This document shows, piece after piece, positions 1 to 64,000 of a stretch of 64,000 bases of DNA. The DNA is from Tubulanus polymorphus (taxonomy: Eukaryota > Animalia > Nemertea): NCBI RefSeq assembly GCF_964204645.1, contig NC_134031.1, positions 620,001 through 684,000 of the forward strand. The letters run 5' to 3'. The notes below the pieces were generated by a model. That model was not told the origin of the DNA. It did not search any database and saw only the letters and a program-made list of their open reading frames with translations. Numbering within the stretch: the first letter of the stretch is position 1; each line of letters opens with the position of its first letter. Position numbers and translations under genes: made by a program.

Positions 1-210
1 ATAACTACACTAGCTCAAGGAATACAGTATTCCTGAAGATGACTATTAGGATAAAGTCGAAACATTGAATAAACTACACTAGCTCAAGGAATACAGTATT
101 CCTGAAGATGACTATTAGGATAAAGTCGAAACATTGAATAAACTACACTAGCTCAAGGAATACAGTATTCCTGAAGATGACTATTAGGATATAGTCGAAA
201 CGTTGAATAA
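1..210 (+). ncRNA. Tandem array (3 x 69 bp, truncated by window edge) of minimal type I hammerhead ribozyme motifs, Penelope/retrozyme-like
   Basis: CTGAAGA at 33, 102 and 171. Copy 3: TATTC-CTGAAGA-T-GACTAT-loop-ATAGTC-GAAA-CG-TT-GAATA, giving stem I (TATTC/GAATA), stem II (GACTAT/ATAGTC), conserved CUGANGA/GAAA core and palindromic ACGT stem III. Confidence 0.7.
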
Positions 211-712
211 ACTTCGGAAAATTTTTAAACTCTTTTTTCATTCTATTAGGCCGTGGTTAAAACACGGATTCATGGAATTTCTTATGAATCGTTTGTTGTT
301 TACCCCTAGAACCAACAAATTACTTTTCAAAAAGTCATCTACGTACGTTTTTAAGTACAGTAGACGCTTTGAATTATGATACCGGCGTAGGATACGACCC
401 GGAACGTCATAACGATATCTAACATTAAATCTCCAGATGTTTCCCGACAACATCGGCTGATTTTGTCGTAACTCATCAAAAAAAAAGAACTCGTCAACAC
501 GAGCCGCCGACAACGAATTGACCCGACGACTAATTTATGTCGTTCGCAGTCATGTTTTGATTCCCCGCTAAACAGTCCATATAGTTAAAGCCTTGATTAT
601 GAAACCTGTAAGTTGGGTTTGAGATGGTTGATGTGGTCTGAGAGACTCCTCTCAGCTGCTTTTCAAATTCTCAAACCCTAGAGGTGTGATATTTGTGTAA
701 CGCTACGCTTAC

Positions 713-838
713 CTTGCCGTATTGAGCTCCTTTCGCGTACAGATAACCAGCTTTATATTTTATGAGAACTTGTAGGATTAATTTCGGTCCCCAACAGAGC
801 AGAAATATGACGACCAAAGTAATTAGCATTCTGATCAC
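713..838 (-). CDS. Class A peptide GPCR, coding exon 5 (TM6, ECL3)
   Basis: ttttttcAG acceptor, GTAAGC donor, 126 nt phase 0-0; VIRMLITLVVIFLLCWGPKLILQVLIKYKAGYLYAKGAQYGK with CWxP motif; not in ORF track. Confidence 0.92.
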
Positions 839-858
839 CTGAAAAAATAGAAAATATC

Positions 859-1096
859 AACATGAAACACGACCAGAGATTCTTAACATGAAACACGGCC
901 AGAGATTCTAAACATGAAATACGGCCAGAGATTCTTAACATGAAACACGACCAGAGATTCTAAACATGAAACACGACCAGAGATTCTTAACATGAAACAC
1001 GGCCAGAGATTCTAAACACGAAACACGACCAGAGATTCTAAACATGAAACACGACCAGAGATTCTAAACATGAAACACGACCAGAGATTCTAAACG
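859..1096. repeat. Minisatellite, ~26-27 bp unit AACATGAAACACGACCAGAGATTCTA x ~9
   Basis: Direct tandem copies abutting the polypyrimidine tract of GPCR exon 5. Confidence 0.9.
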
Positions 1097-2710
1097 ATCA
1101 TTATGGGAGGGGTACAAACAGTACCCTTATATGAATTTGAGATTTTGTTTTTACCGGTTTTAGATTTTCTGGCAATGAAATAACTTGTATACATTTCAAG
1201 TCTTTCACCAAAGAATTTCTACACCGAGAACCAGGAAATATTAGAAGAGGTTTTTATTGTGTTTATTCTTTTGTGAAAAGGCTTCAGTCGATTCGTTCAA
1301 CGAAGTATCAATTGAATTGGATTGATATGTCGATCAGGTGGCGGTAATGTCGAATCGGTGAACTGGTTAATAATTATTCAAAGACCTGCATGAGACCCCT
1401 TTGTTTACATATAAAACGTGTTGTAATAGTTTCTCTGCGTGTTGACGGAAACAGAAAGCTGTTTTATCGCTCAAGAATAAAACGATAATTAAACGCTCAT
1501 TTTAAAGTTGATCGATCGAGGAGGAGCGCTTCACTGGCACGCGAGTAGCGGCGCGCGTCGTTTAACTGTGAATGAAACACGAATCACAGTCGTGATTACT
1601 GTCGACCGATTTGTAACGATTACAGATCGAGATAGAGAATTAATTGCAATCCATTCGTTTGGTAACCGTCAGTGGAATATCTGCGAGGTATAACACGCGA
1701 ATGGTATAGCAGAGCAGCGTTTACGTACACACGAGATGTGTCACTCACTACCTCTCATACCCCGGGTACATTCAACACCTTTTGATTAGCTATTTTTTAT
1801 TTGCCAGCTTCATAATTATGCTGAGATAAATTGTCACCAGAAGATAAATTGATAGGTGAGGGCAGTGCTGAATACTCACTTCTCGCGTATGCGGTGATAT
1901 TGCGTGCATTCTGTATGAATGATAACAAACTCTTACCACAACTCGAACTATTACATTAATATGTTATTTATTAGTAATAATATGTTCACAACCAGAGTTG
2001 ACTTCTGTCTGTCTGTCTGTCTGTCTTCATCGCGAGGGTTACAGTCAGCCACCACAAGTACATAGACTAGAGCAGGTGGGGCGAATGGTGGGTAGGTGGG
2101 TAGGTGGGGAGGGAGGGAGGGAGGGAGGGAGGGGGTGCAATTGTTGTTGTTTGTGCAATCACTCGAACAAACTGGTGTCCGGTCATTACTCGTACCGTGC
2201 GCAAACTCATTTTGACACTGACAATCTATCACGTGTTACCCGCACACATTTACTCTTCCGTCTCCCTAAACCTAATAACAGGCCAGCTCTGATAGCAGAG
2301 TTTCTCTGTAATGTAATTACAGTTCGATCGCCCCATCATCAACCGCGATGTCTGACATCAACATCGTTACTAGTTAACACTGATCTACAGGATGCCGGAC
2401 ATCCAATCATCAACCAAACACAGCGCGCTGGTGACACAAACTGCTGCGGTCCATCGTCAATCGGGGGAAAAAATTTCGCCATATTGTCCGCGGCGAAATT
2501 GACAGGATTATCGACAGCGACCGAGATGTGAGTGGCTGCAGTAACTAGAAAAAGTCATAAAGCAACTTTTCCTAATTTACGCGCGTGTGATCTGTGCTGC
2601 TTATCACAACATAACCGACCATCAAATACACACGATATTCGTATTACAACCTGTCTGTCACGTGGCCGCTGAGATTGAAGTGAATGTCACCTGGCTGACT
2701 ATAGCTGCTA

Positions 2711-2868
2711 GCTGAGCCAACTTCGGCAATCAGAATTAGTCGAATATAGTCAAACTAAGTGAAACCAAAAATGTCAGTTTAGTCGGAACTATATCCCGGG
2801 ATTTAAGCGCATTCGGTTATTAGTTCCGACCACTAGTCGACTAGATACGAAAACCGAATTTGGCCCTG
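2711..2868. mobile_element. Dispersed short repeat (MITE-like); inverted homologue at ~37053-37204
   Basis: Shared segments, e.g. CCACTAGTCGACTAGATACGAAA / TTTCGTATCTAGTCGACTAGTGG and GAGCCAACTTCGG / CCGAAGTTGGCTC. Confidence 0.6.
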
Positions 2869-3076
2869 GCAATCAAGCGCATCACGACATCGGTCGAATA
2901 AAGGTGTAATCATGACCAGTAAGAGCGGTTGGGGGTTTGAGGTCCTATCCAAAGAACATAAGACGCGACGGTGATTTAGTTGTCATTTAGAGTAGGGGTG
3001 ATTAGTTAGTAGGAAGACAGTTTTACGACTCCTATAGAAACAGAAGTTGCACAAGCTCGTATGATTAAAGCATCTG

Positions 3077-3203
3077 GGGCCAGTTGCTCAAAGGTTGGTT
3101 AAAGATAACCAGTGGATAAATACGCCAGTAACAATCAAGTTTTAATCGTCACTATGTCAACTATCCACTGGTTATCTCTAACCAACTTTTGAGCAACTGG
3201 CCC
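3077..3203. mobile_element. MITE with ~42-bp TIRs and CTG TSD (PIF/Harbinger-like); degenerate relatives at ~8243-8365, ~52444-52588, ~54113-54232
   Basis: CTG|GGGCCAGTTGCTCAAAGGTTGGTTAAAGATAACCAGTGGATA ... TATCCACTGGTTATCTCTAACCAACTTTTGAGCAACTGGCCC|CTG. Confidence 0.75.
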
Positions 3204-3268
3204 CTGGTTACTAGAAATGCGACCACAGTGGGCATCATGCATCATCTATTAGTGTTTCTAATACTGAC

Positions 3269-3428
3269 CTGTTTTCTGGCCTCCTGTACAGCGACGCTAT
3301 GTTCCTTCGCTGCCGTGCTGATAACACCCCTCTGACTGTAAACACTGCCCGCTAGTGACGTAGATTTACCGCTATCCTGGAAGGTCGAGGCCAACCTTTG
3401 ACGCGACTCGGCGTCGCTACTCTGACTG
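3269..3428 (-). CDS. Class A peptide GPCR, coding exon 4 (Ser/Thr-rich ICL3)
   Basis: tttTAG(CAG) acceptor, GTCAGT donor, 160 nt phase 2-0; SSQSSDAESRQRLASTF...VQEARKQ links TM5 to TM6 in frame. Confidence 0.85.
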
Positions 3429-4161
3429 CTAAAACACAGAAATACCGATATTCGTGACATCCTTAATTTCCCATCCTAACTGTCGTATAATTTAGAAAAA
3501 AAATAGTTTATGATAAGTGAAGAAACCTGAGAAAATTTGCAGTTTATGTAAAGTAGACTCGACTCGAGTCAGATCCTATCAACTCGTAGATAACTGTTCA
3601 GTTTGGATGTGTTTTTAAACAATTTTATCAAGTCGGACACATTTTTACAGTTCCATAAAAGACTTAAGCGGATTTATTATGATTTATTTGAAGATTAATT
3701 TTCATCAAAATCATTTTCAAATAAATCTGGAGAAGGGTAAAAGCATTTTATCCTGATACCTTAGTGTAACAAATTATCTTCAATATCGTGCGTCTTTAAA
3801 ACGTGCCCTTAAACAAATTCTCCCAAGACTGTTTCAAATTTAAAGATTTCAAAATTTCGCTCGAATTAAATTCGAATGAATCGTGTTTTGTTCCCTGATG
3901 CAGGAAATTCCATCGATGAACAAACGGCGAAAATATTTTTCAATCTTTCATTTCTCAAAATAAAGAAGATAGAATCGAGACAGGAGGATTGGTTGCGCAA
4001 TTTAATTGCGCAATGTCGTCTGAATTTCCACCGGAGGGATTTTGAAACCGGCAATTTTTATCCCCCGCCGCCGACGATCTAACTAACCCTAGAACAAATC
4101 TAGCGAAACCTTTGAAAACTTGTTGATGAAACGCGATATAAATATAGGCGATAGTTTTTAC

Positions 4162-4379
4162 CTTTGATGACGAGTCATCAGCGCGAGTTGTCTAGTACTA
4201 ACCCACAACACGTAGACGACCACCGAATAACAGAAAGCCATGATGAAAGAAGGAACGATAAACATGATGCACAGTTGATACCAGGCATACGCGATACGAC
4301 CTTCATCGTGTACGTTATCGACACACATTAAAACAATCACTCGTGTGTCGTTTTTAAACCATTTTGTCAAATCATAACC
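4162..4379 (-). CDS. Class A peptide GPCR, coding exon 3 (ECL2 Cys, TM5)
   Basis: ttgacAG acceptor, GTAAAA donor, 218 nt phase 0-2; GYDLTKWF...MC...AYAWYQLCIMFIVPSFIMAFCYSVVVYVLW. Confidence 0.92.
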
Positions 4380-5334
4380 CTGTCAAATAAACACGAAATA
4401 ATATACAGACATTTCTAGTTAGAAATTCCAATATTTGATAAGAAGATTCATTTCTACAGTTGTGAGTTTGAATTATAAACTCTCCGTTGAAATTAGTTCA
4501 TTTTCGATCGGGTTCAATCAGGCACCGGATCCTGATATCGAATTCAAACTTGTTAGGTTTTTGATATTGATTTTTAACGGTCTCTAATGATTTCGACGGA
4601 AATTTCATGTCCAGCTAAATTTTGATACATTTTGTTATTATATTTGCATATATTGGGTTTTCATTGACCACCACTCATTGTGGTTTCTCTACTATTTCGG
4701 TGGATTGCCCTGGGGTGGATTGGGGTGGAATTCAGGGTGGATAGATCATTATTCCACGAAGCCGCTTCTGGAGAATCCAATAAAGACTAATAGCCCGTTA
4801 ACCGGTGAACTTCCGGTGACCGAGGCGCGGTCTATGCGTGATTGCGTTAATCTGTATGGTGGCGCGGGAGGAGATGACGGTGGCGCGGAAGGACATGTTG
4901 CCACCGTGCTCAGAATCAGTCAAACAATCACAGAGATTAATCACCCGTTTGTGACGAGAGTCAATGGCTCCGACTACATCTTAACAGTGATGAATAAGAA
5001 ATCTGTTGAATTGGATATCAAACAGTATCTAGTTATAGATATATCACAAGGACGACTTGAGAGTTGTGTGAGAGAGAGAGAGAGTAGGTCAAACAGACGG
5101 TTTGTTTGAGAGGAGGGGCAAGGAGAAGGTTAGAAAGAGACTATCATCAACTCTGCGAGCTTCACTTGTACTGAATTTCCTATGAATTTTTTTCATGGAT
5201 ATAGATATAATGACAAATCGTTTTATAACAATTAGAACAATTCCAACTAAACCGTTTTGAGCCTAAACTATTCCATGAAACCGGACCTAGATGTCTATGT
5301 GACCCTTGATTTAAGGAGATCCCCCTATGGGCAA

Positions 5335-6180
5335 TCTACCTATACCTGTATTGGTATAGCCCCCCCCCTCCACGGGATGAGTAAATCTACATACCTGTAT
5401 TGGTATAGCCCCCCCCCCTCCACGGGATGAGTAAATCTACCTACCTGTATTGGTATAGCCCCCCCTCTCCACGGGATGAGTAAATCTACCTACCTGTATT
5501 GGTATACCCCCCCTCCACGGGATGAGTAAATCTACCTACCTGTATTGGTATAGCCCCACCCCCTCCACGGGATGAGTAAATCTACCTACCTGTATTGGTA
5601 TAGCCCCCCCCCTCCACGGGATGAGTAAATCTACCTACCTGTATTGGTATAGCCCCCCCTCTCCACGGGATGAGTAAATCTACCTACCTGTATTGGTATA
5701 CCCCCCCTCTCCACGGGATGAGTAAATCTACCTATACCTGTATTGGTATAGCCCCCCCTCTCCACGGGATGAGTAAATCTACCTACCTGTATTGGTATAC
5801 CCCCCCTCCACGGGATGAGTAAATCTACCTACCTGTATTGGTATAGCCCCACCCCCTCCACGGGATGAGTAAATATACCTACCTGTATTGGTATACCCCC
5901 CCCTCCACGGGATGAGTAAATCTACCTACCTGTATTGGTATAGCCCCCCTCCACGGGATGAGTAAATCTACCTACCTGTATTGGTATAGCCCCACCCCCT
6001 CCACGGGATGAGTAAATATACCTACCTGTATTGGTATAGCCCCCCTCCACGGGATGAGTAAATCTACCTACCTGTATTGGTATAGCCCCCCCTCCACGGG
6101 ATGAATAAATCTACCTACCTGTATTGGTATACCCCCCTCTCCACGGGATGAGTAAATCTACCTACCTGTATTGGTATAGC
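5335..6180 (-). repeat. Minisatellite (~46-51 bp x 17) whose unit includes the 3' end and splice donor of GPCR exon 2
   Basis: Minus-strand unit (GC)TATACCAATACAG|GTAGGTAGATTTACTCATCCCGTGGAG(G)n; 17 CCACGGGATG cores counted. Confidence 0.9.
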
Positions 6181-6289
6181 TGGTGATGAAAGGAGGAATG
6201 AAAAAAACCAGACGATCACAATAATGATGATCGTGTGACCGAATGTAAACCACGATCTGGCGCGCATCGGGTGAACTATTACTATATAT
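6166..6289 (-). CDS. Class A peptide GPCR, coding exon 2 (ERY motif completion, ICL2, TM4)
   Basis: ttgtAG acceptor, GTAGGT donor, 124 nt phase 2-0; (R)YIVIVHPMRARSWFTFGHTIIIIVIVWFFSFLLSSPAIPIQ. Confidence 0.93.
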
Positions 6290-6536
6290 CTACAATATAA
6301 AAACAACACCATATTCAAATAGAGTGAAGAAAGTAGACGATTCAGATTTAAAAATCACCAAAGACAGGATTTTACATTCTATCAGGTTTTATAAATCGCA
6401 TCGGACCTGGATCTCAGTTAAACTCAGTTAACCTGGCTATACGTATAATTTCAGGGACTTTCCTTCGGTAATCTAATTCCATGTAAGGTATCGTATCATT
6501 ATTTTCGGTTTAGTATATATTTACCGGCACCGGCAA

Positions 6537-6700
6537 CTGATACTGATACTGGTACTGGTACTGGTACTGGTACTGGTACTGGTACTGGTACTGGTACTGG
6601 TACTGGTACTGGTATTGGTACCGGTACCGGTACCGGTACCGGTACTGGTACTGGTACTGGTACTGGTACTGGTACTGGTACTGATACTGGTTCTGGTACT
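6537..6700. repeat. (GGTACT)n hexanucleotide microsatellite
   Basis: Direct reading; explains the PV and QY repeat ORFs. Confidence 0.95.
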
Positions 6701-9114
6701 GATTTAAAGACACCTGTTCGCATCATTAGAGGCACACCCCGATGAAGTGAGCGCCGATATACGATTTCCTCCCCGGGAAATTGCGATCAACTTATCGATT
6801 TTCAATTCAGTGAATGCAGCAGCTCTGTCTACGTGGTTTTGTTTTTTTTTAAATACTTTTGAAAGCCATTAACGTCGACTGAATAACGGCTGTAAACTTA
6901 TAAATAAATCTTTAACGAGCTACTTTTACAAGTCGTCAGGGAGCAGGAAATTAGCTTGTAATTGATATCGTATATGTAATCGCGAGCGGCCATTTCGTTT
7001 AAATATTCACACGGCGACGAAAAAAACATTATTGTGTCGAATAACTGCATAGAACGACAGAGGCTTCAACAGTGGCGCTGCAAGTGTTGCAAATCATGCT
7101 ACTCTTGACAACAAAACCATAAAATCATGGCCATAAAATACGCTACGCACACCGATAGAAGGATTAAAGTCTTTTCGCCACCGGACTCGATTCGCTTTTA
7201 GCAGTGATACTTAGAAAACGATTTCTAGAGTCCTGGCTATATCACTGAGCACAGCACGACCTGCGTGCGCAACCTCTCGACGTATAAAATTGACATCCGG
7301 TTCGCTTAAGAGTTATCGGATGAGAATATTAAGGACGTCGGGATATTATACCTGAGACCTGACTGTTCCCTGAGAGGTTTAGTAACAGAGTTCAAAACAG
7401 GGTCGAGTGCCAAACACGTGACATCAGGTACCAACAGATAGTATGAAAACAGTAGAAATGATAATAGAACAAAAAGTAGAAACTGTGTTTAATGAAATAC
7501 AAGAATTGTGAGAAAATAAGTTATCATAGAGTTTGATTTTATAGTCGAAAATCTAAGATATAGTTGCATGATTGGTGGTCGAATCATAGACGTTTCTTCC
7601 ATGGTCAAACTAACAGCATTTTCTGTTTAGTTTTAGTTGGAAATTGTAACGATCTTGACGTATGGGGGGATTGGAAATTTCGATTGCGGTTCGTGTAACA
7701 AGCTTCCAAACGGCCTGAAACACGGCAATCCACTGATTGGAGTTATTGTTCTATTTATATTATTATCCAATTTTTTACGGAAAAAGACAATTCAATGCTG
7801 GATCTATAGAAAAGCTGCAGTTCACTGAATTTGCGGCAGTTGTTATTTTACTTGCCGCTATAATTGATCCAACCTACGTCAACAAGCAAAATACATGTAA
7901 TGTTTGACACAGCGATCATCAGCGAAGCGGTCAGTCTCATAAGACATATCAATACCATGCTTCTCCGAGCGAGTAAGGCCGGTAACGAATGACATTTACG
8001 TCTATTTGATCAATATTCCGGGGTTTGTTTTTTACTAAGACACAGCCCAACGTCTGTTTGTTCGGTTACGGAAAAAGCAAAACAATCTACATAATAATTT
8101 CGGGAATTTTCAGGTTCTGTAGCAGCAGCCCCGGGGGTCAGATACTCAAAAAGGTCTGTTTAGATTTAACCATCTAAGAGTCGTTGCTCAAAATATTGTA
8201 GAGATATCCAGAGGATGTCTGTGGTAATTATAAGTAGCTACAATTGCTCACAAAAGTTGGTTAAAGATAACCGGCCGGATAAAAACCATATGACAATGAT
8301 CTGTCAATTGTCACTATGTCAATTATCCACTGGTTTACTCTAACCTTTCAGAAACTGCAGCCCCTGATAAATACCATGGACATTCACTTGTTAACTCTAA
8401 CAGTCTTGTGAGCGACCCCAGCAGCCTTTGAAAATACCTGGCTACAGGCATATGAACCCTGAATCAAAGGTAGCAGCATTATCCAAAGAACTACCAACTA
8501 TTTATTATTTGGGAGATCTATTGGTAAAATTGTCAAAATCCCCTTTCGCTCATTGATTCAATGATCAAGTTTTCATCGCCATCACGAGTACTATCCATCA
8601 GTCAATCTCTTAACATCGCTAGAGAATCTCATCGTGCAGCAAAAAAAAACATAAAAAGAGAAAATAGTTTTGAGTGGGAGTTTAGTTGAACAATCGGAGC
8701 ACGTGTTTATTCCAGTCACGTGAGTGATTGTATTTTTAATGTAGAATAGTTGGAGTGTGTGATCAGTTTGTGGTTTGTTAGATCTCAGGTAAAGAATAAG
8801 TAATTTCCGGGTCTTGTCGCCGTTCGTCACTGTGCAGCTCGGATTGCGCTGTAGGTCCGCCGCGCGCCACGCCAACTGAAATGCATTCTCAATTTGTAGG
8901 TTTCACTTGATAATAGTCAAAGTTTAACTACATTTTAGGGCAGAATTTCATCACAGCGGATTCAGAAGTAATTGATATTTTCTACGGATTCGTTAAATTT
9001 TCCATTCAGTTTTGAGCCATTGAGCTGCGAGTAGAACTCTTAGCTTCACTATTTATCGTGATATTATAGCTAGATTTAGGCACTGGATCCAATTCAAAGT
9101 AGGTTAAAATTAAT

Positions 9115-9308
9115 GATACCTTGTTTCTCCGAATCGACCAGGTTGTTTTGTAAACCGCAATAAAATTTGTAATCAGTTCATTTCTATCATTGCCGGGTCT
9201 GTTATTGTTAGCTTGATCACGATTTAAAAGAAACGTAATGTACAGGGTAGATAGGCAGCCGGTTGGGTCAACTTATAAGCTCAGTCGATATGAGAGAAAC
9301 AAGGTATC
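9115..9308. mobile_element. MITE with 15-bp TIR GATACCTTGTTTCTC; inverted second copy at ~39296-39478
   Basis: Perfect terminal inverted repeat; internal homology to the 39.3-kb copy (TGTAATCAGTTCAT, GCCGGGTCTG, AGCTTGATCA). Confidence 0.7.
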
Positions 9309-10189
9309 AACTATTTTAGCCTTAAATTTTCACTTAATTTGAAACCAGTTCCACAATTGGTCGTATTTTGAATTATGCCAATTCTCGACTCGTAGTTTTT
9401 ATGAATAGCTTAAGAAATGTTATAAAGATTTAGAATTCTCTCGCATGCGACGCAGTAGAAAGCCAATTCCGGCGTGGTTACCTTTTACCCGCGAGACAAA
9501 ATGACTTTTCAAGTTTCACGAATTCAAATTTCTGTTCGACACGCAACAGAATCAAATATTGCAACACTTAACCCCTTCCCCACCCCTAGCTCCCCTAACC
9601 CCCCCCCCCCCCGGATGACAGGCGCACACAGTCGGGTTTGAATTGCATTTCAATATGCCTAGACTGTCAACGTTCACTTGAAACAAATGATCCCAGTCGC
9701 AGACGATAGAGTCCAATTAGTGTTCAAACTATTCTGATAACCTTGAATTAAGCTCGAAACAAGTATATGTAAAACAAGCATGTTATATCCTCAGCGAGAA
9801 TGTGGTGCAATCAGAAACACAATTCAGGAGCCCTTCCACCTGATGATGGCTGTTAGTCAACAGCCGGAATTTCTAGTCTAACAAATTTCCAAAATCATTT
9901 CTCATAAATTTTCAGCATTTCGTAATTTTAAATGAATATGAATTATAAACTTTTCAACTGTAGTTCAATTTCTGATTTGTCCTGTTAATCGTATAAAAAC
10001 GACTGACGCTTTGTACGAGGGAGAATTGATGACAATCTGAAGGCGGCGTATTCAGTCATTCACTGAACAGAACGTGGTTGCGCAACTATGGAAATCTTAA
10101 CTAGCGATAAATTGAGGCAATAACTGCTGATTACGCCTGCAAGTGTGAAATGCGTTTTGTCTTTTGTTAATTAGTCGCTGTAAGACACA

Positions 10190-11150
10190 GGGAGACGGCG
10201 AGGAGAGAGGAGCGAGGGAGAGGAAGAGCAAGGGGAGAGGGAGACAGTGAGAGGAACGAGATGAGAGATGGAGAGGGGTGAGAAGAGGGAGAGAAGACAG
10301 TGAGGGGAGAGGGGAGAGGGATAGAGAGAGAGAGAGAGGGGGAGAGGTAGGCAGTGAGAGGAGATGGGTAGAGAGAGGTGAGAAGAGGGGGGAGAGGTAG
10401 GCAGTGAGAGGAGATGGGTAGAGAGAGGTGAGAAGAGGGGGGAGGTAGGCAGTGAGAGGAGATGGGTAGAGAGAGGTGAGAAGAGGGGGAGAGAGGTAGG
10501 CAGTGAGAGGAGATGGGTAGAGAGAGGTGAGAAGAGAGGGGAGAGGTAGGCAGTGAGAGGAGATGGGTAGAGAGAGGTGAGAAGAGAGGGGAGAGGTAGG
10601 CAGTGAGAGGAGATGGGTAGAGAGAGGTGAGAAGAGGGGGGAGAGGTAGGCAGTGAGAGATGGGTAGAGAGAGGTGAGAAGAGGGGGAGAGGTAGGCAGT
10701 GAGAGGAGATGGGTAGAGAGAGAGGTGAGAAGAGGGGGGAGAGGTAGGCAGTGAGAGGAGATGGGTAGAGAGAGAGGTGAGAAGAGGAGGGAGAGGTAGG
10801 CAGTGAGAGGAGAGAGAGAGGTGAGAAGAGGAGGGAGAGGTAGGCAGTGAGAGGAGAGAGAGAGGTGAGAAGAGGAGGGAGAGGTAGGCAGTGAGAGGAG
10901 ATGGGTAGAGAGAGAGGTGAGAAGAGGAGGGAGAGGTAGGCAGTGAGAGGAGATGGGTAGAGAGAGAGGTGAGAAGAGGAGGGAGAGGTAGGCAGTGAGA
11001 GGAGAGAGAGAGGTGAGAAGAGGAGGGAGAGGTAGGCAGTGAGAGATGGGTAGAGAGAGAGGTGAGAAGAGGAGGGAGAGGTAGGCAGTGAGAGGAGAGA
11101 GAGAGGTGAGAAGAGGAGGGAGAGAGGTAGGCAGTGAGAGGAGATGGGTT
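10190..11150. repeat. Purine-rich satellite, ~34-42 bp unit GAGAGGTAGGCAGTGAGAGGAGATGGGTAGAGAGAGGTGAGAAGAGG
   Basis: More than 20 degenerate tandem units; source of the spurious 375-aa and 354-aa Leu/Ser/Pro ORFs. Confidence 0.92.
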
Positions 11151-13353
11151 GATGCAGATAAAGCGCTTGCGATCTGTGGAATTACGATTTGTCTCATCAA
11201 GCTGCGCGCTGCCCTCTCCCCCACTGTCCAACTAAACCTAACATTACGTTATTGTCACATTGCCAGTCTGTCTGCATACTAATGAAATCAATAGATAAAT
11301 CACCATGGTCAGTGCAGATGTCATGGTCAGGCGGGTAATAACGTAAGAACGATGTCTAATAGGCACGACCGAAATGTTGAGTGTCTCTTCAACTTTTTCA
11401 TCTGTACCCTGATGAGCAAGCGCTCAGGGATGTTTTGAATATTAAGACTGCTTGTTATTAGTGACAACAGCCTCAACGTCGCAGCCCCAACCTGAGCCTG
11501 CTATGGCTAACATTTCTGGTGCGCAGATCTATTGTTCGGGAATCCAAAGATTAACCCGGAAGTCATCTGTGATTGGCCGAACTGTAGCGCCAATCACGGA
11601 CCGAGTTACAGAAAACAGCGCCTCTCGCTATAGAGGGCGCTAGCTGACGGTTTGGTTTTCCTCGGGTGAATATTGTTATGCCCCGGTGCGATGCCTGACA
11701 TGATCCCCATCATGTTGTTCAGTTTCTGAATACGTATTTCAATCCTCTGAATTCTAATTCATATTAAAACAGACGCTGATCTGAGATTAAATATCAAGCA
11801 GATAATTCATTTGATTCGATCTTGTTGTCATTAATTCAAGGAGATAAATGACTGCAGTTTTTCAGGCGAATTCCCATAAAAGATGTTGTTTATAATGAAA
11901 TAAAATTGCAGGAATGCATGTTACTGATCTAAACGCGGCGCTGATAAACTACTTCTATTGAATTTATGATGGCATATAACAAATGATTCGTTGCATGGAG
12001 AGGGAGGGAGAGGGAGAGAGAGAGAGAGCTGGGAGGGGAGTTGTTATTCATATAGCTGGAAAAAGTAGAGGCCATTAATGTGATTTTTTTTCTATAAAGC
12101 TCCCAGGAGTCAGACAGCAGATGAGATAATTTGAAAAGAGGATTTATGATCGATAAATGAATAGAATTAATACTAAGAGCCGTTTTGCTCGATACCTGGG
12201 AAAAATCATTGTGAAGCTCCTGACTATGGGTTCGAGCCCCCAAAATGGGCGATTGGTTTAAAGATGAACAACTATGAACCGATCGATGCTAACATGACGT
12301 AACAGAGCGTCATGTTGGCCGTCACGCGCGAGCGGATAACCGAAGTAATAAGTCACGCAGTTGACGCCATTATGACGTACAAATAGTAATATACCTGTTA
12401 CTGGAAAATAGAAATACACGGAGTAGACACTAATATTGATATTTCAATTCAAACACTTTACTCCGATCTTCAAATAAGTTGAAATCCTTTTCGAAAACAT
12501 CAATAAAAAATTATCATTAATTGGTAGAAAGTTTTCATCGAACGAAATATAAATGAATCTGAAATTTGACGCGTTTTATTATTGGTTTTTGATGTTACTC
12601 GCGCGACGAGGAGGACAGGAGGATACGAAGGAGTGGTTTCACCTACAGGGTAAACTGCTAATGAACATATCGCGACCTGTCGTCGTTTTAAATTGCTACA
12701 AATCGAAAACTTATCGAAATTTCTAGAAAGATTAAACTTTTAAAATTGCATCGGATGACGATTCGAATTCGACAAAATGACCGCCAGTCTTTATTCTAAA
12801 CTACTCACGCAAAGAGAAGCTTCAAAACATGCGATCTGTTTCATGCGCAGCGAAATATTTCATTCTGTTTCTTATCGTAACTTTCTCATTTTCTTCAATA
12901 ACAAATATAGTTTACATTCGGATATTCGTACAATAAGAAATAACACAGATGATACGGAAGATAAAAACTATGATACCCTGAAACATCTTGTAAAAACATC
13001 AAGTATTTGTAGAATTGAATAGGATAGCTTATATATCTACTTGTTGGAAAATGGATCATTTCATGAGTTCATTCTCGAATAGCCAATCACTTCAATCATA
13101 AATAGCTCTCTGAGGTCCATGAAATACTTAATCGTCTTTTTAACATCTAAAAAAACTTAGCTCGGAATTCTAGTAGAAGGTGCGCTGTACGCGGATATTA
13201 TGGCTATTAGTTGAGTGTCACAAGTGTCACAAGTTATAAGAAATCGGTCTCAGGTCGCAGAAGATGACCTTAAACGTAGCAGCGGTCGTGAGGTGCTTGG
13301 ACGCCACACATTAATCCAATCAACAACGATAATTAATCATCTTTCATTGGGGT

Positions 13354-13356
13354 AGT

Positions 13357-13424
<68 letters not shown>

Positions 13425-13438
13425 CAGCAGCAGCAGCA
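13354..13438. repeat. (CAG)n microsatellite
   Basis: Direct reading; intronic. Confidence 0.95.
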
Positions 13439-14409
13439 ATGATAAGCTTGTATAAAACCGGAATCGCTAGCGCATTACCCACCTATCCCCCTTGACATAT
13501 TCTCTTAATGATCCATGTGTAGAAAATCATAAAATCTATGCGACTATGACCAGAGAAGATTAATGTAACTGATTACTGAGATAAACGACCAATACTAACA
13601 TCGAACTGAACTGAACTGAGCTGAGCTGAGCTGATACAATGAACGAACAGCATCAGTCTCCTAACTACATGTTATAAGCATTCACATATCTGAAATTGTA
13701 GTTGAATTACATAAGTATCACTTGAAATATTTCGTTTCAGGAGAAAAAAACAAATTTTTTGTGTTTCGAAATCGATTAACAAAATTCTAAATTTCAGACC
13801 CGGGAGGGAGCTGTAGTTACATGTTAAGTATTTGTTGAAATACAAACCTTTTAAGGACCTTTGAAAAATGTTCGAAAAACATAGAACGTTTCAGGCACTA
13901 GTGGGGTTTATAGTTACATACACGAGTGGGACTTCCAGTTACATACAGGGTCCACTCCTGGTTTTTTCCCCTGAATTTCCAATGCAAACCATAGCTAACA
14001 ATATTGAAAAAAAGTGTGATATTTTTCGCGAGAAATCTTTTAAGTCGATTAGAAACATTATAATCCAAAGGAACAAACAGGTGACGCCGAAATAAACAGG
14101 TGACGCCGAGTGAAACACCTGATAAGAAAAATCCTTTCTAAATTTCAAACCCGGATGAAAGAAGCGGCAGAAATTGTAACGACACGAATCGAAAATTCAA
14201 TTAGACTTTCTTCTTCAAAAGGTTGAATATTGAAGTAAAATGCAATTTTCAAATCATAGAAACCGAGAAGGGAAACTTCGTGTTTGAGTTTGGACGAAAT
14301 AAAACTTCGCTTCAGCGGACAAACCAAGGGAAGGCTGGAAATTGAATTTACGTTTCTAGAATATCATCATTGATGGCTGAGTGATGATTATAGCATTAGA
14401 GCCTGGATA

Positions 14410-14697
14410 TGTTTTTCCTTTTTAATTATTATCAATATCATTATTATTATTATTCCGACTCACTTCTCTTTTATATATTTTTTTCCTTTCCATTTTTACT
14501 TTAGTTTTTTGGTATTATTATCGTCTTCACTTTTTAAGGTGCCATCTTTTTCACAAGCTTCGGCTTTTTGGCATCCTCGTTTTAGTATTGAAATTATCTA
14601 TAACTCAGACTTTATGTAAATTATTTTTTTCTGTATATAACGTTTCTACGTTATATGTAATTTCAATGCATTCAGGAATAAAGAATATCATATCATA
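14410..14697 (+). mobile_element. Possible 3' tail of a non-LTR retrotransposon (CR1/L2-like)
   Basis: T-rich UTR-like tract, small AAGC-TTCG-GCTT hairpin, AATAAA followed by (ATATC)n tail; a similar layout lies on the minus strand at ~32895-33110 with a (TTGAAA)n tail. Confidence 0.3.
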
Positions 14698-17100
14698 CCG
14701 GCCATTATACCTGACATCAATGAATGCCAGCTAATTCACAAATCTTTTTATCAGAAATCATATTGAAAAATCCTCAATTTAAGAATTAAGAATTTCAGAT
14801 TTTGATTCTGAAAAGTGCGTACCGTTCAAGTTTCCAGTTTTTTCCCCGCCTCAATAATAAAGCCTACTTAAATCGAGATATTCTATACACAGCATTGTAT
14901 TGAACGGCAGGCGTCCAAAAGAGCCGAGAACTCGAACCTCTTAAAATCCCTTGAATAAAACACCGCGGTGTACACTTCACTGACGTCTGGTCTTGCACAT
15001 GAGTTGTTTTGTGATTTTTCGAAGTACAGCGAATCCGCTTACCGGATTTCACTTCAAACCAACAGGTGTTTAGGGAAACTTGCAGCGCACAAAAGCGGAT
15101 TTTCCAAATGTGAATTATGGCCACAACATAAAAACTACTGAGAAATGTATGAAATAAGCTGTTAATATGTGAAGGAGCATCATTTATTGCGGGTTTGGTC
15201 GATTAATCGTTTTCCCATTTTCTGATCGAACTTTCAGAAAAGTCAACTCAAAATGGCTGCCAGCTGAGTTTATAGGCACAGTTTCAGATATAACCTCACT
15301 TACCCAAAGGTCTGAGGTCTGAATTCAGGATAGAAAATATGGACGACTAATTCGTTTTCCTGCGCACGTCAGCGTGTATCGGGAGGCTATTCTACCATTG
15401 ATTTATGAAGTTCTCCAAACAATTAAAGAACTACAGAAACCAGGCTGATTACAAAATTGATCAAGTAAAGCTTCATTTCCGCCAATTATATAGATATACA
15501 TATAATCAATTTTGAGTAAATCTCACATCTGCAAGCCGGAAACACGTGTTTATCCGCCTCTCTTTCATCCTACACCGGAAGTGAATCGTATTGCGAGTCG
15601 ATGCACATTCGTTTGGGAAAAGCCTATGATACAAAATGAGCCCCTGAAATATCTGAAAACTTCAGAAACAAACTATCAAAAATATATATATATATTCATT
15701 CACACTCGATTTGATCTGATTTATTCAATGAAGTGGAATATTGTCACCACACCCTGCTGGATGTACGCTCCACTGACCTTCGACAGGCGCGCTGACAAAA
15801 TAGAATTTCCGGTGTCTTATGTCATGGAATTAATGGGTTATTGATTGTCAGTGTTGAGACAATGATTTATGACGTGACCCGTGTAGCGCAAAAACCGGTA
15901 AATAAAACCGATTATACTATAGACAATAATAGCCATTGATTGTCACAGAGATTGTCATATTGTATCTATCACTATTTAGGAGGGAAACTGGTGGCAAGAT
16001 GCACGCTGTCGGGTTCACCCATGGACTCTAAAACGAACAAGAAATAGTTTTTATAGAGTCCAGTGTTGGAAGTGTTTGTATCCGTCGCTCTACGAACGTG
16101 TGTGACATCGGACACTACAGTTCCCGGTGAAGCAGTCGTCTGAACCTGAATCTAACATCAGTCATATCTTAAGTCCGTAGCCGATCTGAAGACTAATCTT
16201 GAGACTGGACCCGGAGTTCAGAATTACGTAATACGACTGTTCAAACCTGCTGCTGATAGATAGAAAATACATGTATAAATGTTTGGTGTGTATCATTTGA
16301 CAAGCAATTTCTGTGATGCGCGAAATGTTAAAGGTTATCTATCTATATCTCTCTATATATATATGTAATAGCTCAATGCTCAGAGACCAATGACAAACAC
16401 AATTCGAGCCCGTAATAAATACCTGTTCACGGGGATTATCATCATCGATTTCCGATCAGTTGGACAATTTCTCGAGTAGCCGTTAACCGGTCTCGGCTTG
16501 ATGAAAATTGCATCCTCGAGTAATATTCGAGAGGTTCTCTAGCCGTTTTAGTCTGTGCGCAATCCTCCCGGTTATACGCGATAAATCATCCCAGCGAGAT
16601 ATCGCACTATTTCTTAAGATTCTAATCCACCGAACTGGCGGCGTATGAATACAATATTGCACTAATTTCACCTCTAGTAGGTATTGTTGGAGCAGTAATG
16701 TGGAGTAGTTACTGACGGACGATACGAGACTCTTAATAACGGTTTTGTTTCAGTAAATCATTTGATTAAGAGGCACTTAACGACGGTAGTATTGAGTATC
16801 AGTTTCTGTGTAATGCTTTCGTCGCTTGTTTTATAGGTTGTTATAACACGTGACAATGCGACAGTACGGAATCCAATATCATTCATTGAGTACAGAGTAT
16901 TATGCGCTGCTCACCTGCCCAGATACAATCAATTAATCCTTACTTTCATTGTGTATTAATTGAAAATTCTATTTCATTACGACCCAGTTCAAGAGATGTT
17001 GGTAAAGTTTGAAGATATAAGATAAGTCAATTTCAGATGTTTTGAGTCAAATCTAAACAGACAACAACTGTAGAACTGGATCCTTGACCTTGTTCTTCAC

Positions 17101-17240
17101 TGAAACAGGCCCAGGACCCGGCTCCGCGGTGAAATAGCCCCAGGACCCGGCTCCGCGGTGAAACAGCCCCAGGACCCGGCTCCGCGGTGAAACAGCCCCA
17201 GGACCCGGCTCCGCGATGAAACAGCCCCAGGACCAAGCTC
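17101..17240. repeat. Minisatellite, 29-bp unit TGAAACAGCCCCAGGACCCGGCTCCGCGG x ~4.5
   Basis: Direct tandem copies. Confidence 0.9.
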
Positions 17241-18841
17241 CACAGTTGTCTTTGAGAACACTTAAAAATATTCGACACAATTTCTGTTTCGTTTTACCGA
17301 CATTTTAGCGATAATCAAAAAACTATCTCGTACTAATTACCGACAAAGACAGTCTTGCATCCGATACATTAGATCAGTAAATCTGATTATGGAAGGTAAA
17401 TTGCTCAGGTAAGTGGGTTGTGACATCTTCACGCTTAATTGAAGTTTGAGATGTTGAATTGAAGATCAACACGAAACGCTTCTTGTAAACGTCTCAAAGA
17501 CGAGACGCGCCGCACGCGTGGTAGTTTTTAGAAGATTAATTCAATATTTCATCAGATAAGATTTTAATAACTGCTTCGAGTCAAACTAAAAGTCTTACAC
17601 CTAATTTTCCACAATTGCGATGTAAGTTTGAAATTACTTTATTTACGATGTTTCAACTTTCGAGCACTTATTCCGACAACACCGTGGGGTTGGATCCAGA
17701 AACTGGATCCATAACTGTGGAACTGATCCACAACTGTAGGGCTGGGCCCAGAACTGTAGATCTGGATTCAGAATCGTTGAACTGGACCCAGAAGTGTGGA
17801 GTTCGGTCATAGACAGTAGAACTGGTCACTGGGCCTTAGTGCATGGAGAATTTTAATTTTGTTTGACTGGAGGTGAATTGTTGGGTTATCCCCTCCCACT
17901 CCCCGGGTCACCAACTCCTCTCGGGAATATCTAAAGGTTATTGCCGCGGTTCACATTTATTGACTGATATTAAAAGCTCTAGAACTCGGCCAGTTTTTCA
18001 TCGAGTATTCGATTAATTCCCCGCGAAAACTCATATAAATTCACATTACATTCGCACTGATGATACTTAATGTTATTTCCACAGTAAAAACACCTGGTCG
18101 GTGATGAATACTCGAATGATCTCTGGTGGATTGATGAAATAAGCCTCCACAGTCTACTGATATTACTGCATGGCGATTAATCTACAATTTGAACTCAAAT
18201 AATATTTTGTTAAACGTCATACCGTTTCCTTCATCATCTAATTCTGGTATTGATGTACCCCCGAGAGGTTCTTCCAATTACTCTATCTTCAACTGAAGCT
18301 AGCTGGAGAAACCCAACAACTATAGGTGCCCGGAAGTGATGCACAACGTGAAATTCATAAAACAAACCCAACAATGATGCTGGTGCCCGAAGTCCCCAAT
18401 ATGTTTAACCGACCCTAACATCTCATCCAACAATTTTGGAACTGGATCAAGGGATTCAGATGCACCAGCGTCCAGTTCCACAGTTCTTGATCCAGTTCTA
18501 CAGTTCAGGGCCCAGTTCTACAGTTCTGGGTCCAGTTCCACAGCAGGATCCAGTTCCACAGTTCAGGACCCAGTTCCACAGCAAGATCTTGTTCCACAGT
18601 TCAGGACCCAGTTCAACAGCAGGATCCAGTTCCACAGTGTCTCGGTTAAGATTTAACTCCACAGATAAACAATAAATCATTCAATAATGAATTATATCTT
18701 ACAAGGGCTACAAATACCTTCTTGTTTAGAAAGTATTTCCAACAATCATCGGGGACACATTTGAGAGCGCGTTAGAAAATTAATTGCTTAAACATGCATT
18801 CATTCATTGAAACAGGTCGGTGCCAAGAAAATGTAACTCAC

Positions 18842-19269
18842 CTTTCGAGGCTCATCGCCACCAAATTCAGAATCGACGCGACGGCGGATAACATCTCGGA
18901 GAACGCCGATACTTTACACAGTACTTCACCCATAATAGAATGAGTGGTGAAATATCGTATCATCTCACACGGGACACAGATACCGAGAAATAACAAATCC
19001 GCGATCGCCAAACTCACCAGAAACAACGTCGTCACAGTTCGAGATTTCTTATCGCCCAGAATTACAAACACGACGATACCGTTTCCGATAATCCCAACTA
19101 GAAATGTTAATCCGTAGATTAGTATAGTCGGAATGAATATGGGTTCTTTAAGCCACGGTTTAGCGATGTTATCGATATCGCCATCGTAAAACACGTAGTC
19201 GTCGACTGTAGGATGAACGACGGACGTCTGACTCAAGTTAGAAATGTCGTAAGTTATTTCCTCCGACAT
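18842..19269 (-). CDS. Class A (rhodopsin-like) neuropeptide-type GPCR, coding exon 1 (N-terminus, TM1-TM3)
   Basis: ATG at 19269; NLS sequon; GN in TM1 (GIIGNGIV), LAIAD in TM2, LCK in TM3, ends SLE-AG|GTGAGT (phase 2), completing ERY with exon 2. Ligand family not assignable by eye. Confidence 0.95.
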
Positions 19270-19677
19270 TCTGATGTATCCACTTAGTTTTTACGCCGCA
19301 TTCGCCGGTTTCAAATCGATATATCGGGCTTTTCAAAAGTTCTATCGATATTCGTAGGAAGTAGTTTTCGATCGTCAGATCACGAGAATTCAAGTTCGAA
19401 TCTAAATCCACGAACCGTGTTTTTTGAGTAACCGTTCGTCGGAGTCGAACATTGTCATCGTTGCGGTATTTTTACACTGCAGGTTTTAGTGGAAGTCGAT
19501 TTCGTTCGTTTTATTGACGCGTGTTTTCTCTACGAGATGCAGATATTTCACTCGCGCGCGCGCAGACGACGGAAGCGACCGTGAACTCCGATTCCGGTAA
19601 GAGATGCCGAGTTTAAATCGCGACTGTTTAATCACCAGCGAGTGATTAATTATCTCTAGACAGGTGCGCGTCGTGTC

Positions 19678-19687
19678 GTGACGTCAC
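19678..19687. promoter_or_regulatory. CRE palindrome GTGACGTCAC in CpG-rich region upstream of the GPCR start
   Basis: Full TGACGTCA about 410 bp 5' of the ATG; function not demonstrated. Confidence 0.35.
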
Positions 19688-20836
19688 ACGAATGGAAAAT
19701 GATGCAGTTAAATGGTTGTCGTAGATCACGAGATTCTGCGATGAAATGTGCCCCGTGTAGAATCATCAACCGGTGGATTATTCAATGAAATCTCCCTGCG
19801 TTCGATCATTAACGCGAGGCAAATCGCTCTGAAATGGGATCAAAAAAACATTAATGATCGGTTAGATAGAAATTGTCTCAGCTTGTCCGTGACTGCCTGA
19901 GCCGCTATGGACCCATAATCATGACTTGGGTGGCATAAAGTCTCAGTTTCTCGTAGCCCGAGACATAACATCAACTACTATATTAGCATTTTAGAATTGA
20001 CACAATTTGGAATTCATCTTCTTGTTTGTGTAACAATAACTACTATGCAAGATGAAGTTTAACTATCAAACTATAAAAGACTTACTAATTAGCTCATTGT
20101 CATTCTCTTTGCTTCTACGTCAGAATTGACCGACGACAAGAACAACTTAAGGATTTGATCTGCGTATATACACATATACAAATGCGTCACGTTCATTTAG
20201 GGAGAACATGTTGTATTTCGAAGGTCTATCCCCGAGAGAACTTCACTCACATAGTTCTATCAAATGTCACCGAAACTTGTGTGAACAAATAAAAGTGAAA
20301 GGTGAAGCGCAGTCTAAGTATCAGGGGATGAACACGGGACGAATTTGCTGCATGTAATTACACTGTTATAGCCAGTCTTGTTACATGTTAGTTGTAATAA
20401 TTTCCGCCTCATAGACTTTCAAGGAAACCACGAGTGGCGATATGTTTAAAAAACTGATTTCCCTCGGTGATAACACTTGCCTAGATGGTCGACCGTTACA
20501 TTTGAAATGCACCAATCAACGAGTGGACTACGTGACTGGAGTCACTGATTGGATCAAACAATCGTCGGTTAAGATTTGAATAAAACCAAACACCGAGACT
20601 CGAATAGAAGCAGAGACCGCGCGGGCTGCATCGAGTTTAATATTTAATACATGATTTATGAGCCAAATTAGTTCATTTTCAGTAATTATCGAGACAGGTT
20701 CATCCGACTTTCGAACCGCAGACCATCGACGCGTAACAACCAGATGCGCCCAGTTACATTCCAAACTGTACTATAATGATAAAGAATGAGACACTGCTGC
20801 CAGAAGGGAACGGGTTTAAAAAAAAAGATAATGCCA

Positions 20837-21130
20837 TGTAAGTCAGCCTAGTTCATGAATGAGGAAGCAAAATTGGCGCCGACCATACTCGTAACCCTAA
20901 TCGTAGCTCGGCCGTAACCCTAACCCTAGCAGGAATCGAACCTCCGACCTTCTGTATGCCAGCCGAACATGCTAACCACCAGACCACACACCTGTGGTGA
21001 CTGACTCAGCGGGTTGGTAGGTTTGTGTGGTCAGTGTGGGTGACTGGTGACCGGTCAGGTGTGGGTGACTGGTGACCGGTCAGGTGTGGGTGACTGGTGA
21101 CCAGTCTAGCGAGGAACAATACCCGTTACA
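20837..21130 (-). mobile_element. TGTAA...TTACA element with tRNA-like Pol III A/B boxes (solo LTR of TRIM or SINE-like); relatives at 30998-31270 (-) and 46666-47135 (+)
   Basis: Minus strand: TGTAAC start, CACCTGACCGGTCACCAGTC repeats, A box TGGTCTGGTGG (20976-20986), B box GGTTCGATTCC (20932-20942), end GACTTACA. Confidence 0.5.
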
Positions 21131-22067
21131 TATCATTCATTCTCTGTTTACAAAGAGAGTTTATCTTAGATAACCGCGTTAAACAAGTGAATATCAAATC
21201 ATGTATCGTGTTACACAGTGTGGTATTTCACGTACACAGAATCTTCGTGTTTTATGTTTCAATCAAAATATAATGATGTATAGTATTCACCGGTGATCTG
21301 TTTGCGGTGCACACACAACAACTACCCGCCTGATTGGAGAAAACATCCGTACAAAAAATACACGAGAAAAGAAAATGATTTGAATTTATCAATGCGCGAT
21401 GTTGCGTGCTACGAATGTTCTAGGTGTTGGATATCTCTAGGAGATGATGTGTGGTCACGGCGCGGGGTATAGGGACCGCGCTGGGTTGTGGGCAGTCACC
21501 CGCGCGAGTGGTGACCGGGTGTGTGTAAGTCAAGGGTGAGCCTCTCTCTCGCTCTCACTCTCACACTCTCTCGCTTCTAAAGCGATGATTGATCGAGTTT
21601 TCCAATGATTGAACGCCCTCTCAAGAGACTTTAGATCGAGAGACTAAACAAATTTCTCGATATTTTCTCGAAGCTGCTTATAAATCTTTTTATTTCTCTT
21701 CATTTCCAATTTATCTGTGCATTAAATAAGGGGCACCGGGTAAACAGATTGAGATGAAATTCTTTTTTTAAGCCTGGAAATCGGAAAATACCGATGACAG
21801 ATCCGTAATAATCGAAACTGATCGAAATTAAGAACAAAAATAACCTCATACATATTTTGTTACCTAACACAATTAATGCTCGCTTACCAGGGCTTGATTT
21901 GCTGCTAACTAAGTACACACGATATAATGATACCGTTGAGAGACAATCGGACCCTGGCAAGCGATGATGATGATGTTGACTAGATATGTAGCGGTAAAGG
22001 TACCGGAAGTGAAGCTGTTCCTATACCGCTACATGGCCCAAGTATAGAATACAAGGTAATAGTGCGA

Positions 22068-22630
22068 GGGTGACTTGTTGACTTGATGACAGGTCAACTG
22101 GTCGACTGGCTGACTGGGTGACAGGCCAACTGGTCGACTGGATGACTGGATGACAGGTCAACTGGTCGACTGGTTGACTGGATGACTGGATGACTGGCCA
22201 ACTTGTTGACTGGATTACAGACCAACTTGTTGAATGGATGAAACAGACCAACTTGTTGACTGGATGACAGACCAACTTGTTGACTGGATGACAAACCAAC
22301 TTGTTGACTGGATTACAGACCAACTTGTTGACTGGATGACAGACCAAATTGTTGACTGGATGACAGGCCGACTGGTCGACTGGATGACAGGTCGACTGGT
22401 CGACTGTACGACTGGATTGCAGGCCAACTTGTTGACTGGAGGACAGTTCGACTGGTCGACTGGATGACAGGTCGACTGGATGACAGGTCGACTATGTCGA
22501 CTGGATGACATGATGACAGGTTGACTGGCTGACTGGATGACAGGTCGACTGGATGACAGGTCGACTGGTCGACTGGATGACAGGATGACAGGTCGACTGG
22601 TCGACTGGAGGACAGGTCGACTGGATGACC
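22068..22630. repeat. Complex satellite of GACTGGTCGACTGGATGACAGG-type units; shorter homologue at ~28480-28715
   Basis: Short-period degenerate repeats forming the left end of the segmental duplication. Confidence 0.9.
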
Positions 22631-22858
22631 GGTTGTCCATATATCCAGTCGTATGTATTAATATAACACAGAACCAACCGTTAATTTCTGAATTAATTCA
22701 CAGAGCAAACATTAAGAAGCTACGAAAATTGTTTTTTGCTTCAATGTTTGATATCTGTCACTTAAACTGGATTCAATTTCCTGTCATCGACCCAAACTGA
22801 ACAAACTAACAATTTACATTGTCATATCCAGTTACAAGCGAAGCGTTTGAAATCTTTC

Positions 22859-22925
22859 TATAAAATATGTCCTGAAAAGGATGACTTCACAGCTGAAATT
22901 CGCCAGTTCTCTCGAACACGTAAGT
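22859..22925 (+). promoter_or_regulatory. TATA box, initiator-like TCAC ~30 bp downstream, and GTAAGT donor (putative short non-coding first exon); conserved in copy 2 at 28934-29000
   Basis: TATAAAA 22859-22865; TTCACAG ~22886-22892; AACAC|GTAAGT at 22919/22920. Confidence 0.4.
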
Positions 22926-23448
22926 ACGCATTTTTCCATAGATTTCATTTGCTCCATTGCAAAAGACCAGAAGAGGCGCAGCACGACGGTCACGAGAAGC
23001 GTGGATTTATGTTACTGCGCCGTGTGATCTAGGCTTCAGGAACCCATAACCTATCCGACTCTGGTATCACACGTTACTAACATCGTATCATTATACTTTA
23101 TAGGTTCAAACGCTGCATTATTGACAATGATTTGTAAGTTCTAATTTTTGCATTTCTAAATTGTGTCATTTTAAATTCATCATTTTCAGTTTATTATAAT
23201 TTCTCGGTTGTAGTATTGAGTGCTAGTTTCTGATCGAATAATCATTTTCAAATTTCGGTTATTGCCAATTCGTGGAAAAACTTTACTGAGAGCCTTAGTG
23301 TCAGAGGGTAATCGCTCAATCGCGACCACGGGCTCACACGAGGTATACGGAGTCCCGCGAACCGGACACTCTCCGGACCGCGGACCGGACACTCTCAGGA
23401 CTAGCCGAAGAAAGAATTAATTTCCAGTGAAATACTTAATGAATATCG

Positions 23449-23643
23449 ATGAATCTGTATTCATATATCTCTATAGGTGAGTTGTATAGATTTGCGGTTC
23501 CACTGTGTGGAATATTTGTGTCTATTTGGGCCCTGGCTTCTGCCGAGGAAGAAAATGAAAACAAGCTGAGTGATGAGGCTTTGATGAGATCAATCCGCCG
23601 GTGCCTCAGTTCTGGTACTCAGTGCAGCGGCAACAACAGTTAA
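23449..23643 (+). CDS. Candidate secreted prepropeptide (signal, acidic spacer, RR, C-x6-C peptide), copy 1
   Basis: FAVPLCGIFVSIWAL-ASA | EEENENKLSDEALMRSI-RR | CLSSGTQCSGNNS; ORF intact in both duplicate copies. Confidence 0.35.
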   Translation: MNLYSYISIGELYRFAVPLCGIFVSIWALASAEEENENKLSDEALMRSIRRCLSSGTQCSGNNS

Positions 23644-23852
23644 ACACAACCATGTTTGAAAAATACCACAGACTTCTTTTCTTTATCTTATTTGTCTCAT
23701 TATTTCTTTCGTTAAAAGGTATAATTTTCTGTACTGTGACTAAAAATTAGAAAATACGATTTCGTTTTACTTCAAGTTTATTGTTTGTGTGATTCACTTG
23801 GAGAAACAAGTTACACCTCGAATTAAAACGTTTCTATCTGTTTCTAAAATAT

Positions 23853-24110
23853 CAGGATCCAGTTCCACAGTTCAGGACCCAGTTCCACAGTTCAGGACCC
23901 AGTTCCACAGTTCAGGACCCAGTTCCACAGTTTAGGACCCAGTTCCACAGTTCAGGATCCAGTTCCACAGTTTAGGACCCAGTTCCACAGTTCAGGACCC
24001 AGTTCCACAGTTCAGGACCCAGTTCCACAGTTCAGGACCCAGTTCCACAGTTCAGGACCCAGTTCCACAGTTCAGGACCCAGTTCCACAGTTCAGGATCC
24101 AGTTCCACAG
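23853..24110. repeat. 20-bp tandem CCAGTTCCACAGTTCAGGAC x ~12; related arrays at ~18470-18640 and ~30565-30980
   Basis: Unit equals the terminus of the GGATCCAGTTCCACAGTT MITE family. Confidence 0.9.
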
Positions 24111-24251
24111 CACTGGGGTCACTGGGGTCACAGTTCTGAATTCGGTTTTACACTCGTTCGTTAGAATTAGTTTAAATGAGGTGAATTTACAATAAACGTG
24201 GAATTTGAGTACCGTAAACCTGTGGAACTGACCGCAGTTCTCAGTTTTAGA

Positions 24252-24253
<2 letters not shown>

Positions 24254-24326
<73 letters not shown>

Positions 24327-24329
24327 ATG
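24254..24329. repeat. Compound (CTG)n(ATG)n microsatellite
   Basis: Direct reading. Confidence 0.95.
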
Positions 24330-27300
24330 CCGTTGCTGAGATGAAGGCGGGATGACATAAAGCGAGTATGGACCTGTATGTGATAGTTTGGGTCAGTTAA
24401 TGGGACATGAATAGTTAGTGTAAGATGAGAGAGATTATTATCATCAATTGTTTCTACAGGAAACATAAAAACTGACTGGCACAACTTGTACACACGCAAT
24501 GCGCGATCTATTTAATTAGTAGTTTCACTACTGAACGGATATAACACAGACTAATGTTTATTCTACACGATATAAACCTCTTGAATCATCTTCTAGTTAG
24601 TGGGAGGAAAACAATCCGTGTCCCGAGACACGGCGCCGTGAGTGGACCACCAAACGAATCCGTGTCCCGAGACACGGCGCCGTGAGTGGACCACCAAACG
24701 AATCCGTATCCCCAGACCCACAGCGGGCAGTTTTATATCGTCAGAAACTTTGGTGTTGAATGCATCAATTTCTAGCCCGAATCAACCACTATACCAATGT
24801 ATCATAGATACTCATCGAGAAATTGATGTGAGAAGTTTAGAGCCATAGAGGCTGCAACATCACTAATGGACCTTCCTCGGAATAGCGAATTCTTTACAAA
24901 TCTTATATCATATTTTGTATAGAATAAATACTGCGCTCCGCGACGCGAAACATTTAAAACATTTCAGAAATGAAAATTGCCGAGACATTTTATCACCATT
25001 GATGTATTTCTTTCATCTGTCGGCGTCTTGAGAAGCGAAATCAGACGGTGTGTTCAAATAACTCAGCGACCGCGCAATCGAAATCAATACAGAAATGATG
25101 GAATTTACATCTGAAGCGCTGCATTTAACTGTAAATCAAGAGTCGCCTGGTGCAAAATTAATACAGACCCCGCCGCAGAGAAATCAAACTAAATTCCATC
25201 TTATGAAGTGTCATTTTTTCAACAAGATGCCACGATTGAGAAGGTAACGAGAATCTGGAATTATGATATAATTAACACAGTTGTATCGCGAACACGTTCT
25301 TCTCGTTCGGCGATCAATTAATAACGAATCGTCGTCACGTGACTTCATCGAAGATTCGTGAATTAACAATAGAAATTTCCGCAATTGATCCGAAGGGTGA
25401 AATATAACATTCCGTGCTTCACGGGACTCTGATTATCACTATTACCCAGCCATCGCGTGACTTAATCTTCGATTCCCGTTTTAAAATACACAAATTTCGA
25501 CGACACAAATTAGATATTTTTCCTCGGTGATGAGAGAGAGGGGGAAGAGAGAGAGGGAGGGAGAGGGGGAGCGGACCAGAGAATCTCTATCGCCTTCGGG
25601 TTTTCTAGTCATTAAATCAAAACGCTCGCGCGCCAGTGGTAGTTCTACTGGAGTTTGTAGAGATTTCGCGTGCGTCGTTTTCTAAATGATGATTTATGAA
25701 GCGTCTCTTTTTACTGAACACACAGAATACTCAATTGTCAATTGAGTTTAGCCGACTGTGGCGGTGGAGCGGAGAAGACCGAATTATCTGAATGCCAAAC
25801 GCTTCAAACCGCATCTAAATACAGACTCCTCACTGATCAACCCCTGAATCAATATGTTTTTCCTATTTACATTTCGCAAATAAAGCGTTCGGATTTTCTG
25901 TAATGCGACGTTTGGAGCGAATAAAACCAGAATTGAATCTAAACCGAGACCGAGTTTTATTTGAATGAAGTTTGATGATTAAACATTGAATGAACGAATC
26001 TTTAAACTTTAAATTACTACGTACGTTTTCACCATATATATTCTGTAACCGCAAAAAATTGCAGAATTGTAGCTCATGACATGTGAAGCCATTGTACGTT
26101 CGCTTCATACTAGAGCCTGGCGCACCTGGCGCACCTGGCGCACCTGGCACACCTGGCGATAGCCGAATTTACTTCATGTCGAACGAAAAAAATCGTTCGT
26201 CCGCGGTTATAGGAGACAGAAAGGAGTCGCCGAGTATCAAATGCATAAAAGACACGGAACCGATCATCTCGATGAATTGATAATTTTAACAACTTGCATT
26301 CAGATTGTCGAGTGGGACACACGTTGACCAGCCAGGTGTCCGCGTGGACCAGCCAGATGTCCGCGTGGGCAAGTCAGGTGTCCGCATGGATCAGTCAGGT
26401 GTCCACGTGGACGAGTCAGGTATCCACCCGAGATAGAACGTTATACTCTTACAGTTGACTCGTTCGGTAAATAGGTCGGAACTATACACACACTCACACA
26501 TACATGTATGTTCGATAGTGATAGATTACAACAAACATCATCTACTGCTGTGTAAATGCATCAATCGTTAATTGACAGTAAAATCAATCAGATGCTTGAA
26601 TACTAAGTGCGCGTCACTTCTAAAAAACCACCGATTTTCCAGGTATTTAGAACAATTCATTTTATGATAAATTCGTCCTTGAAAACGAAATGAAACCATG
26701 AATTTAATTAGCGCTAAGGATTCTACATTTCACGCTTAAACACACAGTTTCTCGCAACTAGAGGCGCTTTTAGGAAAGTGGACTCGATCCAAATCTTACA
26801 GCATAATGGGACCAGGTTCTGGGGATTTTCCTGTAGATAGGATATTAGTAGGAACAGGATACGATTTCACGGTTCCACACTTTTCTTCGTGTTGATATTC
26901 AGTATTACATTTAACCTACTTTGAGTTCATTTCCAATGGCTTAACTCTAGGCTCAAAACTCAGAACCGCTATGAACTGTGGAACTGTAGAACTGCCCCCT
27001 GGTACACAACTTAAAAATTTCATCAATCGTTCACCGGAAGTGATGTATTATCACGATTTGAGTCGTTCTATAAAACTTCCTTCCAATCCCTCTCAACAAA
27101 ACCTTGGTCTCATGTTTGCATTCAGTTAGTATATAGTCCTATAGAGACAGTCACTATAACAAGTGTGGACTAAATACTGAAACAACAGTACTGAGTTTGA
27201 CTAATGGGTGACCACGCCCTTGTAAAGCCAGTATCGATAACGGAGAAGCAATTACACGCGTAATTAGAACCGCGCCGTTAATAGGATTGTAGTTAGTTAG

Positions 27301-28266
27301 ATCTGTCATTTTCCCGTCGGAAACAGGGAAAAAATGTAATACTGTAGGGTAATTGAGAATAATTGGGACAGTAAGCTGCGAATAGTAGTATTCGTTGTGT
27401 TATAGTATAGGTTAATCAGATTCGTGAATGGCGACCTTCAACGCTACCCTGGCAATCGACAATTCCTCATATGGTAAGCGAGGATCCACCAGGTGTCGCT
27501 AGTAATAACTCGGTCTTCCGCGTTCAATTTATTCCACAATTCAGTCAATATTCAACGGATTTCTTTCAGATGAGTAGAAAATCACTGAGTAGAAGCAATG
27601 AATCCCATATATATTTGGGAGGTTCCTGTGATACTCCAGGTTTCGGGAGCCTAAATATTCAGTTAAAAGATCATTGATTCTGAACTGATATCAGCAATTG
27701 ACGCTCGTCACGCCGTCTGGCGGCATAACGTTGCAGTTCACCGTTCCTTCAGGATGATCTTCATTCCGTGCCTGGGATTCCCATCACGTATTGAAATACA
27801 GATATAAAGACTATTGAGTTGTGTATTGTTGGGTACAAAAGGACGCGTCGCACGGTCGGGTGCCAGTACGGAGAACACACATGTGCATTTCTCATCTCGC
27901 ACCTGTTTCTTTCAACTCGCACCTGTTACTACGTCTTATATCAATGACACGTTATAAGATACATTATATGTATACAACGGAACATCGATTTTTTCTGCTT
28001 TTGAAAAAAAATGTTCTTGAAGAATGAACAGCGACTTGGACAGTGTAAAGCAGTACTAAGCGTTTTGAATATCTTCACCATTCCGTACAGTAAAAGGCTG
28101 ACGGTGACTGTCGTCTCAGTGGCTGGCGTCTCAGTGGCTGTCGTCTCAGTGCTGTCGTTTCAATGACTGTCCTCTGCTCCCGACCTCCGTGACGTCATCT
28201 GCGCGACATCGATAGATAACCAGTTGTTGGACCGGAAGTGCACGGTTTAAATCTATTTGAATATTG

Positions 28267-28452
28267 ATACTACTCCCTTCTCGTAGTGCGAGAGAGATGA
28301 ACGCCCTATACTACTCCCTTCTCGTAGTGCGAGAGGGATGAACGCCCCATACTACTCCCTTCTCGTAGTGCGAGAGGGATGAACGCCCCATACTACTCCC
28401 TTCTCGTAGTGCGAGAGGGAGGAACGCCTCATACTACTCCCTTCTCGTAGTG
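28267..28452. repeat. Minisatellite ~40-41 bp ATACTACTCCCTTCTCGTAGTGCGAGAGGGATGAACGCCCC x ~4.5
   Basis: Direct tandem copies; each can fold a TCCCT.CTCG/CGAGAGGGA hairpin. Confidence 0.88.
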
Positions 28453-29506
28453 TAACAACCAGTCCCTGAGAGGGAGGAACTGGTCGCCTGGTTGACTGGA
28501 TGACAGGCCAACTGGTCGACTGGTTGACTGGATGACTGGATGACAGACCAACTTGTTGACTGGATTACAGACCAACTGGTCGCCGTGATGACAGGCCAAC
28601 TGGTCGCCGTGATGACAGAGCAACTGGTCGCCGTGATGACGGGCCAACTGGTCGCCGTGATGACAGGCTAACTGGTCGACCGGATGACAGGATGACAGGA
28701 TGACAGGCAGGTCGTCCATATATCCGGTCGTATGTATTCATATAACGCAGAACCAACTGTTCTGAACTAATTTGCAGGTGCAAAATTTAAAAGCTATTAA
28801 AAATTGTTTTTTGCTTCAATGTTTGATATCTGTCACTGAAACTGGATTCAATTTCCTGCCATCGACTCAAACTGAACAAACTAACAATTTACATTGTCAT
28901 ATCCAGCTACAAGCGAAGCGTTTGAAATCTTTCTATAAAATATGTCCTGAAAAGGATGACTTCACAGCTGAAATTCGCCAGTTCTCTCGAACACGTAAGT
29001 ACGCATTTTTTCCATAGATTTCATTTGCTCCATTGCAAAAGACCAGAAGAGGCGCAGCACGACAGTCACGAGAAGCGTGGATTTATGTTACTGCGCCGTG
29101 TGATCTAGGCTTCAGGAACCCATAACCTATCCGACTCTGGTATCACCCGTTACTAAAATCGTATCATTATACTTTATAGGTTCAAACGCTGCATTATTGA
29201 CAATGATTTGTAAGTTCTAATTTTTGCATTTCTCAATTGTGTCATTTTAAATCCATCATTTTCAGTTTATTATAATTTCTCGGTTGTAGTATTGAGTGCT
29301 AGTTTCTGTTCGAATAATCATTTTCAAATTTCGGTTATTGCCAATTCGTGGAAAAACTTTACTGAGAGCCTTAGTGTCAGAGGGTAATCGCGACCACGGG
29401 TTCACGAGAACGTAGTATACGCAGTATACGGAGTCCCGCGAACCTGACACTCTCAGGACTAGCCGAAGAAAAAATTAATTTCCAGTAAAATACTTAATGA
29501 ATATCG

Positions 29507-29698
29507 ATGAATCTGTATTCATATATCTCTATAGGTGAGTTGTATAGATTTGCGGTTCCACTGTGTGGAATATTTGTGTCTATTTGGGCCCTTGCTTCTG
29601 CCGAGGAAGAAAATGAAAACAAGCTGAGTGATGAGGCTTTGATGAGATCAATCCGCCGGTGCGTCAGTTCTGGTTCTAATTGCAGCAACAGCAGTTAA
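29507..29698 (+). CDS. Candidate secreted prepropeptide, copy 2
   Basis: First 51 aa identical to copy 1; putative mature part CVSSGSNCSNSS. Confidence 0.35.
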   Translation: MNLYSYISIGELYRFAVPLCGIFVSIWALASAEEENENKLSDEALMRSIRRCVSSGSNCSNSS

Positions 29699-32600
29699 AC
29701 ACAACCATGTTTGAAAAATACCAACGACTTCTTTACTTCAAGTTTATTGTTTGTGTGATTCACTTGGAGAAACAAGTTACACCTCGAATTGAAACGTTTC
29801 TTTCTGTTTCTAAAATATCAGGATCCAGTTCCACTGTTCAGGACCCAGTTCCACAGCACTGGGGTCACTTTCACCGTTCAGGGCAATGTTCCACGTTTCA
29901 TGACTCTGTTCCACAGTTCTGGCACAGTTCAACAGCTCGGGACCCAATCCCACAGTCTTGAGGCCAGTTCCGCAGTACTGAGTTCGATTTTACACTCAAT
30001 CGTTAGATTTCAAATAAAGTGGAAAAACGTGGAAATTTAGTACCGATAACTGTGGATGCAGTTTCATAGTTAGATTTAGATCTCAAGTCTAAGAGTGAAA
30101 GTTTTTGTGGATGATTTTAGTATTCTCATTGACCCGTGAAGATAACAGCTCGCAGCAGCTGCTGCTGCCGCTGCGACGCTGTATCTTACACATTCACCGT
30201 AAATAAAAAGCAAAAAATCGAGATAAATCTAGTATTCACGAATCAATGACTGAATTCTGGGGCTATAAAATCACCATAAAACGATTTACAGTACAACAAA
30301 AATCTAGATGTTTTACACGAAGAAAGACAGACAGAAAGAGTGAGAGGGGGAGGAGGGAAAAATATCAGTTCAGTCCATCAATCAATCAAACATCAAATGA
30401 ATATCACAAATGAAGGACACGATTTCAGCATGGATGAGAATGTGAAGGATCTAATCTATAAACCGTGATCGCTAATAGTGATGTAGTTTTTATCTCGCCG
30501 CTAAATCGAAGTCTGAATTGTTTTATATGTAATCAATTCTTTCAAATTAAGGAGACAATTAGAGTAAGGACCCAGTTCCACAGTACGGACCCAGTTCAAC
30601 ATGAGGACCCAGTTCCACAGTAAGGACCCAGTTCCACAGTACAGACCCAGTTCCCCAGTACAGACCCAGTTCAACATGAGGACCCAGTTCCCCAGTAAGG
30701 ACCCAGTTCCACAGTACGGACCCAGTTCCACAGTAAGGACCCAGTTCCACAGTACAGACCCAGTTCAACAGTAAGGACCCAGTTCCACAGTACAGACCCA
30801 GTTCAACATGAGGACCCAGTTCCCCAGTAAGGACCCAGTTCCACAGTACGGACCCAGTTCCACAGTAAGGACCCAGTTCCACAGTACAGACCCAGTTCAA
30901 CAGTAAGGACCCAGTTCCACAGTACAGACCCAGTTCAACATGAGGACCCAGTTCCCCAGTAAGGACCCAGTTCCACAGTTACGAGTTAGGATTTGAGTGT
31001 TAAGAACTAAAACATTTTTCTACCAATAGACCTCGCAAGGCCAAAAACAACTTTATGCCTAAACCTGGCTTCAAACCTAAGACTCGAACGTGCGAGGTAA
31101 GGCTCGAGCTCGGCAGCTGAGCTTGCTAACAACTCCACCATTCAGTCATAGCGATCGACACAGTTTGTACGTTTATCTGGTCAGCGCGGTCACTGGTGAC
31201 CAGTCAGATGTGATGAGACTGGTGACCAGTCAGGTTTGGAGACCCTAATTATTACTCTGATCGGATTACAAGGATCGTCTAAGAGTGTTGGTAGGTAACC
31301 CCTCGAATCTTCAGCCCTTTCACTTTCCTTCCAATCGGGTACATTCAATATCAGATATATCGCAGAGAGAAATCTTTTGAAATGTATCAACATCTACCGC
31401 AACAGTTCAGTAATTGTTTCGGGGCCTGTTTAGCCTACACCGCTATAGGTCTCCTTACCAGACTCGACAGAAGTTCCACCTAAACCGACGACTTATTCCC
31501 GACACAACAACTTTAGATTTAATTCATCGTTTAAAACCGAATTTATGTTTTCGTTCGTATTTCGACTTTCAAGCACTCCCAGTCGAGTCTTTCAGATTTA
31601 AAAGAGACTTTAAGAATTTAAGTGGTGGCTGGATGTGCCGTCAAACTAAAAACTCATTAAACATATTGCTCTATGTGCTTAGAACGATCCTTCAATGCAT
31701 CAAAAAGTCTTCGCGAAATGCCAAAAATCAGATGAACGTCGTCAGGTTTATTTGAGTAAAGCTTCCATTTGTCTGCTGTGAACATCAGTTTCTGGTTGTA
31801 TTTACTTTCAGTATTTGCGCTATAATGGACTCGAAACGGGGAAAACACTTCCACCGAGTATAACAGATTAAATGGTCCTGAACTTTTATCGAATTTGGTC
31901 ACATTTTTTACTATCTATATGATCTAAGGTCGCTGATGGGTGACCGCTAGGTAGCGCGCACAAAACAAACAGATATTATGTGGTTTAAATTCATTTATTT
32001 CACGGAGGTTATTGCGAATAACCTCTTGGAAGGTCAAAGGTTAATGTCGTATCGTAAACACAAACACTGACATCTTGGGGCTAGTCATTTTTTGTTTACT
32101 GAGATCACATTTGATTTTGCGGCAGGGCTTTCACGGTGCTTCGATCGTCGTGAATCATTTTTTCTTCCTCACCATGTTTTGAGCGCGCTTGGTTAAACGC
32201 GAATCATAATTTGTGAGAGATATTCGAAAGGGAATTTCTGTCAGAAGTGAATATCATGTGTCTTCAGATGAAATACGTGGCCAATGAGATTATATATTAG
32301 AATATTCCTGATGTTGGGATCAGTTTCACTGGAACATTTTAAATCTGTAAATTAATTTCTTCACTAATTCAGTTTATCCTAAATCGATTTAGAAGTTGAT
32401 CCTTGCAGTAAAACTGAACCTTGATTTGCTCAAAAGTTGATTCTTCGTATGAATTTTGAATTGCAGTTTCTAACGGTTTCAGAATCTAACCAACGTTTCA
32501 GCAATAATTAAGCTAAAAATATCTTTATGTTTTTGAAACCTTTACAAATACATTTTCGCAAACGCATGAGAATCATTCTATATAATACTTTATCCAAAAA

Positions 32601-35600
32601 GAGGGTTTCGAGTCCCTGGCCACCGCGATTTTCTCCACGTAGCAGACAAAGAAAGCCTAGCCCCCTGTGATACGTGTCACTGTTGTTATGCATATAGTTT
32701 TCATCACGTGAAGTCCGACAACAGTTCTTGCATGAAAAATTATATGCCACATCAGCAATTATTTGGATATGTTTCAGACAGTGGCTGGATAAATAAAAGC
32801 AGAGACCACACTGGGTATTTTTGATAGGGATATGCAGCTGAGATCTTCAAGGATTTGTGTACATACTGACACGTGTGATGGTTCGGGAAAACGTCAATTT
32901 CAATTTCAATTTTCCATTTCAATTTATGTCGTAAGAAAGCATGCTTTAAGAATATTTACAGACGAAAAATAAAAGTGAGAAGGCGTTCTCGCGGGTCAAG
33001 CAAAAAGCCAGAAGGCCGCTACAGAAAGCATACGTGTAAAGAAAATAGAGAGACAGAGAAAACAAGAAGGGAGCAGAAAAGACAATGAAAAAGAATGAGG
33101 CTGAGGAGATGAGAGTGATTAGAATGGTATATGAACAATTGTAACAGTTGGGTCGGGTTATCGCAGAGATGGGAGTTAGAGTAGCTGGAAACATCATCAA
33201 TGTTTACATATACCTCGATTATCATCTGCAGTAAATTCCGTTGATAACTGAATTCAAATAGTTGTGTTTGAGTTGATTGGGGAGAATTAGACGATTTTAA
33301 CTGATATTATACTAAAAAACAACGATTGTAAAAATGAATGACAAATCATAAATTCTGCGCTACAGTTCCCTTTACAGCTACCATCGGTTAAGTCTGAATT
33401 GTTAAGGTCTCATTGAGAACATGGAAGTATAACTAACAGCAGTTAAACCAGAAATTTCAATTGAACCAATTCGCGAAACTGTGCGCACAGGATGCTGCCT
33501 GTGTCATTGAACTAAACTTCATTTGTCATGATAACAAACATTGCATGACGAATCTTTAATGAAATGTTGAGTCGTTGCTGAATTTAGAGTAAATTCGAAA
33601 TAAAGTTATTCGAAATAAATAACTCTATATATTTAGTGTTCATTTTGATTACATCCACAATATATAATATATAATATAAATATGTATATCTAATATTCAG
33701 TAAGGGATATTACTGAAAGTCGCGAGTGGAAGTCTAGACGTCAAAACGTGTACTTGAATTAATAACACACGCATCAAAGATTATTTCCATAATTCATTTT
33801 AGAACGTTTGAAATACATTGATACTAGACGTGATTCGAATCCTGCGAATCAAATAGAAATCACATTGTTTTTACACCTGAGGCAGCTGTTTCAATAAAAG
33901 CCAACAAAAACAGATCAGACTGTTCAAAGGTCGAGGATTTTTACCGGTAAAATTCATTTCTATAGAATATCTACTGTAGTATCCTGTGGTGAAAATTATT
34001 CGGAAAATGTTCCCTGAAACCCAAAATAATCGGTACAATATTTGGATAAAAGATAAAACAAAGATAAAACACAGATGACGATGATCTCTTATGTGAGATC
34101 GAAATATGTCGTGTCTTTTTGATTATTTTTTCATTGAATGAATTCTCGATTTTAAAACTATTAATCTACATGAAGTGGGTTTTTATCTGTTCTCCACTGT
34201 TGAGTCTACGGGTTATTCTAACATTTTGATAAAGTTTATAAACGCGACAAATACATCATCATCGAGGGCTAGTTATTGTGCAGTCAAGTCTTAGATTTAA
34301 TACCAGTCTTAGCTCATGTTGGTGCTATAGCTGAATCGAGCATCTCTAGACCAGTTGCGTGGTTCAGGGTCATCTTTCGACTCAAGCCAAGACTGCAACA
34401 AGGCCTGGAACGGCACCAGCTGGACAGTCAATGACTTAAGTCTTAAAGTGTTATCAAAGTTAAGACTGGTCTTAAGTTGTTTAGATGCGCTATAAAACGA
34501 AGATAGCCGAAGATTTAGCCTTACATTAAAGCAATGATTGTGCAACTGGGCAGAGATGTTGATCTTAATCTAAATGTAAAATGAACATTCATTCTATTTC
34601 ATATGAAATATGATCTAGTGACTGAAACCTTTAAAATGATAAATGAATTTACGTTTTTTTTTACCTTTGAGTCTTGTTTGAGTGCACACAATATGAGCTA
34701 TTCCGGATAAAACAATGGTTTCCGTCGATGCCACCACTGGCTGCCGGTTCACTGTGAAACGAACACTCCGTCTGAGTTTTAGTAGCGCAACATCTGTCGG
34801 TGTGTGTAGCGTGCACAGAACCGAACCGAACGTCATCCCCTACCACAGACCTGTAGCCTGCCTGCCACATTACCTGCAGCCTGCCTGCCACATCTCCTGC
34901 AGCCTGCCACATCAGGTCAGTCACATAGACGATCTGAGTCGCTTACTAAAATCTGTTTAGACCGAGGAACTGCTACAGACATGTCGCAGAGACTTTACAA
35001 TCCATCACAATTCTATCAGTAATGCTTTTAATACCATTGATAGTAACGGAACTTTAAGTGTTCATGAGAAAGAATCAGCCCCACGTGACTGAGGCAGGTC
35101 CGTAGCGAGTATTGAACAAGTGGTAAGGCCATATTTCGACTTCGACGCCTCTTTAAGAGAAACGTACTAAAAACAAGGATTTTTTAAAATAGTTTCATGA
35201 TAAAACATCATTTGTTCCAACTCTCCACGAAATTATCAATGATCGCATATCAGTATGTAATTTATGATAATAGACCTAATTAAAGGCTGTTACAATAAGT
35301 ATTGATGATATACGATGGTAATTTATCTGGAATTTCGAGTTTTATCATCACGAGCGATCTTTAAACTCTCCACCATTACAAACCATGACGTCACTTTAAC
35401 CCGTGACACATGACCACGCGAAAAATGATAATCAATTTGTGTGATCAAATTCATTTCCGTCAGATTTGGTTTGATATCCGAATAAATATCAGTTCAGAAA
35501 TATTTAATGCCGTTACGAGAGATGTTTTCAATTATTCATATTCCAATTACATTCACATCGATAGCGAGGCTTTATGTTGTAACTAAGAACCATTTATCGG

Positions 35601-38600
35601 CCGGTTGGACGGGTTAGCGGACGGATGGACGGGTTGGCGCTTACTCATTCATCACGTATCCCATTCGAGATGTTTCAATTGTGATGTGTGTCTCTTCTTG
35701 AAAGCGGCTTAACAGCGATCATTTCTGTTTTATTACAAATCCGTAGCAACAGTGAATGAAAACCAGTCAAGACAATATCCCATCCCAGCGTGCAGAACGA
35801 TGCATGATTTGCATTTCATGACGAGGCCCTGTTGCACGTTAGTGATAATATAATCACAGTGTTGGTCCTACGAGCAATCATCTCGACGATTTCTCGTAGG
35901 TTAGTCCTGAGTTTTTAGATTTTCATAGAAATCATATGGGTTAAGACTGATCTTAGGTTATAAGATTGGTTATAAAAACTGGTCTTAATTTGTTAGATTC
36001 AGTGTAGATTTAAGATTAATTTTGGTTTTAGACTGGTCATTAAACCAGTCTTTGACCGTACAACACTGAGCCCTGATGCCCATGTGCGTCTTCTACCGCT
36101 CTACACAAATATTATCATATCACAGATTCTGGAGACTGTCATTCATGTTTATGCCTTGATTGCAAATTTTGTAAAGCGATGAAAAAATATATGATTACAA
36201 TTCAAATATCTAATCAATTTTCACCGTTAGATTCTACTGTTTCTGCTGTATTTCTAGTGAATAGTGAATGTGGGGTGATGTGAACAGATTGTTCGACGAG
36301 TTAATCATTTGTATAAACGAACGAATACATCATTCGAACTCTGCTTCCTTCTATATCTATTGATGCGAAAAGAAATAAACGACTTTGTTGTTGTTAAAAA
36401 GAAAGATAGTTGTTATATGTATTTGAGTGTGATCACGAGTGGAATGACGACATCTGCTGCACGTACATCACAACCCCGGTCACAGCAGTGTTCACAATCT
36501 ATAGAAATTCTCGTCCTCATAAATCAACATAGCGAGCGTAAAAACAGTAAATTATTCACCAGTTTGTTTTACCCGTTGAAAGATAAATGTCACTTTGTGT
36601 TCTCGGCCATTTTTAATAATAACAGAAATAGCGATAAGTCTTAATTTCGTACAGAAAAAAGTACAGAATTTTTGGAGAAAAAAGGAAATAGAAGAATCGT
36701 ATTCATAGAAAGAAGGTTTTTTCGATCTTATTTATTCAGGTTAAAGGCATTTGTTTTGAGACAGAGAACTTTAAGAAGTATTAGTTTTAAGGGTATATCC
36801 CAAGATGTAGCCTAGGGTGACAGCTTTTTATAGCATTGATAGAAATAGTGTCACGATAAAATATGGATGTCCTTAAATTACGTCTTTTCGGTGGTTAGTA
36901 GAGAACAGTCAACTGAATCTATTCTTCCGTGTGCGTAGAAATATCATGCTTTAGCATAAGATAAACTAGTCCGGGGCTGGGTCCACAGCCGGGTCCGTGG
37001 CTGGGTCCACAGCTGGGTCCGCGGCTGGATCCGGAGCCAGGTCCCGGCTTTCAGGGCCAAGCTAGGCTTTCGTATCTAGTCGACTAGTGGCCAGAACTAA
37101 TCACCGAATGTGCTTAATTTCTGAAATATTTCCGGAATATAATTCCGACTGACAGACATTCGGTTTCACTTAGTTCTATAGATAACCGAAGTTGGCTCAT
37201 CAGCATCGCGGAGCGAATGGATCGTGAAGAAACGAATGTAAGACATTACCGGAACGCACCGCTCAAACGAGAATTATTGGAAAAATATTCATAGTTGATA
37301 CTAGACGTACAGAATCGTCCTGTGGATATTCAAACAAAATGATAATGCTAAGGTTGATTACGAGTTTGTGTAGCTTAAGAAACCGATTTAATCCGAATTA
37401 CAAACTCGGAATTAACCTCGAACAAAATTTGTGAAATCAATATATTCCCAGGACGCTTCCGGGGAGATATTTTCATCAATTAAAACAACATTAATTTGCC
37501 CTAAACTGCCCGACGTTTACAGTCGATTCGGAACAAAAACAGTTAATTAATTTTGAATTATTGAAATGAGCTGAAAGGCAGCCGCCATATTGGCATGCGT
37601 GCCGTGACGTTGACTACAACTCGGTCAATCTCTGATATCTGCCGCAAATTAATATCACATCAAACGAACCAATGTTTCTCGTATTACATTTTCAGCACGT
37701 TTATTCAAGACCTATCCCTATCCACGCTGTAATAGATATTCACGCGATTCATGTTGACGATACCATCTCGGGATGGTTTGAATTTCAAAATATTTGAAAA
37801 CCTGTTTCTCCGCACAGTTTCGGAAATAGTGGATGGTGGTTTCACGCGAAGGAAATGTTTGAAGTTGTCTCGCATTTGTATCAGTAACATCGATATCGTC
37901 AATTCTATATTTCGATATTTCTTGTCAGTGCAATTCTTTTTGTGAACGAATAGATATCTAACTAGATAAAAACCCAAGGTGATTCTCATGAGAACGGGGA
38001 CGGTGTCGATTTTCAGAAGTTTCGTTTGATGGCTTGTTTTTAAAAGTTGAAGAATGAATTTGTCATATCTATGATTGGAGCAATCATCTCAATATTGCGA
38101 AGGACCAGTACAATAATGAACGGCGCTTCCTCTGGTTGTTACTGCTGAAAATACGTTCTAAACAAGAAGATCTTTAGCCTGAGATATTATCCTAATGATG
38201 CTGCGGAGAATGGAGTAATCAAGATAGAAAAGTTTGTCGTGTCATTTCCCTAATATAATACCTGTATATAATTGAAACTGACAACGTGGTTATTTTATCG
38301 CTGAATAAATTCAGTACATGCATACTATAGATATACTATACACGGAATTGAACGTGTGTGTGAAAGTTCCAGTTATTTGCGTATAAGTGCTTTTTATTAG
38401 TGATATTAACACAATTGCATTATAGGATAAATTAACATCGGTCCCTTATTCGTTCACCATCCATACAGTAACCTACTCATATCGTACTCACACGGCACAG
38501 GCAGAGCATTGCAGAAATATCATTGTATACAAACTCATGGTAAGTATCAGAATTATTGGATCGTTATTTATATAAAATCTACTGAAACTTTCTTCTTTTC

Positions 38601-41600
38601 ATTTTCTAGTCTAAAATAAGGACAATTTTCTAATTACGTTTGTTTTGCTTATATAAACTTTAAATGTAATATGAGAAATCCGAGATAAGATTGTCATACA
38701 AGTATTCAATTACTCTGATGAATGGATATTATTATCAATATTATCATTATTATCATGAAGCATGAATTTCGAAGTGGCTATACCCTTATTGCGGTTACTA
38801 ACTAATGGTTTCATGCGAAATGAATTCTATCGCACAAGATTCTATTTTGAGACTTTCTCATTTATTAATTTCAAACTCTTAAAACTTTCTGATATACTTT
38901 CACAAGATCTATTTTTGCAAATACACTCTTTATCTGAAGTTTAGGTTATTCAATATTGGGAACGTCCTTCGGGTAGAAGCGACTAAATTATTAATTGTTA
39001 ATTTGACAAATAATTCGTGATCAATATTTCTATGATCTACTCTTGCAAATATAGATATAGTATGTTCAAACGCGTGAAGTAATAACGAGCTTCATATTGA
39101 TGTTCTACTTATCAAACGGGTAGAAGAAAAGTAATTAAATTTACATCAATTCACGTCAAGATTCTGACACGTCAGAAGTATTTTAGTAGTCGATAAGTGG
39201 CGTTAACAAACATGTACTCTATCATCTATCATTGTTAGGATAAGTAAGGGTTGAGGAGATATTTCTAACTTGCTTAAAACTACGGCTAGAAATTTATACC
39301 TTGTTTCTCATTTCTGCTGAGTTCAAAGATAACCTGTTGTACCCTGTAGATTACTTTTGAATAAAATCATGATCAAGCTATAACCATTACAGACCCGGCA
39401 GCTATAGAGATGAACTGATTACAAACTCTTATTGCAGTTTGCAAAATCATCAGGTCGATTAGGAGAAACAAGTATTTATTTTTTATCTAAGCCTATAAAC
39501 GTATTCGCATATACTGGGATATGGTTATTTTACCCTTTTATAATCCCCACACAGCGGAAAGAATGAGTCCGGAATGTTTCGCCTGAGCTAAAGTATATTT
39601 GTTATTTCTACTGTATCCCAATAGTCATATTCAGGAATATCAGTGTTATAGAAGTGATGAGATTAGAATACACGGAAATCTCGAACGGAGAGACTAATCG
39701 TTAGTTTATGCATATATACTTTCACCCTTAAAACTTGTAAATGTAGAAAATAGGCGAAACGTTGAATGAATTTTTAGCCCAAGGAAAAATAATTTCGGAC
39801 TCATGCGATTTCGCAACACGGACTCATAGTGTTCGAATTCGTGTCCACCGCGGTTTTATTTTGAGGATACAATGAAATTCACTCGGTCATGAAATCACTC
39901 ATAATCACCGCGACTAGAATTTAATTTCACGCCCGTAATTAACGCTGTACGGATTAACGGCGTATGCTGTTAATCCGTTAATCGAGTAGGGATTATCTCC
40001 GACAAAGAATGACAAAACCGAGTTAAATGTGAAATACCTCGTCGACAAAAAGACTACAGATTTCAACCCCTATCTATATAAAGACAAGGTACTGAATATT
40101 TACAAAACCTTTAATAGTTAATTAAATTCTCCACTTCAAACTCTAAAGGCGACTTTAATTCTTACGTAGAAACGAAAGTAAATTCATCTAATGGATATTT
40201 TAAGTACATTTGATTTAATATCGAATGTCTGTAGACATTAAGTCAATACAAGGTCATTTAAAGCTGAAATCACGACCGTTGTTGTTCACCTGACGGGAAC
40301 GAAGACGTCTATATGAGTTTGGTAATACGTTATTCGATGCCTCCGGATGAAAAGATAATTATAACAGCGACTGTCGTGCGACGGGAAGTTATCAAGGCGT
40401 CTCGGGAAATTTGAGGTAAAAAATATTCAATGTCGTTTAGAAAATGCGGCTTCACGGCGCTTCATACATTAGATCGTAATGTATGATAAGACAAGGGTCT
40501 CTAGAGAGAGAGTCAGTGACTTTTACAATTTTCATTCTTTTTCTCTAATAAATCTTGTTTTTAATCTCTTAAATGTGAATATATTAGGTCTTGTATCATA
40601 CCTTGCAGTAAATGATTGCTCCAAGATCAGATCATATCATTATTTATCATCAGAGAAGGCCATGGGGTAATATACAGACTGCCTCTTGGTTTAGATAGTT
40701 GTTTCCTCCGTGAAGAAGCACCTTAAATTGTTTTTTATCGGGGCGCTGTCATTAAAAGCCATATTTAGTCTCTTGTTTATGATTTCTATGGTTTTGTCTA
40801 AAATGGTTCTGGTCGTGATGATCCGTCATTGCGAGGTTTCCGCTGTTTATTTTGAGGTCAGAAACTAGTTTTAACTATAGTAATCGTTTGTAAATTGTGG
40901 ATATTTTGAGATTTTTCGTGTATATTCGTCGCACTTGTGAAAATACAAATTAACAAATAATGTCTATGAACTCAAACATGCTTTCTCTACATCTAACGGG
41001 CAGTGAGTACATGTATGTACTATGAACACCTACTAAAAGTAATAGATATATTTCATTTGGCTACGATTCAAAAATCCTTAGTTTGTTCGTCGTCTTGCTG
41101 TCAATAATTGCTAAATCCGAAAGGAAATCTAAAAATTCCAATACCTGAAGTATTATAGGCCGTATACAACGCTTACAGGGGTTAAAAGTTAATATCAAAA
41201 GGAAGGCGTAGGGTACAGGAGATTACAACAGAGTTTACAACCTCCAAATTCTAATTCAGCTCAAGGATTTTATGTATAAAAACGGAAAGGACTAATTGTA
41301 TTAAACACAGCACACGAACTATTAACACCTCTATATATATATCTAGAATTATGTAACTGTGTGATAAGTACCACACGGATTGATGACATCATTATAATCA
41401 TCTCTATAAAGACGCTGGAAAGTGTTAGTAGTAAACTCAGAACGGGGACGACTGGCGCGTATCATGCGTTATACCGTAAGTTAAATCTGTGCATCTTTAA
41501 TCACACTAGACCCACGTTTAGTTGTGCCTTTAACTCAACGGACTGCGAAGATTCGATATGATTTCTATGATGATTTTCTGATGGTTATTGATGGCTTTTC

Positions 41601-44218
41601 AAGCTGCTTCTATATTTCGGGTCTCAGTTGGTTTCTAGTTTTGTACCGATCATATTTCTCATAGTTGTCATGAATGTCATGTAGGTTATGGAACCGAATG
41701 ACGAGAGGTTTTATTGCATCTTCATGCCTGCCGCCGCCAGTTGTCTTTATACAACTGTGAAGAAGAATGGCATTGATTTTATCTGGTCGGCGATCTCCCG
41801 GAGAACAGGGTTATCCATCTCTGGCTGATCTGATTCCGCGTATTGTTGCTTTAGAGCAGTATCTTGCTATCAGCTTACTTCCTGTCACTGTTTGTTGGAT
41901 GCCGTGTTGTACAGGATGGCGTGACGGCAGCGGTAGGCGACAGACAGTGAGAGAGACAGAGAGAGAGACAGCACTCGCTTAGCGCCACACGGTTAGACAT
42001 GACTATACACGCTAGATTCTGACAGAGTCATAACGTTTTTCGTGCGGATACGGAGCCAATAATAGTCGTCATCTTTCAGTGGAACACTGCGGATACTGCT
42101 CGCTATCTCGTTCATCGCCTGTAGGTTTCAGTTCAAATATCTAGATAGAAATAACAGCGCAGGAGGCTTAACTTACGAGGTAGGACAAACTAAGCTTTAT
42201 TTAACATTTTCTTAGGAAATGAGATCAAAAATTGTTTATAAATCTACTGTCTATTTATTTACTGTCTATTAGCGAAGATGCATCGTTTTCATTGCGACAT
42301 CGTTCGAAACTTCGATGGGAAAATTAGATTGTTTTATTTTTCATGTCCTTGAATTATTCGAAATGTCTTTAAAGATTCCGGCATCGATGTTTGATCAATG
42401 ACTGTGAAATGTCGGATTCCTGAGATTCACTTGTCTCTCTCTCGCTTCATCGCTGAGCAACTGATCATCAATGAGCGATTCATTTTAGGAGGCGGCTAGC
42501 ATTCTCTACAGATTTATATCAACAGATTAATGTTCCACAGTTGCCAGTTAGATTTAACTCCTGAGTTAGGAAAAATTCATTTTCAGTCTTGAGTCAAATT
42601 AAACTTCAGGATCTGCAGTTCCACATTTCTGAGTTAATATTTATCTCAGAGTCAACCGCACACTTACAACTGTGAAACTGGATCCTGAGTTCACAGTTTA
42701 CTCTAATTCACACTTTTGGAACTGGAACGGTAGCAAAATCTAACATGTATATCATACTAGTCAACATCACCGCGCTAACACTTCAATACAAGAGAAATGA
42801 ATTACTAAAATGTCGATATTCAACAACAAAAACTAAACCATCATCGCTTTTGAAAACGACTAAGAGTTGAACTGGTGACTGGGAGTCGGAACGCGGCGCG
42901 TGTAGCACGGAGAGACTCGATGGCTGCTGCTGCTGCTCGTGATATTGACAGAGACCCTGGATCTCAGAATCAGATTAACTTCAGATGTAGTGAAGAATTA
43001 ACATTCAATAATTCAATATCTTACACGATATTTCAATTAATTCTTCATGTTCTCAATGAGTTTCATCCAAGTGTTTACTACGTCGTTTATTTTATTCGTT
43101 CAAACCAACCTCAAGTTTACCTCGATTCTACTTTACTAAGAAGATTATAACTTTTGACTTCATGATCCAGTTAATCAGTGTTGTGAGTTAGAGTTAATTC
43201 TGAACCCAGGATCCAGTTCACGGTTGAGAGTTAGAGTTAACTCTGACTTGAAATCGGTTCATTTTCATTTTCATTGGCCTACTTCAGTACAAACTCAGTG
43301 AACGATTAAGTTTCGTGTAGTCTGGCGGCTCATCTTACAAAAATTTATTTCTCAAAACCTTTTAAGCCCAACTCGCAGTGAACTGCATTCTCTAAGTGAA
43401 AGGTAAAAAGCGCACATGATGACTAAAAGCTAGTCATATTTCTCTCCTTATCCCTAGCGCTATCGCGTAATTGCTTAATAGGTATCGGAGAGGCTTACGG
43501 CTAATACCGGTACCGTGGACAGCTGTTATCAGGGGACTTCAAGTATACCGTGTAAGACGCAATAAAGTGGCAATTTAGCCATGCATAAAGAAACCAAACC
43601 ATATTACTGGTAACCCTTACAGAATATTAATTACACTCTACTCCGTTACAGTGCATGGTTTAGCGAGTAACCGTATACCAACAGGGCATTGACGAGATGA
43701 TGGCCGAGTCCACCGAGTAGACCTGTACTACTGTGTATACTCGGTAAAAGTCGCCCACTAAATAATCTAAACGTGAACATCCAACTGTAAACATCTAACT
43801 GTAAACATCCACCTGTCAACATCTTTAAACTAGAATCAATTGTTGTTTGATATTATTCAAATGAAGTAGAGTTTAATGTTGACAAATTATCGAATTATTG
43901 AGATAAAGGTGAAAGAAGCTTTTTACGTCACTGTGATGTTTATCTTCTCACTGATATATGTATTTATAAACTATCCACTTCCACTGTTCCAACAGTTCCA
44001 CATAAGGTTTCACTCTTAAGCTTACTGAGATTGAAAACACAAAGTGGCCGAATTAGCCCCATATACGACCCATATAGGGCAATGTGTAGAGTTTGAGTAA
44101 ATCGAGGGATCTAGAAATGTATTAATGCGCAAGCTGAAATATGATAGCGTAGTTATATAGGGATTATATGAAAAATGGTCCTCGATAGAGCGTATTCTAC
44201 AGCTAATGACAAGCGACA

Positions 44219-45030
44219 CCCTACACACCAGTTAGGTGACGACTGTACAGGACGGTTGACAGTAGACACCCTACACACCAGTTACGTGACGACTGTACAG
44301 GACGGTTGACAGTAAACAACCTACACACCAGTTAGGTGACGACTGTACAGGACGGTTGACAGTAAACAACCTACACACCAGTTAGGTGACGACTGTACAG
44401 GACGGTTGACAGTAGACACCCTACACACCAGTTAGGTGACGACTGTACAGGACGGTTGACAGTAGACAACCTACACACCAGTTAGGTGACGACTGTACAG
44501 GACGGTTGACAGTAGACACCCTACACACCAGTTAGGTGACGACTGTACAGGACGGTTGACAGTAGACAACCTACACACCAGTTAGGTGACGACTGTACAG
44601 GACGGTTGACAGTAGACACCCTACACACCAGTTAGGTGACGACTGTACAGGACGGTTGACAGTAGACACCCTACACACCAGTTAGGTGACGACTGTACAG
44701 GACGGTTGACAGTAGACAACCTACACACCAGTTAGGTGACGACTGTACAGGACGGTTGACAGTAGACACCCTACACACCAGTTAGGTGACGACTGTACAG
44801 GACGGTTGACAGTAGACACCCTACACACCAGTTACGTGACGACTGTACAGGACGGTTGACAGTAGACAACCTACACACCAGTTAGGTGACTACTGTACAG
44901 GACGGTTGACAGTAGACAACCTACACACCAGTTAGGTGACGACTGTACAGGACGGTTGACAGTAGACAACCTACACACCAGTTAGGTGACGACTGTACAG
45001 GACGGTTGACAGTAGACAACCGTACACACC
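44219..45030. repeat. Highly homogeneous 50-bp minisatellite x 16
   Basis: CTACACACCAGTTAGGTGACGACTGTACAGGACGGTTGACAGTAGACA(C/A)C, exact 50-bp period, no spacers. Confidence 0.95.
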
Positions 45031-45615
45031 CTATACATCATCCAAATCATCTAGAAACCCTTAAAGCAGATGAAATAATTGCTACGCTTCAGTTATGGTA
45101 GACAGGTTGACAGGTTGTTGCCACCTCTGCTCATCTGTTACTCTAGCTGTCGACTGTCAACTCGTCATTTGACCGAAGAAAGCACAGTGTAACTATACAC
45201 ACGCACTATAATTCCGTATACTGGACAAGCGCCAACACAGTAATTTAAACTCGCAATAGTCGAAATGAACTGGGGAACAGTATGGAACCGCGGTCCCAGA
45301 TGTTGTACATCTACAACATGTTTAAAGATACTATATTTATCTATATTTTTAGGTGCGAACGCGATGAAATAAATGCTGATAGAACAACAACGAACACAGT
45401 GCTTGATTTTACTGTTGAAAACCGCTAACAACAATCTTTCACCGAGAGGATTTAAACAAAAACAATAGCGGATGAAAGTGCGCGATCCGCGAGTTCTGAA
45501 TGAAGAACAATAAAGACGATATTTCAGAACGACATGAAGTGATTTATTTCGTGCTTATTGAAATAATATGTCGATGATCTGAGGAACGGGACTCGTGGTG
45601 CGCAACGCCGGTAAA

Positions 45616-46012
45616 ATGCCGAATTCAAACAAACATCTACCATCCTCCGCTGACTGTAACGGAGGAACCGAACTTTGTCTCTTGGATGAGATACACGTCG
45701 ACGCATCTTCCGTACCGACCGATCACGTCGCCACGGCAACCACACAGCAACAATGCCGAAAATCGCCGACAAACTCCGCACAAAATAACAATCGCGCACC
45801 GACGCACACTCGTTCGGCGGCGCACGGAGCCGCACACGACGACGCACACGTCGATAACGAAGAGACTGCTGGGATACATGTGAAAACAATGCAATTTCGT
45901 AACTGGTGGCAACGAAGAACAAATTTGGAGAAATATTTAATTTGTATTTGTGTACTGTTTTTTTTCGCGTGTCTGTCGTTTGTGGTGGTCGCCTTCACCA
46001 GGGAATCATCAG
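45616..46012 (+). CDS. M13 metallopeptidase (neprilysin/ECE family), first coding exon: cytoplasmic tail and type II TM anchor
   Basis: ATG 45616; WWQRRTNLEKYLICICVLFFFACLSFVVVAF typical M13 juxtamembrane/TM; G|GTAATA donor, phase 1. Confidence 0.85.
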
Positions 46013-46187
46013 GTAATATCTCATCCCCCCCCCCAATCTTAGCTCCAAAATCAACATTTAATCAACTTTTAAGGAACTGCTGTCTATAATCATTGATGAA
46101 ACGCTCTGAGTTTAAAGGTGAATAAAAGAGATTGTTTCCTTGCACGAATATCTATTTCAAGTGTCGACTAATAGTCATCTTCAGCGT

Positions 46188-46296
46188 CCAATTCCACAGT
46201 TCCGAGTTAAGATTTGACTCAGATTTAACTCATCGAGAATGAATAATCTTTAACTCAGAGTTAACTCTTAACTCACAACTGTGGAACTGTGTCCGG
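46188..46296. mobile_element. Hairpin MITE of the GGATCCAGTTCCACAGTT / AACTGTGGAACTGGATCC family; other copies ~42533-42728, ~43163-43250, ~55715-55853, ~63476-63612
   Basis: Inverted termini with recurrent internal TGAGTTAGAGTTAACTCTGA. Confidence 0.65.
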
Positions 46297-46677
46297 GTAT
46301 GTATTCCTGTAGATGACTTATAGGATAAAGTCGAAAGGTCTGGATATGAACATATACGTCAAGGAAACATTTCTCACTTTTTTCATACTCAGAGTAGGAT
46401 TTTTGTATCAATTTGTTCTCAGTTTTTCCTGTATTATTTCACATCGTAATCTAAACACACAATTCACACAAGTAATTGTTATTTTAACTTTGTGCGTTGA
46501 TATCTTGTATCTAGTTTATAAGCGCCTCTTTTGATTTCCAGTTTCGTGATGCACATAAAACGTGATATATAAGAAGGTTATCTATCAATAACATGATGTA
46601 TTTATTGTCTCAAACTCTCAGTTACTGCCGCTATCAGTTTAGATATCTTAGGGAAACTAATGTAGTGTAATAGAAGT

Positions 46678-46992
46678 CTCCAGTCGCCACACCTGACTGG
46701 TATCCAGTCGCCATACCTGACTGGTATCCAGTCGCCACACCTGACTGGTATCCAGTCGCCATACCTGACTGGTATCCAGTCGCCATACCTGACTGGTATC
46801 CAGTCTCCGCACCTGACGGGTTTCCAGTCGCCACACCTGACGGGTTTCCAGTCTCCTCACCTGGACGGGTTTCCAGTCTCCGCACCTGACGGGTTTCCAG
46901 TCACCGCACCTGACGGGTTTCCAGTCACCGCACCTGACGGGTCACCAGTCATTACACATGACGGGTCACCAGTCATTACACATGACTGGTAA
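46678..46992. repeat. 24-bp minisatellite CCAGTCGCCACACCTGACTGGTAT x ~13, inside a tRNA-like element
   Basis: Direct tandem copies with graded variants. Confidence 0.9.
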
Positions 46993-49117
46993 CCACACCG
47001 GCCAGACAAATTCCCAATTCGCCTGAGCTCATTGGTCGTGTGGGTAAACCACTGGCTTTGAACGCAGGATCCTCGGGTTCGAGTCTTGCCTTCTCCGGCT
47101 ATATGCCTATATCTGGTTTATAGTTGATTTTAACATTCTTTTTCGACCTTAAGGACGCAATTTTTTTTGAAATATTTATCCTTTTTATTTAAATAAAAAC
47201 TTCTCCGGCTACGGGTCTTACGAGGCTCAATCCTGCACTAACAATGATTAACCATACCACGATGTAGGTCCCTTCCCTCCTGACTATACTGAGAATAGAA
47301 TTTAAAAATATGCCCATCACAATATTAATAATCGCCCTTATTCTATAATAGAATGGAGTCGCCCTTAAAGCACCCACCAGTCTCTGTGAAATAAACTCAA
47401 CAGGTAATTTGTGTGTCATTGAGAAGATTTTTCTGGAGACGATGTGTTTATCTTTATATACTGCAACGTGAATCGCTGATTGGAATCACTGATTAATCCC
47501 GCGGTAGTGATCATAGTTTCTTTAGGGATCTGATACGATGCACACCCGACATTTCAAAGTGCGTGTTGTATCGTGAACATTGAATACGCCGAACTGAGTG
47601 TGAATAATAATCAACAAGTACTCGTGAAGATGACTTTTAGGATATGATAGTCGAAATGTTGAATATTAGTTCAAGGAGCTGTATTCCTGAAAAATCTGAC
47701 TATTTGAATATAGTTGAAGTGTTGAACAGACTACTTTTAGCTCAAGGAAACATTTCCACTCTACTGTTCCACTCTACTGCTCCACTCTATTGTTCCACTA
47801 CAATACGGAGTACCAAGGGATTTAATATTTCACGTATAGTGTTGTGGGATGAATGGATGTGTCACAGTTCATGAATCCACACCAAAAAACAATCTAAGAT
47901 TTTCGCTATTTTGGCGGACAAATTATCTTTGATACAAAACATAGACACTTTTTATCATATTTTGTCTTGTCGCTGTATTGCAGAATTTCCAATGAAAGAT
48001 TCGCAACTCCATTAAACAGCCTTATATACTGAAATTGTCCTTTCTGCAATGTACCGATTCCACTCTACCACAAACATCAGCCGTTCTGAATGAGAGAAAC
48101 TCATAAAACGGCACGTGAGATTAAACAAAATCGCAACTGGAGAGCCGCAAAAAGAAATAAACGTTATTTCAAAACGAAGCTTGGTATGTGCTGATAACGA
48201 CAGTCAACCAGCCTCAGCCAGCCGTCCCTAGGAATAAATCCGATAGAATCAACGTCTTATGTTTTTATCCGATTTATCATAAAGAGCTCAGCAGATTTTA
48301 CCCTCGTTTCGTTCACATGTTGTGTTTTTGTTCGTGGCGGCATATGCTGCTTCAGTTTGAAATGTCTCACACACACACACATCCCGGAAATCTTCAGATT
48401 CCCGATCCAGATTCAGTTTCCCGATCCAGATTCAGATTCCCAATCTAGATTCAGATTCCCGATCCAGAGTTGAACAAATTGTCTTTTATACAATAACCTC
48501 AATGAGATGGAGATATTAGCGCTAGTTTCACGACGTGGGCCAAAGTTGATATTTCAATATATATCATAAATTCTATTCCTGATCGTCTGTTCGTTAACAC
48601 AGGACGGTTTTACCAATGAGTTTGTAAATATCGCATCCCGATGTGAATATCTCGACCCTGAACGGCCTGTGTATCAAAATCATAATTCGAGGTCGACTCG
48701 ATCCACTATATAAGAAAGAATCAGAAAGGTCTGACATGAAATATGAAAGAAATAACAGATCAGATTTTCGAATAAAAGAGGCGAGCAATAGGAAGATGAT
48801 ATTGACCTTTTTAGGGCAGGACCAGGTAGATTTCAACGAAAGACGAGCCCTGCACATTCTAATTAATCATTTCAATATCGGTTATTGATAACATTGAGAA
48901 ACTGCGATGATATTTTTTCGACATTTTGTCAATAAAACGTCTGCAATTTCTCTGTAGCAGAACAAAATTTCTCTAATGAACAGTCAATATTCAAAAGTAT
49001 TAAAGTGTCTGGTATTTGTAGCTCATGTCTCGTGTGAAGCCCGTGTATGAAGAGCTACAGCTATACCTGTATTATATAGATATATAAGAGAGTTCGGTCA
49101 GCGATTACGGGACATTT

Positions 49118-49534
<417 letters not shown>

Positions 49535-49772
49535 CAGTGCATGTAAATAAACGAGGGAAATGATAAATAGCTAATTGCTATAATCGTACTGCCAATATTG
49601 ACTGTCACAGTTACTAATGAAGATTAATTGGTAACGAAGCAGGTCTAGTTGTATGAGATTTATTGACTCTTCCACTTAACACTCACGCTGAGGTCCGCTG
49701 TTGATGCTGGTGCTGCTGCGCTGAGGTCCGCTGTCGGTGCTGGTGCTGTACTGCTGCTGGTGCTGCTGCTGG

Positions 49773-49803
<31 letters not shown>

Positions 49804-50492
49804 GGTGGTGGTGGTGCTGTTGCTGCTGCTGCTCTCACGCCGCTGCAACGTCTACCCCCTCCTCCCCGATTGTCGAAGGGCGACTCCCTGTTCTCACACC
49901 TTAGACCCTGTTTGTACCTAGTATCCTCGAATTTTCACCGAGTCCAAGGAGCAATTTGGAAAACAGCGGAAAACCTGTAAACAATCATTAAATGATCAAA
50001 CTATTCATTAGCGATGCATTAATACTTGAATTAGCTGCAGGAGCAGTGATTGATGACGTTCACACCGTGGACGATGTTTATATTGATAATATCGTTATAA
50101 CTATCTGTAGGTTATAAACATCATCGATACAGAGAGACTTAAACTCCCAACTGTACGGATCGGGTCCAGTGTAATATAGCGAGAGAAGGGGATAGGGGAG
50201 CGAGAAAGAGAAGGAGAGAAAGAGAGAGGGGAAGGGTGGAGTGGAGAGTGGAGAAGAGGAGGGAGTGACGGGGGGAAGGGGTGAGTTGAGAGGAGAGAGG
50301 AGAGAGAGACGTCAGACTATATTCAAAGATCTATCATTTCAGATATCAATAACTAAAACGACTTAATAAAAACATCTCATTCAATTTGCGCATTTTCAAT
50401 ATAAGCTGAAATCCGTTTATATTTTCAACCATTTTTTGTCCAATCAGCGAATTTATGATAGAATACTCTAATATTTGTAATATATTTTTCAG

Positions 50493-50534
50493 GCGAGACG
50501 ACGGTTTGTCTATCAGAGAACTGCGTTCGGACAG
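50493..50534 (+). CDS. M13 peptidase 42-nt exon (stalk Cys pair)
   Basis: tttttcAG / GTAAGA, phase 1-1; GETTVCLSENCVRTA matches the conserved C-x4-C of M13 enzymes; absent from ORF track. Confidence 0.9.
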
Positions 50535-51700
50535 GTAAGAGCTATAGCATTTTAATGAGTGTTTCATTTAATTAGGGAATAAGTACCGACAGTCACTCAC
50601 TGTACACATGTATCTACACGATACAGAGAGAGAGAGAGACAGCGTGCGAGCGAGTCGACACGGGGGTATTGTAAAATATATACATCGACTACAACAAAAA
50701 TACTTTTGAATTAATAATGACTTGTAGAACACGATACGTTTCAGGTAACAAGGTTTGATCGATTTTTACGGCCCACTTGTGACTCGTTAGAATCGGAATC
50801 TGGAGAGTGGGTTGGGTTGGATAATTTGCAATGAGGAGTTGTATAAGAGCTGTGCACCACCGCAAAACGCACACGAGTACTGACAATTAATTAGTACGTC
50901 ATACATCAGCGCCGCTTTGATTTTGCGGATAATATCAGAACTAAATAAGGCTTGAGTGTCTATTGTTCGCAGGTTTTATACTGTCGCTTATTTCTGCCGG
51001 ATCAAGATCACCTTGTGAACAACGTGAATAGCAATTTATATATAGCCTGAAAAAATGTGGTCTCCTGAAGAGTCAATAATCTCACCATTCTCGAAATAGA
51101 AGTTAATTGAGATAATTGATTAAAAAACGAATCACACTACAAAGAGACATGACATTATTTAATCGTTGTCCGGATATAACGTCTGTCTGTAAGTGTCAGC
51201 CCACGTTATCACGTTATCTAACGGTAAGAGACTCGTGACCACTCCTACCGGCGACGACACTGGAGGCTTAGATCTTAAAACCAGAATACAGAACCAATAG
51301 GCCTATGCAAGGTGGAATTGGTAGAATGTTTTATTCAAATTGAATGGTAGGCCTATTGGAAATATTGGTCCAGTAGCCTGTTATCGAGTCGACCAGCCCG
51401 ACCGATATAGCGACACCGAGATCGTTAACTGCGATGGAGTATTGACCCGCCCTCGGTCACTTATCGATAAAGCAGAACCTGTTACCATCGGCGCCAATAT
51501 TAAAAGTAGATTTCCGAGATCCAACAGCTAAATCACTCCCTCATTTTCATTATGCTTGTATTGAAACGACCATCCCTATTTACCGGGTTGATCTGGTTAA
51601 GGTTACATTGTTCAATTCTGAATTGCCGATCGCTAACTGTTGATATACGTTATGCCGAATTCGTTGAAACTTTCTCGCTTTGTTTTCTTTTCAAAAAAAG

Positions 51701-51862
51701 CTGCCAAAATCATGGAAGCTATGGACACGACGGTCAAACCGTGCGATAACTTTTATCAATTCGCCTGCGGCATGTGGGTGAAAAAACATATAATACCGGA
51801 CGATAAACCAAAAATCAATACGTTTATAGAACTTAAAGATGGATTAAGAATTAGTTTGAAAG
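51701..51862 (+). CDS. M13 peptidase duplicated exon A (candidate mutually exclusive)
   Basis: 162 nt, phase 1-1, AAG acceptor, GTACAC donor; AAKIMEAMDTTVKPCDNFYQFACGMWVKKHIIPDDKPKINTFIELKDGLRISLK. Confidence 0.85.
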
Positions 51863-52861
51863 GTACACGACGGGGTATACCCGCACGTTCTACTCATCAG
51901 CTACGCTTCTCAGTGCTGCCCTGTAACGAGCTTTTTAGAACTAGCATGCTATATTCTGTAGTTTTAATTTTTTTTGTAGTTTACTAGTGTATGGCTTGTT
52001 TATCTATTTTTAATGATATCCAATTTCTTTATCTGTTTCTCATTTTGCGAGGTTTGAATAATTTAACCAAACTTCACGACTGCTTCCTGAGTTGAGAGAG
52101 AGCCTAATTTGCATAAATCATTCATTTCTCAACTCCGGTCAAGGTCGAGGTCTTCTCACACTTCAATGGACATGAACGTTTTTTGGTCGGTTACTATACT
52201 GGTCAAAAGGGTAAACAAAACATTATTAGAATTCGGGAATCATGCTTGTCCATGTGCGTTACGAGTATTGCTCACATCATGCGATATATTGGCCGTCAAA
52301 TGGCCGTCAGTTTGTCGCTTGTCGTTTTATAACAGTTTCACTTAGATTATTTCAAATGAAAGCTTTCATACCGGTTTTATTATCGTAGTATATAAAACCA
52401 GCTACAACCAAAATCAACGAGAAAACGTTCATAGTCTGTAAACGGGCCAGTTGTACAGTGATGGCTTATATTTAGGAACTGCCTTCGGCCAACTTAGTTC
52501 TATAGCCAATCTATCAACTTAAGATCAGTATATTGACTCAAAACTACCACGTTTAGACTTCAGTCACAACTGCACAACTGGTCCCTGGATCTTTTATAAC
52601 TTATATATTTCTGGTGAGGTGAAGTGATGCATGAATAAACAGTAGAAGTCCTTTGCCACTGTTGGGGCCAATGAAAAATATGACGTTATAACGAATTTGG
52701 CAACGTTATAAAAAATCTTATTTCCTTTGAGTTTGAGTTAAATTGTGGGAATGTGATCTCTGAAAGATGCTGGCGTTTAGAGAGCGGTGTGGCAGCGTTA
52801 TAACGGACTTTGACTGTACTATAATCTCATGTAGCACGTTATTATTTGATGTTGTTTTTAG

Positions 52862-53023
52862 CTAGTATGATTTTATCTTCGGTGGATGTGGAAGTGGAAC
52901 CTTGCGATGATTTTTACGGGTTTGCTTGCGGTATTTGGGATAGGACTCATCCTATACCGGACGAAAAATCCGGTTATAACGTGTTCGAGAAGTTACTCGA
53001 TAATGTACAAGTTATGTTGAGAG
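52862..53023 (+). CDS. M13 peptidase duplicated exon B (candidate mutually exclusive)
   Basis: 162 nt, phase 1-1, TAG acceptor, GTATGT donor; ASMILSSVDVEVEPCDDFYGFACGIWDRTHPIPDEKSGYNVFEKLLDNVQVMLR. Confidence 0.9.
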
Positions 53024-53418
53024 GTATGTTCTGTCCCGGTCCCCAAAACCTCTCCTGGTCATCTCACTGTCCCTGCAACAAAAACAACTGTTAGTTAAAA
53101 GGTAAATACAGTAGAAGAATAACCACGATCGGACGCGAGTCTCTGGTGAGAGAACGAATCAATTTCGTATACTTTAGATTTTGATATTTTAATGAATTTC
53201 GTTTTCAAATTCTTAAATAGAAAGTTTTATAAGCGAGAAAACTTTCACGATGTATTTTCTTTATTTCTGTTTGACCATGATCAATAAATAAATCATTCGA
53301 AAGACAGTTTAAATCACATATCAATTTTGCCCGTGAAAGAATTGATGAATGATGTTGTTTAATATTGATACTGGTTTTAAAACCAGCCCTGATGAATTGT
53401 GTATTTATTCATTGTCAG

Positions 53419-53502
53419 GTTTGTTAGAAGAGCCGACCACAGAATCAGACTCGGACGCCCGAAATAAAGCTAAAGTGTTGTATAAATCCTGTATGAACAC
53501 GA
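53419..53502 (+). CDS. M13 peptidase exon
   Basis: 84 nt, phase 1-1; GLLEEPTTESDSDARNKAKVLYKSCMNT (KAK.LY.SCM motif). Confidence 0.92.
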
Positions 53503-53699
53503 GTAAGTATCAGCCATATTGAAAACAGGGATATACTTCACTGGGGAGGGTTAGTTCTATATATCAAGCAGCTCAAGCCGTACGAAGACTTAGGTGTTAG
53601 CGCTCCGAGCAAAATAAACTTAAAATTGCACAGCCTTACCACGACAGGTATTATATGCCGCTCCAGATTAATTTACTTTTCTCATGTCATTTTTTGTAG

Positions 53700-53905
53700 C
53701 CCAAATTAAAGTGATCGGTGACGGTCCATTACGTAAGGTATTAGACACGTTGGACGGGTGGCCGGTCGTTGCTGGAAAATGGGACGAAAATCTGTGGAAT
53801 TTGGAGGAAAAGCTGGCGTTTCTTCGTGTGAAGTATCACGCGCCGCTATTAGTGAAATCATACGTAGGAATAGACGATAGAAATTCATCAGCTTATGTGC
53901 TTACA
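53700..53905 (+). CDS. M13 peptidase exon
   Basis: 206 nt, phase 1-0; GDGPLRKVLDTLDGWPVV...VGIDDRNSSAYVLT. Confidence 0.92.
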
Positions 53906-53932
53906 GTACGTACCTTTATCAGTGCGAGACAA

Positions 53933-54104
53933 GGGGTCAGTTAATCAGGGGTCAGTTACTCAGGGTCAGTTAATCAGGGGTCAGTTACTCAGGGTCAGTT
54001 AATCAGGGGTCAGTTACTCAGTGGTCAGTTAATCAGGGGTCAGGTAATAAGGGGTCAGTTACTCAGTGGTCAGTTAATCAGGGGTCAGGTAATAAGGGGT
54101 CAGT
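53933..54104. repeat. ~14-15 bp tandem GGGGTCAGTTAATCA / GGGTCAGTTACTCA
   Basis: Starts ~27 bp after an exon donor. Confidence 0.88.
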
Positions 54105-54695
54105 AAATCAGGAGTTGCTTCTGAGTTGCTCAAAATTGGTTTATTAAAGATAACAATCACAGATAAATGCTGTAATAACAATGCAATGTCAATTATCACT
54201 TTGCCAGTTATCCATTGGTTAAAACTGTCCCCAATATCACCCATAAATCCCAGTACAATAACTACCCTATAGTTCCCAGTACCACGCAATTTCACAATTC
54301 TCTTAGAAATCATTAAACTCGTATATACCGAATAGTTTTGATGTCACACACGTCTTTAACAAGTGCGAATTCAATTCGGTTTCTGCTCATTAAATTCAAA
54401 CCGGACGCGAAATTCTCTCATAAAAACATCTTCTAATGATAATAAGCGACGTATTGACGGCGAAGTTAAACCTATTTCATGTGTCATCGTCTGTTTCTTA
54501 ATACGGCAATTTATATCCCGCATACGACACGTGGAAGGCGCTTTCCTTGCGAATAGAAACCCGTAGTTAATGAAGCTACTAGGCGAAAATAATTGGTTTT
54601 AGTGACTAATTTGTTTTCGCAGCTTACGAAGAATGTCGAAACAATTTATCAGAGTTGTGGTTTTATGTCTAATTGGTTTTTGTGAATTTGTTTAG

Positions 54696-54878
54696 GTGAA
54701 TCAGGCGGGACTGGGTATGCCTAGTAGAGACTACTACTTGCAGGATATCGACTCGTTACATATAAACGCCTATAAGGAATTCATGACGAACGTTGCCGGC
54801 ATTCTCGGAGCCGACCCAATTCGGGCTAAAAAAGAACTCGCCGAAGATGTACTGAACTTTGAAATACAGCTGGCCAAC
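54696..54878 (+). CDS. M13 peptidase exon
   Basis: 183 nt, phase 0-0; VNQAGLGMPSRDYYL...VLNFEIQLAN. Confidence 0.93.
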
Positions 54879-54968
54879 GTGAGTCCAATTATGATTATGC
54901 CACCCGCTTAAAGACAATTCTTGATAGAAATATTTTGCAATCAAATGTTTGTGTTCGGTATTTGGCAG

Positions 54969-55055
54969 ATTACAAAATCGTTGTCGGAACAACACGATGC
55001 CGAGGCCGCTTACGAGAAAATGACCTTGAAACAATTACGTAATGAAGTACCGCAG
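54969..55055 (+). CDS. M13 peptidase exon
   Basis: 87 nt, phase 0-0; ITKSLSEQHDAEAAYEKMTLKQLRNEVPQ. Confidence 0.9.
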
Positions 55056-55346
55056 GTTAGTGATTGGTAGCAGACGATCCTATACATAGATCATCACCGT
55101 GAAAATTGAATTGTTTCAAATCATAGGCAAATCTAAGAAATTTTAAGATATTTATCTAGCGATGGAATTTATAGTCTGACAGTCGCTTTAGTCATCAAAA
55201 CTGCATGAGTAGCACAATTGAGACAAATTGAGATTTCTACGAAATTCTAAGATTCGGTCATATTTTGGAATAAGTGATCCTAGATTTCTGTTTATCCTCT
55301 CATCATCTTGATTTCAATCTAATGATAGATAATTTTTAATGCGCAG

Positions 55347-55471
55347 ATTGACTGGTTGAAATACTTTAGAGGATTCATTCCGGCAGAACTGGACGAGACC
55401 GAAGAAGTGGTTGTACTTGCGAAATCTTATCTGAAAAATCTTGGAATTCTTATTCGTAAAACACCGAAAAG
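55347..55471 (+). CDS. M13 peptidase exon
   Basis: 125 nt, phase 0-2; IDWLKYF...EEVVVLAKSYLKNLGILIRKTPKR. Confidence 0.9.
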
Positions 55472-55550
55472 GTATAGGTACAAATATATTCCAATCAACC
55501 TTTATCACTCACCATAGATAAACATATTAGATCTAAGTCTTATTTTTCAG

Positions 55551-55653
55551 GATAATCTCGAACTATCTATTATGGCGGATAGTAATGGCGTACGCGCCTG
55601 AGTTGACGGATGACTTCACCATTCAGAGGAACATGTACATGAAAGTCATCCAG
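55551..55653 (+). CDS. M13 peptidase exon
   Basis: 103 nt, phase 2-0; IISNYLLWRIV (NYxxW motif). Confidence 0.92.
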
Positions 55654-56041
55654 GTAAAATAATTGGCAATATAACCGGGAGCATGTTCGACTAGAATGAT
55701 AATGGCTTTACTTACAGTTCCGCAGTTGTGAGTTAGAGTTGACTCTGAACTCAGGATCCAGTTCAACAGCTGTGAGTTAGAGTTAACTCTGAACTCAGGA
55801 TCCAGTTCCGCAGTTGAGTCAAATCTGAACTCACAACTGTAGAACTGGATCTTGATTCTGTTGGCTAGAGCTACGAGCAATCATCTTGAGATGCTTGATT
55901 GCTTATAAGCTAAAGTTAAATGCTCCGTTTTGATAATAATGTGTACTATTGTATTATATAATTTCACTTTTGACAATCTGTTTGAGTGACACTGTTATGC
56001 ATGTTATCTAAAAGTGAAGATGGGACGGTTTATTTTCGTAG

Positions 56042-56161
56042 GGAGTTGGCAGAGATAAGGCCAGATGGCAGAAATGTGTTGAGCTGGTCAACGAACGGTT
56101 TGGAATGGGTGTAGGAGCCCTGTTTATCAGAGATAACTTCAAAAAGGAAAGCAAGGATACG
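56042..56161 (+). CDS. M13 peptidase exon
   Basis: 120 nt, phase 0-0; ARWQKCVELVNERFGMGVGALFIRDNFKKESKDT. Confidence 0.93.
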
Positions 56162-56169
56162 GTATGTCA

Positions 56170-56450
56170 GGAATATAGCTACCACTGGAGGAACATAGCT
56201 ACCACTGGAGGAACATAGCTACCACTGGAGGAGCATAGCTACCACTGGGGGAACATAGCTACCACTGGAGGAGCATAGCTACCACTGGAGGAGCATAGCT
56301 ACCACTGGGGGAGCATAGCCACCAGCGGGAAGCTATCAACCACGTGTGTGCATATAGCTACCACTGGACAATATATAGCTACCAGTGGAAAAAGATAGCT
56401 ACAACTGGGGAACATAGCTTCCACTGGGGAACATAGCTTCCACTGGAGAA
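56170..56450. repeat. 20-bp minisatellite CATAGCTACCACTGGAGGA(A/G) x ~13
   Basis: Begins ~8 bp after an exon donor. Confidence 0.9.
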
Positions 56451-56607
56451 CTTATCAAATCCTACTACGAATACAACCACATTACTTAGATTATTTCACA
56501 AAAAGACACACATGGATGGCAGCACAGTTAGATAAACCATGTGAAACATTCTAGTAATATTTTTCGTATGATTTCTACTATTTGACGACTGTAATTTATT
56601 TTGACAG

Positions 56608-56706
56608 GCGCTTGAGATGATACACAACATCCGTGAAGCGTTCAATGAATTACTACTGGAGAATGATTGGATGGATGCTAAAACTAAAGCAGTAGCAAAG
56701 GAAAAG
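56608..56706 (+). CDS. M13 peptidase exon
   Basis: 99 nt, phase 0-0; ALEMIHNIREAFNELLLENDWMDAKTKAVAKEK (WMD motif). Confidence 0.93.
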
Positions 56707-56947
56707 GTACCGATAAATACCAGAACGTGTCGGGAATTGTTATATGTCAGTTACCAGTAACGCACTCCCCTCAGTTCATGTAACCCCGCCTATGTAAGCC
56801 CCGCTTGAACTTATGCTGTAGCGAGTAGATAAATAAATCAGAGTTTACTTAGACACCAAACATATTGGTCGTTGTTCACCTCTCCGGCGGTCTTGCTTAT
56901 TTTACTCAAACCTGGACCATTTAATGTGGCAATCATAGCCCACATTT

Positions 56948-56965
56948 TGGTGCCGTGACCAGGAT
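56948..56965 (+). other. Primer binding site complementary to tRNA-His 3' end
   Basis: TGGTGCCGTGACCAGGAT, 3 nt after the 5' LTR, is the reverse complement of ATCCTGGTCACGGCA-CCA (invertebrate tRNA-His 3' end as I recall it). Confidence 0.85.
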
Positions 56966-56997
56966 ATACAAGCAGTAAATTCAGAAACTCAGCCAAG

Positions 56998-58251
56998 ATG
57001 CCGTCGAAAGAAGAGATAATGCGAAATGCGCAAATTCGACAGATGACGAAACTTTTTGATCAGGCGAGGGATTTACTTCATTCGGAAAGTGACGAAAGCC
57101 TAGACAAATTGTCTGGCGTCATAACTAGAATACGTACAAAATTGGAAGTTATCGCAGGATATGATTCGGAACTGATTGCGAACGCAGAGTTAGGGAAACT
57201 CGAAGACCTCGTATGTGAAACCGATGATTATATGAACGAAATAAACATCGAACTATCAACCTTCATCGGATACCTCGAACGGAAAAAGAATCAAATCGAA
57301 CCGACAACGCGCATGAAATCCGAGCATCAAAAAACTGCGAAAAGACCGATCCAGTTGCCGAAGTTATCTTTGCCAACATTCGATGGCGATATTCTGAAAT
57401 GGCAAACGTTCTTCGATGGGTTTTTCTCGGCAGTTGATAGTGATGAGAACTTAACGAATATCCAAAAGTTCCAATATCTGTCCGCACAGCTAAAGGGCGA
57501 CGCTGCAAAAACGATCGAAAACCTGAGTTTAACAAACGAAAATTATAATCAAGCTTTGGAACTTTTGTTAAACCGGTACGGGACACCACACAAAATTGTG
57601 GCCGCATACATGAAAGCGTTGTGGGAGCTTTCACCACCGAGTGATCGCGACAACTCACTACGGAATTTCTATGACTCTCTGGAATCTTATATTCGTGGAT
57701 TAAATTCACTCGGAAAATCCGAAGAATCGTACGGAGATCTGTTAGTACCCATCATAATGGAAAAACTACCGAGCGGAACTAAACAACAGATTACCAGAGA
57801 CCACGGTAACAATGCTTGGAGCCTGACTGATCTAAGAAAGTCACTCCTTAAAGAAATTGAGGCCTTCGAGGCTAGTATCGAAAGCCTTACGATAGAGGAT
57901 GATTTTCCCGCCAATTCGCCGACCGTGGGAGCGTTCGCAGTTACGGCGAAAAACAGACATAATTTTTCACGGGAAAACGATCGAAAATGTGCGTTCTGCA
58001 AAAAGATCAATCACGTTGCGGTGGACTGTAAAACGTTTCCAGATGCTGAAAAACGCAGAGAAATTGTTGCTAGGGATAATTTATGCTTTAATTGTCTCTC
58101 GAGCGGTCACAAATCGACGAAATGCTTATCGAAAAACAGATGCAGAGTTACAAACTGTGGCAAAAAGCATCACACATCAGTTCATTTAGATGCAAAATCA
58201 ACCACACCTGTGGCCGCAAAATCAACCGATGAGAAAGCTGACAGGGATTGA
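56998..58251 (+). CDS. gag: BEL/Pao Gag
   Basis: LPKLSLPTFDG...W..F...F (DUF1759-type); three Cys/His knuckles CAFC..H...C, CFNC..H...C, CRV..C..HH. Confidence 0.93.
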   Translation: MPSKEEIMRNAQIRQMTKLFDQARDLLHSESDESLDKLSGVITRIRTKLEVIAGYDSELIANAELGKLEDLVCETDDYMNEINIELSTFIGYLERKKNQIEPTTRMKSEHQKTAKRPIQLPKLSLPTFDGDILKWQTFFDGFFSAVDSDENLTNIQKFQYLSAQLKGDAAKTIENLSLTNENYNQALELLLNRYGTPHKIVAAYMKALWELSPPSDRDNSLRNFYDSLESYIRGLNSLGKSEESYGDLLVPIIMEKLPSGTKQQITRDHGNNAWSLTDLRKSLLKEIEAFEASIESLTIEDDFPANSPTVGAFAVTAKNRHNFSRENDRKCAFCKKINHVAVDCKTFPDAEKRREIVARDNLCFNCLSSGHKSTKCLSKNRCRVTNCGKKHHTSVHLDAKSTTPVAAKSTDEKADRD

Positions 58252-61200
58252 CATCAGTATCTGGGCGCCGCCGATGGAACAGTGTTATTAAAAACAGCTA
58301 TCGCGAACGCAAAAAGTCGCGAAGGCGTAACGACTAACGTAAACATCTTGTTCGACGAGGGCGCTCAGCGGAGTTTTATTACTCAAAGAACAGCCGAAAG
58401 ATTATATATAAACAGTGAAGAAACCGAAACTATATCGATCAACACATTTGGCGCGAAACAATCAAGTGCGCGGTCACTGATTGTTGCGAACTTTACACTA
58501 TGTTCTGATGAAACCGACATACCGATAACGGCGTTAATTGTTCCACAAATTGCGTCGACAATGCGAAACCAAACCGGCAGATCTATCAAAGATTTACCGT
58601 ATCTGACAGGTTTGAAATTAGCGCATCCGTTTTCTACCGAATCACACTTCGAAATCGACATTTTAATCGGTGCCGATTTCTATTGGTCAGTGGTCGGTAA
58701 CCACACAATCCGCGGAAATGGACCCACGGCAGTATCTTCGAAATTAGGGTATCTTCTCTCTGGACCGTTTAGTGATTGCGATCCAATAAATACTGCACGA
58801 GTTTACAACGTGGATGTTACGTCACATCGTTCGGAGGAAGTCAACCTCCAAAAATTCTGGGATCTCGAATCCATAGGCGTAACTGATGCAACAGATGCGG
58901 CTTCAAAAGAATTCAATCTACTCGACTACTGTCAATCAAGCCTGACGACATCCGACACGGGACGGTATACTGCGAAGTTGCCGTGGAAGAGTGGACACGC
59001 CCCCCTTCCGACAAATTACTATGTTACTCGAAACATAACACAATCGATGATTCGTCGGCTATCGCCGCAAATTCGAAATGTTTACCACAACATTATCATG
59101 GATCAATTATCGCGAGACTTCATCGAAGAAGTCACAGATGATGACCGAAACATAGGTCATTATTTACCGCATCGCGCGGTCAAGAAGGAATCGTCAACAA
59201 CCCCTATCCGTATCGTCTATAACGCGTCTTTATCGACCGCGGGAAACCCTAGTTTAAATGATTGTTTGGAGACCGGTCCGACGCTGCTGAATGACCTCGG
59301 TTCAATCCTGATCAGATTCAGGTTGCATAAATTCGGATTGTCGGCGGATATCGAAAAGGCGTTTCTTCAAGTTGGTCTGCACGATGATGATCGCGAGTAT
59401 ACGAAATTTCTATGGTTGACTGATCCTAAGAATCCAGAAAGTGAACTCAAAACCTATCGCTTCAAGGTTATATTGTTCGGCGTGGTGAGTTCACCCTTTA
59501 TATTGAATGCTACTGTTCGTTTTCATCTAAATAATTATAATAACCATGTATCACGTGACTTAGTTAAAAATATATATGTCGACAACGCGATTAGTGGATG
59601 TGAATCTGAGAGCGATCTCATGAAATACTATACGAATATCAATAGCATAATGAAAAACGGCGGATTTAAACTTCAGTCTTATGCTTCTAACTCTTCGTTA
59701 CTAAAGGCCAAAGCAGATTCCGATAATTTATCGGACGAGAAAACTATTGTTTCTGCGCTCGGACTCCAATGGGATACGGTGAATGATACGCTGTCATTCA
59801 AAAACAAACAAGCGTTCGCCAATCCTGACTTGATTACCAAACGCGAAATCGTTAAGGCTGTCTCGAGCCTTTATGACCCGTTAGGATACGTCTCGCCTGT
59901 CCATATTAAGTCGAAGATGTTCGTACAGCAGTTGTGGACGGAAGGTTATGAGTGGGACGAAACCCTACCCGAGCGCGTAGTCGAATCGTGGATCTCGTTG
60001 ATAACGGAATTGCGTGAAATTAGCGAAATACGCGTTGATCGACGCTACTCGAAATCGGAAGCGAAATCGGAAGCTAAGTACGAATTGCACACTTTCTGCG
60101 ATGCGAGCCAATTGGCATACGGCGCTTGCGTCTATCTAAAACGTGGAGATCAGACGGTACTCGTCATGTCTAAATCGCGTGTGGCACCTGTTAAAAAACA
60201 TACGATACCGCAGTTAGAATTAATGGCCGCGTTGATTGGTGCTAAATTAACAGATTACGTTCGAAACAGTCTGATTACTGAAATAGTCATAACAAAGTGC
60301 GTGCTCTGGTCAGATAGCCAGATTGTGTTACACTGGATCAACTCCGAGAAAAAGCTTCCCGTCTTCGTAGCTAATCGCGTGCGTCAAATTAAATCGGTGA
60401 CAACTATCGGTCGCTATAAATATTGTCCGACGAGTGACAATCCGGCTGATATGTTAAGCAGAGGAATATCGTGCGAACAAATTACGCGATGCACGCTCTG
60501 GTGGAATGGCCCTAGCTGGCTTAGCAACGGTAATTATCCCACCTGCGACACGATCGATCGAGCAGTTTTGCTCATAACCGAAATGGACGAGGACAAACAG
60601 CCTGACGAAAAAATCTGCGAAAACAACGAAGTCGGAATATGTAACGTAATAGATCAGAACGATTTCACTTCGTTAACAAGGCTATTACGCGTAACCGCGC
60701 TAGTTCGACGATTTATTAAAAAGTCAAGACGCGAAAACCATGAATCGGATGAAATAACTGCTAACGAAATAGCAGAATGCGAAGATCTATGGAACAAAGG
60801 TGTTCAATCGAGTTACTTCAATGACGTGAAAGTTAGTTTAGAACATAAATCTAAGAAAAGGCCATCACTTGTAAAGAAACTTCGTTTGTTTTTAGAAGAT
60901 GATATCATTCGTGTTGGAGGCCGTCTCCATAACGCGCCCATCGGATACGATGCAAAGTTTCCGATATTGTTACCTCATTGTAGATATAGTGAATTAATCG
61001 TACTGGATTCCCATAATAAGGTCAAACACCTCGGTACAGAATCTACTATAACCGTAGTCCGACAAAAGTATTGGATTACTCGTGTTCGTCAAGTGGCTCG
61101 GAAGTTGTTGAGAAAATGCGTCATATGCAAATATATCACCGGTAAACCGTACTCGTTACCAAACTGCGCTCCGTTACAATCTTCGCGTTTGAAAGAGGCT

Positions 61201-61535
61201 CCACCCTTCACCGTCTGTGGTTTAGATTTCACCGGTGCACTACATCTTCGGTCGAAATCCGGGGAGGAGTCACTCGCGTATATATGCTTGTTTACTTGCG
61301 CGAACACGCGTGCCATCCATCTGGAAGTGGTAACGGACATGACTACGTCAACATTCCTACACGCGTTGAGGAGAATGGCTGCCAGACGTTCGTTACCACA
61401 GAAAATAATATCGGACAACCAATCAACCTTTATTGCGAGTAACAATGCTATCAAAAAGATATACGAATCGATCGAAACCCGAAAGTACTTCAGCCTACAC
61501 CGATCAGAGTGGGTCATGATAACTCGTCGAGCCCC
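58252..61535 (+). CDS. pol: BEL/Pao Pol (aspartic protease, RT, RNase H, integrase N-part); same frame as gag after a single TGA
   Basis: LFDEGAQRSFI, ADIEKAFLQV, YVDN, FCDAS, HHCC zinc finger, GLDFTG, SDN. Confidence 0.93.
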
Positions 61536-62279
61536 TGGTTTGGTGGATTTTACGAAAGGCTAGTTGGAATAACAAAAACCGCGATCAAAAAAGTTCTGGG
61601 GCGTGCGCGACTATCCCTGCTGGAATTGATTACGATCGTATCAGAGACTGAACAAGCTGTAAATAATCGCCCGATATCGTACTGTTCATCTGATGTGGAC
61701 GACCCAGAACCTTTAACCCCGTCACATTTCCTTCACGGTCGCGTTCTCACGAGTTTACCGCATCTGTTCGTAAGTTACGATGAACTGACCGACCCGACGC
61801 TTGGAAATATGCCGTCAGAATTTGAAAAACGTTCGGTGCGAATCGGTTCATTAAAACAACATCTGTGGAAACGTTGGGCTGAGGAATACGTAACAGCCCT
61901 ACGCGAAAGACACATCCAATTTAAAAATCGCGGATTAACTGGAAATACCATCAGAAAGGGTGATGTCGTGTTAGTACACGACGACAATCATAATTCGCGT
62001 CTGAAATGGAAACTAGCACTGGTCGAGGAACTCGTTCCGGGGAACGACGGCTTAGTTAGAACCGCTAAGATCAAAATTTCGAATGGCAGGACTAATCGAC
62101 CAACTAGCAAACTCTACCCTCTTGAAGTGCGCGCCGCAGATCCCTCGAACACGTGCAAACCGGACTCAAACGTAAATTCTGCACCCGTCACACGTCGTTC
62201 GACGAGAAAGGCAGCTGCCGAGGCTAGAAATAACATCAGTAGATGGGCTAACGTGCTGTCTGATACATGTAGTAGTTAA
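61536..62279 (+). CDS. Integrase C-terminal part, displaced by a 1-nt frameshift
   Basis: (P)WFGGFYERLV carrying the catalytic Glu, NNRP, PLTPSHFL, W..W..EY, GNDGLVR, RP..KLYPLE. Confidence 0.9.
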   Translation, partial: WFGGFYERLVGITKTAIKKVLGRARLSLLELITIVSETEQAVNNRPISYCSSDVDDPEPLTPSHFLHGRVLTSLPHLFVSYDELTDPTLGNMPSEFEKRSVRIGSLKQHLWKRWAEEYVTALRERHIQFKNRGLTGNTIRKGDVVLVHDDNHNSRLKWKLALVEELVPGNDGLVRTAKIKISNGRTNRPTSKLYPLEVRAADPSNTCKPDSNVNSAPVTRRSTRKAAAEARNNISRWANVLSDTCSS

Positions 62280-63013
62280 TTAATTGATAACCGCTCAAGT
62301 CAACGCTAGGTCACTCGGAGACCTAAACAACAAACACAACGCAATGTAATAGACTTTATAATCTTAGTTTTAGAATTAAACACATCATTTTTAGTTGTCA
62401 GTAGTTCCTTATCTGACTATCATAAATTTATAACAATATATATGCATCATTTATTCGAATATCGATATTATTTAGTTGTAGTAACATTTTTCTTAATTAC
62501 ATCTATCTAGTAATTTTCTGTCGCCCGGGAGAATGTCGGGAATTGTTATATGTCAGTTACCAGTAACGCACTCCCCTCAGTTCATGTAACCCCGCCTATG
62601 TAAGCCCCGCTTGAACTTATGCTGTAGCGAGTAGATAAATAAATCAGAGTTTACTTAGACACCAAACATATTGGTCGTTGTTCACCTCTCCGGCGGTCTT
62701 GCTTATTTTACTCAAACCTGGACCATTTAATGTGGCAATCATAGCCCACAGAACGATAAAGGAAGCGATTATGTCCTGCGAGTTTCTCTCTACTCATCTT
62801 TAAAACATTTGCCAAAAATTAACATAATCGATTGTCCTGGAATTTCGCTAGATGTGCATCGTTCAGATTCATAATAATTGGACACCACTTTGAATAGAGA
62901 CAGTTCAATGCGCTTCAAAAGGCCGCCATTTTGGAGAGATCTATGAAACTCGCTTCTACATGTATTACAACATTATCCTACCCATATTTGGAGGAAAAAT
63001 TGTATATTTTTAG

Positions 63014-63091
63014 GCTGATGCAATGAATGAAAGGATCGGGTACCCAGAATTCATCACTAAACCGGATGAACTGAATAGCTATTATAAAAGG
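63014..63091 (+). CDS. M13 peptidase exon
   Basis: 78 nt, phase 0-0; ADAMNERIGYPEFITKPDELNSYYKR continues the exon before the retrotransposon. Confidence 0.93.
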
Positions 63092-63176
63092 GTAAGTTCG
63101 ATAAAGGCAGCAGAATTTCTACTGATAAATAACCGACTGATATCAATCAACGTTTCATCTATTTTCTAATCTTTAG

Positions 63177-63280
63177 CTGGAATTTACGGAGGATCATTTT
63201 TTCGATAACGTACTGAAGATTGAACAGTTCGACGCGAAGAGAAACTTTGAAAAATTGCGACATTCAGTGGATAAAAACAG
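63177..63280 (+). CDS. M13 peptidase exon
   Basis: 104 nt, phase 0-2; LEFTEDHFFDNVLKIEQFDAKRNFEKLRHSVDKN. Confidence 0.9.
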
Positions 63281-63370
63281 GTCAGATTCATCTTTACGTA
63301 TCCAGCTATATCTGTTTAACTAAAGGATCGGTCCATTTAATATTTCAATATCAAATATATGTATTTACAG

Positions 63371-63429
63371 TTGGGAACAAGAACCAGCCATCGTCAATGC
63401 CTTCTATAATCCGAATACCAATGATATAG
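63371..63429 (+). CDS. M13 peptidase exon (VNAFY substrate-binding motif)
   Basis: 59 nt, phase 2-1; WEQEPAIVNAFYNPNTNDI. Confidence 0.94.
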
Positions 63430-63673
63430 GTAAGGGGCCCAGCTATCAGCTTTTAACTCGTTAAAACATGATAATCGCAGTTCTACAGTTGTGAGTTAGA
63501 GATACCTCTGAACTCTGGACCCAGTTCCACAGTTGTGAGTTAGAGTTAACTCTGAGATGAAGTTTAAATTCTAATCTAACTATTTAACTGTGAGTGAACT
63601 GTGGAACTGAGTCTCTATAGTTTACTTGAAATGTGAAAACGAATGAATGTTTTAATGATGATATTATTTGTAG

Positions 63674-63793
63674 TGTTTCCGGCTGGGATTTTACAACCGT
63701 TGTTTTATAGCGCTGATTTCCCGAAATCGTTGAACTACGGAGGAATCGGAGTTGTAATAGGTCACGAGATCACTCACGGATTCGACGATAAAG
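63674..63793 (+). CDS. M13 peptidase exon (HExxH zinc motif); gene continues beyond window
   Basis: 120 nt, phase 1-1; [12 protein letters not shown]...[20 protein letters not shown]. Confidence 0.96.
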
Positions 63794-64000
63794 GTAAATG
63801 CGACCTAAACACGACCCGTTACATCACCGATAGTACGGTTTATATACATCCCGTCTATTAATCTTAGAAATTACGTTTTTAGAAGAATATTTGAAGTTTG
63901 GTCATCTTTTCAAATCTAATTAATTTCTCAATGTTCTATTTTGTTGTTTCTATGATTTGTGTTAAGAAAATAAACCATTTTGATCGTTAATACTTTCATT

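Follow-up and report, generated by a model that had tools for sequence, protein, structure and literature searches.

A class of duplicated exons is known that are used on an either/or basis and whose variable residues cluster at functional sites (PMC7954323). Such homologous mutually exclusive exons originate from tandem exon duplication (PMC7954323, PMC9741552, PMC8373072), and in coq-2 they switch the substrate of an enzyme (PMC7434440). In Dscam1, srp and Ate1 the choice is made by docking/selector systems, in which competing selectors form intron-intron duplexes placed to loop one exon out (PMC4691838, PMC6071210, PMC7797038). For the M13 peptidases, Arg102 and Arg110 of neprilysin line the S2' subsite and are thought to give the enzyme its dipeptidyl-carboxypeptidase activity (PMC7822871, PMC4121237). 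Variation in S2' is predicted to set specificity across the family, with S1' staying hydrophobic (PMC2259306). Human neprilysin and ECE-1 carry S2' variants (R/R and R/W, respectively) in separate genes, whereas the locus described here holds two variants in one gene.

The variants are carried by exons A and B, a tandem pair in the nemertean Tubulanus polymorphus, within a window of 64,000 nt (the whole stretch of DNA analysed; Table 1). The pair resembles known mutually exclusive exons in its equal length and phase, tandem order, conserved fold and variable residues at a functional site. For the known cases exclusivity and isoform function are demonstrated, whereas for A and B we infer both. 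The principle is known; searches of titles and abstracts returned nothing relevant on nemertean neprilysin or on neprilysins with mutually exclusive or duplicated exons, and no matching report of an M13 peptidase case. The pair is real, lineage-restricted and probably functional. Our preferred reading, held at slightly better than even confidence, is that a duplicated Nep1 exon would be taken once per mRNA to yield two S2' variants, with an RNA duplex aiding the choice.

The host gene is Nep1 (neprilysin-1), an M13 zinc endopeptidase. Exon-by-exon mapping recovered a complete M13 peptidase with the VNAFY, HEITH and GENIAD motifs intact; the last exon lies just outside the window, the gene running to ~65300. 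A profile search matched a RefSeq neprilysin-1-like protein of T. polymorphus, and the M13 fold and domains PF05649/PF01431 are present in the A-containing RefSeq protein. In a quick tree the Tubulanus protein is sister to Lineus Nep1 (SH-aLRT 85), within a clade that includes Drosophila Nep1 (SH-aLRT 100). Exon boundaries are the same in the orthologues from Drosophila, Lineus (XP_064642954.1) and Lingula (XP_013379560.1), which also keep the three motifs intact. However, these orthologues possess one exon, reading S/F/H or S/F/A (Lingula G/F/H) at the positions equivalent to human 102/106/110, where Tubulanus has two, reading K/F/K and G/F/L. Human neprilysin and ECE-1 are not one-to-one orthologues of Nep1 (PMC2259306).

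Table 1. Features of the Nep1 locus, in window coordinates.
Feature	Position	Strand	Remarks
First coding exon	45616..46012	+	Encodes cytoplasmic tail with type II membrane anchor; ends in phase 1; DCNGGTEL motif and transmembrane segment common to Lineus Nep1
42-nt exon	50493..50534	+	CxxxxC motif; upstream partner of A or B
Candidate branch point of exon A	51632..51637	+	GCTAAC, predicted from sequence; ~65 nt before AG, no intervening AG
Exon A	51701..51862	+	K 51811-51813, F 51823-51825, K 51835-51837 at human 102/106/110; weak acceptor (A-run before AG), weak donor GTACAC
Candidate selector element	51886..51900	+	Just after donor A; complementary to 53143-53156
MITE-like high-copy repeat	52443..52586	.	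Terminal inverted repeats; in A-B intron; very high read depth
Exon B	52862..53023	+	G 52972-52974, F 52984-52986, L 52996-52998 at human 102/106/110; consensus-like acceptor (T-run, TAG) and donor (GTATGT)
Candidate docking element	53143..53156	+	Follows exon B; B would be looped out by pairing with 51886-51900
Downstream constitutive exon, 84 nt	53419..53502	+	Joined to A in RefSeq XP_074654520.1
Peptidase_M13_N exons 1-4 of seven further	53700-53905, 54696-54878, 54969-55055, 55347-55471	+	
Peptidase_M13_N exons 5-7 of seven further	55551-55653, 56042-56161, 56608-56706	+	
LTR retrotransposon, intronic	56728..62750	+	Identical 217-nt LTRs, 5-nt target duplication, empty site in second copy
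Four exons	63014..63793	+	Last is the HEITH zinc-binding exon, 63674-63793

Two RefSeq models cover the gene. XP_074654520.1 starts inside A and omits B, A being joined to the 84-nt exon, and the start of XP_074654077.1 lies beyond both exons; no B-containing protein was found in the 90% cluster of the two models. Two residue differences assign XP_074654520.1 to a second copy of the gene and XP_074654077.1 to the window. This second copy comprises the gene from window position 50863 onward and lies on the minus strand from C7:5,156,402 down to at least 5,130,176. It is 96-99% identical to the window and lacks the 5' exons and the intronic LTR element. A contig of run X1 joins the intron variants of the second copy unbroken to the 42-nt exon, and the most likely origin of the second copy is therefore an alternative haplotype retained in the assembly; a true inverted duplicate is the less likely alternative. 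The uncollapsed haplotype has probably split the RefSeq annotation into two 5'-incomplete models. As a probable haplotype, the second copy serves as a polymorphism control and carries no independent evidence of conservation.

Exons A and B are both 162 nt long, preceded by AG and followed by GT, in phase 1-1, and both are open in the frame fixed by the 42-nt exon upstream and the 84-nt exon downstream. They are separated by 999 nt (51863-52861). Between them 24 of 54 amino acids are identical (23 of 53 whole codons plus a split Ala codon), as are 87 of 162 nucleotides in a gap-free alignment. When searched exon by exon, the two scored 83 and 81 bits against a profile of the segment, the top non-exon background match in these loci remaining below 10 bits. 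The original prediction of a tandem duplication, with equal length and phase, intact splice sites, gap-free alignment and this level of identity, thus agrees with the locus. GCTAAC, the candidate branch point of exon A, is also present in the second copy.

Both exons look selected, as the same prediction had held. Identity between A and B at codon positions 1, 2 and 3 is 30, 34 and 20 of 53, with third positions near saturation, and their flanks are unrelated (24-27% identity). Against six orthologues, codon positions 1 and 2 are far better kept than position 3 in both exons. Moreover, all 11 columns conserved in at least 97% of 129 orthologues are kept in both A and B. In simulations of a neutral copy at 0.4 changes per site, with indels uncounted, the frame and splice sites survived in 3.9% of runs, and seven invariant residues were additionally intact in 0.01% (1/10,000). 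Pooling the second copy and three DNA runs, A and B together contain no substitutions where 4.3 are expected, versus 37 in 2815 nt of intron (P 0.014; 0.12 for A alone or B alone). The introns also contain several indels across copies and runs, and the exons none.

These data bear on whether a single exon is in use now, the other having been used for long and then recently silenced or reduced to trace level. The weak splice sites of A, the longer branch of B, RefSeq models that show only A and the one RNA-like run, silent on the region, would all fit such a history. However, neither exon has acquired a substitution or indel across the two assembled copies and three DNA runs, whereas the introns have, and the splice-site pairs of both exons are kept. 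We consider it unlikely, and return to the preferred reading, in which both copies diverged and would have been retained.

The equivalent exon is single, with the same boundaries, in Lineus, Lingula, Capitella, Owenia, Patella, Liolophura, Littorina and Priapulus, and is also single in a Tubulanus paralogue at C7:5.053 Mb. The presence of both exons had been proposed as something to look for in orthologues; single-exon orthologues were found, but the pair was in none of the eight species, Lineus among them; Tubulanus is the one palaeonemertean covered. The duplication is therefore lineage-restricted. By contrast, most human homologous mutually exclusive exon events are described as ancient (PMC9741552). 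A and B share four residues that nearly all these orthologues lack (I3, Y18, F20 and D33), which fits duplication after the split from Lineus. A tree of 159 nt of the exon neither joined A and B nor rejected their joining (p-AU 0.06 for an A+B clade), and B is the longer branch. A and B evolved faster than the rest of the gene, with distance ratios to the rate of Lineus of 1.75 and 2.12 for the two exons, versus 0.72-1.30 in eleven other exons. A search of representatives returned no match above 58% identity, and a search with the exon B reading frame returned no short relatives. Those two-stretch matches from the representative search that were inspected are repeated gene fragments and no A/B pairs. 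In the preferred reading, the 162-nt exon encoding residues 66-119 (human numbering) would have been duplicated in tandem after the split from Lineus, both copies then diverging faster than the remaining gene.

The substrate-pocket residues were mapped with HMMER, which placed A and B each gap-free on chain residues 13-65 of human neprilysin (1dmt). These correspond to residues 66-118 if the 696-residue chain starts at residue 54, and the arginines then fall at 102 and 110 as in the papers cited above. Human Arg102/Phe106/Arg110 are K/F/K in A and G/F/L in B, so that both the assignment of the human S2' residues to this segment and the residues originally read there by manual alignment hold. 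A superposition on neprilysin had been suggested as well; for the form covered, the A-containing RefSeq protein XP_074654520.1, a neprilysin-like fold is predicted with a pLDDT of 95.5 and a TM of 0.98 to 1dmt. Tubulanus Nep1 likewise shares its fold with human ECE-1 (3dwb, TM 0.96), and in both human enzymes the equivalent segment bears the S2' residues.

The original prediction had read a difference in substrate preference from comparison with the human enzyme only. Its S2' mapping stands, but that comparison misplaces the starting point. Orthologues have S/F/H or S/F/A at 102/106/110, with Ser102 in 91% and Ala, His, Ser or Tyr at 110, not R/F/R; therefore A and B are both derived, in opposite directions. 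At 102 and 110 both exons hold rare residues (at most 2% of 130 orthologues). Such rare sets comprise 10 positions in A and 12 in B of 42 variable ones, and the joint chance of 102 and 110 falling in both is ~0.004 if A and B are independent, which they are not fully. Phe106, on the S1' side, is common to A and B, so the change lies on the S2' side, and a shift in preference at P2' or the C-terminus is to be expected rather than a new primary specificity. The preferred reading would give two type II membrane peptidases alike in zinc site and S1' pocket, the S2' lining being basic in A (K102/K110) and small and apolar in B (G102/L110). Like human neprilysin, A would prefer substrates with an acidic P2' residue or a free C-terminal carboxylate, and B would be without that preference; Lys at 102 and 110 may not act like Arg.

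The change extends beyond S2': A and B differ at 30 of 54 positions, and both also have rare residues at 67, 112 and 116. Net charge over residues 91-115 is +2 in A and -2 in B. It is conceivable, and in our view rather unlikely, that both exons are used singly with little change in substrate preference, the isoforms being distinguished by folding, stability, trafficking or substrate entry, or being close to equivalent and kept by tissue-specific splicing. Most A/B differences indeed fall outside 102/106/110, the shared Phe106 belongs to S1', the main driver of M13 specificity, and position 110 already varies among orthologues. Against this, the Ser102 that prevails in orthologues was left by both exons in opposite directions, and 102 and 110 are in the rare set of each.

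The use of both exons in mRNA, and their mutual exclusivity, are predictions from the sequence. The runs covering the region are DNA-like only, the one RNA-like run contains nothing on this stretch, and splice joints were absent from the four runs. With a spacer of 999 nt, ordinary GT donors and exons of 54 codons each, joining A to B would meet no steric, U12 or frame obstacle, and none of these modes of enforcing exclusivity fits. The spacer and frame argument of the original prediction is upheld in this respect, but its conclusion that an active mechanism is implied was too strong, as exclusivity could also be leaky if transcripts with both exons or neither gave products that are lost as protein. 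The exon carries two invariant cysteines, and in human neprilysin the cysteines of the equivalent segment are disulfide-bonded to the catalytic domain. Their loss or doubling should spoil folding, and selection for exactly one copy would follow whatever the mechanism.

The same absence of steric, U12 or frame barriers would suit exons spliced as independent cassettes, in which case transcripts with both or neither would be common and the faulty products would be cleared as protein. A related reading has B starting a shorter transcript from an internal promoter: a Lineus isoform (X2) starts internally, and Met is the second codon of exon B. We regard either as quite improbable, given that products with zero or two copies of the cysteine pair should misfold, and that the A-B interval yielded neither a signal-peptide exon nor another CxxxxC exon.

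On the preferred reading, B would be the default owing to its stronger splice sites, and A would be chosen when a 14-bp duplex between the post-A and post-B introns loops B out. No other pairing between these introns is as strong as the candidate duplex (Table 1; -19.8 kcal/mol), which ranks first among 12 intron blocks. Shuffling equalled it in 7 of 400 cases, and the duplex is identical in the second copy. It emerged post hoc after eleven pair scans and without covariation, and is therefore a lead that resembles the docking/selector systems rather than a member of them. It would account for only half of the exclusion. Whereas Dscam1, srp and Ate1 have competing selectors, one selector was found here, without a competing partner for B, and it is known from one species. 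Two other candidate structures fared worse in the other copy: pairing with a second partner at 51223-51235 is broken by three substitutions, and a hairpin that would hide the B donor (-20.4 kcal/mol, 5/200 shuffles) is weakened by a substitution at 53034.

If the preferred reading is true, Tubulanus holds a natural matched pair of M13 peptidases differing only in the S2'-bearing segment. Such a pair could be used to test directly whether M13 substrate choice is set by S2' variation, as predicted (PMC2259306), and one gene could tune neuropeptide breakdown by tissue. A bolder version, which we entertain as a tentative possibility, is an RNA-structure-guided toggle between a basic-S2' enzyme converged on the human carboxydipeptidase preference and an apolar-S2' enzyme for amidated or internally cut neuropeptides; together with the duplicated catalytic exons of a paralogue at C7:5.04 Mb, this would make M13 active sites repeatedly modular by exon duplication in nemerteans. 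The case is so far confined to one species, and this genome holds many candidate either/or exon pairs.

Several repeats lie in and around the gene. The MITE-like repeat between A and B does not belong to the proposed switch. What looked like a degenerate copy of the 42-nt exon at 52459-52506 (0/368 controls) was rejected, since this sequence falls within the repeat and matches its consensus gap-free; a Cys-rich reading frame at 52237 is attributable to chance (17/175 controls). The intronic LTR retrotransposon, which appears BEL/Pao-like on reading its proteins, is young and sits 21 nt after a donor; at least 8 near-full-length copies occur elsewhere at 98-100%. Minisatellites and microsatellites occupy 44215-45030, 46679-46995, 49117-49833, 53932-54112 and 56169-56448 in and around the introns.

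Lastly, other M13 loci were inspected. M13 genes are clustered on the minus strand of C7 at 5.05, 5.15, 5.19 and 5.48 Mb, the last being ECE-like at the A/B segment (R/F/W). In a neighbouring neprilysin paralogue at C7:5,039,300-5,046,200 the HEITH exon and a later VWCG exon are each present twice. Identical doubled internal exons ~11 kb apart in the Littorina Nep1 locus (52600-68450) are probably an assembly duplication. The Lineus Nep1 locus contains, at 19300-21300, a tandem array of ~40 units of 50 nt, each a copy of the second half of the exon that follows the A/B-equivalent exon.
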